The translations under genes and the position numbers were made by a program. A model generated the notes under the pieces. That model did no database searches, was not told where the DNA came from, and saw only the letters and a list, made by a program, of their open reading frames with translations. Positions 1-64,000 of a stretch of 64,000 nt of DNA are shown here, one piece after another. The DNA is from a virus. Positions within the stretch are counted from its first letter, which is position 1. Each line of letters opens with the position of its first letter. The DNA is taken from the IMG/VR virus record IMGVR_UViG_3300039191_000223, positions 38,700 through 102,699 of that record; one strand, given 5' to 3'.

Positions 1-130
1 TCTGCATTTTTAATAACACTAAACATGTCACGAGGTACTGATACAATTTCTTCATCATTCCAGTACAATGAAAGTTCACCTTTGAAATTTTCTGATTCGT
101 TGATAGTGAACATGCAAGCTTCCTTCAAAT

Positions 131-218
131 TGGCAGTAGGGGAGGGATTCGAACCCTCGTGCCGTTTCCGACCATCACATTTCCAATGTGAGGCAATAGG
201 CCGCTCTGCCACCCTACT
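131..218 (-). tRNA. tRNA-Ser(GGA)
   Basis: Cloverleaf, loop TTGGAAA, long variable arm, encoded CCA. Confidence 0.93.
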
Positions 219-223
219 ATTGT

Positions 224-502
224 TTACGTATTATATGCTTCCATGTAATCTTCAATTGCGCATTTTACATCTTCGGCTACAGCGTTAATGACTTCCGCTT
301 CAGTGGAAATCATACGAAGACGTTCAAGCTCCACCGAACTCTCAAAACCAACTGCCTTAGATAGTTCTTGAGAAACGTCCGTACCATGAAGCATACTCAT
401 ATCATTATAATCTTTAGGACGAAATCCAACTGCTAATGGCGTGCCCTCATATACCACACATACAAATCCTTCGTGTTCAGAACTCTCAATTATCTCAATC
501 AT
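224..502 (-). CDS. hypothetical protein
   Basis: ORF between tRNAs; ATG at 502 preferred because the longer start overlaps a tRNA. Confidence 0.7.
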   Translation of the reverse strand: MIEIIESSEHEGFVCVVYEGTPLAVGFRPKDYNDMSMLHGTDVSQELSKAVGFESSVELERLRMISTEAEVINAVAEDVKCAIEDYMEAYNT

Positions 503-523
503 ATTTTTATGACATCCTATTGT

Positions 524-600
524 TGGTAGTGAGGGAGGGACTTGAACCCACAATCATTCGCTTATGAGGCGAACTGCTCGGCCAGTTTGCATTCCTCACC
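524..600 (-). tRNA. tRNA with CAT anticodon (elongator Met or Ile2)
   Basis: Stem TTCGC/GCGAA, loop CTCATAA, CCA. Confidence 0.88.
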
Positions 601-601
601 A

Positions 602-895
602 TTAAGGATTATAATTATATATGTTTGTTAGGTCAATGTCAACCATTTCATTCTCTTGAACAATCCAATTTTCATGAGAGGTATCAAGCGTTACTCGACC
701 CAAACTAAAAACAAAATGATTAGACGACTTAAAGTCTATCGTAAATTTGTTTGCTCTCATGCCAATTTTCGGCTTTCCAAAAATTGGCCCAGATGCACTA
801 TCTATGGGGATGGAGACCCTAAAATTCACATCATCATCAGGCATAGCTGCTGAGCTTAATACTAAAAATACAAAGGCAATGATTATCTTTATCAT
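602..895 (-). CDS. hypothetical exported protein
   Basis: N-terminal signal-peptide-like hydrophobic stretch; GGAGG RBS. Confidence 0.7.
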   Translation of the reverse strand: MIKIIIAFVFLVLSSAAMPDDDVNFRVSIPIDSASGPIFGKPKIGMRANKFTIDFKSSNHFVFSLGRVTLDTSHENWIVQENEMVDIDLTNIYNYNP

Positions 896-944
896 AAGCC
901 CTCCCCCATTGTGGTAATAGGAAGTACTATTAACCTAAGTATAT

Positions 945-1556
945 TTATACTTTCCACTGCTTACGGCGCTTCGAATGAGTCTTCCAACTTTTAATGCTTC
1001 GCTGGGCACTGTTGGACTTATCATCCCACGACGAGGGCAAGCTTCTTGCTGAGCGACTGCGGCGCACATACTGTGGACCAATGTCATGTTCATGTGCAGC
1101 GTTCTGACGAATCTCGTTCGTCGTTCTCACTGCACGGTAAACCCCACTCACCTTATAAGGCACTTCATACCAATCGTAAGGCTGGTGCCACCCGCTAACT
1201 CCATACCAAAATCTAGCCCACTCATAGTAGCCCCGCTTAATCTTATTGGGATTACCCTTTTTGTAGCGAACGTCGGGTGCCCTATCTCTACCACGACGGT
1301 GAGGTGCATATGGTTCACGGAATTCTTTCAGGAACGCATTAAAGTCACACAATTCGCCATACTGATTATAGATGATGAATCGCGGTTGAGGCTCATCATA
1401 GATGCTCTTTGCGTATGGGATATTCCAGTAGTCCTTACGATAGGTATCGTGAAGAACTTTACGGTCATCAGTTTCAAAGACAAAGGTCTTCTTCCAGTCA
1501 TCCCAAACGCGGTATACCACGCGATATGGCTTGATCTGATAGGTTTTCGGCTTCAT
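945..1556 (-). CDS. hypothetical basic protein
   Basis: 203 aa, GAGGA RBS, Arg/Trp-rich C-terminus LPSSWDD...SWK...RRKQWK. Confidence 0.75.
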   Translation of the reverse strand: MKPKTYQIKPYRVVYRVWDDWKKTFVFETDDRKVLHDTYRKDYWNIPYAKSIYDEPQPRFIIYNQYGELCDFNAFLKEFREPYAPHRRGRDRAPDVRYKKGNPNKIKRGYYEWARFWYGVSGWHQPYDWYEVPYKVSGVYRAVRTTNEIRQNAAHEHDIGPQYVRRSRSARSLPSSWDDKSNSAQRSIKSWKTHSKRRKQWKV

Positions 1557-1614
1557 GTTTAATCCTCATAGTTAAATTCGATTAAACATAGCTGCCCCCC
1601 TTTACATACTATAT

Positions 1615-2211
1615 TTATGTCTCTTTTGAATATCCAAACTTCTCGAAATCTTCCCCAGCCCAAATATTTGCATGGTGTATGATTTCGTCAGTTTTCAACT
1701 CGTCCCAATTGGCATGTGGGCGGTGGAGGACTCTTGGAATTTCAACTTCTCGATCTACGAACGAAAGCGCATTAAATTCTTCATTTATATTTTCAAGATG
1801 CAATGGTAGCACGTTTGGTGGAAGTCGTCTATACCATCTATACTGGGGCATCATAAGAATGGGAAGCCTTAATGCTGGTAGAGTTTCTATGTTGTGTGTA
1901 TTTTCTGCTGCGAATTTACAGAACGTACCAAAATCATCCTTCTTTATAACACGGAGCCAAGTATCGCGATATGCGTGCTTGTCGTTCTTAGAAAACAACA
2001 GAGAATTCCATAATGCCACAAGCCGCTCATAAGGATTCCTACAGGTAGAAAATACCGTGTAACCATCAACGGCTTTCGGAAGTTCAGTTCTATGAAATTG
2101 AGGCCCTAATCTCTCACCATCAAACTCTTCAGTTAGCAGCTTAAAAAAAGAATGCGATCCAGTCTTCGGGGTTGAAATAAAGACGTACTTATTTTTTCTA
2201 GATAGTATCAC
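1615..2211 (-). CDS. sulfotransferase family protein
   Basis: FISTPKTGS (5'-PSB) and RNPYERLVA (3'-PB) motifs. Confidence 0.85.
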   Translation of the reverse strand: MILSRKNKYVFISTPKTGSHSFFKLLTEEFDGERLGPQFHRTELPKAVDGYTVFSTCRNPYERLVALWNSLLFSKNDKHAYRDTWLRVIKKDDFGTFCKFAAENTHNIETLPALRLPILMMPQYRWYRRLPPNVLPLHLENINEEFNALSFVDREVEIPRVLHRPHANWDELKTDEIIHHANIWAGEDFEKFGYSKET

Positions 2212-2858
2212 TACCCATAATCCCTGTATAAGTCATAAGCTGGTTCGTGGATAAGTAAAATAGAGTTAGCATGCACCATAACTTCGTGTTGAGAAGCATG
2301 GGCTTCTTTAATACCCTGATCGATGACTAGACCTTTACAAAATTCCTCTCGATCAAAATCGTTATCGGTTTCTTTTTCTACGGCAACCATATCGCGATAT
2401 TTTTTATGCCACGTATAATGGTACTCTCCCATGGGTAGCGCCACATAAATGATACCATACCCACGAGCTTGAAGTCTATTTGAAGTAACAAATGCTGAAT
2501 TGTGCCTATTCGCTACAGCCTTACCATTGGAGCAATCATTGATATTTTTGATTAGAAACTGATGTAGCCTTTCATCACTTGGTTCATTACGTGACATATT
2601 GACACGTTGTGATACGACCGCATCTTTAGATGCCTGCTCCTTGGTCATACTGCCTATACCCCGATAGAACATTTCCTGCTTACCACCAATTTCATGTAGC
2701 CACGAACCACTGTATTTTTCAACAAGTTGAGCAATTTTTTTAGGGTAAGAACCATCTACATTATGATTATCCATCAAATCAAATGAAGTTACGTGGGGGG
2801 TCTCAAGTGGTTTCAGATAACTAAGTAAGACATTGCCTTTAAAATCTTCTAATAGCAT
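2211..2858 (-). CDS. hypothetical protein, possibly virion internal
   Basis: 215 aa, coupled to neighbours, MLLE N-terminus. Confidence 0.7.
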   Translation of the reverse strand: MLLEDFKGNVLLSYLKPLETPHVTSFDLMDNHNVDGSYPKKIAQLVEKYSGSWLHEIGGKQEMFYRGIGSMTKEQASKDAVVSQRVNMSRNEPSDERLHQFLIKNINDCSNGKAVANRHNSAFVTSNRLQARGYGIIYVALPMGEYHYTWHKKYRDMVAVEKETDNDFDREEFCKGLVIDQGIKEAHASQHEVMVHANSILLIHEPAYDLYRDYG

Positions 2859-2859
2859 A

Positions 2860-3717
2860 TTACATCACCAATATATGTTGTTGGGCTTCAAAAAGCAGTT
2901 CTTGGAAATAATGATTCAAGGTATTTTCAAAACTACCCAAGTCTTTCAATTCTTCATACGCCTCTTTATCGCGGACGGATACATCTCCGAAATTGCCAGC
3001 TTTAAATCTCTCGGGAAGATCATTCATTGTAACCTTACCTGTTATCAAATACTGCGCAAACAACTCATTGTATAGTTCAAAGTATTCTCGCATGTTGTTA
3101 TCGCGAGCAGACTTGAACGTTCCAAGATTATGCGCCAAGTGCTTAAACAACAATTGGTCTCGACGGGCATATGGACCGAACTTACCCTTTGCATTAAAGC
3201 CCTTAATACCGTATACGTCTTGGAAGAATGTATTGAATTCATTGCCGATGTAATCGACAACTTCTTGATATGATCTGAATTGACGCCCACCACCATGCGT
3301 CATGCTGAATCGAGAAAGGGCATGGCCTATTCGATGTGCCATGATCCATGGGGTCATATTGATTCGTTCTGCGCCACTATTATTAGTGAAGATGACATTT
3401 ATTTCATCTTCGTCGCCAAAGTTAGGTTCAACCTTGTCAGCTACTTCGTCTCCAAGATTTTCACGAACCCAATCTAAATCAACGGCACCTACCTCAGTAT
3501 GATTTCTACCTTTGGGGGTGTTTACAAAATACAGATTGATATCGAATTCGGTCTTACCGAATTTCTTGGCAACAATTTCTTTAAACTTAGGATTGGTGAT
3601 CATCTTCCGATCACGGGGGTCTCTGAAAGATGATCCTTTTGAGAAATCTCCAATAGGTTCGAAGTCCTTCAGAGGAACTTCTGATATCACACTTTCAAGA
3701 ATAGATGTTATTTTCAC
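2860..3717 (-). CDS. hypothetical protein, possibly virion internal
   Basis: 285 aa; TATAAATA upstream, GGAG RBS, MKITSILE N-terminus. Confidence 0.75.
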   Translation of the reverse strand: MKITSILESVISEVPLKDFEPIGDFSKGSSFRDPRDRKMITNPKFKEIVAKKFGKTEFDINLYFVNTPKGRNHTEVGAVDLDWVRENLGDEVADKVEPNFGDEDEINVIFTNNSGAERINMTPWIMAHRIGHALSRFSMTHGGGRQFRSYQEVVDYIGNEFNTFFQDVYGIKGFNAKGKFGPYARRDQLLFKHLAHNLGTFKSARDNNMREYFELYNELFAQYLITGKVTMNDLPERFKAGNFGDVSVRDKEAYEELKDLGSFENTLNHYFQELLFEAQQHILVM

Positions 3718-3740
3718 AATAATGTTCTCCAGTTTGAAAG

Positions 3741-3748
3741 TATTTATA
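3741..3748 (-). promoter_or_regulatory. T4-type late promoter TATAAATA
   Basis: Exact consensus about 25 nt upstream of the start at 3717; similar ATAAATA motifs precede starts at 895, 13622, 21742, 24198, 43148, 50537, 52306, 55311. Confidence 0.7.
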
Positions 3749-3753
3749 AGAGT

Positions 3754-3830
3754 TGGTGGGTGTAGCAGGGTTTGAACCTGCGAACCTCCACGATGTCAAC
3801 GTGGCGCTCTCCCAACTGAGCTATACACCC
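3754..3830 (-). tRNA. tRNA-Val(GAC)
   Basis: Cloverleaf, loop TTGACAT, CCA. Confidence 0.95.
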
Positions 3831-3842
3831 ATGGAAAGCGGC

Positions 3843-4385
3843 TTACGCCGCTTCCTTGGTTACTTCTTCGTTCGTCAGCAATAACATACGCGATGCGTAT
3901 AAATGGAGCGACGCTAGCGTTTCAATTGTAATACCAAAAGGTTCTATGAATTTTGATAACTTCATGCGATCCCTATTGATAAACCATAACTGGTGTTCAT
4001 TGACTTGCTTATTGCTAGTATCATGATCTACCAAAAACTTGGCTTCATTAATTCTCAAATACAACTTTTCCTTCGCACTCGTAAAGCCGTCCTTACGATT
4101 AGTGGGTGACGGTTTAAATGTCACAGACAAATCTTTACCAGCCAAGAGACAGAAGAGCAACTGCTGACTTGCGTCTAAGTGGCAGGTCTTTGCGGTGTGC
4201 TTCTGGGGGCGCATAGCCTTGTCGATAGGACACCATGTTCTAATCTCAGTCTCTTCGTAAGTTGGCCTGTGCTTACCACTGTTGATGTAGTCTGCCCAAG
4301 CTTTGCGAAATGCCTCCACCAAAACCCAAAATAGCACCAAAAAACTCACCCATAGTAATTCTCCTTTGTCAGTTGCTAAGAGCAT
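3843..4385 (-). CDS. hypothetical protein (start uncertain)
   Basis: 180 aa ORF; an AGGAG inside the 5' part suggests a later true start. Confidence 0.55.
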   Translation of the reverse strand: MLLATDKGELLWVSFLVLFWVLVEAFRKAWADYINSGKHRPTYEETEIRTWCPIDKAMRPQKHTAKTCHLDASQQLLFCLLAGKDLSVTFKPSPTNRKDGFTSAKEKLYLRINEAKFLVDHDTSNKQVNEHQLWFINRDRMKLSKFIEPFGITIETLASLHLYASRMLLLTNEEVTKEAA

Positions 4386-4530
4386 AGTAGCATACCATAA
4401 TGTATAAGTCTAGAGAGAATGAAAGATAAAATCATGAATATGGTCATAGAGCCAACTGCTAGTACGAAATGCCCCAGTTTAGTGGGAGTGTAATCGTCTT
4501 CATTAAAAACAGCTTAGTTGTTTTCATTGT

Positions 4531-4605
4531 TGGTGCTCCTACACAGACTTGAACTGAGAATGTGACCTTACCAAGGTCGTGTTTTACCCGTTAAACTATA
4601 GGAGC
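4531..4605 (-). tRNA. tRNA-Thr(GGT)
   Basis: Loop TTGGTAA, CCA. Confidence 0.9.
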
Positions 4606-4618
4606 AGACTAATGGCAT

Positions 4619-4921
4619 TTAGCCGCCGTGACTAAACACATCATCTGGGTATGTTCGTCCATGGTAATAGTTGACCGGTATATCGAACTCTACCGTATTT
4701 TCACTACCATCTCTAGAGACTACTTCAAAAGAAAAGCGTTCATTGACGAAATCAATACCTGTAAAGGTATGACTGTCTAGTCTACCAACTGACACCATAC
4801 TGTCAAGCTTAGATTTGACCTGTTTTACAAATTGTTTTTGCGTATCAGGATCATGGAGCGCTTCAGCATATGTACTCCGCAGATGCTTAATGTAACGTTG
4901 GTACTCTTCTTCTGGACTCAT
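4619..4921 (-). CDS. hypothetical protein
   Basis: 100 aa ORF on the coding strand. Confidence 0.65.
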   Translation of the reverse strand: MSPEEEYQRYIKHLRSTYAEALHDPDTQKQFVKQVKSKLDSMVSVGRLDSHTFTGIDFVNERFSFEVVSRDGSENTVEFDIPVNYYHGRTYPDDVFSHGG

Positions 4922-5044
4922 ATTAAACCTTACATTTTTATTTTTTTAGGCTTTGAGATTTGAAAAGTGCTAGGCCCTGAACAAGTTTCGTATTGTTCTT
5001 CTGTTCCACCAAACATATTTATTGCTTCCACAATAAAATAACCA

Positions 5045-5248
5045 TCATCCGTTTTTGCCCATCATTAACCAAAAATCTTCGCCTTCTCTAAACTTAACAG
5101 CATAATCAGTCTGGACTGATTCTGCCATTGCGTAATCGTAGATAGTACCATCATTCACAAGCCCTTGTAGGATCATGAGTCCTTTTTCTACTTCCTCAAA
5201 TATAATTGCGTCTCTCACTGCGTCAAATTTTTCAGGTATTATTTTCAT
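5045..5248 (-). CDS. hypothetical protein
   Basis: ATGA overlap with the upstream gene. Confidence 0.6.
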   Translation of the reverse strand: MKIIPEKFDAVRDAIIFEEVEKGLMILQGLVNDGTIYDYAMAESVQTDYAVKFREGEDFWLMMGKNG

Positions 5249-5922
5249 AATAGATTCATTCCACCTTTCATTATTTTTGTTGCTTTCGCAGTCTTACCTG
5301 TTTGATGGTCAATTACTTGATCATCCTGAAAGCGATATGTTCTTATTTTGTCACCACGCATACCAGAGCCCCGTTGTTCCCTAGTTATTTGTGATGTTTG
5401 TTTAGACTGGTCATTATATAACATTTCGCTAATCTGTGTCAATAGACTTTGCTTGGCCTCAGCATAATTGTTTTTACGGTTCCTACCTTGACGAGCTTCA
5501 CAAAGTCCAGTGGGCGTGTGGGTGAGGCGACAAGAGTTCTGCTTTTTATTTCTATGTTGCCCACCTTTACCGGTTCCTGAAAACCACTCAACGTGGAAGT
5601 CTTTATCATCGAGGGATAGATAAGCATCGTTTACTGATAACTGATTGGGGTCAACAACGGATACTGTAACCGTAGAAGTGTGGACTCTACCACGTTTCTC
5701 AGTTGGAGGGATTCGTTGTATTCTGTGCCCACCGGCTTCATTATCAAGGCCACGTAGGTCTTTACCAGTGATGTCGAGTTGTGTAAAGCTTGGATGAACT
5801 TTAACGTCACACTTTCAACCGTAGGTAGTTGATAGGCGGGAGTATGCTTCAGCTAGATCGTTGACAAATAGTTTGGAATCGTTACCACCCTCTGCCGGGT
5901 GAATTTCTAGAATGCGTTTCAT
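5245..5922 (-). CDS. class I peptide chain release factor, RF1-like, lacking domain 1, with in-frame TGA at codon 36
   Basis: One frame: MKRILEIHPAEGGNDSKLF...TTYG*KCDV...EAGGHRIQRIPPTEKRGRVHTSTVTV...GKGGQHRNK...KIRTYRFQDDQV; AGGA RBS; TGA at 5815-5817; missed by the ORF track. Confidence 0.9.
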
Positions 5923-6246
5923 TTTACTTTCCTCTAGTATTAATGTTATTTATCCCATTGCCACGGTTTGCCGGGTTTACATAAAATAATATAATCACAT
6001 ACCTTAGTTATTTCGTTGAAGTAATAGTATGCAGGGTCGTATACCCAGCCCCCACGACTTACTGTTATGTGTGGTACCTCTTTGCTACTCCATGTGCCGT
6101 GTTCATATTTCCCGAGCCACCATTTAAGACTGCTTCGAGGGCATTCCAACAATACCAAACTATAAAACACAATATAAAGATTAGAAAATCCATGGTGTTC
6201 TCCGATTAAAACGGATGCCTAGTCTACAAATTTGTATACATAGTGT

Positions 6247-6576
6247 ATGACATATCATATCACACAGAAAGAACTCAAGCAACTACTAAATCAGCTTAAA
6301 GAAAGTGCTAAAAAAAGAAATATAGAGTTCAATCTCACAACTGCGGATATAGACGAAATAGGAATCCCTATTACTTGTCCAGTGTTGGGGTTTCCTCTGA
6401 AGTTTCATCGAGGTCATCCACAGCACGATTCAATAAGCTTTGACAGACTGGATTCGTCACAAGGATATACGAAGGATAACCTTGTGATTGTATCGTTTCG
6501 TGCAAATCAGCTAAAATCAAATGCAACTCTAAGTGAAATGAAGTCATTGGTATCCTTTTACGAAAGTATATTATGA
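6247..6576 (+). CDS. HNH-like endonuclease
   Basis: AKKRNIEFNLT...CPVLG...SFDRLDSSQGYTKDN...RANQLKS pattern. Confidence 0.75.
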   Translation: MTYHITQKELKQLLNQLKESAKKRNIEFNLTTADIDEIGIPITCPVLGFPLKFHRGHPQHDSISFDRLDSSQGYTKDNLVIVSFRANQLKSNATLSEMKSLVSFYESIL

Positions 6577-6577
6577 A

Positions 6578-6841
6578 TTACTGGCGTAGAACCGTAACTT
6601 TGCGCTTTGAATATACACAGGATTCAACAGGATACCGATACCTCATGTCAGCAGCATAATCAAATGCTCGCCATACATTTTGATGCTCCCGAACAAAATC
6701 AAAGTCTCGGTCAACAACCACCGTTGGTTCTGCCCCAAAATAGCAAGTCAAATGGTATACAGTAGAGATTTTGTTACCTTCAGAACATCCGTTTAGCAAT
6801 ATACCAAACAGAATAATGATGATGGCTGTGATTGTTTTCAT
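6578..6841 (-). CDS. putative lipoprotein
   Basis: Signal peptide with LNGC lipobox. Confidence 0.65.
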   Translation of the reverse strand: MKTITAIIIILFGILLNGCSEGNKISTVYHLTCYFGAEPTVVVDRDFDFVREHQNVWRAFDYAADMRYRYPVESCVYSKRKVTVLRQ

Positions 6842-6877
6842 TTTTAAATTACCTAGTTAGTTTTTGTACAGCAAATG

Positions 6878-8065
6878 CTACTGGTACTCAGTAGCATCGC
6901 CCTTACGAGTCAAGTATGCAGCACTGACACTCTTGAGAATCACACGACCAATCTCATTGTCTCGACGCTCAATCGCGGTTCTGATCACAATACCCTCACG
7001 GATATGCGCCTCTTTTCCTGACAGCGTTTCCTTACCATCGGTGTATTCCTGCATCACCTCTACCGAAAACGGACCACTGTAAAGAACAGGCATGTACTCA
7101 ACCGCATAGCCACCGTATTTAATCTCGTCACCAATGCCATCGTCCGATTCATGGAGTCTATTCTCAAACCATTCTAGGGCATCAAGTACTTCATCGGAGT
7201 TAAGGTAACGGCCCGTCTCACCATTGCCATTAGGATTGCCCACGTAAATGTCAAACACCCTAAACACCGGTTCCGTAGAGCCATAGTGCAAATCCTGCAC
7301 ACCTTTACCGAAAATCTCACCAAGAACAAAGATGCTATCGGTATCCAGTAGGTGAGTAAGCTCATCGACAAGAGCTTGACCAACGTCATTGAACATCTTC
7401 ACATACAGGTTGGAAGCATTCATCGGGTTAAGCTTAAATGCTAGACCCTGCTTGCCAAGACCTTTCGAGTTCACAATGTAAGTCTGGTCATAGATGCCCA
7501 TGGACACAAAGGTCCCGTGCGCCTTCTCCGTGAAGATAACTTCCTCCCCATCCTGAATCACATCCGGGTTGTTTTTCCAATTCTCAATATCGAATCGGAG
7601 AGTCTTGCCACTAGCATTCCAAACCTGCCCTGCCATATGCACCGGAATCGGCGGCTCGTACTTTACGATGCGAAGGTAGTGAGTTACAACAGCACCTTCA
7701 GGCACATAAAGATCAGTAGGACCCTCATCAGGATCGATGAAATGCATGTCATACCATTCGGAGCCATCAGTCGTCTCGCACTTCTTCAAGGGGTAAATCA
7801 GACCTTGAGACAGCACACCGCGAAGCTTGATAGCCTTCACACGGTCACTGTTTTTACCAGCAAGCCTACCTTCCAGCCCAAGCTCTTTAACAAGCCACTG
7901 GGGCAACACAGCCTGTTCAGGAATATAAACGGCAAGGTCGCCCGTCTGGAACTGTCCCTTACGCACGATAGAACGATATCCACCAACGACAGCGAGTTCG
8001 AGAGCATCAGCATTCGGATGCTCTTCGATGGTTAGTCTAACTACTTTGACGTTAAATTCTGACAT
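6878..8065 (-). CDS. RNA ligase, DRB0094 family
   Basis: N-terminal HPNADALE OB-like module, KLRGVLSQGL, EKAHGT, GEIFG, REGIVI, ILKSVS. Confidence 0.9.
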   Translation of the reverse strand: MSEFNVKVVRLTIEEHPNADALELAVVGGYRSIVRKGQFQTGDLAVYIPEQAVLPQWLVKELGLEGRLAGKNSDRVKAIKLRGVLSQGLIYPLKKCETTDGSEWYDMHFIDPDEGPTDLYVPEGAVVTHYLRIVKYEPPIPVHMAGQVWNASGKTLRFDIENWKNNPDVIQDGEEVIFTEKAHGTFVSMGIYDQTYIVNSKGLGKQGLAFKLNPMNASNLYVKMFNDVGQALVDELTHLLDTDSIFVLGEIFGKGVQDLHYGSTEPVFRVFDIYVGNPNGNGETGRYLNSDEVLDALEWFENRLHESDDGIGDEIKYGGYAVEYMPVLYSGPFSVEVMQEYTDGKETLSGKEAHIREGIVIRTAIERRDNEIGRVILKSVSAAYLTRKGDATEYQ

Positions 8066-8116
8066 TGGTTAATCTCCTTCAATTTCGAGTGAGCTTACCG
8101 TGGCAGAAGCAAGCTG

Positions 8117-8752
8117 TCAAGCATTAATGGTGTCAAGAACTTCCAATACATCACTAAGGGCTTCTGTCTCATCACCATGCATAAACCGATTAAAATAAAG
8201 ATTATCCTCTAGCGTTCGTCCTTGCAAATATTGGTCAACCCAGCCACTTTCAACTTCAATAATGGTAGTCATGCGGCCTGCGTATTCTGTCATAAGATCA
8301 CAGTAATCATCCATGTCACCGTTACCCAAGAGCCGACGATAGTCTTCAGTGAACCTTTCAAGGAAACGCTGAGCCTGCAATTCGGTAGGGCAATCGATGA
8401 ACATATTGACGACCGTCCACCCCTTTTCCGTGGCATTGCGATTTATTTGAAACATACCATTAGGATCAACTACAATCACTGGCACCAAACCACTATCAAA
8501 CTTATCTTCAAATTCAGCGACACTGCCACCATACGAGTTTCCATTGAATGTAACCGTCTCCAACATTTCAATTTCGTCAAACTCGTTGGGAGTCACAAAA
8601 TGGTAGTTCTCCCCGTCAACTTCCCCTACACGCTTTATTCGAGTTGTGGTCGAGACAATTTCAGTAAACTTACCAGTGTCTACCATCAATTTGGTTAAGG
8701 TAGATTTTCCTGAACACGTTGGGCCGGTAATCGTAAAAATTATCTTATTCAT
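8117..8752 (-). CDS. gmk: guanylate kinase-like protein
   Basis: GPTCSGKS P-loop; STTTR...GEVDGENYHFV. Confidence 0.85.
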   Translation of the reverse strand: MNKIIFTITGPTCSGKSTLTKLMVDTGKFTEIVSTTTRIKRVGEVDGENYHFVTPNEFDEIEMLETVTFNGNSYGGSVAEFEDKFDSGLVPVIVVDPNGMFQINRNATEKGWTVVNMFIDCPTELQAQRFLERFTEDYRRLLGNGDMDDYCDLMTEYAGRMTTIIEVESGWVDQYLQGRTLEDNLYFNRFMHGDETEALSDVLEVLDTINA

Positions 8753-8778
8753 ATTATCTCCTTCCGTTTTATATTAGC

Positions 8779-9444
8779 TCAATTTCGTTGAAGGCGCAAC
8801 ATATTTCGCTCGCCCCCAGACCACATCCAATGCTGGTCAGTCTGTACATGGCCTTTACGCACAAACTTAGCTATACTTTGTTGGAAGTCCTTAAGTTGAA
8901 AGCTTCCAGCTGGACGAATAACGTAGCCCTCAACAGTCTTTTGCATATCATCAGTATACAAAGCCTTGATCGCTTCCTCATCATACACGCCACGATAAAG
9001 AACCGGCACATGATCCATATGATACTGCTCACCTGTTTTGATATGCCACTGTGTATTATTGCAGCGCTCAACGGTATCATCCCACGACAATGCAGTGTCA
9101 CCTTCCCACCACGAAAAGGCAAGAAAATAAGATGGTAATTGCGTGTAGATAATAGAATGCACAGCGAACATATTTTCACCACAGATTCGTTCATCATCTT
9201 TCAGTTTGAAGGAGACAGAACCCCACAGGTTTTTGACCCATTCACGAGACCAGTGGTATCCACTATTGACAGATCGAGCATGGATATGATCCCGATACAT
9301 GGTGGTGCACTCCCCATCCATTTTCTCGGTAACAACAACTTCCATGCCCGCAAAGGCTGTAGTCGTATCGAGAATGATATCGTCTTCATCTGCACCCGGA
9401 GACCAAGGCAAATGTGGGGTGCGGGGATATTTAACATACGTCAT
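8779..9444 (-). CDS. RNA ligase family protein
   Basis: KYPRTPHLPWS, TEKMDG, CGEN, EGYVIR, AKFVR motifs. Confidence 0.88.
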   Translation of the reverse strand: MTYVKYPRTPHLPWSPGADEDDIILDTTTAFAGMEVVVTEKMDGECTTMYRDHIHARSVNSGYHWSREWVKNLWGSVSFKLKDDERICGENMFAVHSIIYTQLPSYFLAFSWWEGDTALSWDDTVERCNNTQWHIKTGEQYHMDHVPVLYRGVYDEEAIKALYTDDMQKTVEGYVIRPAGSFQLKDFQQSIAKFVRKGHVQTDQHWMWSGGERNMLRLQRN

Positions 9445-9758
9445 AGCTTAGCTTGCTCCAAGCGAATGCCTTTCAATTTACCTTCCAAGAAAAGATTACG
9501 AATGGCTTTACGGGTTTCAAGATTAACATCCACCCCATCAGCGGACAACCATTCGATTAGCTCATCCGGCGTTCTAGGGTATTTAACATCAGAAGTTTCA
9601 TCGTCATCAATGATGGTTGGTTTCGATGGTACAGCGTTTACAGTGACGATGCCACTGTCGCCCCTATTCTTGAAGTATCTATAGATTACCCAAATAGGTG
9701 CAATAACTACAGATGCTGCTCCAAGAAGCATTCCCAACACAAGAATAATTTCCAACAT
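9441..9758 (-). CDS. hypothetical membrane-anchored protein
   Basis: N-terminal TM segment; AGGAG RBS. Confidence 0.7.
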   Translation of the reverse strand: MLEIILVLGMLLGAASVVIAPIWVIYRYFKNRGDSGIVTVNAVPSKPTIIDDDETSDVKYPRTPDELIEWLSADGVDVNLETRKAIRNLFLEGKLKGIRLEQAKL

Positions 9759-9815
9759 TTTTTCTCCTAAATGACCAAAGCCTTGAAGGATACTTTACCC
9801 TTCAAGGCTTTGGAC

Positions 9816-9843
9816 ATTCTACCAATTTTATAGAGTTTGTCAA
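9816..9843 (-). promoter_or_regulatory. sigma70-type promoter
   Basis: TTGACA-16 nt-TAGAAT upstream of the ligase/kinase operon. Confidence 0.55.
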
Positions 9844-9851
9844 CCCCCTAA

Positions 9852-9883
9852 AAAGAAAAGCCCTCTTCGGAGGGCTTTTCTTT
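9852..9883. terminator. intrinsic terminator, bidirectional form
   Basis: AAAGAAAAGCCCTC-TTCG-GAGGGCTTTTCTTT. Confidence 0.85.
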
Positions 9884-9884
9884 A

Positions 9885-11120
9885 TTACGTACCAGACGTA
9901 TCGATGTCTCCCGGTGTTATCTGGAAACTGAAGCCGGGTATTTCGTCCCCCGTCTCCACTGTTGGCCCCGGTTCATGAGATTGTGTGTTATTTTCAATCT
10001 TGCCAATTTTATCAGTATACATGTAATCTGTACGCGGCTTAGATTTAAATCCAAAAGCCTCGGACTTGGCTTCAACAACACCCGCCTTCAGGTACATATC
10101 GGCTACACTCTCAATGAACTCTTTCGTCCGAAGAATAGATAGTTCGTCACCATTCTCACCAGTTTTAGCATCTGCAACAAATGCGCGAAGCTCTTTTTGT
10201 AGACGAGTAGGATTGACACCAATCTGTTCTAACAATCTTTGTTCACCTTTTGTGATAGTACCACCACCACGTACATCACGTAAAGACTGTGCAATAGCTT
10301 GACGAAGGTGTGCACGCGCATTATGGTCCTCGTAGTCAGCTTCACTAAACGTATTGATCTGTAGTTTAAGTTGATCATACAAATCTTCTAGAATCAAGAC
10401 TTCTTTCATAGCACCTTCAATGAATGACATACCATTAAGAATGCCTTCCTGCATTTCACTAATTTCAATCATCAGTTCGTGAAGATGAAGTTCATCAATT
10501 TTCGCGGGGCGGGCTTCACCAAGCTTCTCATCATAAACCATCATTTCAACACGGGTCTTATCGCCATCTGAAACCGAAACGTGGAACGGTACTGGCTTGT
10601 CCTTAATCTCTGCCGCCGAAATATATTCTTCGGTGACAGGTGCATTTTGCTCCTGCATGATTTCAAGATACCGATCTTTCTTTTTAAACAACCGACGAAG
10701 CTTAACTTCGTTTTTCATGTGTCGGTACTTGGACTCATTCAATGCAGACCGGCGGCTGGACATTTCGGCACTGATCTGTCGCATGTTGAACCAAGGATCA
10801 TAGTGATCTAGGTTGATCATGCGACGGGTCCACTCCGAGTGGTTACGGTTGTAAATATTAGACAATTCTTTGGTTTTGCTTATTGCAGAATCAACACGTT
10901 CCATGTTGTATGCAAGAGAATGGCCACCAAAACTCTTTAGCTCTGCTAGTTTGCCACGAGCAAAACTATCTTTCAGAGTCGGAAGGTGTTTAGGTGTAAT
11001 CTCCGGCAATGTTGTCAAGCTCATTGTATCTTCGAGAGCTTCCAATGCGGTTGTCTGTGCGTTGTTAGCTTCTAGTTCAGATGACTGTAGTACATCAAAT
11101 TCTTTGTTATCTTCGTCCAT
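9885..11120 (-). CDS. hypothetical coiled-coil protein
   Basis: 411 aa ORF, helical composition. Confidence 0.8.
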   Translation of the reverse strand: MDEDNKEFDVLQSSELEANNAQTTALEALEDTMSLTTLPEITPKHLPTLKDSFARGKLAELKSFGGHSLAYNMERVDSAISKTKELSNIYNRNHSEWTRRMINLDHYDPWFNMRQISAEMSSRRSALNESKYRHMKNEVKLRRLFKKKDRYLEIMQEQNAPVTEEYISAAEIKDKPVPFHVSVSDGDKTRVEMMVYDEKLGEARPAKIDELHLHELMIEISEMQEGILNGMSFIEGAMKEVLILEDLYDQLKLQINTFSEADYEDHNARAHLRQAIAQSLRDVRGGGTITKGEQRLLEQIGVNPTRLQKELRAFVADAKTGENGDELSILRTKEFIESVADMYLKAGVVEAKSEAFGFKSKPRTDYMYTDKIGKIENNTQSHEPGPTVETGDEIPGFSFQITPGDIDTSGT

Positions 11121-11129
11121 TATAGCCTC

Positions 11130-12410
11130 TTATCTAAATCGTTTGGAACCATGGACCCAAATAACTAAGGCCCATCGTTCACCTTCTTGCATTGGTGTTA
11201 CTTTATGTAGACAATAACTTGGGAACAGTGCCAAAGCACCCCGATCCCGCGAAGCATTTAGCATTTCACCGTTGCTATTGACCATCAAATCACCACCAGT
11301 ATATTGATCAGGTGCGGTTAGTTGCACCGACACACTAATTTTCCGCGTAGAACTTGTCATGTTTCCCACGTCAACATGCCACTCATAGTGGCCGGGGTCT
11401 TCGCCAGAATCGTAATGTAGAAGCTGGAGTTCATGCGTAATCCCCATGATTTCATAATCAAAGTGTTCCGCGTTTACAATACTCACAATACGCGCTAGCT
11501 TATCAAATGCCCAACGTGTATCATCGTTCATTGGAATTTGATATAAGTCTACATTGCGAATATCTTTCTTAATTAGACCATCAGCACCAGCACCTATACT
11601 GCCTTCTTCCGCGTACATGGATGATGCAAACCCAATGATCCGTTCACACTCTTCTGGGGTAAACGCAAGGTTTGGATGTGTTGTAGACGTAATACTAGCT
11701 AAACCGGGAATCTGTAGGTCCCAACTTGGAATCATTACACCGTTATAAATCGGGAATACTCCTTGTCGCGATTGTTTTACGTTACCAGTGTCAGGACTTT
11801 GCTGCCCTACAGTTTGGTTTTGATTTTCTGCCTTAGTGTCGGCACCCAGCCCAAGCTCAGGTCTGCCGTCAAATTTATTATCTTTGTGTGGTCCGTTGGC
11901 GTCTACGAAATGAAAAAATACTTGGCACTGCCATTCACCTTTAAATTCTGGACGCCAATGTACAAGGTCTTCTCCACGGTATAGCAAAAAGTCACCAATC
12001 TTAAGATCAACACGTTTCCCGCGTTCATCGTTAGGGTCAGCCGCTAGATAAATTGGCCAGACATTCATGCCATCAAATCCCAGCGTTAGTGTACCGCTAA
12101 TCTCACATGATGGGCGATCAGTATGTCGCGATAGCACTTCACCCGTTCGATAGATACGCGCATAGGTATATGTTGGGGTCAACTCTTTTCCAATGTGCTG
12201 TCCAATTGGCTCAGCAAGTTTTTCTAACAATCCATCAAACACTGGATCACCATAAATCGCTTCCGACTTAGGACACTGGTCATCCTTCACCATTTTACCA
12301 TCTTCACACAATTGGAACATACGCTTTGTTAGATTTTCACATAAATCTTTGGATAGCACATCATGCAACAGAACATATGAATTATTCTCAAAATATTCTC
12401 TGGGCGTCAT
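11130..12410 (-). CDS. tandem 2OG-Fe(II) oxygenase (two domains)
   Basis: HTD...HWR and HVD...HKV...R motifs joined by a Q-rich linker. Confidence 0.88.
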   Translation of the reverse strand: MTPREYFENNSYVLLHDVLSKDLCENLTKRMFQLCEDGKMVKDDQCPKSEAIYGDPVFDGLLEKLAEPIGQHIGKELTPTYTYARIYRTGEVLSRHTDRPSCEISGTLTLGFDGMNVWPIYLAADPNDERGKRVDLKIGDFLLYRGEDLVHWRPEFKGEWQCQVFFHFVDANGPHKDNKFDGRPELGLGADTKAENQNQTVGQQSPDTGNVKQSRQGVFPIYNGVMIPSWDLQIPGLASITSTTHPNLAFTPEECERIIGFASSMYAEEGSIGAGADGLIKKDIRNVDLYQIPMNDDTRWAFDKLARIVSIVNAEHFDYEIMGITHELQLLHYDSGEDPGHYEWHVDVGNMTSSTRKISVSVQLTAPDQYTGGDLMVNSNGEMLNASRDRGALALFPSYCLHKVTPMQEGERWALVIWVHGSKRFR

Positions 12411-13237
12411 GTCAATACCTCTGGATAAAACATTTCATAATACGGTAGGTTGCGTTCTATAATTTGCTTGTGGAATGCAGGATCGCTTACGCGCTTTTCT
12501 TTCTTCTTTGTCAGCAGCGAGGGCGATACCTTATGGCTAGTCCGCTCTCGGAAATAGACGGCATCGTGTTCATAGATTTCAGATTGTTGAATATTGTCAA
12601 AATCGTGTTCGAATTTTTCTTCACCTAAGAACGAGTATACCCTATTTAACTCTTTGAACGGATCGACAATAAGGTCTTCATATCGAATGAAAATAACGTC
12701 ACGGGTCTGCTTGCGTGCAGCCTCTAGTACACGAGGAAGCTCATAGGTGAACGCCCCCGACAAAGGGTTTCCCGTTTCGAAATAATAGCGATATCGTTCT
12801 TGATCTGTCATACCCGGAAGTAACCCATGAGTTTTATCAAAGGTATGCATGATTTTTGTTTTTGCATTTACACGATCAAAGGATTCGACAATATCTCGTA
12901 GATCACGAATCATAGCAATGTATTTACCTTCGGGGAACAGGTGGTAATAGCCCGACCAATTTCTAGACTTAGAAATGACCACTGGCTTATCAGTAAGTGC
13001 ATCAAACCAACCATGGACCCCGGCAATCGCAAATCCGTGCAATGCTTCGTCAGCCCGCTCTATAGGCATAGCCATGAATTCTTCACGACCCCTAGTGTTA
13101 ATTGCGACTTGATTTAGGATGTTAGGAACAGGACACGTTCCGGTTGTAAAGATACGATGATTTTGCTGAAGGACGTTCATTAAAACTGTAGAGCCTGAAC
13201 GAGGGAGTCCCCCACAGAAGTGCAATTGTTTTGGCAT
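12407..13237 (-). CDS. sulfotransferase family protein
   Basis: GLPRSGST, IRDLRDIVES, RYEDL. Confidence 0.88.
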   Translation of the reverse strand: MPKQLHFCGGLPRSGSTVLMNVLQQNHRIFTTGTCPVPNILNQVAINTRGREEFMAMPIERADEALHGFAIAGVHGWFDALTDKPVVISKSRNWSGYYHLFPEGKYIAMIRDLRDIVESFDRVNAKTKIMHTFDKTHGLLPGMTDQERYRYYFETGNPLSGAFTYELPRVLEAARKQTRDVIFIRYEDLIVDPFKELNRVYSFLGEEKFEHDFDNIQQSEIYEHDAVYFRERTSHKVSPSLLTKKKEKRVSDPAFHKQIIERNLPYYEMFYPEVLT

Positions 13238-13252
13238 ATAAAATCTTTATGT

Positions 13253-13330
13253 TGGTAGCGGGGGGAGGATTTGAACCTCCGACCTCCAGCGTATGAAACT
13301 GGCGAGCTAACCAAACTGCTCTACCCCGCA
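13253..13330 (-). tRNA. tRNA-Met(CAT), initiator-like body
   Basis: GCGGGGTAGAGCAG 5' end, 1:72 mismatch, loop TTCATAC; lacks GGG/CCC anticodon stem. Confidence 0.88.
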
Positions 13331-13343
13331 ATCGTTAATTATT

Positions 13344-13622
13344 TTATCCTACAGACTCTTTGAGTTCTTTTAGCTCACTAGTTAAGTCACTTATAGTCTT
13401 ATTGGTATCCTTAAGAGCGAGAGTATCTGTATGATAAAAACAATGAAATGGAATTTTGTTTGACTGCATTTCTATGTATAAATCAGAATTTTTAAATTTA
13501 TCAGCTACTTCCTCTATCTTTTCTTTAACAAGGTGGGATAGTATTGCACCAACATTAACCGTTATGTCGAATATATAACCTGTCTTATCGCCACCTAAAT
13601 CAATTGGTATTACGTTTATCAT
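13344..13622 (-). CDS. hypothetical protein
   Basis: AAGGA RBS and TATAAATA upstream. Confidence 0.65.
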   Translation of the reverse strand: MINVIPIDLGGDKTGYIFDITVNVGAILSHLVKEKIEEVADKFKNSDLYIEMQSNKIPFHCFYHTDTLALKDTNKTISDLTSELKELKESVG

Positions 13623-13656
13623 TATTATTATCCTTTATTTATATACTGGAATTATA

Positions 13657-13863
13657 TCAGTGAGCATCAATGTTTATTTGACTTGCTAGTTTTGGAATGG
13701 AATATCCTATACCTTCAACAATGGCAAGAAAGATATTCCCATCATAGACCAGATCAGCTGTTTTAAGTTTACGCTCAATATCACTACCCTCTTCACGGGC
13801 CAGCCTTTCAAGCTGTTCCATCGTGGCAATAGTGTAGTCCACATCTTTTGATTCTTTGATCAT
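13657..13863 (-). CDS. hypothetical protein
   Basis: 68 aa ORF downstream of a tRNA. Confidence 0.6.
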   Translation of the reverse strand: MIKESKDVDYTIATMEQLERLAREEGSDIERKLKTADLVYDGNIFLAIVEGIGYSIPKLASQINIDAH

Positions 13864-13879
13864 TTTTTACTCGCTTTTT

Positions 13880-13956
13880 TGGTACGTCAGGTGGGACTTG
13901 CACCCACTGCCTTCCGCTTATAAGACGGACGCTTTTACTACTTCAGCTTCTGACGC
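13880..13956 (-). tRNA. tRNA-Ile(TAT)
   Basis: Stem TCCGT/GCGGA, loop CTTATAA, CCA; T loop TGCAAGT. Confidence 0.85.
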
Positions 13957-14028
13957 ATTGGATTTTTTAAACGTGCTCAATTCCAATGCGTCGTATTCGT
14001 TGTGTCATTTTCTTCATTTACGTTTTCC

Positions 14029-14526
14029 TTAAAAATCAATATTAAATACTACTGGAAAGCTCTCATAAGAACCATCCTCCGCTATGTTCAAAACAATTGC
14101 CTGAATCTCTACTTCACCCAATTCAGGGTAGTTCAGTAGTGTGTAATACATATCGATATCGTTATTTAGTGTACCGGCAAGACCTGTATATCCAAATCCC
14201 GTATAGCTACCTTCAAGTGCTGGAGAGAAAACATAGTTACCAGTCATAGCAGACTGAAATACTGATACCAAAACGGGAGATGCAATAATCACTTTCTTAT
14301 GTGCGTTAGTATCGACTAAAGCTAGTACTCCATCCGTTACCTGCTCCAACGCCTTAGCCAATGGAAAGTGACCTGATGGTGAGATATCACCCAAATCAAC
14401 AACGGGCGTATTCATGATTAGTTGCTTTTTAAATACCAAATCAATACAAAATACCACTTCGCTTTCGACTTCGACTTCGACTGTTTGCTCACGGATACTG
14501 TTATAATGTCCAGTAGCAATTACCAT
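14029..14526 (-). CDS. short protein resembling a segment of gp23-type major capsid protein
   Basis: IIASPVLVSVFQSA...GLAGTLNNDIDMY; an 11-nt tandem duplication near 14555-14582 may disrupt a longer 5' end. Confidence 0.5.
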   Translation of the reverse strand: MVIATGHYNSIREQTVEVEVESEVVFCIDLVFKKQLIMNTPVVDLGDISPSGHFPLAKALEQVTDGVLALVDTNAHKKVIIASPVLVSVFQSAMTGNYVFSPALEGSYTGFGYTGLAGTLNNDIDMYYTLLNYPELGEVEIQAIVLNIAEDGSYESFPVVFNIDF

Positions 14527-14612
14527 ATTCCCCGGCTTGATACTACCGAATAGTTGATGTTCAAATGATGTTCAAATGATGTTGATGTGATATCGATCAT
14601 GTAAATTTTCCA

Positions 14613-14978
14613 TTAAGTTCCGAACTTCTGCTTAAGGCGTTCGAATTCTGCCTTGTCTTTCTTATCCCGTTGTTCTTTTAATCTCTTTTCTTTTGCGATT
14701 TTATTATTGCGACGCTTGCGAGTAGCCTCTACTCGCTTTGTCATTTCTTTATCGCTTTCCCAACGCATATACATAATGTGATGAATATTAGTTGCAAAAT
14801 CCCAAGCTATTGCAATATTCTCTGAATCACATGCGCCTAGTTCATCAATCGCATATGATTCTATGTCTGCTAGACATTGACGCATTTCTGTAATACAACC
14901 GGTTGCCCTATATTCTGGCAGAGGATGGGATCGCCCAATCTTAATACGTGTGCTGTAATAGGGATCGTTGTCTCCCAT
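14613..14978 (-). CDS. hypothetical protein
   Basis: 121 aa, charged helical C-terminus. Confidence 0.7.
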   Translation of the reverse strand: MGDNDPYYSTRIKIGRSHPLPEYRATGCITEMRQCLADIESYAIDELGACDSENIAIAWDFATNIHHIMYMRWESDKEMTKRVEATRKRRNNKIAKEKRLKEQRDKKDKAEFERLKQKFGT

Positions 14979-14982
14979 TTTC

Positions 14983-15447
14983 TTAATCCTTTCTGATAGA
15001 ATCTCTAATCTTATGTAGTCTACTACAAAACTCCTGTCGAGTCAATACAGTTTCATTCTGTTTGGTTCGACCAATACTGTGCTTCAATACAGCATTACCG
15101 GTTGCCTTCAAAGCATTAAGAGCCTTCTCGTTTTGTGTGAACATTGTCGAGTACGCTTCATCGAGCAAGTCTTGATATTCTTGAGAATCACGTTCAAGCG
15201 GCTCACCATCCCACCACAAGATTTGCGTGCGCTGCCAGTTCTTCTTTGCCCCGGAACGCTTAGCTGCTAATCCAGTCAACGTGCAGATGTGTCGCTGCAT
15301 ATCGGGCTCTTTAAATTTAAGTGATTGTAGGAACCCTTCCATAGAAGAAACTGCCACACCACGAAATACAAAGGGGTGTGGGGCGAAGTTACTTAGTGCT
15401 CCGGCGGGGTATCCGCTACCGGATTTAATGTCCATCGTAATATTCAC
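14983..15447 (-). CDS. NADAR-like protein (T4 gp30.3 family)
   Basis: YPAGALSNFAPHPF...SMEGFLQSLKF...HSIG...TVLTRQEFC. Confidence 0.8.
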   Translation of the reverse strand: MNITMDIKSGSGYPAGALSNFAPHPFVFRGVAVSSMEGFLQSLKFKEPDMQRHICTLTGLAAKRSGAKKNWQRTQILWWDGEPLERDSQEYQDLLDEAYSTMFTQNEKALNALKATGNAVLKHSIGRTKQNETVLTRQEFCSRLHKIRDSIRKD

Positions 15448-15688
15448 CGCGAGCCTTAAGATAAATTACATTCGCAACGTGTCTCGCCCTTGCACTCGGA
15501 AACCAATCCAGTAGGTTCAGAGTGTCATAGTATAGTGCGAAGTTTTCAGTGAATTCCTCTTTCGTGAGCCCATACTCAACAACATAATCAGCAAGATGAT
15601 TCACCATAAATTCAGCAGTACGAAGTCTAATATAAATTGTGGCAAACAAACACAATGTGGTTAGGAAAAAAGAAATCATATTCTGCAC
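15425..15688 (-). CDS. hypothetical protein
   Basis: 87 aa with hydrophobic N-terminus. Confidence 0.55.
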   Translation of the reverse strand: MQNMISFFLTTLCLFATIYIRLRTAEFMVNHLADYVVEYGLTKEEFTENFALYYDTLNLLDWFPSARARHVANVIYLKARGEYYDGH

Positions 15689-15763
15689 CTTAAGCCATTT
15701 TAGATACGTTGTTTGTGTAAATGAAGGATTTTACTTTTAGGATACTGGTACTGATTCGAAAAC

Positions 15764-15839
15764 TGGTGCCGCCACGAGGATTTGAACCCCGGACATTCTG
15801 ATTACAAGTCAGACGCTCTACCAACTGAGCTATAGCGGC
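15764..15839 (-). tRNA. tRNA-Thr(TGT)
   Basis: Canonical cloverleaf, loop CTTGTAA, CCA. Confidence 0.95.
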
Positions 15840-15851
15840 ATATTCGTTTAT

Positions 15852-16556
15852 TTATGCTGGCATGAGAACAGTATTCTCATACAGTTTCTGTCCTTTAACG
15901 TAATTCAATTCACCAAAGATGAAGTCCTTGAAGAACGGAGTATCAAGATAACTATCTTGCCACATTTCTAGAATCAAAATGGGACGATCCCTCCTAAGCA
16001 ATTCTGTCGCACCTTTCAAAGCTTCTTCTTCATATCCCTCAATGTCCAAATGAATTATACTAACCCGATGTCTGGGATGTATAGCCCAATCAAGTATAAA
16101 GATTAGAACCTCTTCTGAGTTATCTTCTGTAGCTACCCAGCGATCAGATTCTACCTTACTTGCGCATCCGATATCCTTGCCCTGTTCTTTAGTAATCATG
16201 CGAATGGTTTCACCATGGGTAGAGCCAAGGGCAGCATGAATAACTTTCGTTTGGTGCGTATGGTAGTTTAGATCAACGGTGATCTTTGCACAACGATAGT
16301 TTTCGAACACTGGTTCAAAAGCATACACTACTGCGTTATCAGATGCAAGTGCGGGGAGAAAATCACCAAAGTATGCACCTGCATGAACTACAGCACCATC
16401 GCCACGGTTTGCAAGAATGAAGTCAATTGTATCTTTTTCATACGTGTGCCCACCTAGTATCCTTCCAGCAACAGTTCGGTGACTCGAAGAGCGAGGGATA
16501 CAATAGTTCCCATATTTGTTTTTTGCAAAAATGCAATCAATCGCTTCTGACATCAA
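15852..16556 (-). CDS. FkbM family methyltransferase
   Basis: HAGAYFG, YAFEP, HLDIEGYE, PILILE. Confidence 0.88.
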   Translation of the reverse strand: MMSEAIDCIFAKNKYGNYCIPRSSSHRTVAGRILGGHTYEKDTIDFILANRGDGAVVHAGAYFGDFLPALASDNAVVYAFEPVFENYRCAKITVDLNYHTHQTKVIHAALGSTHGETIRMITKEQGKDIGCASKVESDRWVATEDNSEEVLIFILDWAIHPRHRVSIIHLDIEGYEEEALKGATELLRRDRPILILEMWQDSYLDTPFFKDFIFGELNYVKGQKLYENTVLMPA

Positions 16557-16840
16557 TTTCTCCCAACGATGTACAACCTAGCACAGACTTCGTGCTTATT
16601 TTCGAAATCAAAAATAACCTCAACACCATCTATTGACTGCTTGGTGCTTGGTGCTTGGTGCCGTGTATCGCCATTTATGCTTAGGGGGGCGGTGTTATAG
16701 TTATTTATGTATCCAGTACCATTTGCCGCCGCTCTCAATGACTGTAGGCAGTACGCCGTGAACCTTGTTAAATATCGCGCTCCACTGACCAATGTCAATA
16801 CTACCATCCTCATTAACATATCTTTTATACGTGAAGCCAC
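16553..16840 (-). CDS. hypothetical protein
   Basis: 95 aa ORF overlapping the next start. Confidence 0.45.
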   Translation of the reverse strand: MASRIKDMLMRMVVLTLVSGARYLTRFTAYCLQSLRAAANGTGYINNYNTAPLSINGDTRHQAPSTKQSIDGVEVIFDFENKHEVCARLYIVGRN

Positions 16841-16983
16841 AACATGGCATACAGTGCATTATACTTTCACTACCATGACACTCACAGTCGCATATTTGAC
16901 TTTTTTAAAATTATCTTCCACAATCAGTATCCTCAGACAGTTTTTGTAATACGCTCACCAGCATGCCTTAGCTATTGATTTCT

Positions 16984-17058
16984 GGGTGCTTCCTGCCTGA
17001 TTCGAACAGGCGATTTGAACTTACGAGGTTCGCGTTTTTCCAGCTAAACTAAGGAAGC
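16984..17058 (-). tRNA. tRNA-Thr(CGT)
   Basis: Loop CTCGTAA; 3' end ACCC rather than ACCA. Confidence 0.85.
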
Positions 17059-17063
17059 AATTA

Positions 17064-17246
17064 CTACAACTGTTTAAATAATTCTATTCGCATATTTTCA
17101 CGTTTGAGCATTAGCTTGTCCATTTTGTCACGATCTTCGGGACTGGGTTGCTCTTTCGTGCTATACGCTTCACACCATAAGGATTGTATTTCATCCCAAT
17201 TTTCTTTCATGTCATCAAAAATTTCTTTATTTTTAGGGGGGTTCAT
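17064..17246 (-). CDS. hypothetical protein
   Basis: 60 aa, ATAAATA upstream. Confidence 0.55.
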   Translation of the reverse strand: MNPPKNKEIFDDMKENWDEIQSLWCEAYSTKEQPSPEDRDKMDKLMLKRENMRIELFKQL

Positions 17247-17266
17247 TATTATATTTATTCTTTCAA

Positions 17267-17673
17267 CTATGCGCTTATCAACAAATTTTGGGGACGAAGG
17301 TTGATGTGCTGTACCTCACAGCTAGTAATCAACGTCTTGTCATCCCAATCGGGGGTAACAAAAAAGACTGGGGTGAGCAAAAGCTCATCTGCCATATTCT
17401 CGGCCATTTTACCTGCGGGGTATCAAGAAAACGAATCGATGCACAGAGATAACCTTCAGAATCAATGTAAAGATTATCAACCCAATGGCTGACCTTAGAC
17501 GGATTAACATCGTATTTATCTACGTCAGATTCATCTTCAAGCATGCCAATGAAATTTTCACGAACCAGATATGTTTCGATAGCACCCTCCAACATGATCT
17601 TGGGAAAGATCAAACCCTTATTCGGAGTAGGCTCATCAACTTTCATGCGACTGCGGTAGATTCGATTAGTCAT
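17267..17673 (-). pseudogene. divergent prohead protease (gp21-like) paralog, frameshifted in this sequence
   Basis: GLIFPK...FIGMLE...VNPSKVSH...IRFLDTP, then GKMA in another frame; shift at the G4 run 17417-17420. Confidence 0.55.
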
Positions 17674-17722
17674 GGTATGTCTCCTGAATATGCACGCACT
17701 TTAGACTTTCTTGGAGTCTTTG

Positions 17723-18316
17723 TCAAGCATAATCTGCGCGAGATACATCCTTGTGTAGAAGACCAGTCATCCATCGCGTGAACATAACATAAAGGAGTGG
17801 GTCCTGCCCGTCCACAAGCCACGGACAATCTTCCGCGTTAGTATCACTCATTGGCGCAGGGACAGTTACCCATTCATTATGGGCTTTACCTTCAAGCACG
17901 GAGCCATCAGTTTCAATTTCAATCTGATCCCACATATCTTCTTCTGTAAGATCGACTACGAACAAGTGATATAGCGTGTCACTACTCTTCGTGCCACGAC
18001 ACGTACCAAGACTCATAATACAACTTTCATCGTTTAGGACGATACCGGCTTCTTCGCGAAGCTCTTCAAGTACGGTATCAATTGGGGTGGGGTGTCTATC
18101 TTTCTCCCAACCACCAGTGATCGAACTGACGTTCAGCCCATCACCCCAACAGGGGGTGAATTCATGTCGCACTAGCATCCCACGGCTAAAACTTACAGGA
18201 AGGATAGCTACAATGTTGCCATCACACCGAGACTCGTGAACGAATTCATAACTGTACCCATCACCATCACGTTGCTTTAGTTGCACGAACTTTCCGGCAT
18301 GTAGGGTTGTATCCAT
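17723..18316 (-). CDS. NUDIX hydrolase
   Basis: GGWE...VLEELREEAGI Nudix box. Confidence 0.85.
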   Translation of the reverse strand: MDTTLHAGKFVQLKQRDGDGYSYEFVHESRCDGNIVAILPVSFSRGMLVRHEFTPCWGDGLNVSSITGGWEKDRHPTPIDTVLEELREEAGIVLNDESCIMSLGTCRGTKSSDTLYHLFVVDLTEEDMWDQIEIETDGSVLEGKAHNEWVTVPAPMSDTNAEDCPWLVDGQDPLLYVMFTRWMTGLLHKDVSRADYA

Positions 18317-18717
18317 TTAAAATCTCCAAATATTAAATTGTAGTCGAGTAAAGCTTCTTCATTCGTTGTAAACAAAAGACCAACATTGTAACCCAGTATA
18401 GCTTTTTCGAAATTAAGATAGCCTAAGTTCAAGGGGCGCATTGTATCATTACTGGATAATATAGTCAATCGTAGCGAGCAATCATATAAGTAATCTAATA
18501 GTACGCTATAATTTTTTACGCTTCGGAAAAAATCATCAGTTTTAAATTCAATGAGAATATTATACTTAAGGTCATAGTAATTGTGGCTTAATGTAATTTG
18601 AAAGTTAGATTCAATTAGCCAAGAGTGTTTCGTAGTAACAACATACATTTCATACCAGTGAGCATGCAATTGAATCAATTGCTCCAATTGATTCAATTGC
18701 GGTGTTATGATGCTCAT
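18277..18717 (-). CDS. hypothetical protein
   Basis: ATGA overlap with groES. Confidence 0.6.
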   Translation of the reverse strand: MSIITPQLNQLEQLIQLHAHWYEMYVVTTKHSWLIESNFQITLSHNYYDLKYNILIEFKTDDFFRSVKNYSVLLDYLYDCSLRLTILSSNDTMRPLNLGYLNFEKAILGYNVGLLFTTNEEALLDYNLIFGDFKWIQPYMPESSCN

Positions 18718-19007
18718 ACTGGAAGTTTACCGAGAACCCCACTCGACAATACGCACACAAATTCTTCATGGTCAATTTCAAAAGTTTTTTCATGTGCGAG
18801 AGTATACACGATACGGTCCCCAACCTCAATACCAGTCTCACGAAACTCACCGTCATCAGTATATGTGCCCGGTCCTACCGCTAACACCTTACCGATACGT
18901 GGCTTATCTTTGTCGATCTTCGCCAAATGAATACCACCGGGGGAAGTTTTTTCGTCTTCTTCTTTCTCAATTACGAGGATGTTACGCAGGGGTCTAATTG
19001 TTGGCAT
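18714..19007 (-). CDS. groES: co-chaperonin GroES
   Basis: IRPL...TSPGGIHL...GKVLAVGPG...VGDRIVY. Confidence 0.92.
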   Translation of the reverse strand: MPTIRPLRNILVIEKEEDEKTSPGGIHLAKIDKDKPRIGKVLAVGPGTYTDDGEFRETGIEVGDRIVYTLAHEKTFEIDHEEFVCVLSSGVLGKLPV

Positions 19008-19040
19008 ATCTGTCTCCTAATACCTAATTAAAAATAAAGT

Positions 19041-19133
19041 TGGCGGAAGGTGAGGGATTCGAACCCTCATACCACTTACGTAGCTTTCTGTTTAGCAAAC
19101 AGCCCCGGACAGGCCAATCCCGGCACACCTTCC
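19041..19133 (-). tRNA. tRNA-Ser(GCT)
   Basis: Loop TTGCTAA, long variable arm, CCA. Confidence 0.9.
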
Positions 19134-19231
19134 ATTTTTGTTCTATAAAGAGGGCATGAAACCCATGTATGATCTAATTATAGTACCACACGTGAACCAT
19201 TCATGCAACTCATTTATACATCCTTGTTTGT

Positions 19232-19311
19232 TGGCACCCCCGACAGGAGTCGAACCTGCATGAATCCAGTTACTCTTTCTACGGCTTAGAAGGCCAAGGA
19301 GATACGGGGGC
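19232..19311 (-). tRNA. atypical D-armless tRNA-Arg(TCT)-like RNA
   Basis: 7-bp acceptor, canonical T arm, GCCA; GGC-CTTCTAA-GCC with no preceding D arm. Confidence 0.7.
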
Positions 19312-19491
19312 ATTAAATCCAGAAGTCAGGTGCCATACGTTCGGCGTAACCTTCCCACTGTTCAAGTCGGTAGGCTTCGGCCTCTTCTGGTGTGCTGAAG
19401 TATGGGCCGATGATACCGGGAAACCCATCCGGCTCGTCTTCTATCAATTTAAGAAGATTGGCCCTAACAACTTTCGGATCATATACCATAT

Positions 19492-19677
19492 TTAGCCCTT
19501 CTGCACAGTGGGGTTTTCCTGCGTAATATCGTTGTTTCCTCGAAGCTCTTCATCGCGAGCATCGACTTCATCGATATATGACCGGTCACCGTCACTTGCT
19601 ATTATTTGCATTTTAACAGCAATCATAGCGATCAGGACAACCAGTAAAATCCCTGTAATAATTTCAGTAATGTCCAT
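19492..19677 (-). CDS. small membrane protein
   Basis: N-terminal TM segment, AGGA RBS. Confidence 0.6.
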   Translation of the reverse strand: MDITEIITGILLVVLIAMIAVKMQIIASDGDRSYIDEVDARDEELRGNNDITQENPTVQKG

Positions 19678-19693
19678 GTCGATATTATCCTAT

Positions 19694-19770
19694 TGGTAGG
19701 GATGGTGGGATTCGAACCCACGATTTTGACTTAGGAGGTCAACGTTTGTTCCTGACTAAACTACACCCCT
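19694..19770 (-). tRNA. tRNA-Arg(CCT)
   Basis: Loop CTCCTAA, CCA. Confidence 0.92.
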
Positions 19771-19780
19771 GTTATTGTTA

Positions 19781-20122
19781 TTACTCTTCGTCATCTTTTA
19801 TACCCGGTCCAGCTATACGAGTCACTCTACCTGTTGGGAACAGATGAATGTCATCTGAACGCCCATTCTGAACATCATCTAGTGTCAGAGTCCCATGTTT
19901 CCAAGGATTGGCAAGAGCCAAATACCAAGGGTGGCTGCAAATATTCTTGGTATCACTACCAGCAGTATAAATTCCGTCGAGTAATAGCTTACGCGCCCCG
20001 AATCCGTTTTCAAGAAAAACAACAGTAGCCGTAACATTATCCCACGAACTGGTACTGCGCCCTATATGGGTCAGCACTGCACTGTAAACGGGTTTATATT
20101 TCCACCAGAATATCATCGGCAT
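19781..20122 (-). CDS. hypothetical protein
   Basis: AGGAG RBS, 113 aa. Confidence 0.6.
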   Translation of the reverse strand: MPMIFWWKYKPVYSAVLTHIGRSTSSWDNVTATVVFLENGFGARKLLLDGIYTAGSDTKNICSHPWYLALANPWKHGTLTLDDVQNGRSDDIHLFPTGRVTRIAGPGIKDDEE

Positions 20123-20402
20123 CTCCTATTTGTTCTTCGAACGATATCACGTTACGACGCTCTTGTAAAGTCAAAGATTCCTGACTCTTGAGTCTTCGAG
20201 GATTGCCACAACATACCGGATTCGAACACAAACATGGTGTATGGAGCATGTGGTGTGCCGTCAAATAGCACCGACGTTCAAACGCATCCCATTCATCTTG
20301 GTGCGTAACTGTATACGGTCTATAGGATTTCGCTTGCAGATAACGCTTTGCAAGCATACGCTCACGGTGATGCCTACGAATGGCCCGCTTCTTGTTCTTC
20401 AT
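20094..20402 (-). CDS. basic Cys-rich hypothetical protein
   Basis: RAIRRHHRER...TPCLCSNPVCCGNPRR...TLQERR. Confidence 0.7.
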   Translation of the reverse strand: MKNKKRAIRRHHRERMLAKRYLQAKSYRPYTVTHQDEWDAFERRCYLTAHHMLHTPCLCSNPVCCGNPRRLKSQESLTLQERRNVISFEEQIGDADDILVEI

Positions 20403-20504
20403 TTTCACTCTCCCAGTCAACGACCCTAACGGTTGGGAAATCATACGCTAGAGTCATTTAAGGTGAAGAATGTCAAATGTGCGAACCATCTTTTGCTCCT
20501 ATGT

Positions 20505-20593
20505 TGGCAGAGAGTAGAAGAATCGAACTCCGACCGCGTTAAGCAGCCCGCCAGCTTTCGAAACTGGTTGTCCTCCAGTGGACCGTACTCTCT
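20505..20593 (-). tRNA. tRNA-Ser(CGA)
   Basis: Loop TTCGAAA, long variable arm, CCA. Confidence 0.88.
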
Positions 20594-20595
20594 AT

Positions 20596-20690
20596 TGGCG
20601 GAAGAGGTGGGATTCGAACCCACACGCCGGTTACGACAAACGCTTTTCAAGAGCGTCTCCGCTACCCTGAATCTTTCGGATAACTCTTCC
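20596..20690 (-). tRNA. tRNA-Ser(TGA)
   Basis: Loop CTTGAAA, long variable arm, enlarged D loop, CCA. Confidence 0.9.
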
Positions 20691-20784
20691 GTGCATTTTT
20701 ACTACAATATGTATCAGTCTGAGTATGACAATTAGGACACACTATCCTTAAGCCAGACTCTGCCACCCCACCATATACTATTAT

Positions 20785-21310
20785 TTATCCACGGTACAAT
20801 GTTTTAAATCCATACTTCTCGGCGTAGTCCAAGACTTTATCTGGAATAGCCATATCGCTATAAAACATATTCATACAATTTTGCTTCACGACAAAACCGT
20901 TACTACCATCCTTTTTGACCTTTGGTGAGCTTTCGAGCTTTCGTCAAAAAGTCATCGTTCTTAATCATACCGCATATCCAACATGTTTCCAAGTCTTTCA
21001 TGACTCTAGTGAAAACATAAATATCACAATCCTGTTTGAGGTTACAGGATGCCACGCTTCCCTCATAATCCAGAGAAGGCACAACGGTAGTTTCTTTGGT
21101 TTTTACTTCCATTCTACAATCGAATGCGAGAACATCGTAATCATATGTGTTATGTAGGTAGCCACTGAAAAGATAGGCAACCGCAATTTCACCCAAAAAC
21201 CCTACCTTATTTCCTTTACCTTTTCTGATAGAATTGTTTAGCTTTCCAAGTTCTTTCGCCTTGATAGTGGCTAGTGCCCGCATGTCATCGTTGAGTGGTA
21301 TTTCAATCAT
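20785..21310 (-). CDS. hypothetical PD-(D/E)XK-like protein, apparent +1 frameshift
   Basis: GFLGE...YDYD...EVKTK; removing one base of the T5 run at 20912-20916 extends the ORF to 20785. Confidence 0.6.
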
Positions 21311-21431
21311 GCAATTTATTCTTTTTCAAAAGTGGTGCCACATTAAGATTCCACCACGCCATAGTATACGGGACTATTGTCTGGATTACAGATAGAACCG
21401 CGACAATTTCAAGTGGACAAATATGCATTTA

Positions 21432-21731
21432 TTATTCCTCAAATAATTCAGTAATACCTTCACGCCGTTTCTTCTCTCTAAGAAGATCAACTAGCACATC
21501 ACCATGGCATGCCTCCGGTTTACAGTGACATCCTAACACCTTTCCATCAAGCTCGTCAAGAGACTCTAGAAGTTTAGGCTGCTTTTTAATCCATGATCGA
21601 TATTTATCGATAACTTGACTTCGCGTTCCGTGCATACTTATCATGAACGGATTACCCCATTTACTAGACCTACCAATATACACATCATATTCGGCTGTTT
21701 TGGAATTTACAACTTTTGTTTCTCTTACCAT
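21432..21731 (-). CDS. DUF4326 family protein
   Basis: DVYIGRSSKWGNPF...LGCHCKPEACHGDVL. Confidence 0.88.
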   Translation of the reverse strand: MVRETKVVNSKTAEYDVYIGRSSKWGNPFMISMHGTRSQVIDKYRSWIKKQPKLLESLDELDGKVLGCHCKPEACHGDVLVDLLREKKRREGITELFEE

Positions 21732-21741
21732 AAATATCCTT

Positions 21742-22215
21742 ATGAAAATCTCAACTATATTAGAACGTTCCAGAGTACAGAATGCCACCGAATCTGAGGA
21801 ATTGCAATACCTTCAGAAAGCGGCTGACCTGTTATCAAATGAACTAGACTTAAATGATCGAGAGGTTACTATTACGTTCGATCCACCATACGACCTAGAC
21901 GCTTCTCAATATGGTGCCACAATAGGTCTAGGGCGCTCTCCTAAGAAGATATTCATCTTTGTTGATAAGGACATATCAACCGGAGAAAAACTCCGTGCGC
22001 TGGCGCATGAGATGGTTCACGCCCAACAACTTGCATCGGGCAAACTTGCCATTCTTAATTTTGAAAAAGGTCAGATATCTGGTGAATGGGATGGAGAGCC
22101 TTTCGAATTTCTGCGATACAGTAAATCTAATCCATGGGAAGTTGAAGCTTATACCAAGGAAAAAAGTTTACAAAAATTTGTAATCAATAAGCTTGGTAAT
22201 TTTCACCAAAAATGA
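21742..22215 (+). CDS. putative zinc metallopeptidase
   Basis: LAHEMVHAQQ (HExxH) and PWEVEAY. Confidence 0.8.
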   Translation: MKISTILERSRVQNATESEELQYLQKAADLLSNELDLNDREVTITFDPPYDLDASQYGATIGLGRSPKKIFIFVDKDISTGEKLRALAHEMVHAQQLASGKLAILNFEKGQISGEWDGEPFEFLRYSKSNPWEVEAYTKEKSLQKFVINKLGNFHQK

Positions 22216-22235
22216 TGTCGAATAATAATTGTGTT

Positions 22236-22311
22236 TGGTAGTCCGAGAGGGGTTCGAACCCCCGACCTAGTGCTTGTAAGGCACCCGCTCTCCCAACTGA
22301 GCTATCGGACT
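22236..22311 (-). tRNA. tRNA-Val(TAC)
   Basis: Loop CTTACAA, CCA. Confidence 0.95.
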
Positions 22312-22346
22312 ATATTCTGGTGTCTCTTTGACGATAAAGTATGTCA

Positions 22347-23042
22347 TCAGCGACTGTTTGTCAACCCCTGATACCAAGAAGCAGATAGGGCCTCTGGAAA
22401 ATTAATAAGGTCTCGTTTAGCGCACCCCCTAATAGTAGATTCTCTAACCCAACACACTGCCTGTGGTGGTTCTGCCACGTATAGGGGGGGGAGTCCCGAT
22501 TTGCAATCCATCATGAGATACCGATCTACTTCCATCTTAACCCCATCGTTTATGGCATCATCGACAAGCCATTTAGCGGTCACTGGGCTAAGACCATATG
22601 CGTGCGTGCCAATAGCTCTTGGAATTTCAATCAAGTGGTCTACTTTATTTACAATCGGAGTATACGAATCGCGGTCAGGCACGCGATGCCCGAATGTCAC
22701 AACAGCCATATCAGGAATGTTAACGGTGTTGAGTTTACCTACTATCAATGCATCATGCTCCAAAATAACTCATGGTGCATCCAGTTCAACAATTCGTTTC
22801 CAACATTTAATCGAAGAGGCGTGGCACCCCGCATAACCCACATTACTATAGCTTGGATTAATTTTTGTCACCCCAACGCTCGCGAATGTTTGTATGGGTG
22901 TTTCAAAATACTGCTTATCTACCGCATCGATATATTCATATGACAGGCCATGCTCTTCACATGAGCTAGCACACTGCGCAGCATAGTCAACTGACAGTTT
23001 ATTCTTTGTCATTCTTATGATTAATGCTTTCTGAATTCTCAC
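22347..23042 (-). CDS. glycosyltransferase family 25-like protein with in-frame TGA
   Basis: Two ORF-track ORFs share a frame: GCHASSIKCWKRIVELDAP*VILEHDA...GTHAYGLSP; TGA at 22770-22772. Confidence 0.75.
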
Positions 23043-23049
23043 CGTATAA

Positions 23050-23436
23050 TTAAGCTCCTACGCTAGTAGTTTTTGCAATACGAGTGTCCTGAAGTCCAGT
23101 TTCTCGAATCCAATCAGCAAGTGAATTGATATCCAGATGTGGATCAAACACTCGTGCCCCTTTGAATCTAAAGCTTTCTTGAAGCTCGTGAATTACAGCA
23201 GCTTCGGCAGCCTTGTATGCAGTTCGAACAACCTCGGTATCGCACATGGTGTACTGGAGCGTCCACTTACGGCAAGCCTGAGTTTCCAGTTTACAGGTTA
23301 CGGCATCGAGTGCTTCGAAGAAAATTTGCAAATATGGAGCACCGTTGTACTCACCCACGACGAATTCGAAATCGCCACAAGATACTTCACCAACCAATTC
23401 TTCGATACTTCCAAGAGTTTGAAGCTGAACATCCAT
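23050..23436 (-). CDS. hypothetical protein
   Basis: GGAGG RBS; CRKW...EVVRTAYKA...HELQESF...VFDPH. Confidence 0.75.
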   Translation of the reverse strand: MDVQLQTLGSIEELVGEVSCGDFEFVVGEYNGAPYLQIFFEALDAVTCKLETQACRKWTLQYTMCDTEVVRTAYKAAEAAVIHELQESFRFKGARVFDPHLDINSLADWIRETGLQDTRIAKTTSVGA

Positions 23437-23483
23437 AACATATCCTCCATTTGAGGCCATACTATAACAAAAAAATAGAACCG

Positions 23484-24125
23484 TCAAGCCTGTTTTGGAA
23501 GAAATACGGTATCGTTCTTTAACTCGATGACCGGATCATAACCTAGAGTTGCCATGTGTGCAACAGCGGCATCCTTATCAAAGCATGTTTCTAGTATGAT
23601 TAGGGGGTTAAACTTGTTAATAGTATTCTCAGCACCTTGTAACGCGGGTACCTCATACCCTTCAACGTCTAAATGTATCACATCACACGACGGTAAATCC
23701 AGACTGTCGAGAGTTATGATTTTATGCTTACCAACCTTCCCATCAACTATGTTATGCTTGCCAGTGTTGTCCCTACACGTATCATCTAAGAAGGCAGTAG
23801 TACTTTCTTCAGCACCAAGTCCGGTGTTAAATTTATGGTAAGCTGTCGCGTCATTATCGACACAGTTCTTATCAAGTAAATTAAAGCTACGCTTATTTGG
23901 CTCAAACGTATAGACGTTGGAAAAGTAATTGCCGTAGAATCTTGGATACATTCCACAATGCCCACCAGCCTGAACAATGGTATCAAACTTGGTCATATGC
24001 TCAAAGAAATATTCTTTGTGGTTTTTCCAGTCCTTTAGAACGTAATAAAACGACCAGTCATCACCAGTATACCACGCAAGCTTATCTACCCCTTCGATAC
24101 CGACTTCCCTATAACAAAATGCCAT
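23484..24125 (-). CDS. FkbM family methyltransferase
   Basis: VQAGGHCG, YTFEP, HLDVEGYE. Confidence 0.88.
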   Translation of the reverse strand: MAFCYREVGIEGVDKLAWYTGDDWSFYYVLKDWKNHKEYFFEHMTKFDTIVQAGGHCGMYPRFYGNYFSNVYTFEPNKRSFNLLDKNCVDNDATAYHKFNTGLGAEESTTAFLDDTCRDNTGKHNIVDGKVGKHKIITLDSLDLPSCDVIHLDVEGYEVPALQGAENTINKFNPLIILETCFDKDAAVAHMATLGYDPVIELKNDTVFLPKQA

Positions 24126-24197
24126 GATAATGTATCCTTTAAATATATTTAGTGTGTCGTTAGAGTGATGCATAAATAGTTAATATCGGAGAACAAC

Positions 24198-24827
24198 ATG
24201 CGAATACATCATGTGGAATTAGTAATCACAAACGATAAAGTTATCAATAACTATCATAAGAACGGTGCATTTGAACCCGAAAGTATGAAAGCATGGGAAG
24301 CCGCAGTGAGTAACGGTGGATGTGCCATTGATGTCGGGTCATATAACGGGTTATATTCTATTCGGGCAGCCCAGTTGGGTGCCGCCGCAGTAGCATTCGA
24401 ACCTCTACCCGATAACTATAATCGCATTCAAGAGAACGTTGGTATGAATAATATAGAAATTGAGACGCATGCGTGTGCAGTGGGAGATAAAGCTGCTAGG
24501 GCCTTTTTGTATTTTAGCAACGCTAGGAATACCAGCGGTGGTAGTCTTACAGGAAGTGGTGCCAATAATCGAAGAACCAACAAAGTAATGGTAGAAGTCA
24601 TCACATTGGACCAATTAAATCTAGAAAATGTTGTTGCCATTAAGGCCGACGTGGAAGGCTTCGAACCTAAAGTAATTCAAGGGGCCATCAACTTAATTAA
24701 CACTTACAAACCACTACTCATACTAGAAGCACTAACAGACGAAATGGAATACAGAATCAAAGCTGAACTTCCAGACTTTTATAAAATACGTCGGGCTGAC
24801 AAACGAAACCTGATCTGTGAAGCATAG
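24198..24827 (+). CDS. FkbM family methyltransferase
   Basis: IDVGSYNG, AFEP, KADVEGFE. Confidence 0.9.
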   Translation: MRIHHVELVITNDKVINNYHKNGAFEPESMKAWEAAVSNGGCAIDVGSYNGLYSIRAAQLGAAAVAFEPLPDNYNRIQENVGMNNIEIETHACAVGDKAARAFLYFSNARNTSGGSLTGSGANNRRTNKVMVEVITLDQLNLENVVAIKADVEGFEPKVIQGAINLINTYKPLLILEALTDEMEYRIKAELPDFYKIRRADKRNLICEA

Positions 24828-24836
24828 CAGCACAGA

Positions 24837-25253
24837 TCAGGCGTACTGGTCCTTACCAACAGTCAAGTGAAGCCTCCAATTGCTCGGCTTATCCATTTCC
24901 GCACGAATGGCAAGTAGCTCAGGGGCATCAACCATAACCATCCAGAAACCGGGATCACGAGAAGAGCGTCCAATGTGGGGACGATGCTCATACATAATCT
25001 CAACCTTGTGACCATGGTACTTCTTCCACAAGCTCATGTACTCGGGAGCAGGCTTCTCACCACGAATGATGGAAACGTGAGCGTCCCAAGAAGGCTGGAT
25101 CAATCCCTTTACGTGATACTCTTGCATAATCCACCAGCGATAGTACCGGGTAATCTCACGATCAACCTCAAGCACACACCACCACTGAGTCTTACGCTTC
25201 ATTCCACCACGGAACGGATCGTAAACAATTTTACCTACTGTCTTGTGCCACAT
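24837..25253 (-). CDS. 2H phosphoesterase superfamily protein
   Basis: Two HxS/T motifs, HVSI and HLTV. Confidence 0.75.
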   Translation of the reverse strand: MWHKTVGKIVYDPFRGGMKRKTQWWCVLEVDREITRYYRWWIMQEYHVKGLIQPSWDAHVSIIRGEKPAPEYMSLWKKYHGHKVEIMYEHRPHIGRSSRDPGFWMVMVDAPELLAIRAEMDKPSNWRLHLTVGKDQYA

Positions 25254-25270
25254 GACACGACTTCCTTGTT

Positions 25271-25346
25271 TGGAGATAGCGACGGGATTTGAACCCGCAT
25301 AATCCTGATTTGCAGTCAGGTGCCTGACCATTCGAGCCACGCTATC
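25271..25346 (-). tRNA. tRNA-Cys(GCA)
   Basis: Loop CTGCAAA, U73, CCA. Confidence 0.93.
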
Positions 25347-25496
25347 TATTGATTAGTCGCACACTATACCAGAAGCGTTATGGGGTTGCAACAGAACACA
25401 TTTAACCTTTCCAGTAAAGTAACAAAAAGGGGCTCTGAAGAGCCCCCTAAAACCATATTATGATCTAAGAGGCTGGGAACAGCCTCATTTTGTAAA

Positions 25497-25930
25497 TCAT
25501 GCCACGATCTGTAGCGATGTACCGCATTCGGCGCAGAATTTACTCGTTGCCTTATTTTTGGTACCACAAGTTTTACACGTTGGCTTAGCCTTGACCGTGA
25601 TCGGTTCGCGAATGGACTTGTTACCAGCAGTCTCACCCACAAGCTTCATAACCATTGCATATTCTGTGTCTTCCATGGTGAAGCTTGCTACGGTCTGAAA
25701 CTTCTGATCTGAAACTGACCCCTCAACCGTAATTCCCACATCACATGCGGCAGCACCATCATGTATTGACGATGAGTATGTTGCTGTGGTTGTGATTCCG
25801 CCTCGCATACCTTGTGGGTAATATGATGTCGGAATTATATCAGACGCATATGTCATAACCGCCGGTTTCGGCTTTGCAAACTTATAGGTGACACGAATAA
25901 GTCCATCCTCCGCACCAACTCCGCGGCACT
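25497..25930 (-). pseudogene. 5'-truncated gene with C-terminal zinc ribbon
   Basis: CKTCG...FCAECG; 5' end replaced by the GC-rich insert. Confidence 0.6.
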
Positions 25931-26005
25931 TCCGGGAGGTTCGGCGCTGTCTCAGCGCCTTCGGCCTGTCGCGCACCAGCGCTGCTGATCGCGTGCATGG
26001 AGGGG

Positions 26006-26302
26006 TTAGGCAGCGGTCAGCTCAATCTTGTGAACCCTGTCCAGTTTGACGCTTTTTCCTGCTTGCCACAGGTCATGAGCATCCTGCATCGAAAGCCAGC
26101 TCTGCGGCGTTCGACCGAGCGCTTTCGACAGACGCAAGGCCATCTCCGGGCTGATCCCGCTTTGCTGCTTCAGGATCCGACTCAAGGTGGATGGAGAAAC
26201 GTCGAGCTGCTCTGCCAAATACCGGCAACTGAGCCCGTAGGGCTCCATGTACGTTGCCCGGATGAACTCGCCGGGATGCGGAGGGTTGTGCATGGACATC
26301 AA
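26006..26302 (-). CDS. higA: HigA family antitoxin
   Basis: MHNPPHPGEFI...GISPEMALRLSKALG...WLSMQ; preceded by HigB-type tail LLDYEDYH*. Confidence 0.92.
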   Translation of the reverse strand: MMSMHNPPHPGEFIRATYMEPYGLSCRYLAEQLDVSPSTLSRILKQQSGISPEMALRLSKALGRTPQSWLSMQDAHDLWQAGKSVKLDRVHKIELTAA

Positions 26303-26464
26303 TGGTAGTCCTCGTAATCAAGCAGATATGCGTTAAAAGTTATGTCTTGCCCCGTATCTCTATCATTGAAGGTCAGATCAAACGTAGAGTTTTCAAATTG
26401 CCTATCAGTCATTTCACAGTTTGGACATTCCATAATAATTTCCCGCATTCTCTTCTAGTGTACT

Positions 26465-26539
26465 TGGCAGGGGTGCAGGGACTCGAACCCCGATTTGCAG
26501 TTTTGGAGACTGCTGCTCTGCCAATTGAACTACACCCCT
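26465..26539 (-). tRNA. tRNA-Trp(CCA)
   Basis: Canonical cloverleaf, loop CTCCAAA. Confidence 0.95.
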
Positions 26540-26656
26540 ATATGTTATCTGCGCCGATACGTGAAAAGCCTAGCATACGCTTCAATTCACGGTCACGTTC
26601 CTTTGGATGCGTGCATGTTGCTATATAAATCTTTCGCATTTTGCTTCTCCGTTGAT

Positions 26657-26728
26657 TGGCATGCACACACGGAATCGAACCGCGCTACTGAAGTTTGGAA
26701 CCTCTGTTGCTCCCAGAGCCACACCCAT
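26657..26728 (-). tRNA. atypical tRNA-Trp(CCA)
   Basis: Loop TTCCAAA, 3-nt D loop, weak acceptor stem, CCA. Confidence 0.6.
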
Positions 26729-26735
26729 TGAATTA

Positions 26736-27008
26736 TTAGCCTATCCAGTAGCTCATGACGTAGCCACTTTGAATCGTTACGTTAACTCTATTGCTATCAG
26801 AAGTCAACTCCAATACATGGCTAATACCATCCTCATTCTCTATACGCCACTTAATGCCAATGTCATTTAAACGCCAACGCACCAAGCCCCATTCCAGCCC
26901 GATCATTGCCCAGTCTTCCATTTTTTCAGCATCACTTAAATGCTCAGTGACTTCAATCTTTTCATCGGCGGTACGATTGTACATACTATGCATTGGTTTA
27001 TCTGACAT
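26736..27008 (-). CDS. hypothetical protein (possible I78-like tail RVNVTI)
   Basis: Coupled ORF. Confidence 0.6.
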   Translation of the reverse strand: MSDKPMHSMYNRTADEKIEVTEHLSDAEKMEDWAMIGLEWGLVRWRLNDIGIKWRIENEDGISHVLELTSDSNRVNVTIQSGYVMSYWIG

Positions 27009-27208
27009 TACTCGCCCAATCTTTCTCTTGCTTCATCCGTGATGACTTTATCGACAGTGAGACGAAAGATATCAGAAGTTTTTACAACATAAAAAGATTC
27101 GTCATCGTTGAATTCTGTTCTTAGGCGATCATATCCTTCTTCTCTCGTAAGTAAGTCTACCACACGTACATGGAACAAACTACCCTCTTTTTGTAAAATT
27201 GAATACAT
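27008..27208 (-). CDS. hypothetical protein
   Basis: Coupled ORF. Confidence 0.6.
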   Translation of the reverse strand: MYSILQKEGSLFHVRVVDLLTREEGYDRLRTEFNDDESFYVVKTSDIFRLTVDKVITDEARERLGE

Positions 27209-27209
27209 C

Positions 27210-27437
27210 TTATGTTTTCTCCTGTGAGTTTAGTGCGCTATCCATCAGTTCTTCGATAGGATCGCGTGATTTAACAATCTGTTGATTTTTGCGATGAACT
27301 ACAAAATCTGCTAACCGAATACAATCCTCAAACGAGGTTGTATCATCCTTCAGCGATTGCCAATATGTGAACGCATTGAAGTAAAAAATGTGTTCCCCTT
27401 TAATGACTTTTATATATGGTTTCATAACCATTCCCAT
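27210..27437 (-). CDS. hypothetical protein
   Basis: ORF downstream of a tRNA. Confidence 0.6.
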   Translation of the reverse strand: MGMVMKPYIKVIKGEHIFYFNAFTYWQSLKDDTTSFEDCIRLADFVVHRKNQQIVKSRDPIEELMDSALNSQEKT

Positions 27438-27441
27438 TAAT

Positions 27442-27518
27442 TGGTGGGTGAGGGTGGACTCGAACCACCGACCCCAGTCTTATCAGGACTATGCTCTAAC
27501 CAACTGAGCTACACACCC
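27442..27518 (-). tRNA. tRNA-Ile(GAT)
   Basis: Loop CTGATAA, CCA. Confidence 0.95.
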
Positions 27519-27523
27519 ATTGT

Positions 27524-27609
27524 TGGTGCCCAGAGCGGGATTCGAACCCGCACGCCATACGGCAGAGGTTTTTAAGACCTCCATGTCTACCAAATTTCAT
27601 CATCGGGGC
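27524..27609 (-). tRNA. tRNA-Leu(TAA)
   Basis: Loop CTTAAAA, long variable arm, CCA. Confidence 0.95.
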
Positions 27610-27649
27610 ATATTAGAATTATTTATACTTCTTTCTGTATTCTCGAATA

Positions 27650-27835
27650 TCACGAATTTCTTGTGGACCCGGAAGCCATTACTTCACCCTCAAACAGTTC
27701 TGGTGAGTACTTCTCTGAACACCACTGTGCGAAGTATATCTGAGCTTGTTCGTCACTGTCAAACTCATCTGACAGTGACCTATCTTCATCCCAACGCTCG
27801 TTCTGAAAGGTTAGTACCCTTACCTTGTATTTCAC
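27650..27835 (-). CDS. hypothetical protein
   Basis: GTGA overlap with the ligase stop. Confidence 0.6.
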   Translation of the reverse strand: MKYKVRVLTFQNERWDEDRSLSDEFDSDEQAQIYFAQWCSEKYSPELFEGEVMASGSTRNS

Positions 27836-28953
27836 CAGCGCTTATCCTCGTGGAGCACTTTGGCTACGGGGAATCGGAGAGCACCATCTGGGGTATATCC
27901 GAAAAATCTAACCGTTGCTTGCTTGCCGATATAGTTATCAGCAGTTGCGAGAACATGGCGACAGTAGTCCATTGAGCCCTGAACCGTAGCTTCACATTCA
28001 TGACCAGCAGCAGTGCGAATAACAATCTTCTTCGCACAACCAGACCAGTTGCCCTTACCTTCCTGAACATCAATAATCAGGAACTCGTCATCATCGAAGT
28101 CTTTGCGCTTGAGCAAGTTGTTAGAGCGTTTCTGCTCATAGGGCGCATCTACCCGAATAATGCCACCTTCATAACCTTCTAGAAGTGCAGCACCATAGTT
28201 ACTATCCACGGCTTCAATATCTTCACATGGATATGAATACACCACATGAATAATGGATTGGGGCATATTAATCTGGAGTGATCGCATCAATCCATACAAC
28301 GCATTATATCGTTCCATGAATGGTCGTCCATCCGCACTTGGCATATCATAAACATGATACTGGACCATGCTCACAGATTTCTCAAGATCGTCCTCAGAAA
28401 ACTTGGTCTTTCGAACCATCGAGACAATTTCGTTGAAGTCGTCTTTGAGGTAATGGTTGTAAAGCTCACCATCCAGAACCAAATCTGGATTCTCGTCAAA
28501 CAGCGATTTCAATTCATTAAATACATGGGGGCATGCCGTGATAGGCTTGCCGGTTCTGGACCATAGTCCATCACGGTTTGCGATACAGCGAATACCATCT
28601 AGCTTAGGTTGAAAGATACATGGAAACGTAATTTTATCTTTGCGGTCTTCCCATTTTTTAGCAAGCATAGGCTTGAACCATTTAGCAGTGTCGGTATCTG
28701 ATTCGCTCTCGTGATACTCACCTTCCAGCTTTTTCTTGTAGTGAGATTCAACTTCGGATAGCGCCTGTTCTGCGGGGCTGGTTTGATTTGCTCGCCCAAT
28801 ATTTTTGGATTCACAGAGCGTCCATTCAGACGTGACAAGTTGTCCGTCTTTCAGACCAGCGGTAGTTCGGAATCTGCTCTCGTCAAGTTCCATGAACCAT
28901 ACACGAATCTTGCCGTTGGTATCTCGCTTGTAAATGGTGGGGAAAGTTTGCAT
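27832..28953 (-). CDS. ATP-dependent DNA ligase
   Basis: KPMLA, QPKLDGIRC, LDGELY, YEGGIIR, LLKRK, LRFPV. Confidence 0.93.
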   Translation of the reverse strand: MQTFPTIYKRDTNGKIRVWFMELDESRFRTTAGLKDGQLVTSEWTLCESKNIGRANQTSPAEQALSEVESHYKKKLEGEYHESESDTDTAKWFKPMLAKKWEDRKDKITFPCIFQPKLDGIRCIANRDGLWSRTGKPITACPHVFNELKSLFDENPDLVLDGELYNHYLKDDFNEIVSMVRKTKFSEDDLEKSVSMVQYHVYDMPSADGRPFMERYNALYGLMRSLQINMPQSIIHVVYSYPCEDIEAVDSNYGAALLEGYEGGIIRVDAPYEQKRSNNLLKRKDFDDDEFLIIDVQEGKGNWSGCAKKIVIRTAAGHECEATVQGSMDYCRHVLATADNYIGKQATVRFFGYTPDGALRFPVAKVLHEDKRW

Positions 28954-29072
28954 AAATGAATATCCTTGTTGATTTTAAAGAATGCATATACTGTGTCAAG
29001 TAGAGTTTTGTCTAAGTGATGCCAGTATAAGCAATGGGAAGGAGTATGTCAATAACGAAAGGAACATTTCTT

Positions 29073-29151
29073 TGGTCGCTGCCCTCGGATTCGAACCGAG
29101 ATTCCGTGAGTGACGCCCCACGAGGCTTTGCCATTTTTCCATCAGACAGCT
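29073..29151 (-). ncRNA. tRNA-like RNA, non-canonical anticodon loop
   Basis: Perfect T arm CTCGG-TTCGAAT-CCGAG, ACCA end; arm CGTGGG-GCGTCA-CTCACG. Confidence 0.6.
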
Positions 29152-29411
29152 AATGTGGCAGTTTCTAAAGGATGCCAGCCTTATCAAGTTACCCAACGAC
29201 AGGTTCTTTACTTATCCTCAGCGGTAATCCACGAAACTTTAGAACAGTCTTCACATCTATAGCAATCTACAACATCGGCAACTTCAGTATCATAACCAAA
29301 GCACTCATCAACAACATATCCATTACTGGAATTGTTTTCAGAAAGTTCCTGAGACAAGTTTACACTACCACAATTGTAACACTACATAATGACTCTCCAA
29401 TTAGTTGTGTT

Positions 29412-29486
29412 TGGCTCTCCGGGCTGGACTCGAACCAGCAACCCTCCACTTAACAGGCGGACGCTCTGCCATTGAGCTACCAGAGA
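29412..29486 (-). tRNA. tRNA-Asn(GTT)
   Basis: Loop CTGTTAA, CCA. Confidence 0.95.
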
Positions 29487-29869
29487 ATAGATGGTGGGAT
29501 TATCCTATAAGAATCGTGGCAACACCCACCGGGAGAGCGACGACCTCTACCATTATCGTAACTTTGTAGAGTTTTCCAACTTTAGTATAGTATATATTAC
29601 AACTTTGTCCTTGGATTAAAGGCGAAAGTCCCCAACGCTCCCCGGTTAAGATTTGGTCAATCGGTGGCTGGGTATGTACCGTTGTCCGTCCGGGTCAACT
29701 TAGCGTTACCTAAGTCTCTTGCTAAAACATCATAAATAAAATATCATAAATAAAATATCATATATTCAATTAATTATAGAAAACTCACCTCCTTATTGGG
29801 ATATCCCAACCGCTTTAGAAGTCGCTACATTACTTGAAACTTTCTACATTGTCAACTACTTTAATAATT

Positions 29870-29993
29870 AAAGAAGCCCTGACGGCTGGAATCGAACCAG
29901 CATACCAGAGCCTAAGCCCTGTGCCTTTCCATATTAAGCTACGCCTACTAGATAAAACGAATGGTCAGCCCATTGATCTTATCCGGCTTCTTT
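29870..29993 (-). ncRNA. tRNA-like domain inside a longer hairpin RNA
   Basis: D-like arm, 4-nt-loop anticodon arm, T arm GCTGG-TTCGATT-CCAGC, 9-bp terminal helix. Confidence 0.6.
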
Positions 29994-30002
29994 GATAAAA
30001 AG

Positions 30003-30134
30003 TGTGCGCTGAAGGAATCGAACCTTCTGGCGGGCTATCGCCCCTTTTGCTGCCGTATGATTAATGTGGATTCGAACCACTATCTCTATCAAGAGTTAAC
30101 CGGAATTAAACCGGACTACCTACCATAAGCGCAC
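30003..30134 (-). ncRNA. 132-nt tRNA-like RNA with several T-loop motifs
   Basis: Acceptor GTGCGCT/AGCGCAC, terminal T arm, internal GTGG-TTCGAAT-CCAC. Confidence 0.65.
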
Positions 30135-30142
30135 TTAGAATT

Positions 30143-30244
30143 TGGTTGTGAGTGGTGATTGCGAGGCACCGATTTCCACCTTCGATCGGTGGCGCACTTT
30201 TTACAGCAGGTCCTTCCCACTGACCGTCTCTTTGCTAACTCACG
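30143..30244 (-). ncRNA. tRNA-like RNA with expanded D region
   Basis: GTGAGT/ACTCAC, ACCA end, CCACC-GATCGAA-GGTGG. Confidence 0.55.
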
Positions 30245-30269
30245 TTGTAGGATGGCTATGATGCCATGC

Positions 30270-30368
30270 TACCACATAGATAGGTGCGAAACTATCCTTT
30301 CCAGATTCAGAGTCTGGCGACTACCTGAGTAGAACCCATGGGATTGTACCCGCCTAGTCCTTATGTGT
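30270..30368 (-). ncRNA. tRNA-Gln(CTG)-like RNA with expanded D region
   Basis: CACATA/TATGTG, CCAGA-CTCTGAA-TCTGG, GATAG/CTATC T-like arm. Confidence 0.55.
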
Positions 30369-30446
30369 TGGCACACCCGGTAGGATTTGAACCCACGACC
30401 AATCGCTTCGAAGGCGAGTGCTCTGTCCAGACTGAGCTACGAGTGC
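30369..30446 (-). tRNA. tRNA-Arg(TCG)
   Basis: Loop CTTCGAA, CCA. Confidence 0.93.
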
Positions 30447-30453
30447 ATTAATT

Positions 30454-30804
30454 TTATACTTCAAGTGTCCTAATTTGTGGTACCTTTATCTCAAGCAGTT
30501 CACACGAAACAATATCACTTAGAATATCATTCCACGTCTCAAGTGAAAGATCGCCATCCGCTATGTCACTTCCTCTAGTATGAGTTTCTCCAACATTAGG
30601 CATCCGACGTGACATAGTAGCCCCAAGATATTTACCATCATCTGTCTGATATGCATTAATGTGGTAGACATTGTTTGTAGTATAAAGTGAAATTCTCAGT
30701 TCCGTTGCACTTTCTTCTTTAACATGAATAGTCAAAGCTGATCCAAACTTACCAATCCCATACTTCAAGTGTTCTTTAAATTCTGCGATAGTATTCATTT
30801 TCAC
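30454..30804 (-). CDS. hypothetical protein
   Basis: 116 aa ORF with GGAG RBS. Confidence 0.7.
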   Translation of the reverse strand: MKMNTIAEFKEHLKYGIGKFGSALTIHVKEESATELRISLYTTNNVYHINAYQTDDGKYLGATMSRRMPNVGETHTRGSDIADGDLSLETWNDILSDIVSCELLEIKVPQIRTLEV

Positions 30805-30821
30805 TCCCTATAATATGCACG

Positions 30822-30970
30822 GCGTCTTGCTTGCGAGGCAAGATATTCTGGATAAAGCCAGAGGACTTTTCATGACTACGTGGAGCCGCATGTAGAATTC
30901 CTAGAATTGTACACTTTACGCTTTTAGTCTAACGACGTATTCTTAGCTGAAGTGGGATATCCCACGACGC
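30822..30970 (-). ncRNA. candidate structured RNA
   Basis: GCGTC/GACGC closing helix, four internal hairpins, last TCTTGC-CTCGCAA-GCAAGA. Confidence 0.45.
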
Positions 30971-31060
30971 ATTAAATTTTGTATGCCCCTAAACAAGACA
31001 GGGTGAACTATACCTAAGTGCACCCTGTTCGTCAAGCCTCATTTTGGGGAATCTTACCTC

Positions 31061-31250
31061 TTAATTCAGACGGTAGGTAACGCTGCCCCCCCGTATGCCT
31101 TTGCGTCACCGGCAGTCATTCCGACGTTCATGTATAGGTTTTCTTTAACCCTGCCACCTATCATGAAGCTGACAGCGGTCTCACTCTGGTAATGACCTAG
31201 ACCAACGCTTACCTGTAGACCATCGACGCTAACATCCTGATAGTATTTAT
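31061..31250 (-). pseudogene. YadA-type trimeric autotransporter anchor remnant
   Basis: VSVGLGHYQSETAVSFMIGGRVKENLYMNVGMTAGDAKAYGG then SVTYRLN* after a shift in the G7 run; no start codon upstream of the domain. Confidence 0.6.
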
Positions 31251-31324
31251 CTTATTTACAATTAAGTAAAATAACTGAGATTCAAAAACATTTATTGTCG
31301 ATAATTATCACTGAACTGTTCATA

Positions 31325-31417
31325 TGAGGGACGGGAGTCGAACCCGCAGGGTCATTATTTCAGACCGCGATCACCCATTACGAGCGCCGCGCCTTACCTT
31401 GTTTCGGCGCACCCCCA
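31325..31417 (-). ncRNA. tRNA-like RNA, irregular anticodon arm, long variable arm
   Basis: D arm GCGCC/GGCGC with GG, T arm GCGGG-TTCGACT-CCCGT, no CCA. Confidence 0.55.
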
Positions 31418-31421
31418 AATT

Positions 31422-31499
31422 TGGTAGCAGAGGGAGGATTTGAACCTCCGACCTCCGGGTTATGAACCCGACGAGCTGACCAACCTGCTCTACTCTGCA
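31422..31499 (-). tRNA. tRNA-fMet(CAT)
   Basis: 1:72 mismatch, GGG/CCC anticodon stem, loop TTCATAA. Confidence 0.93.
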
Positions 31500-31588
31500 A
31501 TTAATTTAGATAGTCTATTCCACAATCATCGTCGTCGTCGTCAAACTCATCGTCGCATCCCACATCAAAATCTAATCGTCTAAGATCG

Positions 31589-31789
31589 TCAGTATTTTCG
31601 GGAGACTGTGTAGTCTTCGAGAGCGAGACAATATCGTTTTTGGATGTAGACTGCTTGATCATATGCTGTCTTGATATTATCCCACAAACTTTGAGGAATA
31701 GTTTCAGACCTCTCGATAAATTTGTCTTTCTCATCGAGCAGTACATGTAGTTTGGCTTTCGCCTCTTTTACGTCTGATTTGTTGTACAT
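31589..31789 (-). CDS. hypothetical protein
   Basis: 66 aa ORF between tRNAs. Confidence 0.55.
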   Translation of the reverse strand: MYNKSDVKEAKAKLHVLLDEKDKFIERSETIPQSLWDNIKTAYDQAVYIQKRYCLALEDYTVSRKY

Positions 31790-31790
31790 T

Positions 31791-31875
31791 TGGTGGGCCG
31801 GGGGGGACTCGAACCCCCACACCTTTCGGTACTGGTACCTAAAACCAGCGCGTCTACCAGTTCCGCCACCAGCCC
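31791..31875 (-). tRNA. tRNA-Leu(TAG)
   Basis: Loop TTTAGGT, variable arm, CCA. Confidence 0.95.
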
Positions 31876-32127
31876 ATAAAACTATTTATTCTTTCTGCAA
31901 TACGTAGTCGTTAATGCATGACAATTACAACATGGACACTCTTATCTTTAGCCACACAGTCCGTAATTTCGTCAAGTACATCAGCCGCGTTGTCAACTGC
32001 GTTCGTTTCATCCAAAGTAAGGTTAATCATTTCGAATTCTTCTTTAAGTACGATTTAGCCTTTGATGGCTTACAAGTCTTTGTTTTACTATTGCCCGGAG
32101 CGCATACCATCTTCACTGTTGCTTATA

Positions 32128-32214
32128 TGGTGCTCATGGAGGGGGTCGAACCCACAAGGTCTTATGACCACAACGCTCTCAACGTTGCTCCTTTACCAGT
32201 TTGGACACATGAGC
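32128..32214 (-). tRNA. tRNA-Leu(GAG)
   Basis: Loop TTGAGAG, variable arm, CCA. Confidence 0.92.
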
Positions 32215-32221
32215 AGTGTCT

Positions 32222-32425
32222 TTACGCAGACAACCCGCGCCGATCCATCAATCGCTTGATCATAGCACGGTCGCGCCCACGAGTGTTGCTTGCCGCGTAT
32301 GCTTCAAGAAGCTGGTCATCGTTCATAGCAAACATGGATTTAGTCATCTTGCGACTGCCAATTTTGCCCTTGGTACGAATAACCGGGTTCTTAGCATTTT
32401 TTACTGCGATTCTTGCCTGTGGCAT
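32222..32425 (-). CDS. small basic protein
   Basis: AGGAG RBS, consensus promoter upstream. Confidence 0.75.
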   Translation of the reverse strand: MPQARIAVKNAKNPVIRTKGKIGSRKMTKSMFAMNDDQLLEAYAASNTRGRDRAMIKRLMDRRGLSA

Positions 32426-32443
32426 TGTACTTCTCCTGTTTAA

Positions 32444-32473
32444 TTTAGTTTAGTTTAGTTTAGTTTAGTTTAG
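32444..32473. repeat. (TTTAG)6 microsatellite
   Basis: Six perfect copies. Confidence 0.95.
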
Positions 32474-32552
32474 TAAAGAAAATGCGCTGGGGCCTGCCCC
32501 CTTTTGCAATTTAATGCGGGACGCACTACTCCGTCAGAACCAGTACTAAGGA

Positions 32553-32581
32553 ATTATACGGAAATACAATTTCGCTGTCAA
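32553..32581 (-). promoter_or_regulatory. consensus sigma70 promoter
   Basis: TTGACA-17 nt-TATAAT. Confidence 0.85.
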
Positions 32582-33342
32582 CCCCTAATGTTCACAACAA
32601 TGGGATAATGGTCCGATATCTGATCAGTTAGGTCATTCTTACAAACACCATAGTAACTTATCAATGGCTCAAGTTTCTTAGATGCTAGCATGTAGTCTAA
32701 CCGAAAAGGATAAGTATGGTTTACGTCTGCATTAGCTTCCGTTGGAACCGTTGCTGCTTGAGCTTCTAAACAAACTGCCGCATCGTGGTAACCATGGTTC
32801 TCAAAATAGCGTAGAACTCCATCGTATTGGTATGACTCTGAAAATTTGTGAATACCGATATCTTTTAGATTTTCTATCAAATTATCTGGATATCCATCGT
32901 GCGAGCTAAGGCTGTTCAAGTCTCCCACAACGAGAGCATACTCAGCATCACATATTTCATAGATTATCTTCGCAGCTTCTTTTAGTCGATCAGATTCACT
33001 ATATGGATTTAAGTGAGTGTTCCAAATATCAATTAATCTAGGTCCCCACAAAATACCAGTATTGACAGCACTATGATGAAAAGAATCTTCAAATGTTCGA
33101 GTATAATGCAAAGGCATTTGCGAAAGCGTAACTACTTTAAATGGAGAATCGCCGTTCCCAAAAGCTACGTGCGGCATAGATACCGCTTCTGAAAATTCTC
33201 GAAGTATGGCCGCATCATTGTCAAGCCAACCATTTGCTTCTTGCACACACAACACGGTTGGTTGCTCAGATCGAACAAACTCAATCAGTTTAGAACGGGT
33301 GGCATATGCGCCATGGTATATGTTGTAGCTAATTAGCTTCAT
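32578..33342 (-). CDS. endonuclease/exonuclease/phosphatase (EEP) family protein
   Basis: SYNI, CVQE, NTHL, GDLN, RLDY, SDHYPI. Confidence 0.92.
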   Translation of the reverse strand: MKLISYNIYHGAYATRSKLIEFVRSEQPTVLCVQEANGWLDNDAAILREFSEAVSMPHVAFGNGDSPFKVVTLSQMPLHYTRTFEDSFHHSAVNTGILWGPRLIDIWNTHLNPYSESDRLKEAAKIIYEICDAEYALVVGDLNSLSSHDGYPDNLIENLKDIGIHKFSESYQYDGVLRYFENHGYHDAAVCLEAQAATVPTEANADVNHTYPFRLDYMLASKKLEPLISYYGVCKNDLTDQISDHYPIVVNIRG

Positions 33343-33457
33343 GTCCTATCAACCAATACAATAGTGTTCACGATCATCATAATCGTTAATGCCTCTAGAT
33401 TCCAACCTACGGGCGATTTTTGCTTTATCTCGGCCACGAATGTTGCTGGATTTGATT

Positions 33458-33534
33458 TGGTACACCCGGCAGGATTCGAACCTGCATAGTTTCGCTTCGT
33501 AAGCGAATGCCTAATCCGTTCGCGCCACGGGTGC
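33458..33534 (-). tRNA. tRNA-Arg(ACG)
   Basis: Loop TTACGAA, CCA. Confidence 0.92.
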
Positions 33535-33542
33535 ATTGTATT

Positions 33543-33633
33543 TGGTGAGGGATGGTGGAATTGAACCACTCGTCGGCCACCATACTTATTTCATAGACTC
33601 CGGGTTTACAATCCGGTTGTAGGAACATCCCTC
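33543..33633 (-). tRNA. atypical D-armless tRNA-Tyr(GTA)-like RNA
   Basis: 8-bp acceptor, 4-bp T stem, loop TTGTAAA, 9-nt linker instead of a D arm, ACCA. Confidence 0.72.
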
Positions 33634-33638
33634 AATAA

Positions 33639-33893
33639 TTAAAGTTCGTCGTCGGGAACATTTTCAAAATTCTCAGTATGGAACCCTGAGATAATCCGCC
33701 CTTTGTTCCCGTGCTGCGCCACTACACAGTGGCCTCTCAGATTTGGGATTTCTCCCAAGTAGATAAAGAACGGCGTATCCAAAAGTACGTGACGGTTTCC
33801 GCAGGTTTCTCGCAAATACTCCCGATACCAATCCGCCAGCCTAATAAGAGAATACTGCTCAAATTCTTCATCAACATCAAGTTTGTCTGTCAT
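33639..33893 (-). CDS. hypothetical protein
   Basis: FIYLGEIPNLRGHCVV...GFHTENF. Confidence 0.7.
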   Translation of the reverse strand: MTDKLDVDEEFEQYSLIRLADWYREYLRETCGNRHVLLDTPFFIYLGEIPNLRGHCVVAQHGNKGRIISGFHTENFENVPDDEL

Positions 33894-33904
33894 CGGATAT
33901 AGCC

Positions 33905-34099
33905 TCAGTTTAGTTTATGCTGCAATTCTACAACGTCAATCAGTCGTAGTTTCATTTTAGTTGTGAAACAGGGCCGACACATTTCATAGAGATTTCCCTG
34001 TGAACACAACCCATCGTCTGCAATAGACGTGCAATCACAACCATAGACGTATAGCTTGTCTGCTAATTCTTCAATAATGTCACTTAGCTCTTCACGCAT
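33905..34099 (-). CDS. hypothetical protein
   Basis: Coupled small ORF. Confidence 0.55.
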   Translation of the reverse strand: MREELSDIIEELADKLYVYGCDCTSIADDGLCSQGNLYEMCRPCFTTKMKLRLIDVVELQHKLN

Positions 34100-34352
34100 C
34101 GGGGGTATCCTCTAATGGTTCACGATAAGGAGTCTTTCTAGAGAAAACGACCTTCATCAACTCTTTCCTCACTTGAACCTTGGTCTTAGTATATGTGTAA
34201 CATTTGCTAATGTCAACCGATCTTGTACCATCAGGCAAAGGTTCTTTAATATGCACGTACTTGCTATGGTCATAACCAATGATTACGATTTCTCGCATAG
34301 TACCGTCCACATCAGTAAATGCCGGATAACCTCTATGCATAATTTCCCCCAT
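34092..34352 (-). CDS. hypothetical protein
   Basis: Coupled small ORF. Confidence 0.6.
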   Translation of the reverse strand: MGEIMHRGYPAFTDVDGTMREIVIIGYDHSKYVHIKEPLPDGTRSVDISKCYTYTKTKVQVRKELMKVVFSRKTPYREPLEDTPDA

Positions 34353-34354
34353 CT

Positions 34355-34540
34355 TCAGATAAATGATTTAACCACGACTGGATTTCTAAACACAACCTTA
34401 AATGAAAAGTCATTATTTTCACCGTCATCTATGGTATCGTCTACTAGCCACACTTCATCGAGCTTGCTCAAAAACCCGTGCTCATTTGCCACACACCAGT
34501 CACTCTTAGCCGCCGGTTGAACTTTTCTCTTTTCTTTCAT
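34355..34540 (-). CDS. hypothetical protein
   Basis: Small ORF. Confidence 0.5.
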   Translation of the reverse strand: MKEKRKVQPAAKSDWCVANEHGFLSKLDEVWLVDDTIDDGENNDFSFKVVFRNPVVVKSFI

Positions 34541-34695
34541 TATTATTCTTTCCGAAAATCCTATCCCAATTATCGTCAAATTGATTTTTGGGTACTTGTC
34601 GAGGTCGTTGCTTACTACCCTTTCCACCATGCCACTTATTCATCTTCATTATCCTGGTGTCGTGCTGAGCGGACGTTTTCATATCCGATTGACGA

Positions 34696-34725
34696 GACGC
34701 TTCGATATCCGGATATCGAGGCGTC
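34696..34725. repeat. 30-bp near-perfect palindrome
   Basis: GACGCTTCGATATCCGGATATCGAGGCGTC at the left edge of the methyltransferase insert. Confidence 0.8.
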
Positions 34726-34754
34726 TGTACAATATCTGTTAGCACTCCCTATAC

Positions 34755-35900
34755 TCAAAACATCTCAGCAACAGTTTCTCCAATAGCGGTTCCAAGCAAG
34801 GGAGGCACTGCGTTGCCTATTTGCTTTGTAATTTGGGTCCTGGTTCCAAAAAATTGGAAAGTATCGTCAAAAGATTGAAGCCGAGCTCCTTCTCTTGGTG
34901 TGAGTGCTCTATCTAGCACAGGGTGGATGCAACGGTTTGATGCAGGATGAACAAAGTTAACGGTGATGGTTACTGCCGGATGGTCAGCATCAAGTCGGCT
35001 ATAACAGCTACTAAATCCGCTAGTTATGAGATGCTTAGGAATACAGTTTATATTCTTTCCTGAATGCTTAACAATCTCAAGCATCTTATTGGAGTGAGCG
35101 GTGGCTATATGTAGCTCTAAAATTTCTGAACTTTCCCTTCTATCCTTTTGGTATTGATTCTGTGGCGGCATGGAGTATTCACTGGCAATTTCACCTGATG
35201 AAATAGGAGGAAGGTCACTTATTGCATCCATAGCAGACAATGCATCTGGTAGGATTTGCTCCTCAAATAAATCAGGTTCTCGCGGTGCAAGGATTCTAAC
35301 CTTGTCCCGATAGCCAATTGTCGAGCCTTTGTAAAAATGAGTAGGAGTTGGAAATAATATCTTCCCTCCCTTTTGAACCCCAATCATGACTAACCTTTCG
35401 CGCTTTTGAGGTACACCGAAATGTGCTGCATTAAGTAGTTTCCAATCGGTTTCATACCCGATTTTTTTAAAGCAATCTTGCATTTTTTCTAGCGTTGTTC
35501 CGCCTTTGTGTGTGGCAAGCCCAACAACATTCTCTAGAATGAAAACTTTCGGCCTGAAATAATTAACGAAAGAAGCGTATTCCTCAAAAAGCGAGTTCCT
35601 GGGATCATCTTCTTTAGACGACCTAAAGGGCCTGATGGATGAAAAGCCTTGGCAGGGAGGCCCTCCAACGAGAACATCTAACTGATCCCTTTTAACTCCC
35701 GTTATTTCCTCTACTTCGTGCCGTCTTAATTGCCGTATATCTTTACATATGCCGATTCCGGCTCGGTGGTTCAGCTTAAATGTTTCGACAGAGGCTGGAA
35801 GCACGTCAATACCGAGTTTAACATCAAAATTTGCTTGCTTGGAGTTTTCCATGCCCTTGGAAAATCCCCCGGTACCGCAAAAAAGATCAAATACTTTCAT
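34755..35900 (-). CDS. C5 DNA cytosine methyltransferase
   Basis: DLFCGTGG, GGPPCQGFS, ENV, PQKRER, IGNAVPP. Confidence 0.96.
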   Translation of the reverse strand: MKVFDLFCGTGGFSKGMENSKQANFDVKLGIDVLPASVETFKLNHRAGIGICKDIRQLRRHEVEEITGVKRDQLDVLVGGPPCQGFSSIRPFRSSKEDDPRNSLFEEYASFVNYFRPKVFILENVVGLATHKGGTTLEKMQDCFKKIGYETDWKLLNAAHFGVPQKRERLVMIGVQKGGKILFPTPTHFYKGSTIGYRDKVRILAPREPDLFEEQILPDALSAMDAISDLPPISSGEIASEYSMPPQNQYQKDRRESSEILELHIATAHSNKMLEIVKHSGKNINCIPKHLITSGFSSCYSRLDADHPAVTITVNFVHPASNRCIHPVLDRALTPREGARLQSFDDTFQFFGTRTQITKQIGNAVPPLLGTAIGETVAEMF

Positions 35901-35998
35901 AAGGTTATCTCGTTTCTCAGCTCCGGTGGAGACTATAGTCTCCTAGTCATGATTAGTCAAGTCCAATAAACTTGTTGATTTTCGGCAAGAGATGAAGT

Positions 35999-36190
35999 AT
36001 GGCGAAGGATACAGCAGTTACGGCAGCGTTCGTGGAGTTGGCGAAGAAAATTCGGGAGCAAAAAGCTCTTACCATCGAACAGCTAGCCGATATGGCCGGA
36101 GTTCATAGGACCACAATATGTTTATTAGAGCGCCATGAGCGCACCCCAACGCTACAAGTAGCAAGTCAGATTGCAAAAGCCTTGAACCTC
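35999..36190 (+). pseudogene. XRE/controller-type HTH regulator, 3'-truncated
   Basis: IREQKALTIEQLADMAGVHRTTI...PTL...IAKAL, then runs into the antisense of a phage gene; GACTATAGTC box at 35931-35940. Confidence 0.7.
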
Positions 36191-36490
36191 CTTTTCCGGT
36201 TTGTATATGTTAAATGGATCTTCCCAATCGGGATAGAACTCATGTGTCTCGATATCGTACTTAACGCAGACGCCTATGCACTTAAACGTATGCCCAACTT
36301 TCGGCATGAAGTATCCAACAAGTCTACCGTATGTAATTTTAGCAGCTTGACTAAAATCTTCGCCCCACGTTATATCCATCACGTCTGGACTGGTCAAAAA
36401 CATATCAGTGTCGGGACGATAGAGCACCATTAATTCGTAGTCTTCGTGAAAACAATCAGTTGATGTTATATCCTCGTAGCTCTTTGCCAT
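36152..36490 (-). CDS. hypothetical protein, 3' end runs into the insert
   Basis: GGAG RBS; last codons lie inside the XRE gene. Confidence 0.6.
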   Translation of the reverse strand: MAKSYEDITSTDCFHEDYELMVLYRPDTDMFLTSPDVMDITWGEDFSQAAKITYGRLVGYFMPKVGHTFKCIGVCVKYDIETHEFYPDWEDPFNIYKPEKEVQGFCNLTCYL

Positions 36491-36547
36491 ATTAATTACT
36501 CCGGTAAAATGAAATACCGAGGCGCTTCCAAGCGTGATCTTGATAAA

Positions 36548-36736
36548 TCATTGTAGTTTCTCAATTGCTATAATACGTGACGGTGGAATATGGTACACCA
36601 TCTTGTCTGCACTATTCGTAACCGTAAGGTCATTAGTAATCCAAAACCCATGCTGGATCATATGCCCTATGGCACCAAGTTCAATATCATCGGATATGTT
36701 TCGACCGAAGTATTCAAAATGTACGCGGAATTTCAT
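36548..36736 (-). CDS. hypothetical protein
   Basis: ATGA overlap. Confidence 0.6.
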   Translation of the reverse strand: MKFRVHFEYFGRNISDDIELGAIGHMIQHGFWITNDLTVTNSADKMVYHIPPSRIIAIEKLQ

Positions 36737-37008
36737 AGTAACTGGTCTGTCTGGTCTGTCTGGTCTTCTAAAACAAGAGCGTTGGCCAGTTTGTCTACGG
36801 TATCATCCAACTTGTCATCGGAAACTTCTAAGATGTTGTTACACACTACCGTAACATTACCCCTCGTACCTTCAAGATTTCGCTTACCTGCTGGATTATC
36901 TAATACCTCTTGAATGATATACGCCATATCGGCAATTACATCACGATCATACTCGGCATCAGCATCTTCTGCAATAACTACAGTGTAGCTGTGAACTTTC
37001 TTTGTCAT
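36733..37008 (-). CDS. hypothetical protein
   Basis: AGGA RBS; 9-nt repeat encodes (DQT)n. Confidence 0.65.
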   Translation of the reverse strand: MTKKVHSYTVVIAEDADAEYDRDVIADMAYIIQEVLDNPAGKRNLEGTRGNVTVVCNNILEVSDDKLDDTVDKLANALVLEDQTDQTDQLL

Positions 37009-37025
37009 ATTACTATCCTATTGTT

Positions 37026-37101
37026 TGGTGGAGGTAGAGGGATTCGAACCCACGACCTACTGCGTGCAAGGCAGTTGCTCTCCCAACTGAGCTATACCCC
37101 C
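37026..37101 (-). tRNA. tRNA-Ala(TGC)
   Basis: G3:U70, loop CTTGCAC, CCA. Confidence 0.95.
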
Positions 37102-37122
37102 AAAAAACATCGTCCTACATAT

Positions 37123-37200
37123 TGGCTGGGGTGGTAGGACTTGAACCTACAAATCTCTGAGTCAGAGTCAGATGCCTTACCAATTAGGCGCTACACCCCA
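37123..37200 (-). tRNA. tRNA-Gln(CTG)
   Basis: U1:A72, loop CTCTGAC, CCA. Confidence 0.93.
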
Positions 37201-37433
37201 TCTAATCGTTTAAATTCTTCGAGTATTGCTTCTTCCCGAATTCCAAAGCGTCGCATGTTTGGCCATGAACCGAACTGTGATAGATCAAAGCCATGCTTGT
37301 TTGCAATTACACGCATCTCATGCACCATTGCATTTAATTCTTCATCTGACCGGTCGAGAGCGGTTTCATCTGAAAACCGAACACAATAATCTTCTTGTGG
37401 ATTCCAGTGCTTAGCCATTATTAATTTCTCCAT
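37191..37433 (-). CDS. hypothetical protein
   Basis: Stop codon lies inside the tRNA-Gln 5' end. Confidence 0.6.
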   Translation of the reverse strand: MEKLIMAKHWNPQEDYCVRFSDETALDRSDEELNAMVHEMRVIANKHGFDLSQFGSWPNMRRFGIREEAILEEFKRLDGV

Positions 37434-37735
37434 TATGGCAGCACATCATATTTATACATATCCAATATGTGTGCAGCGGGGATGTCACCAATCGCATACT
37501 CGTACTCGGAATAGTCATAGTCGGTTGAAAACTCTTCTACAGTTTTGCCTATCCAACAGGAACCAAGCACATACCGCACTGCAACCCACTTCATGTGATT
37601 TATGGGCATGCCAGAGTATGTTGCACGCTCAAGCACCGCAGATGAATGTGATGATTCATAGGTCACCCCAAGTGGCCGACAAAATGTTTCGACAGTTATC
37701 ACATCATCTTTATCAAGTATCTTGATCGTTCTCAT
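37433..37735 (-). CDS. hypothetical protein
   Basis: 100 aa ORF. Confidence 0.65.
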   Translation of the reverse strand: MRTIKILDKDDVITVETFCRPLGVTYESSHSSAVLERATYSGMPINHMKWVAVRYVLGSCWIGKTVEEFSTDYDYSEYEYAIGDIPAAHILDMYKYDVLP

Positions 37736-37751
37736 AATCTGTACCTATGTT

Positions 37752-37896
37752 TAGTCAAGTGGGTGGGATTCGAACCCCGACACTAGATGCCAATTGTATC
37801 ATCAAGGATTCCTATGATCGGTAGGATTCCAATTCATGTCGCTTTACCATCTGTTGCCTTCTAGGGGAACCGCTCTTCCGTTTGAGCTACACTCGT
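37752..37896 (-). ncRNA. tRNA-like RNA with an ~85-nt domain replacing the anticodon arm
   Basis: Canonical TAGCTC-AAACGGAA-GAGC D arm and GGTTCGAATCCC T arm. Confidence 0.7.
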
Positions 37897-38119
37897 TTGA
37901 TCAGTCATCATCATGATGACGAATATCATATATGTTCAATTCAAAAAGTTTCTTGGAACAAACCAACCAACATGTGAAAAAACCGGGATGGTCACCTTTT
38001 GTTCGAATACTGATATCGATACTCAGGGGAGTATCCCACCCCTCACCCCAAATAGCAAGTTCGTATACCCAGTTTTCACTAATCTTTCCACAAAAAAACA
38101 TAACACATTTATCCTTATT

Positions 38120-38193
38120 TGGTAGAAGCACGCGGAGTTGAACCGCGCCATCCCATTTATCAGACGGAAGTCCTCAAACCACTAGGTGCTTCT
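38120..38193 (-). tRNA. tRNA-Ile(GAT), atypical D arm
   Basis: Loop CTGATAA, T arm, CCA. Confidence 0.75.
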
Positions 38194-38521
38194 ATTGTTC
38201 GTCGTAATTTCTAAAGGTCGCAGAGAATGTAGTGAACTGACATAGATCACAATCAACTGCCCATTCATAACCACCATTCTGCTTCCGTACTTCAACTTGA
38301 CCGTTGATGCCAGAGTATATCGTATTTCCACACTCAACGCAATCAGGAACACCGGGATCGTTTTCTTCAAGTTCAGATTCGTACTCTAGTTCAGCAATTT
38401 GTTTTTTGAGTTTATCTATTTCGCACTCTAACTCGATAAATGTATCAAATGAATCAAGCCGCATTTCCTCAATACATGTCTGTATCATAGAAGCGTCTTC
38501 CGCTGGCATATCACTTTTCAT
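38192..38521 (-). CDS. hypothetical zinc-ribbon protein
   Basis: CVEC...CDLC. Confidence 0.65.
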   Translation of the reverse strand: MKSDMPAEDASMIQTCIEEMRLDSFDTFIELECEIDKLKKQIAELEYESELEENDPGVPDCVECGNTIYSGINGQVEVRKQNGGYEWAVDCDLCQFTTFSATFRNYDEQ

Positions 38522-38614
38522 ATCTACCCCTTGTACGGAAATCTAACATGTCTAGACCACATTGACAGCGTAGCGATTGTCGCCTTAGCACATGAGAGAA
38601 AATTAATTTGTCAG

Positions 38615-38688
38615 TTGAGCCGTCCGGGTTCGAACCGTCTCTCTCTCTGTTTGGAGAGCCCATCACCACCGATGTGTTCGTAGCTCAA
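38615..38688 (-). ncRNA. degenerate tRNA-like element
   Basis: TTGAGCT/GGCTCAA, GGTTCGAACCC, CTCTC-CAAACA-GAGAG. Confidence 0.45.
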
Positions 38689-38689
38689 T

Positions 38690-38768
38690 TGGTCGGGGAA
38701 GCTGGAATCGAACCAGCGGTGTCAGTTTTACAGAGTTGTTACTTCTCTCTATAACTATATCTTCACCG
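38690..38768 (-). ncRNA. tRNA 3'-half-like element
   Basis: GCTGG-TTCGATT-CCAGC then TTCCCCGACCA; 5' part overlaps a TTGACA-17-TATAGT promoter (38754-38782). Confidence 0.45.
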
Positions 38769-38802
38769 TGCATTTTTGTCAAGAATACTTTTCGTTATCC
38801 TT

Positions 38803-38994
38803 CTAGTCTTCGCGGATAATTTCAAACACATCGATTTTTGTCAAATCAGGAATAAGGTCCTCATTGTGGATTAATCTCCACGTACCATCATTAAGTTCAT
38901 CCAAGTATAGCAAACGCTTCTTGTTATGCTTGATGACGGTATATTTGGATATCTCCAATACTTCCTCACCGATTTTAATTGCCCGTCGTGTCAT
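38803..38994 (-). CDS. hypothetical protein
   Basis: GGAG RBS. Confidence 0.6.
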   Translation of the reverse strand: MTRRAIKIGEEVLEISKYTVIKHNKKRLLYLDELNDGTWRLIHNEDLIPDLTKIDVFEIIRED

Positions 38995-39011
38995 TATTGA
39001 ACTCCAAAAAT

Positions 39012-39106
39012 TAGTCTCCCCAAGTCGGGCTCGAACCGACCGTCTTGTCCGTGGCACCCGCCCATCGCGGGGCACGGTTGTTTTCCCATCTTTAAACTAT
39101 GGAGAG
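39012..39106 (-). ncRNA. tRNA-Pro-like body with elongated anticodon arm
   Basis: CTCTCCA/TGGGGAG, D and T arms; CCGTG-CCCCGC-GATGG-GCGGG-TGC-CACGG. Confidence 0.65.
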
Positions 39107-39108
39107 AT

Positions 39109-39184
39109 TGGAAGCCGAGGTCGGAATCAAACCGACGTTTTTCTGAGTTTGCAGCCCAGCGCATAGTCTCTCTGCCACCCGGCC
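39109..39184 (-). tRNA. tRNA-Cys(GCA)
   Basis: Loop CTGCAAA, U73, CCA. Confidence 0.88.
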
Positions 39185-39196
39185 ATTATGTAATTT

Positions 39197-39271
39197 TGGT
39201 ACTCCTGCGGGGAATCGAACCCCGTACTCTCGGGTGAAAACCGAGCAACTCAACCATTTGTCTTCAGGAGC
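39197..39271 (-). tRNA. tRNA-Glu(TTC)
   Basis: Loop TTTTCAC, CCA. Confidence 0.9.
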
Positions 39272-39384
39272 AAAGAGGGAGTCTGATAACTCCCAAATAC
39301 CCATAATCTCTTAATTGGTTCACACTAACTATCAGGTAAGTGTTTCCCTCAGATGGAATTGGGTAATACCATAAACTATATTGT

Positions 39385-39461
39385 TGGAGCCGTAGACGGA
39401 ATTCGAACCCGTATCGACAGGGGTGAAAACCCTGCATTCTAAACCATTAAACTACTACGGC
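39385..39461 (-). tRNA. tRNA-Glu(TTC)
   Basis: Loop TTTTCAC, CCA. Confidence 0.88.
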
Positions 39462-39470
39462 ATTATATGT

Positions 39471-39546
39471 TGGTGGAACTGGTCGGAGTCGAACCGACAA
39501 CCCTCTGCTTGCAACACAGACGCTCTCCCAATTGAGCTACAGCCCC
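39471..39546 (-). tRNA. tRNA-Ala(TGC)
   Basis: GGGGCTG 5' end, G3:U70, loop GTTGCAA. Confidence 0.92.
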
Positions 39547-39727
39547 ATTATGTTAGTTTAACATATTCCCACGTGATCCCCAGCGTTGCTGCCCATTTTG
39601 TTACCTTGGACATGATTTTAGGATCGTGGAAAGTATCTTTCTTTGGATCATCGGCTACGATTGGACCGTAGTGCTGATCGCCAGCTACTAGATAATATCC
39701 CGGTTTCATATATCTCTCCGTAATTAG

Positions 39728-39800
39728 CTGGCACGGCAGGGATCGAACCCGCTTTTTCCTGATTAACAGTCAGGCGCATTACCATTAATGCTACATGCCA
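39728..39800 (-). tRNA. tRNA-Asn(GTT)
   Basis: Loop CTGTTAA; CCA not encoded. Confidence 0.88.
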
Positions 39801-39811
39801 ATTGTTATGTT

Positions 39812-39886
39812 TGGTGGGAGCAGAGGGACTCGAACCCTCGCGCGTTTGGTTAAAAGCCAACTGCTCTGCCGCTGAGCTACGCTCCC
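39812..39886 (-). tRNA. tRNA-Lys(TTT)
   Basis: Loop CTTTTAA, CCA. Confidence 0.93.
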
Positions 39887-39909
39887 ATTGTTCATTGTTA
39901 CTTCTTTAG

Positions 39910-39980
39910 CTGCCCCAGAAGGAATTGAACCTTCATCCCCGGAGTCAAAGGCCGGTGTGATACCATTACACAATAGGGCA
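39910..39980 (-). tRNA. tRNA-Gln(TTG)
   Basis: Loop CTTTGAC; CCA not encoded. Confidence 0.88.
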
Positions 39981-40090
39981 ATTGTTAGGGGGTTCCCTTA
40001 TACCAACAACCGTCTTGCAACACGGTAACGCTACTTATGCAATTTCACGTTTACGGAATCGAACCGCTTAGGCAACCAATTTTTGATGTT

Positions 40091-40166
40091 TGGTGGGAGC
40101 ACTCGGGTATGATCCGAGACCGCCCGGATTAAGAGTCCGGTGTACTGCCAATTATACGATACTCCC
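40091..40166 (-). tRNA. tRNA-Lys(CTT)
   Basis: Loop CTCTTAA, atypical T loop ATCATAC, CCA. Confidence 0.85.
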
Positions 40167-40171
40167 GTTGT

Positions 40172-40233
40172 TGGTTGTAGGTGGCCGGGTATCACCTCGA
40201 CTCTTCTAGCTGATGAGGCCAGTATCACCTACG
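40172..40233 (-). ncRNA. 62-nt D-armless tRNA-like RNA with CAT loop
   Basis: GTAGGT/ACCTAC, CTGGC-CTCATCA-GCTAG, ACCA. Confidence 0.5.
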
Positions 40234-40297
40234 GACACCGATCCGCGAATCGGTTGCCCAGCCTATACCCCATGCATGAGGTATTTTGCATTCTATT

Positions 40298-40372
40298 TGG
40301 GGTGCCTAGATGGATTTGAACCATCGACCTCCCTCGCGCAAGGGTGCTCTGCCAGACTGAGCTATAGTCACC
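40298..40372 (-). ncRNA. tRNA-His-like RNA lacking an anticodon loop
   Basis: G-1/C73 His-type acceptor, canonical D and T arms, CCCTT-GCGC-GAGGG. Confidence 0.75.
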
Positions 40373-40377
40373 ATTGT

Positions 40378-40454
40378 TGGTCTCCCCAGCAGGAATCGAA
40401 CCTGCGGCCTTCCGCATCCGAGGCGGAAGCTCTACCAGACTGAGCTACAGAGAG
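40378..40454 (-). tRNA. tRNA-Pro(CGG)
   Basis: Loop CTCGGAT, CCA. Confidence 0.93.
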
Positions 40455-40580
40455 ATTGTACACTAAAAATTAGTGGGAAAGGGTAGTATCTTTCAACTAC
40501 ATCTGCTCATTTTGGCTGCTTTAACGGGACATACCTTACCATGGCGATACCTCCCTATTTGGCGACCTTTCCACTGCATT

Positions 40581-40655
40581 TGGGGTGAAGACGGGAATCG
40601 AACCCTACCTAACTGTTTCACAGACAGTTGTGCTAACCTCTACACTATCAACACC
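40581..40655 (-). tRNA. tRNA-His(GTG)
   Basis: G-1/C73, loop CTGTGAA. Confidence 0.92.
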
Positions 40656-40867
40656 ATCGAGACCTACTAATCTTCATCTTCATCCCTAATACGAGGAAGG
40701 ATAAAGTCATCAATAAGTTCGTTCCAATCCCCTTCCGCATCTCGATCATCAGATAAATCAATTCCAAACTCCGATGATAGTCTGCTTTTCAAAATTTCGT
40801 AAATCTCATCACCAATGTTATTTTCTTTTTTAAGAGTATCCATAACATTCTATCTCCATTTATTTAT

Positions 40868-40945
40868 TGGTCTGAGCGGCAGGGCTCGAACCTGCAACCC
40901 CTCGATTCCAAACCGAAGTATCTACCAATTGAATTCTACGCTCAG
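40868..40945 (-). tRNA. tRNA-Pro(TGG)
   Basis: Loop TTTGGAA, CCA. Confidence 0.9.
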
Positions 40946-41077
40946 ATTGCTATAGCGACAATATTACCTTGTCTGCAATTCAGTGTCAATGTATTTCAGT
41001 ATTTCAAGTGCTCTTTCCAATAATAGATGAGCCCTTTCGTATTTTTGCTCTTTAGTTTCTATTGTAATTCCTCAAAT

Positions 41078-41154
41078 TGGCGGAACTGACGGGAGTCGAA
41101 CCCGCAACTTCTTCCGTGACAGGGAAGCGCTCTAACCAGTTAAGCTACAGTTCC
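41078..41154 (-). tRNA. tRNA-Asp(GTC)
   Basis: Loop CTGTCAC, CCA. Confidence 0.95.
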
Positions 41155-41156
41155 AT

Positions 41157-41231
41157 TGGTCCTCTCAACAGGATTCGAACCTGTGTCTTCTGGGCTTCAA
41201 CCAGACGCTACGCCAACTCAGCTACAAGAGG
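41157..41231 (-). tRNA. tRNA-Phe(GAA)
   Basis: Loop TTGAAGC, CCA. Confidence 0.9.
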
Positions 41232-41235
41232 AAAA

Positions 41236-41500
41236 CGCATGTTTTTGACGGTATACATCTAGAAACATGCAAAACTACCTTGCCTTTAACGACTACTATA
41301 ATCCCCGGTCGTTGACGGATATCCATTGGTGTGGATTAGTATCTTTCGGCGGCGCGAGCGCAATGCTCATGTGATCCGCGTGGCTGGCAACCTAAGATAC
41401 CACTCTTAGGTTGAGTTCCGTAACAATGGATAGGGGCGTTTCAGCACATGCTCCGACTTTTTGGCTTAGTCGGGGGACTCGGAGTCCCATCCAATGTTAC
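41236..41500 (-). ncRNA. candidate multi-hairpin ncRNA
   Basis: At least seven strong hairpins, no credible ORF. Confidence 0.55.
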
Positions 41501-41515
41501 CCGTTTTATGGGCAT

Positions 41516-41544
41516 AAAAAAAGGCGAATCTTACGATCCGCCTT
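41516..41544 (-). terminator. intrinsic terminator (putative attenuator)
   Basis: AAGGCGGATC-GTAA-GATTCGCC-TTTTTTT. Confidence 0.85.
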
Positions 41545-41571
41545 CTCAGTACTCCCTTGTAGGGTTGCCGG

Positions 41572-41715
41572 TTAGAGTTCTTTACTCCTTGGGCTTACTG
41601 AGAAGGCATGCTTACGATCATAATTATCGCAGGCGAGCGCTTTCACAAACAGGTTCGCAGGGCGTTCCTGTAGGGAATGTTGTTCGCATTTAATAAACGT
41701 AATCGAAGTCATCAT
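41572..41715 (-). CDS. putative attenuator leader peptide (47 aa)
   Basis: AGGAAAAG-ATG; MMTSITFIKCEQHSLQERPANLFVKALACDNYDRKHAFSVSPRSKEL; contains the 12-nt antiterminator strand. Confidence 0.72.
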   Translation of the reverse strand: MMTSITFIKCEQHSLQERPANLFVKALACDNYDRKHAFSVSPRSKEL

Positions 41716-41784
41716 CTTTTCCTATTAACTTAGTTAGGGCTTTCGCCCACAGGGGTAAACCTGTATATGTCTATTTAGTGTTCT

Positions 41785-42069
41785 TCACAAAAAATCTGAA
41801 TCATCAGACTTGATGGGATGCATTGTACTGCTTGTATTTAGTTCTGTCAACACCTTTTTATATTTTCTTTCTTCTTCATCACCAAGAATGCTTGTTACTT
41901 GATGATGAAGAATAGGGTCACTCTTACTCAGGCGTTTCATTCGCAGTTTACTATCTAGTCTAGATTTCCAATCATCATACGGGAGCCTGACATAATAGTA
42001 GTACAATAGAAAGGTGTTTGTTACAGGTAACATAACTAGCCAAAAAAGCAGGCTTCTATTACCGTCCAA
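41785..42069 (-). CDS. hypothetical membrane protein
   Basis: Hydrophobic N-terminus. Confidence 0.5.
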   Translation of the reverse strand: MDGNRSLLFWLVMLPVTNTFLLYYYYVRLPYDDWKSRLDSKLRMKRLSKSDPILHHQVTSILGDEEERKYKKVLTELNTSSTMHPIKSDDSDFL

Positions 42070-42082
42070 AGCGAATCACGTA

Positions 42083-43099
42083 TCATCGTCTTCTGACTCT
42101 TACACAATCATTCTGGGTGGGATACGACGGTACGTTTTCAAATTCAGGGACATCATCCTCATCATCCTCATCATCCTCATCATCCTCATCATCCTCATCA
42201 TCCTCATCATCCTCATCGTAATTATCAGAAAGAAGTTCCCCGTTGATCATGTGGTGCATTCTAGCAACAGAGTCCTCCAATGTCAACCCGAATACTTGAG
42301 TGGAAATAACCACATCTTTGATATGCGCTACACCCATGCCCTTGGTTTTCAATACCCACTCATCTAGGTTTCCAATAACGTCATTTGCGCGGGCAAACAC
42401 AGCTTCGATATAAACCCTACGGGCAGCAGCACTCGGCATACCAATTTGCTCAACAACATCAAAGCGGCTTGGCCGGTTGATAAGACGTGCGGGCATTCTC
42501 TCTGGATGATTCGTCGTTGCAATGAACATCACATTGTCAATCTGACACTCCCCATCGAGTAGAGCAAGTAGAGCACCTTCATTTCGAAGCATGCTATCTA
42601 TATCTTCAAGAATAACAACAATCGGACGCACCTGTTCGATCCTACGAAATGCTTGTAGTCCAGCAATCGCATTTCCGGGATCATTAACATAAAACACTAC
42701 ACCACCCATATCGACAATATGGTTGGATACCAAATTGATCGTTGAAGTCTTACCACTGCCCGGAGGGCCATAAAGCATGATTCCGCGCTTCCACAAGTAC
42801 CCATATTGTCGGAACTTGTCTTCGTTCTTCCAAAACTCCTTTACAAGTTGCAGGATGTTGTCTGACTGTGTATCTGGGAGATGGATGAGTTCATCGGTCT
42901 CATTACTATGGGCCTCAAAGTATACTCCACGCATACTGTCGAAAATGTTGTATTGTCCAGCAGGCACGGTCTTTATGACCCGACCTGTTGGAAAAAATAC
43001 TGTGCCATCTGCTTCGATTGCCCATTGGCAGGCATCGTCAGAATTTAGTTCGTCGGGATCGTAATCTGCATTATCGGACATTTTTGAACCTCTCTCCAT
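42083..43099 (-). CDS. AAA+ ATPase with acidic tail
   Basis: GPPGSGKT, ILEDID, ATTNHPE, NRPSRFD. Confidence 0.92.
   Translation of the reverse strand: MERGSKMSDNADYDPDELNSDDACQWAIEADGTVFFPTGRVIKTVPAGQYNIFDSMRGVYFEAHSNETDELIHLPDTQSDNILQLVKEFWKNEDKFRQYGYLWKRGIMLYGPPGSGKTSTINLVSNHIVDMGGVVFYVNDPGNAIAGLQAFRRIEQVRPIVVILEDIDSMLRNEGALLALLDGECQIDNVMFIATTNHPERMPARLINRPSRFDVVEQIGMPSAAARRVYIEAVFARANDVIGNLDEWVLKTKGMGVAHIKDVVISTQVFGLTLEDSVARMHHMINGELLSDNYDEDDEDDEDDEDDEDDEDDEDDVPEFENVPSYPTQNDCVRVRRR
42151..42217. repeat. 9-nt tandem repeat encoding (DDE)n
   Basis: About seven copies of CATCATCCT, in frame. Confidence 0.9.
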
Positions 43100-43147
43100 T
43101 GTATGTTGTAAAGGAAAGGATTATACGATAAATAGTCATAAGCGTCA

Positions 43148-43564
43148 ATGGAGAATTACATGAATCTGCTCAATGAAATGACAAACAAAATGGAGATTGA
43201 TCTATTGGAATCAGAGATAGATGATGTCCTAACACAATATCGCAATATTATCAGCTTCGCACAATTGTATGAAGGATCAGCTATTCTGGCTAGCTTGCCT
43301 GACGACTTGATTGAAAAGATAACTGAAATTGAGCGACGTATGGAAGTTATCGAAAAGGCCAAGAATCTGCTCAAGAAATTAGAAGACAGTGGCTGGGATA
43401 AAAAGAAAGTGAAATATCATAGACAGCGCCTGTATGATAACCGGGAAAGAATTCGCAAATCAATGTATTCTGCAAAGAAGAAAATGGTTGCTCTCGAAAA
43501 AGCAGTTCAAGGCATGGTTGACGGAATTAAGCCTCAAGATGGCTTATCTTACAGCGAATCATAA
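43148..43564 (+). CDS. hypothetical coiled-coil protein
   Basis: ATAAATA upstream. Confidence 0.7.
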   Translation: MENYMNLLNEMTNKMEIDLLESEIDDVLTQYRNIISFAQLYEGSAILASLPDDLIEKITEIERRMEVIEKAKNLLKKLEDSGWDKKKVKYHRQRLYDNRERIRKSMYSAKKKMVALEKAVQGMVDGIKPQDGLSYSES

Positions 43565-44009
43565 TTAGCTGAGCCAATTCCTTAACTGATTTTACTACAG
43601 GCAAACCGAATCGGCGGGATACATACTTGATATATCCCGCTTTCTCGTAACCATCCGATAAGTGTATAATCGATTCCTTCGTTTTATACATACCCATTTC
43701 AAATAAAGTGATTGGTGCCACTGAAGTATCATCGTAAAAAAAGACTTCTATGTCGGCCATGATTATACCTAAGTGTTCCCAATCTGTTTGTTTAGTGAAA
43801 GCTGGATTATCTGCATCTTCATCACCAATACGTTCCTCCCAATCTTTGACGGTTGGGTCAAGGATAATAATATCCATGCCCTGTGCCGAAAGTAGCTCGA
43901 TTACTTCTTCTCTCCAAGGACTCATCGTCCCTCCGAGAAAAATCGAACACTTAGTGCGGTCCATCTTTTCTAGATCATCATCAGGGGTTAGTATCTGCAT
44001 AAAGTTCAT
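43527..44009 (-). CDS. nucleoside 2-deoxyribosyltransferase-like protein
   Basis: IFLGG...WR...DP...QTDWE...APITLFEMG. Confidence 0.8.
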   Translation of the reverse strand: MNFMQILTPDDDLEKMDRTKCSIFLGGTMSPWREEVIELLSAQGMDIIILDPTVKDWEERIGDEDADNPAFTKQTDWEHLGIIMADIEVFFYDDTSVAPITLFEMGMYKTKESIIHLSDGYEKAGYIKYVSRRFGLPVVKSVKELAQLIMIRCKISHLEA

Positions 44010-44235
44010 TTTCCAATTTTATTATGTAGCGTTTCTGCTCAACGACGGCTCGATTAACACTTGAAATGTTTGCGGGTCTATACCGCAGCCTATTCAAGTA
44101 CCACTTATTGAATGCAATCTGCATTCGCAAGCCGAAATATCTGTTCATTTTTTCTTTCTGTTTCCTCTCATATTATTTAGTGTTTAAACAAAAAAGGGAC
44201 GCACACGCATCCCCTCTACTTACAACATAGCACCT

Positions 44236-44790
44236 TTAGTGCCTGTCGGCATTTGCTATGTCTCGGGCATCCATAAAAGCCTTTACCTCTTCAAATGAGT
44301 ACGGACGGTATTCGTCAGTTATGACTTTACTATCCACACCCATATCAGCAGACTTGCCGTAAGGTGGTAGCGTTCCATGTGAATGCCCGTAGAGCATCCA
44401 AGACCCATGGTGGGATCGATTCCACACCCGGTGCCCGTAATGAGCAAGAACGATGTGCTGTTTCTCCCACGTAATTTCGCGGTAATCGAAAATACCATTG
44501 AGCAATTTCTCACCCAGAAGTTCTTTTCGATAATTCCTCAGAGTCTTATCGTGGTTTCCCAGAATAAGATTCTTCTGACCATTGAGTCGTAGTAATAGTT
44601 CCTTGATTCTTCCAATGTTCGCAAACGCGAAATCACCAAGGAACCACACTTGATCGTTTTTACCCACAGCTGAGTTGTGGGTTTTGATCAATAACTCATC
44701 CATTTCCTCAACGGAACTGAAAGGTCTTCCTGCATACTGGCAGATGTTTCTGTGACCATAATGCTGGTCGCTCGTAAAAAACATACTCAT
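44236..44790 (-). CDS. calcineurin-like metallophosphoesterase
   Basis: SDQH, LGDF, GNHD, GHSH. Confidence 0.92.
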   Translation of the reverse strand: MSMFFTSDQHYGHRNICQYAGRPFSSVEEMDELLIKTHNSAVGKNDQVWFLGDFAFANIGRIKELLLRLNGQKNLILGNHDKTLRNYRKELLGEKLLNGIFDYREITWEKQHIVLAHYGHRVWNRSHHGSWMLYGHSHGTLPPYGKSADMGVDSKVITDEYRPYSFEEVKAFMDARDIANADRH

Positions 44791-44884
44791 ATTATTTCTC
44801 CTATATTGAGTTGCTTTTTTACCCCTGTGAGCTTAACTCTTTAGTGCAGACAATAGGTGCTGGCGCATTGCCTCTAGCTGATTA

Positions 44885-45268
44885 CTATATACATTCTTGG
44901 GGTTCACTCTTGAACAGTGGCATAAGCCCCATATAATCCGACATGTTGGACTTAGGAATGGCAAGCTCCCCGAATGCTTTGTAATAAGTCCCCACATTGC
45001 CGTTGTCGTTGACAACTTTTGTATTAATATTCAATTCAATTTTGAATTTTTCTTTCGTATATCCACCATTAGTATATCCACCATTAGTAGTACCAATATC
45101 AAAAGTGTACGACTCAATGCTAGCGATGACTTGAACATTTTTGTTTTGACTAAGAAATATTACAGTATTTGTTGGAAATGATCCGCCAGCGATAACCCGT
45201 ACATCATCTATCATCAGGTCATCAAAAATTTCTTCTATTAGCGAAGCCGTATCCTTATCGCTAAGCAT
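44885..45268 (-). CDS. hypothetical protein
   Basis: 127 aa, internal 15-nt duplication (TNGGY)2. Confidence 0.6.
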   Translation of the reverse strand: MLSDKDTASLIEEIFDDLMIDDVRVIAGGSFPTNTVIFLSQNKNVQVIASIESYTFDIGTTNGGYTNGGYTKEKFKIELNINTKVVNDNGNVGTYYKAFGELAIPKSNMSDYMGLMPLFKSEPQECI

Positions 45269-45271
45269 ATG

Positions 45272-45326
45272 GTTAAGTTAAGTTAAGTTAAGTTAAGTTA
45301 AGTTAAGTTAAGTTAAGTTAAGTTAA
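45272..45326. repeat. (GTTAA)11 microsatellite
   Basis: Eleven perfect copies filling the intergenic space. Confidence 0.95.
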
Positions 45327-45330
45327 GTTT

Positions 45331-45993
45331 TTAATCGTCTCCGAGCGCAAACCCAAATAGGTGCAAGAGGCTCGTGAACAAGTTAATAATATCCAGATAC
45401 AGTGAGATGGTTGCTGAGATATAATTCGTCTCACCCCCATTTACAATGCGGCTGGTGTCGTAAAGGATGTAACCACACATCAATAGAGCTACAATAGAAG
45501 ACAATGCTAGTGACAAAGCAGGAATTGCCAAAAAGATGTTTGCAATCATTGCAACTACTGCAACAAGCAAACCTACAAATAGGAATCCGCCCATGAAGGA
45601 AAAATCCTTTTTAGTTGTCAGTACATAGCCAGACAATCCAAAGAACGCAATAGCAGTCGTACCAAACGCCAGAGTCACAATCTCTGCACCGTTTGGGAGC
45701 CCAGCATACATGGCGACCAATGGACCGGTAAAGTACCCCATCATACCAGTGAACAAGAAGGTCATTGGCAACCCAAGCCAACTATTTTTAGTGAATTGTA
45801 CGCCAAACAAGGCGGCAATTATAAAGACGAATCCCATAATACCAATCGGTCCAGCGCCCGTCATGATCGCAATGGCCCCAGTAAATGCACTGAATACCAA
45901 CGTCATTGACAATAGAGCGTAAGTGTTTCGCAAGACACTGGTCGTCTGGACATCCATTACATTTCCAATATTACTCTGAACCTGCATCGTCAT
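45331..45993 (-). CDS. yccA: Bax inhibitor-1/YccA family membrane protein
   Basis: VLRNTYALLSMTL...TTKKDFSFMGGFL...ILYDTSRIVNGGETNYISATISLY. Confidence 0.93.
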   Translation of the reverse strand: MTMQVQSNIGNVMDVQTTSVLRNTYALLSMTLVFSAFTGAIAIMTGAGPIGIMGFVFIIAALFGVQFTKNSWLGLPMTFLFTGMMGYFTGPLVAMYAGLPNGAEIVTLAFGTTAIAFFGLSGYVLTTKKDFSFMGGFLFVGLLVAVVAMIANIFLAIPALSLALSSIVALLMCGYILYDTSRIVNGGETNYISATISLYLDIINLFTSLLHLFGFALGDD

Positions 45994-46142
45994 TCTCCTT
46001 TAGGGCATCTGTGAGTAAGTCTTTAAATTTCTGCATTTCTTCAACGGTGAGCCCGAAATAAACCCCGGCTTTTACGAACACGTATACGTCCGTTTCCCCG
46101 CTTATCTATAACTCTTTCAAGTTTGATTTCTCTCATAATAAT

Positions 46143-46218
46143 TGGTGACTCGGGTGGGACTCGAACCCACAACCAGCGATATTAGAAGTCGCGGCTCTGC
46201 CCCTTGAGCTACCGAGTC
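46143..46218 (-). tRNA. tRNA with CTA anticodon (putative amber suppressor; alternative reading Arg TCT)
   Basis: 76-nt canonical spacing puts TTCTAAT at 32-38; C31:A39 mismatch. Confidence 0.7.
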
Positions 46219-46722
46219 TTATCTCCTTTTACGTTTTAGGTTTTTCTTGACCTTTGATCTTGCCAGCTTGAGTTTTACTTCACCAGCATAGCACGTAAAG
46301 ACGATTCCGTCAAGATGATCCAGTTCATGCTGATAACAGCGAGCAACCAGCCCATTCATTTCCGCCGTGATATGATTTCCGTCTAAATCGTAATATTCAG
46401 CAACAATGTATTCGGGTCGATTCAGCATTAGCTCCAGACCCGGAAATGAAAGACACCCTTCTTTGTAAGAGGATATGGTCTCGGACTTTTGCACAACAGA
46501 CGGGTTTATACATACGTATTTCTTACCTGCAATCTGCATAATGAACATTCTAACATTATCACCGATTTGAGGACAAGCCAAACCAATACCATTACTGGAT
46601 CGCATGGTCTTAAACATTTCCTCAGAAAAGTTGATAAACTCATGGTTACCGAATATTTCTTCAGGAACCGGAGTACTGACGACAGTCAGTTCATCAGCAG
46701 TTTCAGGTAGAAGTTTGATCAT
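46219..46722 (-). CDS. def: peptide deformylase
   Basis: GIGLACPQIG, EGCLS, QHELDHLDG. Confidence 0.96.
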   Translation of the reverse strand: MIKLLPETADELTVVSTPVPEEIFGNHEFINFSEEMFKTMRSSNGIGLACPQIGDNVRMFIMQIAGKKYVCINPSVVQKSETISSYKEGCLSFPGLELMLNRPEYIVAEYYDLDGNHITAEMNGLVARCYQHELDHLDGIVFTCYAGEVKLKLARSKVKKNLKRKRR

Positions 46723-47071
46723 TTTTCAATGCCTTTTCTTGTACCTTATTTACCCACTTGGCTCGCTTGCGATCTAGTCCATAAAGAACACACACATAGA
46801 TTTCGGATGCGGGCTTCTCAGGGTAAAGACGGGCGAGAGCATCCATCATACAGATGATAACATCAGCAGCTTCGTGAAACGGTGCATCCAATTCACGTGG
46901 CTTGTTGGTAATCTTGCCACGTTCAATCTGTACAGCTTCAGAAAACTCACCAAGTTCCTCGGTGGCCTTTGCCAACACATCACTAATTTCCCAACCATCA
47001 GCCTCTGCTAGAGGTTGCAACTTTCGTGAATCTCTGATAGTTTCGTACATGGCTTCTCGTTCAAACAGCAT
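46703..47071 (-). CDS. MazG-like NTP pyrophosphohydrolase
   Basis: KATEELGEFSEA...EAADV. Confidence 0.8.
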   Translation of the reverse strand: MLFEREAMYETIRDSRKLQPLAEADGWEISDVLAKATEELGEFSEAVQIERGKITNKPRELDAPFHEAADVIICMMDALARLYPEKPASEIYVCVLYGLDRKRAKWVNKVQEKALKNDQTST

Positions 47072-47173
47072 TATTAGCCCCCCATATCTCGTTTGAGCGG
47101 CAAGTATAGTCCATCTTGACAATGATGTAAAGAGCAAATAGAATGGATTTCGCTTAATCAAGGAGAGCGCCCT

Positions 47174-47596
47174 ATGCAAGTGAAACATGTTATCACTGAA
47201 AGTGGTTCAAACATTACCGAAGTGCAGTTAGATTTTAACGAGTTAACCTCGATCCAGATTGGAGCGCTCCGGGCAATTTCTGCTGGTCGTCTCGACTTTG
47301 ATAATGCATCTGACCGAATGATGGATGTTATTTACGAGCTTCAACATTACAACCTATTGGATAGGTCTATGGAACTTACCGTCACAGGTAATAAAGCTGT
47401 TGGACTCGCAGATCGGCTAGGTGGTAGTGCAGAACGTCGTAGAGCAGCATCAAAGGAAACCACACCTGATCCAGAAGAGGTTGATAACAGTGATGCAGAT
47501 TATGATACCGATTACGAAAGTGATTTTACATATGACAAAGGCGATCTGCCAGAATTCAATACTAATCGGTTAGAGTTATCGGATTATGCCATATAA
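47174..47596 (+). CDS. hypothetical protein
   Basis: AGGAG RBS, acidic tail. Confidence 0.75.
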   Translation: MQVKHVITESGSNITEVQLDFNELTSIQIGALRAISAGRLDFDNASDRMMDVIYELQHYNLLDRSMELTVTGNKAVGLADRLGGSAERRRAASKETTPDPEEVDNSDADYDTDYESDFTYDKGDLPEFNTNRLELSDYAI

Positions 47597-47620
47597 AAAA
47601 GGGGGCTAACCCCCCTTTTT
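47595..47620. terminator. bidirectional terminator
   Basis: AAAAAAGGGGG-CTAA-CCCCCCTTTTT between convergent genes. Confidence 0.75.
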
Positions 47621-48261
47621 CATTTAGCGGTAATACTCCTAATGAACTTGAGTAAGTTCTCTTTGAGATATTTTTGTGCTGCTGGGTCGTGTTGAACTGC
47701 TTCAGCAAGTGTGAGCACTTCACGCCCCTTTGCGTCCTGCTGTAGTGATTCATAGATGGGGTTCAGCATAGCGCCATGTGCTGATGGTGTGACAACAAGA
47801 TCACATGTAACAAGCATGAATCCTTTAACCATACCATCGTCACCAACATCACCAGTTCCGCGACTAGAAATCCCGTAGCGTGCGCCACTCTCTGCCATGA
47901 CCTTAGCAATCTGACCCATTGGGGTTTCTAGTAGTTCGGCCTTACCCACAGCGTTTGCGCCATTCATGCGCAATTCTTTGATGACATGAGATACACGGTC
48001 CATGTTAATCGTTAGAGTTTGTGGGTGGTCAAGCTCACCAAAAATACCACCATGTGTCTTGATCTGGTTCGCAGCGTTGTTTACTGCACTGCTGATTTCA
48101 GCCAATGGGTATACTCGCCCATTGCGATTCTGAATATCAGCCTGCATAAAGATACCAGACATTAGTACCTTATTTTTACCGGTCGTAGCATCCTTCTTGA
48201 CTTCGGTAATAATATTACCTTCGTCTGGCTGGAGTGCCTCTCTTAGAAAATCGGTGCTCAT
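47620..48261 (-). CDS. prohead core protease (gp21-like)
   Basis: GIFMQA...NRNGRVYP, GELDHP, VSH, ETPMG, GISSRGTG, DLVVTPS. Confidence 0.95.
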   Translation of the reverse strand: MSTDFLREALQPDEGNIITEVKKDATTGKNKVLMSGIFMQADIQNRNGRVYPLAEISSAVNNAANQIKTHGGIFGELDHPQTLTINMDRVSHVIKELRMNGANAVGKAELLETPMGQIAKVMAESGARYGISSRGTGDVGDDGMVKGFMLVTCDLVVTPSAHGAMLNPIYESLQQDAKGREVLTLAEAVQHDPAAQKYLKENLLKFIRSITAK

Positions 48262-48271
48262 AACAACCCCC

Positions 48272-48964
48272 TTAGTTGTGCTGCTTTCTCACATCGTGAG
48301 AGTCATACGACGCATCAGTTTCTATGTCAGATGCTCCACCCGGATGTGCTGCTTCAGAGCCCCCACGTACAGTGTCCTTGTGCTTCTTACGAACATCTGT
48401 GCTATCATAGTATCCCTTTAGATGGCGCTTATCTTTCATGCCATCACCTTCTTCGGAACCATGCTTATCCATGTTAGGGTCTTTGTACTTACCTTCATTT
48501 CCACCCTCATAGTCACCCATGCTCCCGTCTTTGTTCTGGCCCTTACGGACTGATGCCCAACGCTTTGCACGATCTGACTTCATTGCAGGCTGCTTTAGAA
48601 CAGCATCCTCAACTCGGCCTTCGGACAAGTCTAGTGTGCCTTCCTTGACGTTGAAGCGAGTTGCGATAAACGAATACAAGGATTCCATGTCATCAAATTC
48701 TTTTGAGAACTTACCGTCCACCGAAATAAAATCGATACCACTCGCCATATCATCATGGTCGATTTTTACACGACCAACTTTCTTGCCACTGACCATAACA
48801 TCGTCACCATCGAGTTTGATTTGGCTATCGCCAGTGAACTCTAGAACGTGCTTAGACTTCTCGCCAATAACGGATTTCATGATCGCTTGATCAGCATCAT
48901 CCTCTGTAGCGACAAGATCGATAAACTGCCCCAAGGCTTCATAAATTTTTGTTTTATCAGTCAT
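48272..48964 (-). CDS. putative prohead core/internal protein
   Basis: Position between portal and protease; charged composition. Confidence 0.65.
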   Translation of the reverse strand: MTDKTKIYEALGQFIDLVATEDDADQAIMKSVIGEKSKHVLEFTGDSQIKLDGDDVMVSGKKVGRVKIDHDDMASGIDFISVDGKFSKEFDDMESLYSFIATRFNVKEGTLDLSEGRVEDAVLKQPAMKSDRAKRWASVRKGQNKDGSMGDYEGGNEGKYKDPNMDKHGSEEGDGMKDKRHLKGYYDSTDVRKKHKDTVRGGSEAAHPGGASDIETDASYDSHDVRKQHN

Positions 48965-49217
48965 GCTGATTTCTCCTGTTAACTATCGCCTGCGATTGAG
49001 ATTTCCATCCACTGACGAAATTTACAAGGATTGTAATCCTCTTCACCGTCACCTTTTTCAATCTTGTCGCACTTGCGCTGTTGTTTTTCTGCTGCTCTGC
49101 CCTCACGGGAAGAGCTATCAATTTTTTCAAGCTCATCTTCCTCTTTGTCAACGACTTCCGAGAAAGAGTTAAAATACTTGTAGTATTCTTTCAAATACGT
49201 TTTGTAGCGAGGCCGAC

Positions 49218-49607
49218 TCATGCTCCACCTCCGCCACCGCCACCAGCACCACCGCCACCGCCACCGCCGCCGGAGCCGCCACCAGCACCACCGCCACCGC
49301 CACCGCCGCCGGAGCCGCCAGTACCACCAGAGCCGCCAGCAGAACCCCCGGCGCTTCCGCCAGAGGTTCCGCCCGCTGATGTACCACCCGAATCGCCACC
49401 ACTAGACATATCACCGGCTGACGAATCGTTGTTGCCCTGTGAATTAATACCTAGTCCAACACCAGTCCCATATACGTCTTTCTTCTTCTCACGCGGCTTC
49501 TTAGAAGCTTTGGAAGCATCATCTGTATAGGCATTGGGTAAATCGCCTCCTGAAAGGTTGGTTTTATTACCCTTTGATGTTACATTGACAAGTTCGTTGA
49601 GTTTCAC
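49218..49607 (-). CDS. glycine-rich low-complexity protein
   Basis: MKLNEL start; C-terminal G/S/A tract. Confidence 0.65.
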   Translation of the reverse strand: MKLNELVNVTSKGNKTNLSGGDLPNAYTDDASKASKKPREKKKDVYGTGVGLGINSQGNNDSSAGDMSSGGDSGGTSAGGTSGGSAGGSAGGSGGTGGSGGGGGGGGAGGGSGGGGGGGGAGGGGGGGA

Positions 49608-49609
49608 TA

Positions 49610-50092
49610 TTACTTACCGTCGGATTTTTTGTTTTCAGTTACTGGTTTACCGTCAACCGCATCTTTTTTCTTGTATAAGTTTGGTTTTTCACCTTTGTAA
49701 TCTTTATGATCGATCTTTCCAGACTTACTCACAGAGCCCTTCTTAGCAGTTACGTCGTCCAGACTTGCGTCATGAGAACCTTTCACAACTGGGCTGTCGG
49801 AGCCAGTGTCGTTAATTTCTTCAACAGGAGCCTTGCCTTTGACCTTACCGGCCTTTTGCTTAGCTTTCATATCTTTAGCACCAGCTTTGTGGTGACGACG
49901 AGCCGCTCGTGCTTGTTGCTTGCCAGCGGTCATCATGCTTTCATCTACTTCATCTTCAGGATCAAGCATTTCACTTACAATTGCCTTGGACTTATAACCC
50001 ATGACTTCTTTCTTAAGAGCGTCCGCCTCTTCGTGGTCGTCTCGTGATAGTGCCATAACCATGTCACGGATTTTACCTTTCATTTCACTCAT
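49610..50092 (-). CDS. putative prohead core protein
   Basis: GGAGG RBS; head operon. Confidence 0.65.
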   Translation of the reverse strand: MSEMKGKIRDMVMALSRDDHEEADALKKEVMGYKSKAIVSEMLDPEDEVDESMMTAGKQQARAARRHHKAGAKDMKAKQKAGKVKGKAPVEEINDTGSDSPVVKGSHDASLDDVTAKKGSVSKSGKIDHKDYKGEKPNLYKKKDAVDGKPVTENKKSDGK

Positions 50093-50537
50093 TAAAGAGT
50101 TCCTCCATATTAACTTTACCTCGTTCGAGGTCCGTGTAGAAGTTACGTTCAAATTCCTCAACAATAGATTGACGCACGTCTATGGGGAACATTGTTTCCC
50201 ATAGACGTGGATCGCGACCGTGCTCTGTAGCGTATTGCTTAGCTGCTTCAGAAACCACACGCATCCAAGCACGTTCAGCAAGCTCAGTGTTATACTCAGC
50301 CTTTTTATAATGCTTTACTAGTGTACGCTTAACGGCAGGAACCTGTTCGTTAACAGTATTATTACCCTCAATAAAGAGGGCAAGTTCTTTTCCTAGAGAC
50401 TCTTCGCTGAGAGTCTCGTGTAGTGATTTTGCCTTTTGAGAACCCTGAAGAAAATTAGAAAAACCTTCGCTAACCTTTCTGTCAGAATTCTCGGAAATAA
50501 TTTCGTTCAAAAATGATTTTTTCATTTTCAACCTCAT
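50085..50537 (-). CDS. hypothetical head-operon protein
   Basis: ATAAATA upstream. Confidence 0.7.
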   Translation of the reverse strand: MRLKMKKSFLNEIISENSDRKVSEGFSNFLQGSQKAKSLHETLSEESLGKELALFIEGNNTVNEQVPAVKRTLVKHYKKAEYNTELAERAWMRVVSEAAKQYATEHGRDPRLWETMFPIDVRQSIVEEFERNFYTDLERGKVNMEELFNE

Positions 50538-50599
50538 AAAATCATGTAGTTATGATTATTTATGGGTTCGGAGTTAAATAGTGTCAAAATTAAGCCTCG

Positions 50600-52306
50600 T
50601 TAGGGGGCTGGCTCTTCACCACCCTGATCCAGTGGTTGATCTTTATCTTGTTCTTCACCCTCTTCCCCGGTGTCGGTTTCTGGATCTTCCTCGCCCCCCT
50701 CGGGAGCTTCCCCACCTAAACCGCCGCTGCCGCCGCCGCTGCCGCCGCCGCTACCGCCGCCAAGTCCACCATCGAATCCGCCAGCCTCAGCATCTTCTGG
50801 CCGGTACAATAGTGCCAAATCGCGGTCGTCACCTGTACCATCAATTCCCTTCTCCTTACGAAGCATGTCTTCGTTGAGGCGAATTTCATCTTTGGATAGA
50901 CCGGCGTAACGCTCAAGGATGAATCTCTTCGAGAAGTACTCAACACCGTCAACACTGCTGAAGTTGTTAAGCATATCGGCATCAATAGCTTGCTGCCTCG
51001 ACTTGAAGTAGTCAGATGGTTCTGGGAGAACCAAACGATAAATGGTTGGATCAATCTTAAATCCCGAATCATGAATCCAACGCTTAAACTCTCTGTCAAG
51101 AACTTCCTCAACATATCGCTGTAGACGCTGAATGTACAACATGAATTTGATTTCTTGGATGTAAGCCAAACCTACACGGGAACTATTATCGATCTGCTCA
51201 CCATCCTGTGTGGTCGTACCCATATAAGAACCGGGGATTCTCAAAGCTCTCCACATCTTACGGTAGAAGTAGTCTAACTCTGTAAGCTCACCAAGACCTT
51301 GACCACCCGGCAAAGTCTCCACGCGTGAGCTATTACCGTTGGGTCGGACTGCGAAATAGAAATCTTCGTTCATGCTTTGTGGGTTGTATACTGATTCAGA
51401 CTGCCACTTTCCACCGTATTTGGCAGGAATCTTCTTCTGCTTGATTTGGTTTCTAAACTTCTCAAGTACTCCCGGAACCAAATGGTCAGGACGATTGCCC
51501 ACGTCAATGTAGAACACCCTCTTTTCGGGTGCTCTAGAAATACGATAGATTAGAATGGAGTCTTCAAGAAGTTCTTTCTGTTTGAATACTTTATATGCTG
51601 GCCTTAGAACAGACGTTCCAAATGGTGCCTCTTCGGACATATCATCCGATATACTGAATCTAATAATCTGGTCTCGGTCCATAACCTTGACGTTTTGATC
51701 ACCAATATCACCGTGTGCCGAAAAACCAGAGCCTGACTGCCAATGCTGATTAGGCTTCAGGTAGTCCTGTTGTATGTGCCACCCACGGATATCGGTAATA
51801 TCGTCCTCGGTGACGATAGCGCCCACTACGTGCTTTGGATGAACATACTTAAACGGCTTGTTTAATTTATCTGACCTCTCAAAAAAACAATCACCATATT
51901 TTATCAGGTTTCGTGCCAGACTGAAAAGGCGTCCCCCTTGCCAATTGTGAATTTTACACCACGTCTTCATCGCTGTACGTAATGTGGTAAACACATGTGA
52001 TGGGGCGTTTTCTTCAGAGCCCGCCTCAATCATAAGCTCCAAAGGCATACGAGACTTGGGGTTGTTGCCCGTCATTTCCTCTGCCATAATATCAAGCGCA
52101 CGCGCAACATCAATATCGTTATCCATTACATCGTACTCACGGTATCGTACCAGTCGTGTGGTAGAACCTTGAATGATGCGTTGATACCAAGTGTGATTGC
52201 CGTACAGACCCCGGCTACCAGAGGTATCCTGACTATCGTTGACTGATACGTTGGGAGCCTGCGGCGATACAACCTTAAAGTATGTGTTAATGCTATTTGA
52301 TGCCAC
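50600..52306 (-). CDS. portal vertex protein (gp20-like)
   Basis: LLEDSILIYRISRAPEKRVFYIDVG, VETLPGGQ, YIQEIKF. Confidence 0.95.
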   Translation of the reverse strand: MASNSINTYFKVVSPQAPNVSVNDSQDTSGSRGLYGNHTWYQRIIQGSTTRLVRYREYDVMDNDIDVARALDIMAEEMTGNNPKSRMPLELMIEAGSEENAPSHVFTTLRTAMKTWCKIHNWQGGRLFSLARNLIKYGDCFFERSDKLNKPFKYVHPKHVVGAIVTEDDITDIRGWHIQQDYLKPNQHWQSGSGFSAHGDIGDQNVKVMDRDQIIRFSISDDMSEEAPFGTSVLRPAYKVFKQKELLEDSILIYRISRAPEKRVFYIDVGNRPDHLVPGVLEKFRNQIKQKKIPAKYGGKWQSESVYNPQSMNEDFYFAVRPNGNSSRVETLPGGQGLGELTELDYFYRKMWRALRIPGSYMGTTTQDGEQIDNSSRVGLAYIQEIKFMLYIQRLQRYVEEVLDREFKRWIHDSGFKIDPTIYRLVLPEPSDYFKSRQQAIDADMLNNFSSVDGVEYFSKRFILERYAGLSKDEIRLNEDMLRKEKGIDGTGDDRDLALLYRPEDAEAGGFDGGLGGGSGGGSGGGSGGLGGEAPEGGEEDPETDTGEEGEEQDKDQPLDQGGEEPAP

Positions 52307-52358
52307 GGTATAATCCTATTCTTTGGTATATTTATGTCAACGAACTACATATGATCTC

Positions 52359-54215
52359 TTATACAAGATCGTCCGTTCGACGCAGATACAATTTCTGGTA
52401 AAAAGATCGCTGACCTTTGATTACACCAAACATATTCACAACACGTACCAGATGGTAAAAACCATCATAATAGAATTTTTCAGGAATATTGGATTCGTCA
52501 TTTAGTGCTTGAGACTTCTGAAAAATGGTTAGACGAACATACGCTGGTTCAAACTCAGGACGCGGGTAGTTGAATACATTACCCGCATCACCGTTAACTA
52601 TATCCACTGGATTTCGGTTAAAATCTGAAAGTATGGTGGGGTTGCCTCTAATCACAAGCTCGTACTCGCTGGTCTGGATATAAGTGTAAGGGTCCACCAT
52701 GTTCTTTATGTTACCTGCACTTTTTGCATTCTCTAGACCATTGATGCTGTACGGTTCAATCATTGGTCGGATACCACTGTAAAGTGTAGTGAAGAAGGAT
52801 AAATCCGGGCGACGCTCAGCCATAGGCTGTTCGCGATCAGCATATATTATCTTGGCCTGTGAATTTTCAGCGTTTGGACTTTCAAGCATGCTATCACCAA
52901 CTTCATATGATAGTATTGATTTAAATGAAATTATGTCCGTATCACGTTCCTCTGGATCATTAATATAAAAGTGTATAGGGTCACCAGCACCCGGCCCAGT
53001 ATCTAGGTCGGATGAATTGGAAGGTAAGGTGTACCTTCTAATTTTGATAACTATTCGGTATCGATTACTGCTAGTTAATATAGCAGAAATGCATATCTTA
53101 TATGCTTTACGAGGAACTAACGCAGCATCATCGCCAACCCGCGTGGACAACATCATAATCCGTTCTATCATCTCAACTATAGTAGCGCCCGGTTTAACCG
53201 GAAAGGAACGTATTCCCACAAGTTCTTGGCGAATATCTGGCTGTTCAAATGGCATGTTGCGATTATCTACAGCGTACCCGTCATAGCTAGAATCCAAGTC
53301 TATCTCGAAATCTATTGGCAATTCCTTTGGTGTGGGGGGTTTGTTTTGCTGTGGGGCCACGGCAATTTTATCAGTGTTTCCCTCACTACGTAATTCTCGA
53401 ACCCATTGTTGCAATTGTGCCTGATGTACAAACTTTTGATTATTCAAGTCCGTTTGAAACGCTTCGAATATATCCTTCAAGGTTCGCATGGGCTTGGATT
53501 TGTCCAAGCGTTGTTTCCGAGCGTCTATAAATTTGCGGTTTTCTTCTTTCCGCGATAATATTCCACCACTGCCAGTGCCAGACGGTATCTCGTTATGTAG
53601 ATTACCATCCTTATGTGTAATATTCATTTGATATAAAGAAGAAAACGATTTAAGCTGGCCCAAGGTGTTGGACACCGAAATAGCGTTCAGTATGTGATGA
53701 GTAGGTGTCACTCCACCATTGGAAGGAACAGATTCAATAGTATCCAGATAGAAAAAGAAAGGGTTTGTCCGTACTACAACCTCTACAGGCTCAGTCCCAT
53801 CATCAGTGTCTTTAAAGAAAAATGTTGTAAGAACAAATGTTAGATGAGATAAAGACCATGGTTCGTCAGTGATTTTGTTGAGAACATCATTCCGCAGATG
53901 GTTCAAAAAACCGTACCCCACAACCCTGTCGGCAACAACAATCTTACCCGTACTTGCCGTAGTGGAAACTCCTATGTTTGGGATGAAATCGAAATCCCAC
54001 ATAGCCTCCGATATTGAAAAACGGGTATCAACAAATTCGTTCACAACAACAACGTTATTACCAGCATTTGGTATACTCTGCCCGAGACCTATACTCGTAG
54101 GATCGAATTTGGCAAAATTAAACGTTGCCGCTTCCTGTGAGTTACGGAACGCAACAAGAACATGGGTGTGAGTGGATGATCCAGAAGAATCAAGTATATT
54201 TGAAGGTACCGACAT
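52359..54215 (-). CDS. putative baseplate hub-like structural protein
   Basis: 618 aa; C-terminal IRGNP...YYDGFYHLVRVVNMF...FYQKL; context. Confidence 0.55.
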   Translation of the reverse strand: MSVPSNILDSSGSSTHTHVLVAFRNSQEAATFNFAKFDPTSIGLGQSIPNAGNNVVVVNEFVDTRFSISEAMWDFDFIPNIGVSTTASTGKIVVADRVVGYGFLNHLRNDVLNKITDEPWSLSHLTFVLTTFFFKDTDDGTEPVEVVVRTNPFFFYLDTIESVPSNGGVTPTHHILNAISVSNTLGQLKSFSSLYQMNITHKDGNLHNEIPSGTGSGGILSRKEENRKFIDARKQRLDKSKPMRTLKDIFEAFQTDLNNQKFVHQAQLQQWVRELRSEGNTDKIAVAPQQNKPPTPKELPIDFEIDLDSSYDGYAVDNRNMPFEQPDIRQELVGIRSFPVKPGATIVEMIERIMMLSTRVGDDAALVPRKAYKICISAILTSSNRYRIVIKIRRYTLPSNSSDLDTGPGAGDPIHFYINDPEERDTDIISFKSILSYEVGDSMLESPNAENSQAKIIYADREQPMAERRPDLSFFTTLYSGIRPMIEPYSINGLENAKSAGNIKNMVDPYTYIQTSEYELVIRGNPTILSDFNRNPVDIVNGDAGNVFNYPRPEFEPAYVRLTIFQKSQALNDESNIPEKFYYDGFYHLVRVVNMFGVIKGQRSFYQKLYLRRTDDLV

Positions 54216-54221
54216 GTGTTA

Positions 54222-54575
54222 TTACCTGAACCGTCTAGCTTTAGGTTTTGAAAGAAATTCTAAGAATACTCGACTTTTTGAAGGCAACGATATATTCGAA
54301 CCTGTAGTGAACTCAGTATTGACATCGATTATGTTATTGTATTGAAGAATAACCCACCCTAGATCATTTCTACCGTAAAAGTCATAAGAAACCAAATCAG
54401 GCTTACCACTGTATGTTGTAGTGAGAGTGAATGGTGTATCCGAGCTATCCTCAGAAAATACTTCCCGCTCCCACCAACCTATACGGGATTCGGTAGATTC
54501 CGCCGTGCCACCTTGCAAAATTCTGCTCCTTTCTTTTTGAAGTGAGCTTTTATCCAAATATTCTTTAAATGCCAT
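54222..54575 (-). CDS. baseplate wedge gp53/LysM-like protein
   Basis: GKPDLVSYDFYG...LGWVILQYNNI. Confidence 0.8.
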   Translation of the reverse strand: MAFKEYLDKSSLQKERSRILQGGTAESTESRIGWWEREVFSEDSSDTPFTLTTTYSGKPDLVSYDFYGRNDLGWVILQYNNIIDVNTEFTTGSNISLPSKSRVFLEFLSKPKARRFR

Positions 54576-54576
54576 G

Positions 54577-55311
54577 TTAATATCCCGGTAGGCGTCCTGC
54601 TCTAAATAGTCCCAAGTTGAATTCATCCACTGGTGGATCAGATACTCCACTATATTGAATAATATTGAGGCTAGTGTGTGATTCAATTAATTCAAGAGTA
54701 ACCGATTGTATAATGGGTACCATTGCAACGTCGGTTTCAATGTAGTCAACATCTTCAGGAAAACTAAAACTAAGACTACTTATAACAGTAGGTATATTGT
54801 AAAACTGATTCCCGTACCCATTCAGCCGCAAGATTGGGGGCCTGCCGGAAAGACTACCCAAAGATTGAGGCACCGTCCAGCTTCTCAATAAATTAGTACT
54901 TAGATAATTCAAAGTGGCTTCGGTGTAATTTCTAGAAACAAATCTCGAAGTAATGGAAAAACTCCGGTTGCCTGTTTTTCGATAGACAACTATACCATTT
55001 GGGCTTTGAAGTCCTTGGTTGTCATAGTCGATTGTTCGACTTTCAGATACTTCTGGCGTTACGTTAAATATTACCTCATTTAGAAAATTACCCGAGTTTG
55101 TTTCTCCGGGCACACTTTCATTTGCTATTGTCTGTTGAGATTCTACAGAAACGCCTGTACGTAAATACTGCACGGCGGCATCATCAAGCTGTGATGAGTT
55201 ACGTCCCCCTTTAGTAGCGGCCAACACTCTATTTGATGGCGTACTACCAACATCATCTCTAAATTGTCGAAGCCTGACCTCATAGTAACTGCTTTTCAAC
55301 GCCTGTGTCAT
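54577..55311 (-). CDS. putative tail tube initiator/baseplate protein
   Basis: RPPILRLNGYG...PTVISSLSFSFPEDVDY; context. Confidence 0.65.
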   Translation of the reverse strand: MTQALKSSYYEVRLRQFRDDVGSTPSNRVLAATKGGRNSSQLDDAAVQYLRTGVSVESQQTIANESVPGETNSGNFLNEVIFNVTPEVSESRTIDYDNQGLQSPNGIVVYRKTGNRSFSITSRFVSRNYTEATLNYLSTNLLRSWTVPQSLGSLSGRPPILRLNGYGNQFYNIPTVISSLSFSFPEDVDYIETDVAMVPIIQSVTLELIESHTSLNIIQYSGVSDPPVDEFNLGLFRAGRLPGY

Positions 55312-55376
55312 TTAGATTCACCTGTAGTATCTCCTATATTTATCAATACATACAAGTACTGGGAAAGCTCGCTAAT

Positions 55377-55406
55377 TTGCCAATCATACTTGTAGTATGA
55401 TATAAT
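55377..55406 (+). promoter_or_regulatory. sigma70-type promoter
   Basis: TTGCCA-18 nt-TATAAT upstream of the late sigma gene. Confidence 0.6.
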
Positions 55407-55457
55407 GTGCAAGCATCCTTATAACAAATAACAATAATAATACTATAGGAGCACTTA

Positions 55458-55958
55458 ATGGCTGCAAATGATAAGAACGATAAGAATGAAGTAAAAGTAA
55501 AAAAGCCGAAGAAGAAAAAGAACTACCTGAACAACAAGGATATGATGGCGGAGTTAAGGAAATGTCATGAGCAGGGGCAAATGACCGCTGAGTTTGCCAA
55601 GATGATTATGCTTTTAGCTGAACGCTATGGTAGTCGATTTGAATACTCCGACTATTCGGGACATATCGAAGATATGAAATCATCCGCTGTTCTTAATGTA
55701 GTTCGCGCGTGGAAAAGCTTCGACTTGGAGAAATACGATAACCCATTCGCATACTTTACACAAGCTATAAAACACAACTTCTGGCAATACGCCTCACAAG
55801 AAAAGAAGCACCGTCTTAATCGTGATTCCCTGTTGATCGATATGGGTGAATTGCCGTCAGATGCCTACATGGAAGATCATGAAAAGGAGAGGGCGGCGCA
55901 GCGTGCAGAGGCCAACGGAGATAAAAGTGAAAAAAATAAAGAGGGCACAAATGAATAA
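55458..55958 (+). CDS. late transcription sigma factor (gp55-like)
   Basis: NYLNNKD...NPFAYFTQ...EKK. Confidence 0.9.
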   Translation: MAANDKNDKNEVKVKKPKKKKNYLNNKDMMAELRKCHEQGQMTAEFAKMIMLLAERYGSRFEYSDYSGHIEDMKSSAVLNVVRAWKSFDLEKYDNPFAYFTQAIKHNFWQYASQEKKHRLNRDSLLIDMGELPSDAYMEDHEKERAAQRAEANGDKSEKNKEGTNE

Positions 55959-56985
55959 AGCCGCCTGTTTCACAGACATTCATTGGGGTAGGAAGAACAA
56001 CTCCGAATTACATAACCAAGACTGTTTGCGATTCATTGATTGGTTCTGCGAACAAGTCCGTGCAGACGACAACATAGACCACATCGTCTTTATGGGCGAC
56101 TGGTTTGAGCATCGAAACGCTCTCAACGGTCTAACACTAGATTATGCATATCGTGGTGCCAAGAAGCTACAGGCTTTAAACCTGCCAGTATATTTCATTG
56201 TAGGTAACCATGATCTGTACTATCGGACAACAAGGGAGGTATTCTCAACAAACTTCTTCGATGCTCTCGGATTCAACATGATCCAAGAACCAACCGTCAT
56301 AGAAGAGCTTGGGGAAACGGGGGCACTCATGTGTCCCTTCCTCTTTGAAAGCGAGTATGCTAGTCTGGTATCTTACCTCAAAGTGCCGGTTTGGTTCGGC
56401 CACTTTGAATTCAAAGGGTTCGTCATCACTGGCGATACGAAGAAGATGGAACATGGTCCAGATGCTAAAGAGTTTAAAAGTGCTCGACGTATATTCTCTG
56501 GCCATTTCCATAAGAGGCAAGCAGAAGGAAACGTGACCTATATTGGCAATGCATTCCCCGCAGATTTTAGCGATGCGAACGACAATAAACGGGGTATGAT
56601 GATCTACCAATACGATAGGGATGGGGTTGAGTTCATAGATTGGCCGGATTGTCCTAGTTATATCAAGACAACATTGACCAAACTTGCTGCTGATCCCAAA
56701 GGTATTCTGCGCAAAGATGCAGTTGTAAACTGCGTGGTCGATAAAGACATTACACTAGAACAGAGTGTGAAGCTGCGAGAACAGCTTACCAAGAAATTCA
56801 GCCTACGAGAATTGAACCTGCAAGAGAATCCTGAACGGCTCGCATCACTTGAAGACACTGCGATTGATGAAGCAGAACTTGAAGAACTCGATACAACCGA
56901 CGCTCTCGTAGAAAACATGCTCAGCAAGATAGAAGCTGACAGCATCAACAATGACAAACTTATCAAACTATACAAGGAGCTTTGA
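55951..56985 (+). CDS. recombination endonuclease (gp47/Mre11/SbcD-like)
   Basis: TDIHWG, GDWF, GNHD, GHFH. Confidence 0.95.
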   Translation: MNKAACFTDIHWGRKNNSELHNQDCLRFIDWFCEQVRADDNIDHIVFMGDWFEHRNALNGLTLDYAYRGAKKLQALNLPVYFIVGNHDLYYRTTREVFSTNFFDALGFNMIQEPTVIEELGETGALMCPFLFESEYASLVSYLKVPVWFGHFEFKGFVITGDTKKMEHGPDAKEFKSARRIFSGHFHKRQAEGNVTYIGNAFPADFSDANDNKRGMMIYQYDRDGVEFIDWPDCPSYIKTTLTKLAADPKGILRKDAVVNCVVDKDITLEQSVKLREQLTKKFSLRELNLQENPERLASLEDTAIDEAELEELDTTDALVENMLSKIEADSINNDKLIKLYKEL

Positions 56986-59159
56986 TGTCAACGCCAGTCA
57001 AGTTCAAAGAGCTAACCCTACGAAATTTTATGTCGTATGGTAACAACGATACTACAATCAATCTAGATTTCAACGAGCCAATCCTTATTATAGGGAAGAA
57101 CCACGATGCTATCGTAAACGGTCAGATTGATAGTAACGGTGCAGGTAAATCCGCCATACTAGATGCACTGGCATATGCACTGTACGATAAGACTATCTCC
57201 AATAAAGAGAAGTCTAATCTCATCAACAACATCAACAAAAAGAACTTGGAAGTAACATTGACCTTTGAAAAGGACGGTGTTACATACAAGATCATTCGCA
57301 TGCGTAAAAGCAAAACAAAAGCTGATGTTCAATTTCTTGTCTCCAACAAAGATCAAGAGTTTGTAGATAAGACACCTGACAGTATCGCAAATACCAACAA
57401 AGAAGTGGAACGTATCATTGGCCTACCGTTTGATGTATTCTCTCGCATCATCGTATTCAGTGCGAGCTTTCAACCATTCCTTGATCTACCCAGCCGCCAT
57501 GCCAATAAGGCAAGTCAAACTAGCATCATGGAAGAGTTATTCGGCTATACCGAGCTTACCGATAAGGCTGAAGCCCTCAAAGAAAAGATCAAAGGTGTGA
57601 AAGGTGAATTTTCCCATCTACAGGACTTACAGGAACAAGTAAACCAAGAGAAAGAGCGTCACGCGAAGCAACTCAGTGACGTTTCTGAGCGGCTACAATC
57701 GTGGGATGTTGAACACCGCGATAAGATTTTTGATAAGAGCGCTAAACTCGAAGAGCTACGTAAAATTGATCTTGATAGCGAACGCACTATACAGGAGAAA
57801 TTAAAGAAGATACGTGAAGATATTGGTACACTGGAGTCAGACAACAGAGTAGTAGAATCGGAAAAGAAGTCTCTCGAACATCAACGTGATACACAGACAG
57901 CCCAGATCGCACGCCTGAAAAAAGCACGCGAAACGGTAGAGCTTATCGAAAGCAAGATTGATTTTGATAAGCAATTGAAAATCATAGAATCCATTGTTGA
58001 AAAAGAGAGTGACGTGAAGGAGCAGTACGATTTCGTAAAATATTACACTTCACAGGTTGAAGAGAATAAAGCTACAGACATTGAACTGCAAAGGGAACTT
58101 GAGACCCTAAAGTCTAATAAATGCCCTTACTGTAGCCAAGCAATGCACGACGCTGAAGAAAGGATCAAGAATCTACATCCCACTCTTGTTGAGCTTGGCA
58201 ATGTTATTACCGAGAACGAAGCCAAACGAGATGAGGCGGCATCTAAGCTAGCAGCTGCCGAAGATAACGTAGAGAAGCTTACGAAGAAATCTATTTTCAA
58301 AGGCTCTATGGGAGAATACAACAAAGTACGCGACCAGTATAGAGACAATAAAGCTTTGCTGGAATCTAGCGAAGAGAGTAATGGTGTTGATTTAGATTTG
58401 GCAATTGAAAGCAAAGAAAGCGACATCATAAGCATTCGGGAAAAAATCAGTATCAAGCGAACAGAGCTTAAAACTATGCAAGACTCCACGGATTTTGATA
58501 GCGCATCTGCAATTGAACGTATTGTTGTGAATATTGAGAACTTAGAAAATACACTAGAAGGGCTCAAGAAAGAAAGCAATCCACACAAAGCAACGTTTGA
58601 TGACTTGAATAATGTTGAGTTCAAAAATGATCATGCCGAAAAGCTAAATGATCTTGACGTAGAACTCCGGCATCAGGAATTTTTACTCAAGCTACTTACC
58701 AAAAAGGATTCGTTCGTAAGAAAGAATTTGTTGGACCGTAGCCTTCCATTCTTGAACAAAAGATTGATGATATACTTGGAGAAGTTAGGACTGCCACACC
58801 GCGTTGAATTCCAGCCGGATATGTCTGCAAAAATTTCACAGTTTGGTACTGAGTTAGACTTCAGCAGCCTTTCATCCGGTCAAAGGGCACGGGTTAACCT
58901 AGCACTGGCTTTCGCCTTCCGCGATGTGCTACAAGCTAGACATGGTAAGATTTCGTTCTGTATGCTTGACGAATGTCTAGATACTGGATTGGGTAACGTT
59001 GGTGTTCAACTAGCTTCCAAGATGATCAAGGAAATCGCCACGGAGGATGGTATGTCTATGTTTATTATATCGCACCGTGACGAGATTGCCAGTATGTTCA
59101 AGAACCAGATGGTTGTTGAATTGGAGAATGGCTTCTCACGTATCGATCAAGCTGCCTGA
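56985..59159 (+). CDS. recombination ATPase (gp46/Rad50/SbcC-like)
   Basis: NGAGKS, CPYC zinc hook, LSSGQ, LDE, ISH. Confidence 0.96.
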   Translation: MSTPVKFKELTLRNFMSYGNNDTTINLDFNEPILIIGKNHDAIVNGQIDSNGAGKSAILDALAYALYDKTISNKEKSNLINNINKKNLEVTLTFEKDGVTYKIIRMRKSKTKADVQFLVSNKDQEFVDKTPDSIANTNKEVERIIGLPFDVFSRIIVFSASFQPFLDLPSRHANKASQTSIMEELFGYTELTDKAEALKEKIKGVKGEFSHLQDLQEQVNQEKERHAKQLSDVSERLQSWDVEHRDKIFDKSAKLEELRKIDLDSERTIQEKLKKIREDIGTLESDNRVVESEKKSLEHQRDTQTAQIARLKKARETVELIESKIDFDKQLKIIESIVEKESDVKEQYDFVKYYTSQVEENKATDIELQRELETLKSNKCPYCSQAMHDAEERIKNLHPTLVELGNVITENEAKRDEAASKLAAAEDNVEKLTKKSIFKGSMGEYNKVRDQYRDNKALLESSEESNGVDLDLAIESKESDIISIREKISIKRTELKTMQDSTDFDSASAIERIVVNIENLENTLEGLKKESNPHKATFDDLNNVEFKNDHAEKLNDLDVELRHQEFLLKLLTKKDSFVRKNLLDRSLPFLNKRLMIYLEKLGLPHRVEFQPDMSAKISQFGTELDFSSLSSGQRARVNLALAFAFRDVLQARHGKISFCMLDECLDTGLGNVGVQLASKMIKEIATEDGMSMFIISHRDEIASMFKNQMVVELENGFSRIDQAA

Positions 59160-59644
59160 GAAGCTATCCACACGATAGTCTCATATATTTCAAGGTCGTA
59201 CATCGGTAGAGTTTTGAATTCTCCAATGATGACGACCTTGAAATCTCCACTATCAACATATCCATCAAATTTAGCCCGCATGTAAGGCCCCACGTAGTTA
59301 CTGTCAAAACATACCTCATCGGTACATACGATGGCATGGCGATAATCTATAACGCCGTCCACAATTCTATCATATGTGATTGCTCGGGGCTCATAACCTC
59401 GCTTCCATAGTTCGTAATAAATTGCACTTGCAAAATCATCACAATCACCAACCACGGTATGTAAGCTAGAATAGTAATTGAATCTTTCAGGGATACCAAA
59501 CTCACCGGAATATTCTTGGGGTTGGAATCTCTTAACTACGGATTCATGAATTGAAATAAAATCATTGGCCTCATCGCGGGTAAGCGCAAAGCAGGGCACC
59601 ATCAATATTGTAGATAACACCAAAACCGTTAACCACCTGTACAT
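59147..59644 (-). CDS. exported transglutaminase-like cysteine peptidase
   Basis: Signal peptide, GDCDDFA, HA, FD triad. Confidence 0.75.
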   Translation of the reverse strand: MYRWLTVLVLSTILMVPCFALTRDEANDFISIHESVVKRFQPQEYSGEFGIPERFNYYSSLHTVVGDCDDFASAIYYELWKRGYEPRAITYDRIVDGVIDYRHAIVCTDEVCFDSNYVGPYMRAKFDGYVDSGDFKVVIIGEFKTLPMYDLEIYETIVWIASQAA

Positions 59645-59725
59645 CGCAATATTCTCCTTGTGTTACGAATCTACACAAGTATATATTGCACTGCACAAAT
59701 TGTCTATAAATATATGGTTACAGTT

Positions 59726-61411
59726 TTATGACACTACAGTGAATGCATCTTTCCACCACTGTGGTGCGTTCTTTTTATACTTGTTCCATAGGAATCCGAA
59801 GGACTCGTCGAGGATGTAAGTGTTACCCCAATCCTCTGGAGAACGCACTACCCTACCGCCGCCTTGAATGATAGAAATCATGGCCTGCCGCATGTACCAT
59901 TCTTCGGACAAGTCTTTACGCCGCTTCACCCATTCGTCGCCCAGAAAGGGGAATGGTACTTTAACAAAGATAGCAAAACGAGCAGTGTCGTCCATTAGGT
60001 CCAGACCTTCGGTGCATGAAGGTGATACCAGAACCATGGGCTCATTACCTTCATTCTCCGTAAACTCTTCAATGCACTCGTCTCTGCTAGAATTCTCATC
60101 CTGATTGTGTGTGATAACCCGCTGTTTGATCTTGCTCTCAAGTTGGTCTACAAGCCATGAAGAAACTTGAAAACTTCCGGTATGAACGATGCCAGATTCT
60201 CCTTCATGAGCATTACACAGATCGACAACGCGCTTAAGCATCTTGTCACGGTCCTTCGTGCGCTCCGGCTTGTGCCACCCATACGACATTTTAGCGGTCG
60301 GCATGAAGTATACTGGGCGATTGGATGGTGCAAACTCTGATGGCATATCAACCACTGCAATCTGATCCTCTGGAATACCAAGATCACGAGCATAACTGTT
60401 GAAGTCCAGAATCGTGGACGACATGAACAGGAATCTATCAGCCTTCGGCTTTAGGATTTGATTGAACAGATTTGCACCATAAATTTCCTTGAACTCAAAC
60501 GCGGTCTTATCGACCATAAGCACATAGTACTTCTCCAGAACGTCGAAGGATATTTCAGCCAATCGCTTAGTTATAGCACGGTAACGTTTGAACTCTTTGT
60601 ATTCCTTCTTGGTTCTAATCTCAGAAGGTAGTAGAGATGCTTTTGTCTGAAATTCATACTTACTATCAATACCTTTCACGCTCTTTTCTAGCTCGAAATA
60701 CTTACTGTCCACGGCAGGAAAATATTGATCCACAATGAACTGGTGTGCCTCCTTCAAGTTACGTGGCTTGAAGAAACTAGCACCCACTTTCTCACATCGA
60801 CCTTTACTGACAGATACCGCACGATGACTGACTAGATTGTTCTCTAGCGTATGGCACTCATCGAAGACCATGAGGTCTCTTACAGGGAAGTCAGTAGTAT
60901 TCCCCGGAAAAAGTTCAGAATACAGCAGAGCGAGCTTGTAGTTAAGCACAACGTGTGGTGTGGTGCGTATCGACGCAAATGCTTGTTTGGCGGGGCATGA
61001 AACGCACTTAGGCTTGATATCGTCACCAATATCACAGTTCAATCCAAGCTTGGTTGTGCAGAAGTAGTTAGCCTTACCGTAGACCGAAACCAATTCACCG
61101 TTAGTAAAGCTTTCTTCGTACTGTCGTTGAAGGATTCGTTGTGGAGTCAGAATGTAGGAAGTGCCCAATGGGCCATGTCCAAGAAAGCTGGAATACGTAA
61201 CCGCAATTGGCGACTTACCACCACCGACAGGGATTTGACAAAAGATGTATTTTGCATCAGCTGGTAGATTAGCCATCCAATCAAGAACAAACTTCTGGCT
61301 TTCACGCGGCTGATAATCCGGCATTGCCCAGTGGTCCCAAATATTCCTCTTGGACAAGATGGGCCTATTACCTGTCGGTTCTTCAAAATCTACCATATTG
61401 CTCTCTGTCAT
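59726..61411 (-). CDS. DinG/XPD-like helicase
   Basis: PVGGGKS, DECH, MSST, QGGGRVVR. Confidence 0.92.
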   Translation of the reverse strand: MTESNMVDFEEPTGNRPILSKRNIWDHWAMPDYQPRESQKFVLDWMANLPADAKYIFCQIPVGGGKSPIAVTYSSFLGHGPLGTSYILTPQRILQRQYEESFTNGELVSVYGKANYFCTTKLGLNCDIGDDIKPKCVSCPAKQAFASIRTTPHVVLNYKLALLYSELFPGNTTDFPVRDLMVFDECHTLENNLVSHRAVSVSKGRCEKVGASFFKPRNLKEAHQFIVDQYFPAVDSKYFELEKSVKGIDSKYEFQTKASLLPSEIRTKKEYKEFKRYRAITKRLAEISFDVLEKYYVLMVDKTAFEFKEIYGANLFNQILKPKADRFLFMSSTILDFNSYARDLGIPEDQIAVVDMPSEFAPSNRPVYFMPTAKMSYGWHKPERTKDRDKMLKRVVDLCNAHEGESGIVHTGSFQVSSWLVDQLESKIKQRVITHNQDENSSRDECIEEFTENEGNEPMVLVSPSCTEGLDLMDDTARFAIFVKVPFPFLGDEWVKRRKDLSEEWYMRQAMISIIQGGGRVVRSPEDWGNTYILDESFGFLWNKYKKNAPQWWKDAFTVVS

Positions 61412-61569
61412 TATTATTTTTCTCCAAAGTCCCCAGAGTATACCAAACAACCACTGTGAATTCAATCTTGTAACATTTTGTTCACATTTGAGGTACTTTT
61501 CTTCTTTTAAACATGAATTTAAGACAATCGGGGACTCGTCACACTCGGGTACTAACCTTTACAATTGAT

Positions 61570-62110
61570 AGCTTTGGTAGTTTGCAGCTTTACCATAACA
61601 ACAATCTCATATGATTAAGATAGTTGCGCTTTTTTACAAAAGTAGGTTATACTCGTTTGACGACTTAGTGATTTCTTGGCAAGTATTGCGTTCAGCTTAT
61701 CAGGTAGATTTGGATATTCAATATCTCGAAGTGTAATCTAATCCAGAGCGGGTTAGACTCTGGTGCTACACAAGCTCCCATGACTTAAAAAGGCGTATTT
61801 CAGCCCACCATCTGTGTGATTAACCTGTTTGTCCGTTCTTTTCGATGATTGTCACAGAAATCAAACAACCATCGCTATTTGTGCTGATACCGCTACGTGT
61901 TCTTTGCAGAACTCCATGTGCGCAGCCACGCCACACCTCGATGTTGAATTGGTGGGACTTTACCCGCTAACACTAATGTCAAACGTACAATACCGAACCC
62001 ACAGTGATAGACGGAAAGTGCGAGTCCCCATGATGCTTTTTACGGCATCGGTACACTTGAACTCTAAGCCCCACATCCATGTTGAGGCTCCGACATACTT
62101 GCTTTGTATT
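61570..62110. ncRNA. candidate large structured ncRNA
   Basis: About 550 nt without a credible ORF, many hairpins. Confidence 0.4.
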
Positions 62111-62123
62111 GGAATCGAATTGT

Positions 62124-62870
62124 CTACGCTTTTTTAAGTTCTCTTATGGTCTGGTTATAATCTTGTTTACAGTCTCTATATGTTCTCTCGGCAATGTAGT
62201 ACATAACCACACTGTCGTTGATATCTTCTATGGGTTTTGGGACATTCTTGAGTGCAATTACGTTTTTTTGAATATCCCTTAGAAAATTAACCCAGTCAGA
62301 ATCTATCTCATCATTCTCTGTAAGTACCTTATATATGTCTGGCTTCTTGAAACTACCACCAGCGATACCTTCATTATTTCGGTACTCAACTTTTTTACCC
62401 TTTTGAATAGCTGGATAAGTTAATTTCGCTGCGAGTCTCTTGACCGTGGATGGTGCAAGAACAACCATTTCCGTATTAGTTCTAGTGAAGAACTGTCTAC
62501 GAAGCATTGTGCCAAACGTCACCAAGTCAATTAATGGACCCTCAGCAGACGAATAACTATAGCCTTCTATTAGGCAAAGCGTATTGTACGCAGGGTTGCA
62601 GTTGTTGTCAACGGTCTTGCGGATTAAATTTGAAGTTTTCTGGAAGGTCACTAGCTTGTTCATTTCAAGCTGTGAATAAGATTTTTCATTATTGTAACTT
62701 GTATCAATTGGCTCGATTGTAGCATAATCCGAGCACATATCAAACCATAATCTAAGCTTACCGCTCTTTAAAACTGCTGAGCTTTCGGATGGAAACGAGT
62801 ACGGCACACCATTGACGGTGACGGCAGTTCCAATTGGTGAAGGGTCGATGGTAACTATGTTAATCATCAA
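62124..62870 (-). CDS. RuvC-like Holliday junction resolvase
   Basis: TIDPS, IEGYSY, PSTVK, EDINDS. Confidence 0.75.
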   Translation of the reverse strand: MMINIVTIDPSPIGTAVTVNGVPYSFPSESSAVLKSGKLRLWFDMCSDYATIEPIDTSYNNEKSYSQLEMNKLVTFQKTSNLIRKTVDNNCNPAYNTLCLIEGYSYSSAEGPLIDLVTFGTMLRRQFFTRTNTEMVVLAPSTVKRLAAKLTYPAIQKGKKVEYRNNEGIAGGSFKKPDIYKVLTENDEIDSDWVNFLRDIQKNVIALKNVPKPIEDINDSVVMYYIAERTYRDCKQDYNQTIRELKKA

Positions 62871-63624
62871 TTGTCACCAACTTACCTTCGTACTCTGTAA
62901 GCCAATTTTCTATCCCCAAATTGGCAATCATACTTTCTTTAAAAAGATTATTACGATTAGGTGGGGCATCCCACGGAATTACAACATGGGACATAACATT
63001 CATTGGTACAGCATATTGGTTTTGGGGACTAGCCGCATCATGCAACATTTGAACAAACAAATTATCTTCTGATGTGGTAATACCAAAACATGATGTGATT
63101 ATAACTTTGGAAGATATACCCAACGCGGGAGTAACATTATCCCAAAATTCATTTTGTTTATTATAAAAAGCAAAATCATCACACCACAATAAAGAAATGG
63201 TTTCCCCTCTAACTGCATTAGCAGTAGCGGCTACAATAGAAATAGAAGACCCGTTAGAAAATGCTACTTTATCTCTATTGAACGTTGTTATTTTTGGCGT
63301 TAACTCATCAGACATAGATTCCAAAGCATTTCTTATGTTTACCATGATTGAACGCGCGGAATCAACAGTTGTCGATGTTATTACTATATTTTTGTCAGAA
63401 TTGTAGATGCTGTACCATAAAACATAAGCCCACGTAGCCGTGGTTACACCCGATTGCCGAGTATTATGCACAATAGTACGCTTGTTGCTTTGGTATTTTG
63501 CGATGAGTTGGTCTTGATAACCGTAGAGTTTTCTAAACGAACGATTAGGTTGCCTATATGGTGTTTTAATTGCAACTTCGTTGTTTATAAAATCGGAAGG
63601 TGTTGATGAATAATTTGTAGCCAT
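62860..63624 (-). CDS. terminase large subunit ATPase-domain-only paralog
   Basis: YQ, TRQSGVTT, AVRG, WCDDFAF, IITS, TEYEG; no nuclease domain. Confidence 0.75.
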   Translation of the reverse strand: MATNYSSTPSDFINNEVAIKTPYRQPNRSFRKLYGYQDQLIAKYQSNKRTIVHNTRQSGVTTATWAYVLWYSIYNSDKNIVITSTTVDSARSIMVNIRNALESMSDELTPKITTFNRDKVAFSNGSSISIVAATANAVRGETISLLWCDDFAFYNKQNEFWDNVTPALGISSKVIITSCFGITTSEDNLFVQMLHDAASPQNQYAVPMNVMSHVVIPWDAPPNRNNLFKESMIANLGIENWLTEYEGKLVTIDD

Positions 63625-63660
63625 GATGATATCTCCATGGCTTTATTTATTCAATAATTT

Positions 63661-64000
63661 TTAGGATGTAACTATTGCTACCTGTAGGTCATTCTTGTAT
63701 GCAATATCAATCATGTGTTTTGTACCTCTTGAATTATTTACATGAAATGCGAGAAGCGCGTCAGAGAATTCAGCCATTTCTACATTTCGCAAATAACCGG
63801 CACGCTTTCCGTACTTGTCCCAGTTAGCGGGAAACTCATGAACAGTGAAATCGTTCTTATGTGCCCATTCTTTTCCAAACATATCAGGTCCCTTAGCGAG
63901 ACCCGACACAATTTCAATGAGACATCCTTTCTTGGATTGATCTTCAGCGATCTTGTCCAAGAGTTCAAAAACTCTTGCTTTGTTGGTGTACGTGCGGCTG
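63661..64000 (-). CDS. SLOG/DUF2493 family protein (5' end outside window)
   Basis: IVSGLAKGPD...FPANW...AGYLRNVEM...SRGTKHMI. Confidence 0.85.
   Translation of the reverse strand, partial: SRTYTNKARVFELLDKIAEDQSKKGCLIEIVSGLAKGPDMFGKEWAHKNDFTVHEFPANWDKYGKRAGYLRNVEMAEFSDALLAFHVNNSRGTKHMIDIAYKNDLQVAIVTS

Follow-up and report, generated by a model that had tools for sequence, protein, structure and literature searches.

The gene of release factor 2 (RF2), prfB, is expressed by an autoregulatory programmed +1 frameshift at about codon 26, within the sequence CUU UGA C and with the help of a Shine-Dalgarno (SD)-like element. A different way past a stop is known from Q-beta, whose A1 protein is the longer, essential product made when the normal tRNA-Trp reads a leaky UGA followed by a 3' A. 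Textbooks describe recoding as a control of release factors for RF2 only; the family of RF1 has been thought to be without it, as also stated in a reviewer comment in PMC1586002. Among viruses, the class-I release factor gene of Mimivirus and Megavirus is translated by read-through and frameshift past internal stops, which its authors took for autoregulation (Jeudy et al. 2012, PMC3521657). Phage genes for RF1 and RF2, as well as phage tmRNAs, are already known (PMC7162821; 10.1101/2021.08.26.457843), and the TGA-recoded Jade phages carry RF1, a tRNA(UCA) and a TrpRS as a "code-change module" (Borges et al., 10.1101/2021.08.26.457843). A full-text search of the literature found no description of a UGA-gated RF1-type device which, if our interpretation is true, would be the first RF1-family gene with recoding control.

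The candidate for such a device lies on the minus strand of the window analyzed here, a stretch of 64,000 nucleotides at the 3' end of an IMG/VR phage record of 102.7 kb (ca. 30% complete according to CheckV). Like prfB, it encodes a class-I release factor and has an in-frame UGA early on, the bypass of which would set the amount of factor. It differs from prfB in that the window and the ca. 170 listed phage homologs would need read-through in the zero frame, with no +1 shift, and in its product, which is of the RF1 type (PxT) and is not expected to recognize UGA as its own stop, so that the loop would be indirect and feed back through the other factor. With the Mimivirus gene it shares being a virus-encoded termination factor that appears to be translated past an internal stop by recoding. 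However, the Mimivirus factor is a eukaryotic/archaeal-type eRF1 homolog from a giant eukaryotic virus and involves two recoding events, whereas here a bacterial RF1-type factor of phages would depend on a single UGA read-through. The resemblance to Q-beta is in the putatively leaky UGA followed by A and in the bacterial host; nevertheless, Q-beta extends a complete coat protein at its C terminus, whereas in our case a single folded domain is interrupted by the stop, and the short product probably has no use. Finally, a phage-encoded RF1 alongside suppressor tRNAs is also found in the Jade phages, but there the RF1 genes follow the standard code and serve to switch TGA to Trp across the genome. 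Here, the genome uses the standard code, the RF1 gene is the only one interrupted, and the suppressor is usually of the amber type (CUA), i.e., it decodes a codon that RF1 itself reads.

From its ATG (5922-5920), the frame reads MKRILEIHPAEGGNDSKLF…TTYG, TGA (codon 36), KCDV…RIPPTEKRGRVHTS…GTGKGGQHRN…MNLL, TGA (codon 226), AAA and TAA, which amounts to 227 sense codons if both TGAs are read (features are collected in Table 1). A preliminary description of this DNA had recognized the frame, its ribosome binding site, the PPT and GGQ motifs, the TGA at codon 36 and the absence of domain 1, all of which we found as described, on the minus strand. It had also considered that the frame was broken by the TGA at codon 36 alone and ended at 5245-5247. 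The break at codon 36 stands, but the terminal stop does not, since the TGA of codon 226 aligns with TGG (Trp) in 154 homologs (out of 163 listed loci) and is followed by AAA TAA. Judging from this alignment, the true end of the family is ...LLWK-TAA, i.e., 5239-5241 in the window, and the protein encoded here would either lack its last two residues or regain them by a second read-through. Downstream of codon 36, the next in-frame ATG, GTG or TTG is codon 161, past both the PxT and the GGQ, so that re-initiation would not give a working factor and passage through the TGA is required. Re-initiation after the stop was also ruled out by the lack of a conserved start codon downstream. With a conserved stop and no usable restart, the earlier proposal that full-length protein is made only when UGA termination fails holds well.

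Table 1. Features of the release factor locus and related genes in the window (positions of the 64-kb stretch)
Feature	Position	Strand	Basis or remark
Short RF1-type release factor gene	5239..5922	minus	Translation; Pfam, NCBIfam, PDB phmmer, AF2
Second TGA, codon 226	5245..5247	minus	Overlaps ATG of the next ORF (ATGA); then AAA TAA
GGQ, codons 120-122, peptidyl-tRNA hydrolysis motif	5557..5565	minus	Translation and RF1 alignment
PPT, codons 72-74, RF1-type PxT "tripeptide anticodon," within QRIPPTEKRGRVHTS	5701..5709	minus	Aligned to QRVPATESQGRIHTS of solved RF1 chains (PxT region); invariant in the family
In-frame TGA, codon 36, context GGT TGA AAG (the gate)	5815..5817	minus	Alignment to RF1 Trp; homolog conservation
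Codons 1-35	5818..5922	minus	Include the AEGG(x)DS tip of helix alpha-5
SD sequence GAGG	5931..5934	minus	Read from sequence; 8 nt before ATG 5922-5920
RNA ligase, PF09414	6878-8065		Pfam; Rnl-type
RNA ligase, PF09414	8779-9444		Pfam; Rnl-type
Phage tRNA-Trp(CCA)	26465..26539	minus	ARAGORN; likely near-cognate UGA reader
Second, atypical tRNA-Trp(CCA), 72 nt, mismatched stems	26657..26728	minus	ARAGORN
tRNA with CUA anticodon (amber suppressor type; does not read UGA)	46143..46218	minus	ARAGORN

The product was clearly related to RF1. Pfam recognized PF03462 (PCRF, 72 bits) and PF00472 (RF-1, 64 bits), both exceeding the cut-off, and the PCRF match spans only positions 103-194 of the 194 of the model, leaving no domain 1. 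The top NCBIfam match was RF1 (168.7 bits over model positions 107-332 of 347, short of the equivalog cut-off of 400), followed by RF2 with 102 bits, and a phmmer search of the PDB also gave RF1 chains as the best (125 bits, with RF2 chains at 71 or less). All the RF1-type codon-reading residues, Q, PxT and (I/V)HT, are kept, and not the V, SPF and RHT of RF2. G12 and G13 are invariant in the alignment columns of this family, as are G120 and G121; the two Gly at the AEGG(x)DS tip of helix alpha-5 are needed for stop-codon reading by the factor (PMC1586002). An AF2 model built on an alignment of 86 homologs had a pLDDT of 92.1, and Foldseek superimposed it on ribosome-bound Thermus thermophilus RF1 and on Escherichia coli RF1 with TM values of 0.86 and 0.85, respectively. 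By all these comparisons, the protein is an RF1-type factor made up of domains 2-4 only. Neither codon recognition nor hydrolysis requires domain 1 (PMC1586002). That it had been split off into the upstream ORF (5946-6170) was ruled out, as this ORF has no Pfam match and is not conserved. Such a factor is predicted to read UAA and UAG and should not read UGA, which would be left to the host RF2. There was one RF-domain gene per genome searched, and neither a phage RF2 nor SmpB was found in these genomes. In the HMMER alignment to solved RF1 chains, the TGA of codon 36 falls on the Trp of Thermotoga maritima KGWN and E. coli RRWR, so that its assignment to the Trp of a G-W-K in RF1, made previously from the letters of this stretch, was correct.

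Homologs were sought in viral, metagenomic and genomic collections, which provided several hundred relatives, among them more than 450 viral and more than 440 metagenomic ones, with 80 per scan being analyzed. A first set contained at least 163 loci, 46-58% identical to the window, and the phages carrying them were mostly of 340-520 kb. Among the listed matches of this set, codon 36 was TGA in 160 of 162 homologs and TGG in the other two, while Trp113 was TGG in all 163 listed loci. Considering 174 distinct sequences, all the full-length ones among the matches listed (ca. 170) had one early in-frame TGA and no more, always in the zero frame. Four loci (L288, L135, L152 and L265), including these two, have TGG at codon 36 with the TGA moved 2-4 codons, to codon 38 or 40 (contexts GWA*, GWTST*, DWNFD* and GWQFR*), and even where it moved, the stop was kept early (codons 36-41). 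Each of the five complete genomes with terminal repeats (342-524 kb) had one copy of the gene with one TGA. The gene was also located on a contig of 391 kb in the assembly of Jiella sp. LLJ827 and on one of 446 kb in Gemmobacter caeni DSM 21823, either of which may be a phage or a phage-plasmid. Most pairs were saturated at synonymous sites (pS ca. 0.7); in the 104 pairs that were not, dN/dS was ca. 0.08 for codons 1-35 and ca. 0.10 past the stop. A tree built from 140 sequences spans 37.7 substitutions per site. The preliminary description had named, as a check, a stop conserved between two flanks under purifying selection; this is what we found, with the TGA at codon 36 or 2-4 codons away from it, and, as every full-length listed homolog keeps one early TGA, a simple nonsense mutation does not account for it. 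The conservation of one early TGA goes far beyond chance, and it looks like a built-in control switch rather than damage. With standard gene callers, this gene is split, overlooked or, on short contigs, predicted under code 4; many of the full-length proteins found in databases on contigs of 1-2 kb probably contain the TGA and come from code 4 calling.

The nucleotides around the stop are also biased. The base following the TGA (+4) was A in 109 of 140 distinct sequences (78%), C in 17, G in 14 and never T, while T follows 28% of the genuine TGA stops in four of these genomes (Fisher P = 3e-18 for 0/140 versus 28%, shared ancestry ignored). At codon 37, Lys was always AAG (28/28, 44% gene-wide), and Thr, Ala and Leu were mostly ACT (52/60, 32% gene-wide), GCT (13/14, 25%) and CTC (13/17, 9%), respectively; at codon 35, Gly was GGC in 90 of 134 sequences (37% gene-wide). 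These tests of codons 35 and 37 also ignore shared ancestry, and synonymous sites are otherwise saturated. Altogether, the +4 A and the synonymous bias of codons 35 and 37 make the UGA context look leaky, although amino acid preference and shared ancestry may be the cause of the +4 A and of part of the codon 37 bias. At the other end of the gene, the terminal stop was TAA in 143 of 160 cases (89%), compared to 51% genome-wide, which fits a gene tuned for expression while UGA is being read through. No conserved RNA structure was found after the UGA: RNAalifold predicted 0 pairs with 70 sequences, a hand-picked 4-bp stem was 77.5% paired versus 74% in shuffles, and the local fold of the window sequence had a z of -0.29.

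The phage is a standard-code T4-like jumbo phage, with a T4-type portal, SbcCD-like genes, a helicase, a C5 methylase and a DNA ligase in the window, and had no nucleotide match to isolated phages. Its long ORFs are intact under code 11. TGA terminates 46 of the 132 genes here (35%), 211 of 395 in the relative G002, 168 of 407 in G001 and 147 of 484 in G003; for six relatives, the share of genes is given as 34-53%. The intact ORFs and the use of stops fit the standard code, and code 4 or a partial recoding were ruled out. When junctions were compared between four genomes, no other conserved in-frame stop was detected, the release factor gene being alone in this; an apparent TAG case at position 60352 of G001 turned out to be two gene ends aligned. 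The record contains 40 tRNA genes (ARAGORN), including two tRNA-Trp(CCA) and one tRNA(CUA), with no tRNA(UCA) among the 40. The first tRNA-Trp has the wild-type U11-G24 pair in its D-stem, by which a Hirsh-type suppressor tRNA-Trp was ruled out. Among six complete or near-complete relatives, five (G001, G003, G006, G008 and G010) have one or two tRNA(CUA) and lack tRNA(UCA), and all five keep the TGA. The exception is G002 (complete, 57% GC), with two 77-nt tRNA(UCA) genes adjoining its tmRNA. Cognate suppression of the UGA is thus possible in some phages, but with no tRNA(UCA) in five of the six relatives it cannot be the general mechanism. A tmRNA was present in all six, directly adjoining the factor gene in G003, and tRNA or tmRNA genes were located within 3 kb of the factor in 104 of 163 listed related loci. 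The conserved neighborhood of the factor is the phage tRNA island.

A scan of genome collections recovered at least 28 homologs in bacterial assemblies in which codons 1 to ca. 37 and the remainder of the gene are in different frames. The junction was CTT TGA C/G in 22 of them and CTT TAG C in 6, and a GGAGG or GGGAG usually precedes the CTT-stop by 2-3 nt. By sequence, these homologs carry a prfB-like +1 cassette at the same site as the phage TGA. They come mostly from Myxococcota, the complete chromosomes of Nannocystis punicea and Minicystis rosea among them, and they form one clade (support 0.945); their C-terminal parts score as RF1 and not as PrfH. Besides the cellular versions, one homolog of the phage clade also has the full prfB-type cassette at this site. 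Otherwise, in the window and the phage clade, the +1 cassette is absent and reading goes on in the zero frame, with GGN as codon 35. Since the cassette of prfB is a known sensor of release factor activity and sits at the same site, we regard it as the best available evidence that the phage UGA might be a sensor and not a mere brake. In the preliminary description, the stop was proposed to sense either host RF2 or ribosome damage; the former gains indirect support from the prfB-type cassette, while ribosome-damage sensing remained unsupported. An RF2 sensor cannot, however, be the reading for the whole family, given the six relatives with UAG cassettes. These would report RF1 or the factor itself, i.e., self- or RF1-sensing versions would exist.

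We propose that, in the phages, programmed read-through of the UGA probably couples the synthesis of an RF1-type factor to the activity of RF2, by way of a leaky UGA selected in the mRNA of a functional factor. The read-through itself, the insertion of Trp, the dependence on RF2 and the homeostatic purpose are what we infer. Most ribosomes would terminate at codon 36 via the host RF2 and release a harmless 35-residue peptide. There, RF2 would compete with Trp-tRNA, and a fraction of the ribosomes would read the UGA, most likely with Trp-tRNA(CCA), restoring the Trp that RF1 has at this position; near-cognate reading by Trp-tRNA seems the simplest explanation for UGA decoding. These ribosomes would finish the factor and stop at UAA. 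The output of factor would go up if UGA termination is poor (low free RF2 or high Trp-tRNA) and down if it is efficient, in what would be a prfB-like sensor made from read-through instead of frameshifting and reporting on the release factor of the other type. UAA is the stop of more than half of the genes of this phage and is common to RF1 and RF2, and an extra RF1-type factor could take UAA and UAG and free RF2 for UGA. The freed RF2 would restore UGA termination, closing a homeostatic loop that might operate during the heavy translation of infection.

The same conservation would be expected if the UGA were a fixed attenuator with no sensing, holding a potentially toxic, RF3-independent factor at a few percent of the potential of its mRNA, and all the conservation data fit equally well. 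The absence of domain 1 and the retention of the early position (codons 36-41) when the stop moves also speak for it, an early stop being preferable because it yields a harmless short peptide. However, a weak ribosome binding site or promoter would suffice for this, and yet the stop has not been replaced in ca. 170 listed lineages; the relatives that did swap it took only a prfB-type cassette, known to respond to the level of release factor, and the strong TAA bias of the true stop suggests tuning for conditions of UGA read-through. We thus consider a fixed attenuator unlikely. It also seems improbable, and rather more so, that UGA decoding, and with it the factor, is turned on at a set stage of the infection by a phage tRNA(UCA), or by a phage modification of tRNA-Trp or RF2, in a manner that would resemble the code-change modules of recoded phages. 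The two tRNA(UCA) of G002 next to its tmRNA and the modules of RF1 with tRNA(UCA) in TGA-recoded Jade phages (10.1101/2021.08.26.457843) would be in agreement with such timing, and the record covers only about 30% of the genome of this phage. Nevertheless, the other five relatives retain the TGA with tRNA(CUA) and without tRNA(UCA), the 40 tRNAs of this record include none with UCA, and no other gene had a conserved in-frame TGA in the four-genome scan. Besides, TGA is a major genuine stop, so that strong opal suppression would corrupt a third to half of the phage proteins.

A role in rescuing damaged ribosomes, with the factor switched on by the damage and the RNA ligases as partners, had been suggested on the basis of PrfH (RFH), a release factor homolog without domain 1 that is paired with RtcB. 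The size (PrfH-like, ca. 200-230 residues), the missing domain 1 and the GGQ are indeed shared, two RNA ligase genes are located 1-3.5 kb away, and a tmRNA accompanies the factor in relatives, directly adjacent in G003. In spite of this, we find a PrfH-like rescue factor very hard to accept. The PrfH model (TIGR03072) gave 36.2 bits, against a cut-off of 166.65 and the 168.7 of RF1, and matched over the GGQ domain only; the RF1 codon-reading residues are intact; there is an in-frame UGA; and there is neither an RtcB nor a translationally coupled upstream partner, the ORF at 5946-6170 having no Pfam match. As for the ligases, the two genes do lie nearby, but a functional link finds no backing, since only 6 of 163 listed loci have a ligase no more than 3 kb away from the factor. 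Least credible of all is an artefact or decay, be it a sequencing error, a recent nonsense mutation, a code with TGA as Trp, or selenocysteine. The window by itself shows just one interrupted frame and would allow it, but the comparative data already refute it: the same TGA appears in hundreds of independent assemblies with dN/dS of ca. 0.1 on both sides, Trp is otherwise encoded by TGG, and TGA is frequent as a true stop. In particular, a selenocysteine would be out of place, as RF1 and the moved-stop variants have Trp and not Cys at this site, no hairpin follows the stop, and the 77-nt tRNA(UCA) of G002 is not of the Sec type. Taken together, the conserved TGA, the purifying selection on both flanks and the scan for other in-frame stops exclude error, pseudogene, alternative code and selenocysteine alike.

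More tentatively, and with somewhat less than even confidence, the read-through proposed for the phages can be placed in a broader frame. There may be a widespread, unrecognized class of stop-gated, domain-1-less RF1-type factors, shared by hundreds of jumbo phages from the environment and by chromosomes of Myxococcota, in which UGA read-through, CUU-UGA and CUU-UAG frameshifting would be interchangeable. In the phage form, the gate would be the only stop that its product does not read, making it a cross-factor homeostat in which a lack of RF2 induces a helper of the RF1 type. With three implementations exchanged at a single site, the family would constitute a natural experiment on the substitution between read-through and frameshift. 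Phages may also tune the termination capacity of the host, beyond importing factors. In addition, the family appears to provide a compact and strongly selected bacterial context for UGA read-through and a potential reporter of RF2 activity. The one cassette found close to the phages, counted within the 28, is on a 30-kb contig binned with Hahella (L364). Its identity to the window is 58%; codon 36 is TGG, CTT TAG C occurs at codon 41, and the gene groups among the phage sequences with weak support. The closest proteins in phage databases, from huge phages (LR745206 and others), are 38% identical and likewise without domain 1; they have Phe or Leu at the site of the TGA and other in-frame stops of their own.

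Release factor genes with an in-frame TGA were also found on very large contigs of Alphaproteobacteria, both in isolate assemblies and in MAGs. These contigs (L362, L372 and L365) may be jumbo phages or phage-plasmids of culturable hosts or, in the case of the largest one, an integrated copy, and they could give an experimental handle and a clue to the host. More distant release factors, 35 to 38% identical, are encoded by huge phages (L165-L168). They likewise begin at domain 2, have Phe or Leu at the site of the conserved Trp of RF1 and contain one or two further in-frame stops at non-homologous positions, perhaps due to an alternative code in these phages. An RF1-type gene without domain 1 is also present on Myxococcota chromosomes (within L373-L412) and, judging by its sequence, a +1 frameshift similar to that of prfB would be required to read it whole. 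The putative frameshift cassette consists of GGAGG or GGGAG, followed after 2 to 3 nt by CTT TGA C/G or CTT TAG C. To our knowledge, programmed frameshifting has not been described in an RF1-type gene.

Both tmRNA and suppressor-type tRNA genes were present in each of the six complete or near-complete relatives examined (G001, G002, G003, G006, G008 and G010), the latter despite the standard code; SmpB was absent from all six. Within the complete genome of G003 (363 kb), the release factor gene is directly followed by the tmRNA gene, and the two overlap at the end of the former; a tmRNA was found at 3 kb or less from the release factor in 12 of the 163 loci. One or two copies of tRNA(CUA) are carried by G001, G003, G006, G008 and G010, while G002 (57% GC) has two tRNA(UCA). 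Such an association of an amber suppressor with a UAG-reading RF1-type factor is the reverse of what has been described in recoded phages. A cross-genome junction scan of four genomes did not reveal any conserved gene containing an in-frame TAG on which tRNA(CUA) could act.

The 40 tRNA genes of the window, all on the same strand, are interspersed with small ORFs across 46 kb. Neither tRNA-Gly nor tRNA-Tyr was detected within these 64 kb, which are part of the phage genome. One ARAGORN call has an anomalous anticodon loop, and the stems of the second tRNA-Trp are mismatched, i.e., it may be a pseudo-tRNA.

Release factor loci and features of the window
Feature	Record or position	Strand	Remark
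L165-L168	LR745206, LR756504, LR756501, LR756502		Phages of 635-735 kb
L362	Jiella sp. LLJ827, contig 4		391 kb; in-frame TGA
L372	Gemmobacter caeni DSM 21823		446-kb contig; in-frame TGA
L365	Kiloniella MAG		2.3-Mb contig; in-frame TGA
L403	Nannocystis punicea FL3 chromosome		Frameshift form
L377	Minicystis rosea DSM 24000		Frameshift form
L399	N. exedens DSM 71		Frameshift form
L216	G003:C1:160426-161598		tmRNA overlap
tRNA array	Window 131-46218	-	40 genes
tRNA(CUA)	Window 46143-46218	-	
tRNA call	Window 40298-40371		2-base anticodon loop anomaly
Second tRNA-Trp	Window 26657-26728		
Candidate promoter	Window 5413-5442	-	TTGACA, 18 nt, TATAAT
Oxygenase/sulfotransferase pair	Window 11130-13237	-	426 and 276 aa

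A candidate promoter matching the sigma-70 consensus at 12 of 12 positions lies within the release factor coding region, directed toward small ORFs located further downstream (5045-5248 and beyond). Two adjacent genes upstream of the cluster of RNA ligases and guanylate kinase encode a protein with a 2OG-Fe(II) oxygenase domain and a member of the sulfotransferase family, an unusual cargo for a T4-like phage.

Follow-up and report, generated by a model that had tools for sequence, protein, structure and literature searches.

The 102.7-kb contig analysed here comes from an uncultured lake phage, and may be a fragment of a jumbo phage, since its portal protein is 54% identical to that of XacN1, a phage of 385 kb. 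Coordinates are those of the window, i.e., the whole 64,000-nt stretch of DNA under study, and all features discussed at the locus are on its minus strand. In order of transcription (Table 1), a sigma70-type promoter with a predicted transcript start near 41815 is followed by a highly folded leader RNA of ~300 nt (z = -4.2 for the folding of the 316-nt leader), which contains a short open reading frame (ORF) and ends in an intrinsic terminator; beyond the terminator are a second structured stretch and then the first tRNA genes of a tRNA-rich region.

Table 1. Features of the leader and adjacent DNA, in order of transcription
Feature	Position	Strand	Remarks
Sigma70-type promoter, TTGACA-17-TACAAT	41850-41822	minus	Matches 11 of 12 consensus positions
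Weak hairpin followed by U6	41811-41789	minus	-6.1 kcal/mol; end of upstream 94-codon ORF and very start of leader
CTAAATA motif	41778-41772	minus	No promoter support in the contig
Two small hairpins	41764-41737	minus	5' untranslated part (100 nt); second hairpin GGGC-GAAA-GCCC
AGGA, possible ribosome-binding site	41723-41720	minus	4 nt before ATG1, 7 nt before ATG2
47-codon ORF, candidate leader peptide	41715-41572	minus	From sequence only
Region 1 (ORF codons 2-5)	41712-41700	minus	Pairs with 41622-41608, closing a hairpin domain inside the ORF
Degenerate terminator copy within ORF	41644-41600	minus	GAAAGCG 41644-41638, GATCGTAAG 41619-41611, GCCTT 41607-41603
P1, 5' strand (antiterminator strand)	41607-41596	minus	ORF codons 37-40
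P1, interior	41595-41552	minus	Two hairpins, three-way junction; AAGGAG 41590-41585, stop codon TAA 41574-41572
P1, 3' strand	41551-41540	minus	Shares its last 3 nt, GGC (AAGGC at most), with the base of the terminator 5' arm
Intrinsic terminator, 8-10 bp stem	41544-41516	minus	GTAA loop 41534-41531, T7 41522-41516
Structured non-coding stretch	41500-41236	minus	z = -2.7; no Rfam family match
tRNA-Phe and tRNA-Asp	41231-41078	minus	First genes dependent on read-through

From the promoter to the tRNA genes

Fourteen sites on the minus strand match the sigma70 consensus in at least 11 of 12 positions, 12 of them with a perfect TTGACA. All 14 of these near-consensus promoters (mostly TTGACA-17-TAxxxT) are in the window, and 13 fall within its tRNA-rich part (600-43150), compared with five such sites on the plus strand. 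This clustering suggests early transcription of the tRNA region by the host polymerase. The CTAAATA motif in the leader had been taken in the original prediction, made from the sequence by itself, for a late-type motif. It was considered as a T4-type or cyanophage-type late promoter and dropped, because it is neither enriched (eight minus-strand copies against 11.8 expected) nor placed before genes in this genome (one copy of the eight is within 150 nt of a gene start).

The intrinsic terminator, GGCGGATC-GTAA-GATTCGCC-T7, is present as predicted at 41542-41516, with a hairpin energy of -12.1 kcal/mol for the 8-bp stem and -14.6 kcal/mol for the 10-bp stem. In a scan of our own, the minus strand of the contig has seven clean strong terminators, of which this is one; a ready-made terminator scan, unlike ours, does not list it, and our guess is that the ready-made scan extends the stem into the T-run. 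A variant from a lake has a GCAA instead of a GUAA loop (change at 41533), so that a GNRA tetraloop is retained. Four DNA runs from lakes and salt lakes gave near-identical low-depth fragments and one loop variant, and thus no useful microdiversity. A look-alike of the terminator, which agrees with 41510-41544 at 32 of 35 positions, the GTAA loop and the bases following the T-run among them, is found in JGI contigs Ga0306864_1000001, Ga0307978_1000015, and Ga0307930_1002942. These are AT-rich contigs from lakes, 12.7, 125.5, and 166.6 kb long; in them the look-alike sits behind a gene that, in our reading of its C-terminal translation, resembles rhodopsin. This is an unrelated context, and either convergence or a terminator module common to the phage and an abundant lake organism may account for the resemblance.

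A dense run of tRNA genes was said to come directly after the terminator. The tRNA genes are indeed downstream, but the first of them (tRNA-Phe, starting at 41231) is 285 nt past the T-run. Most of the interval (some 265-280 nt) can be folded into a long closing helix around several hairpins, for which neither an Rfam match, a paralogue in the contig, nor an exact match in IMG/VR was found. A search of 41200-41870 against Rfam 15 (E up to 10) returned only weak generic matches to terminator-type sRNAs, all below their gathering scores, and none to a curated aptamer or T-box model. No sigma70-like site was found on the minus strand between 41616 and 40989, the next promoter being at 40989-40961, so tRNA-Phe and tRNA-Asp need read-through of the terminator for their transcription. 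The terminator is thus upstream of genes with no other promoter as far as sigma70-type sites are concerned; phage-specific promoters could still serve them.

Several other features were noted in the course of the survey. Part of tRNA-Asp (41138-41087) is matched, with 3-9 mismatches and unlike flanks, by salt-lake contigs with depths of 150-800; these may carry the tRNA-Asp of an abundant organism, and so offer a clue to the identity of the host. Among the genes of the tRNA region is one for an RNA ligase (PHROG 968; 8065-6878, minus strand), which would be expected if tRNAs are repaired once an anticodon nuclease has cut them. A compact unit at 9883-9775 (minus) combines a very strong terminator (-19.6 kcal/mol, T-run at 9854), a promoter immediately after it (9843-9816), and a perfect 15-bp hairpin (9813-9775). 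Finally, a tRNA with anticodon CUA, of amber suppressor type and labeled “Pyl” by ARAGORN, is encoded at 46218-46143 (minus), ~3-7 kb upstream of an AAA ATPase gene, and has the same relative position in at least 10 IMG/VR contigs. The pairing of this tRNA with the ATPase looks conserved, since the position is kept even though the ATPases are only 42-51% identical.

Pairing between the reading frame and the terminator

The sequence GCCTTCTCAGTA (41607-41596), within the ORF, was noted originally as the perfect 12-nt complement of TACTGAGAAGGC (41551-41540), and the complementarity is exact. It is not a chance pairing: a 12-nt complement to 41552-41521 arose within the leader in none of 3000 shuffles, and the contig as a whole has eight perfect inverted repeats of at least 12 nt with loops of up to 100 nt, against 0.2 in shuffles. 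The resulting helix (P1) was described as including the 5' arm of the terminator, which is true of GGC and at most of AAGGC (3-5 nt), but not of the whole arm. The further claim that the two structures exclude each other holds, the overlap being 3-5 nt in the case of P1 and the whole hairpin in the case of an extended form described below. In the folding model, then, the leader has an antiterminator that is mutually exclusive with the terminator, and whose 5' strand is within reach of a ribosome on the ORF.

The competition comes down to two copies of GCCUU, one in the ORF (41607-41603) and one in the terminator (41525-41521), which are rivals for a single AAGGC. They belong to a wider resemblance, in which GAAAGCG, GATCGTAAG, and GCCTT within the ORF mirror GAAGGCG, GATCGTAAG, and GCCTT of the terminator. 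GATCGTAAG comprises the terminator 5' arm and loop and has an exact second copy at 41619-41611; among shuffles, 0.8% contain a 9-mer that directly copies some piece of the terminator. In energy the alternatives are close: a 12-bp P1 with a 5-bp residual hairpin has -36.5 kcal/mol, and a 9-bp P1 with an 8-bp terminator -34.3 kcal/mol, while forcing the full terminator in the full leader costs 1.6 kcal/mol. With a gap of only 1.6-2.2 kcal/mol, fast exchange of a 3-bp strand could let the terminator form despite P1.

For the outermost three G-C pairs of the terminator the computed probability is 0.03-0.39, depending on the ends chosen for folding, and 0.35 in the native leader. Among 150 shuffled leaders the median for these pairs was 1.0, and none was as low as the native value. 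The six other strong terminators of the contig hold 0.6-0.99 in every context tried. Its plain gene-end terminators (e.g., those at 25428, 44195, and 9854) are like the one at 41544-41516 in having a GC-rich hairpin, often with a tetraloop, followed by a T-run, and in their position a few tens of nucleotides past a stop codon; their hairpins stay folded at these values, whereas 41544-41516 falls to 0.02-0.67. Masking of 41607-41596, which had been proposed as a check, raised the terminator pairs from 0.05-0.39 to 0.68-1.0, as anticipated. With 41715-41695 masked or absent, the best fold is an extended antiterminator, in which 41634-41596 pairs with 41552-41524 and the terminator is abolished. 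The leader therefore has at least three states, those with P1, the extended antiterminator, and the terminator, and every strand that competes with the terminator falls inside the 47-codon ORF. On these predictions, it is well supported that the terminator in this promoter-proximal leader is structurally compromised, and hence conditional or leaky.

The effect of a translating ribosome was modeled by placing a 30-nt footprint at each codon in turn, with position defined by the P site, and folding the remainder at equilibrium. The probability of the outer terminator pairs, 0.35 without a ribosome, was 0.13-0.16 with the P site at codons 1-3, 0.48-0.76 at codons 5-16, 0.01-0.43 at codons 17-31, about 1.0 at codons 32-44, and 0.35-0.47 at codons 45-47, where pure folding was considered and steric effects ignored. 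According to the original prediction, complete translation would mask the antiterminator strand and restore the terminator, and a stall at almost any earlier codon would allow read-through. The first part is borne out by the model for late translation, with the ribosome on codons 32-44; with the ribosome on the stop codon it is not, since folding by itself yields only 0.35-0.47, again with sterics left out of account. A ribosome within the 44-nt loop of P1 should, however, hinder closure of that helix. The second part fails in this model, because modeled stalls at codons 5-16 favor termination.

The reading frame, its codons, and its relatives

The evidence on whether the putative leader ORF is translated is mixed. 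As first described, it has 47 sense codons, read directly from the sequence, and is preceded by an AGGA ribosome-binding site, with a spacing typical of genes in this contig; there is thus a short ORF with a ribosome-binding site between promoter and terminator. The accessibility of its start site (0.50-0.52) is like that of real starts (0.47 ± 0.12) and exceeds that of 81% of random ATGs (0.41 ± 0.09). An ATG-initiated ORF of at least 47 codons is found in 5% of shuffles of the 300-nt leader, as against 32% when the whole 584-nt gap is shuffled, and the opposite strand of the same stretch has a chance ORF of 81 codons. The codon-usage score, 0.03 per codon, lies between those of coding windows (0.31 ± 0.16) and spurious ORFs (-0.12 ± 0.12), with 2.9% of real windows as low and 13.7% of spurious ORFs as high. 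Codon adaptation as low as this is a stronger objection to an ordinary protein gene than to a leader peptide, whose sequence is dictated by RNA pairing. Among 1.84 billion representative sequences the only match to the predicted peptide was the ORF itself, in a single-member cluster, and Pfam gave no match; none of the sequencing runs listed with this DNA is recorded as RNA.

The codon content had been the basis for proposing a sensor of the whole tRNA pool. The description itself was accurate: 34 different codons specify 18 amino acids, with no Gly or Trp and no run of any one residue, so that the runs of regulatory codons, or enrichment in them, that might point to particular amino acids or tRNAs being sensed are not found. 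The use made of it does not hold up. A count of 34 codons is the level of random sequence, and is reached by only 8% of real coding windows (mean 29.6); it points to weak codon bias and not to design. Gly is missing from 5.7% of real windows and from 18% of random frames, and its absence here is not significant. It was correctly noted that there is no tRNA-Gly, and this is true by ARAGORN of the entire contig, which may itself be incomplete; ARAGORN finds no tRNA-Tyr in the contig either, but Tyr occurs in the ORF, whereas Trp, for which the phage has two tRNA genes, does not. Nor do the amino acids of the ORF mirror the downstream tRNAs any more than those of ordinary protein windows do, under four definitions of the downstream set (p = 0.19, 0.64, 0.19, and 0.07). 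With codon diversity, lack of Gly, and tRNA mirroring all set aside as evidence, the idea of a whole-pool sensor of tRNA damage is without support, and we consider it quite unlikely.

Comparative searches returned the same phage or nothing comparable. The neighboring AAA ATPase gene (42083-43099) has two close relatives, P0001 (96% identical) and P0002 (71%, on a Logan contig), but IMG/VR scans with all three sequences recovered only the same phage, ending just before the leader. A family-wide scan of IMG/VR gave 80 ATPase loci of up to 50% identity, and in no case was the ATPase followed by a tRNA array. When IMG/VR was scanned for DNA patterns matching P1 with the terminator, or the downstream RNA, nothing was found; the only match in an INPHARED DNA search was tRNA-Asp; and there is no paralogue of the leader in the contig. 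The cassette is also absent from the heads of the tRNA arrays of XacN1, Xoo-sp13, RAS14, and RsoM2USA, cultured phages related by their portal proteins. In these the first tRNA directly follows a protein gene, with a consensus promoter and no terminator or leader, and no homologous ATPase was found apart from a marginal partial match in Xoo-sp13 (E = 3e-4). Xoo-sp13 and RAS14 have sigma70 sites matching 12 of 12 positions just before the first tRNA. The C-terminus of the ATPase (42216-42100, minus) is a long acidic (DED)n repeat, which appears to break assemblies, since IMGVR_UViG_3300012267_000010 ends inside it and reads seem to be cut there (42148-42225).

Possible functions and comparison with known systems

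If the leader has a single function, the best candidate mechanism, to which we give a probability of roughly 0.4, is a translation-coupled, promoter-proximal transcription attenuator at the head of the phage tRNA region. Host RNA polymerase would start from the promoter at 41850-41822 and produce the folded ~300-nt leader, which could take up any of three states. In one, the 12-bp P1 would hold the foot of the terminator, leaving a 5-bp hairpin 3 nt from the U-run; in another, the extended antiterminator of about 25 bp would swallow the whole terminator; in the third, the full 8-10 bp terminator would form. The ORF would be translated, and ribosomes would presumably set the balance, because all the strands in competition with the terminator lie inside it. 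A ribosome passing codons 32-44, or one on the stop codon within the P1 loop, would free AAGGC and bring about termination; if ribosomes were late, absent, or stalled early, the antiterminator would stay in place and transcription would read through into the 280-nt RNA, tRNA-Phe, tRNA-Asp, and beyond. Through this coupling of translation to termination the leader might respond to some physiological signal.

At the other extreme, nothing need be sensed at all. The leader could be non-coding, with the ORF a chance frame and the terminator constitutively leaky; P1 and the terminator copies would then fix the ratio of the ~300-nt leader RNA, possibly an sRNA or a processing site, to a read-through tRNA precursor. 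Strong structure over the whole ORF (z = -4.2), a codon score that is less like that of genes than that of spurious ORFs, a variety of codons no different from random sequence, a peptide with no homologue, and the occurrence of long open frames here, whether the 81-codon chance ORF on the opposite strand or the frames of this length in 32% of shuffles of the 584-nt gap, would all fit such an RNA. Evolution should, however, arrive more easily at a weak terminator than at a strong one opposed by three or more built-in competitors, and the competitors are all in one frame, with a correctly spaced AGGA and an open start site, in an ORF that is a 5% event in the leader proper; this reading seems to us rather unlikely. 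About equally doubtful is an ordinary small early gene for a 47-aa protein, monocistronic, with its own promoter and gene-end terminator, P1 as a structure stabilizing the mRNA 3' end, and incidental read-through into the tRNAs. The layout is like that of other gene ends in the contig (e.g., a stop codon at 25497, 45 nt, the terminator at 25428, then tRNA-Cys), the ORF was called by a gene caller in a JGI contig, and its ribosome-binding site and start accessibility are typical of real genes. Against this, few real windows score as low in codon usage (2.9%) or are as codon-diverse (8%), the peptide has no homologue among the 1.84 billion representatives and no Pfam match, and a small gene leaves unexplained why this terminator alone is undermined by upstream sequence.

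A regulatory leader might also be controlled by something other than a ribosome. A protein, a tRNA, or a small ligand could bind the three-way junction of P1 or the domain inside the ORF and shift the balance between terminator and antiterminator, following the logic of riboswitches, T-boxes, and RAT elements. In ON-type riboswitches a helix closes the junction, and the 3' strand of that helix continues into the terminator; P1 has just this arrangement, and the leader has a multi-state fold. Ligand-dependent P1 helices are, however, usually far less stable than a perfect 12-bp helix, no Rfam family was matched even at E = 10, and neither the T-box sequence nor a conserved bulge was seen, so that factor-controlled antitermination appears improbable, somewhat more so than the leaky terminator or the small gene.

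What a translation-coupled attenuator might respond to is a separate matter. Conceivably the cassette is a working gauge of translation, which would switch on replacement tRNAs when decoding slows generally, whether because an anticodon nuclease cleaves tRNAs, because the cell starves, or because host tRNAs are lost late in infection: ribosomes would lag or stall early in the 47-codon frame, and the built-in antiterminators would win. We regard this as a long shot. If true, it would be a leader-peptide attenuator applied to tRNA genes, with no amino-acid-specific control codons. The tRNA arrays of phages are now viewed as counter-measures to depletion of host tRNAs and to tRNA-cleaving defenses, but we know of little on how their expression is timed or dosed, and full-text literature searches found no published account of such a control logic for tRNA genes. 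A terminator that reads the progress of ribosomes would, if real, provide direct feedback from decoding capacity to tRNA supply; if there is only a leaky terminator or a small gene, the locus is ordinary. Because the promoter is near-consensus sigma70, the element should be tractable in E. coli or in a cell-free system without its host.

The closest parallels are the leader-peptide attenuators of enterobacterial amino-acid operons, trpL, hisL, pheL, thrL, ilvL, and leuL. Like the phage leader, these have a short ORF close to the promoter and an intrinsic terminator ahead of the genes under control; an alternative helix, formed between a 5' strand within the ORF and a 3' strand that is also part of the terminator; and near-copies of the competing strands, strand 1 resembling 3 and strand 2 resembling 4. 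The phage ORF differs in being longer, at 47 codons, and in having no run of regulatory codons; its main helix overlaps the terminator by only 3-5 nt; without translation, its computed default state is not termination but partial read-through; and the regulated genes are phage tRNAs, in a system known here from sequence and folding.

A further parallel is the pyrBI attenuator, with its 44-codon leader pyrL. Control there depends on how far the ribosome lags behind the polymerase: formation of the terminator hairpin is blocked by the ribosome itself, and close coupling leads to read-through. The phage leader is similar in having a long ORF with no amino-acid-specific control codons, and by analogy its outcome would also depend on the ribosome-polymerase distance. 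The direction would be opposite: in the phage, 27 nt separate the end of the ORF from the hairpin, and a ribosome coupled closely to the polymerase would favor termination.

For the regulated genes rather than the regulatory device, the nearest counterpart is a tRNA operon of Anabaena sp. PCC 7120, a supernumerary array that is silent by default and expressed when translation is impaired (PMC8421152). Its control is by TrcR, a transcriptional repressor of the RHH family (PMC10272220). It is thus a repressor-controlled cellular element, in contrast to a phage leader ORF with a terminator, and the likeness between the two would lie in the conditional expression of spare tRNAs.
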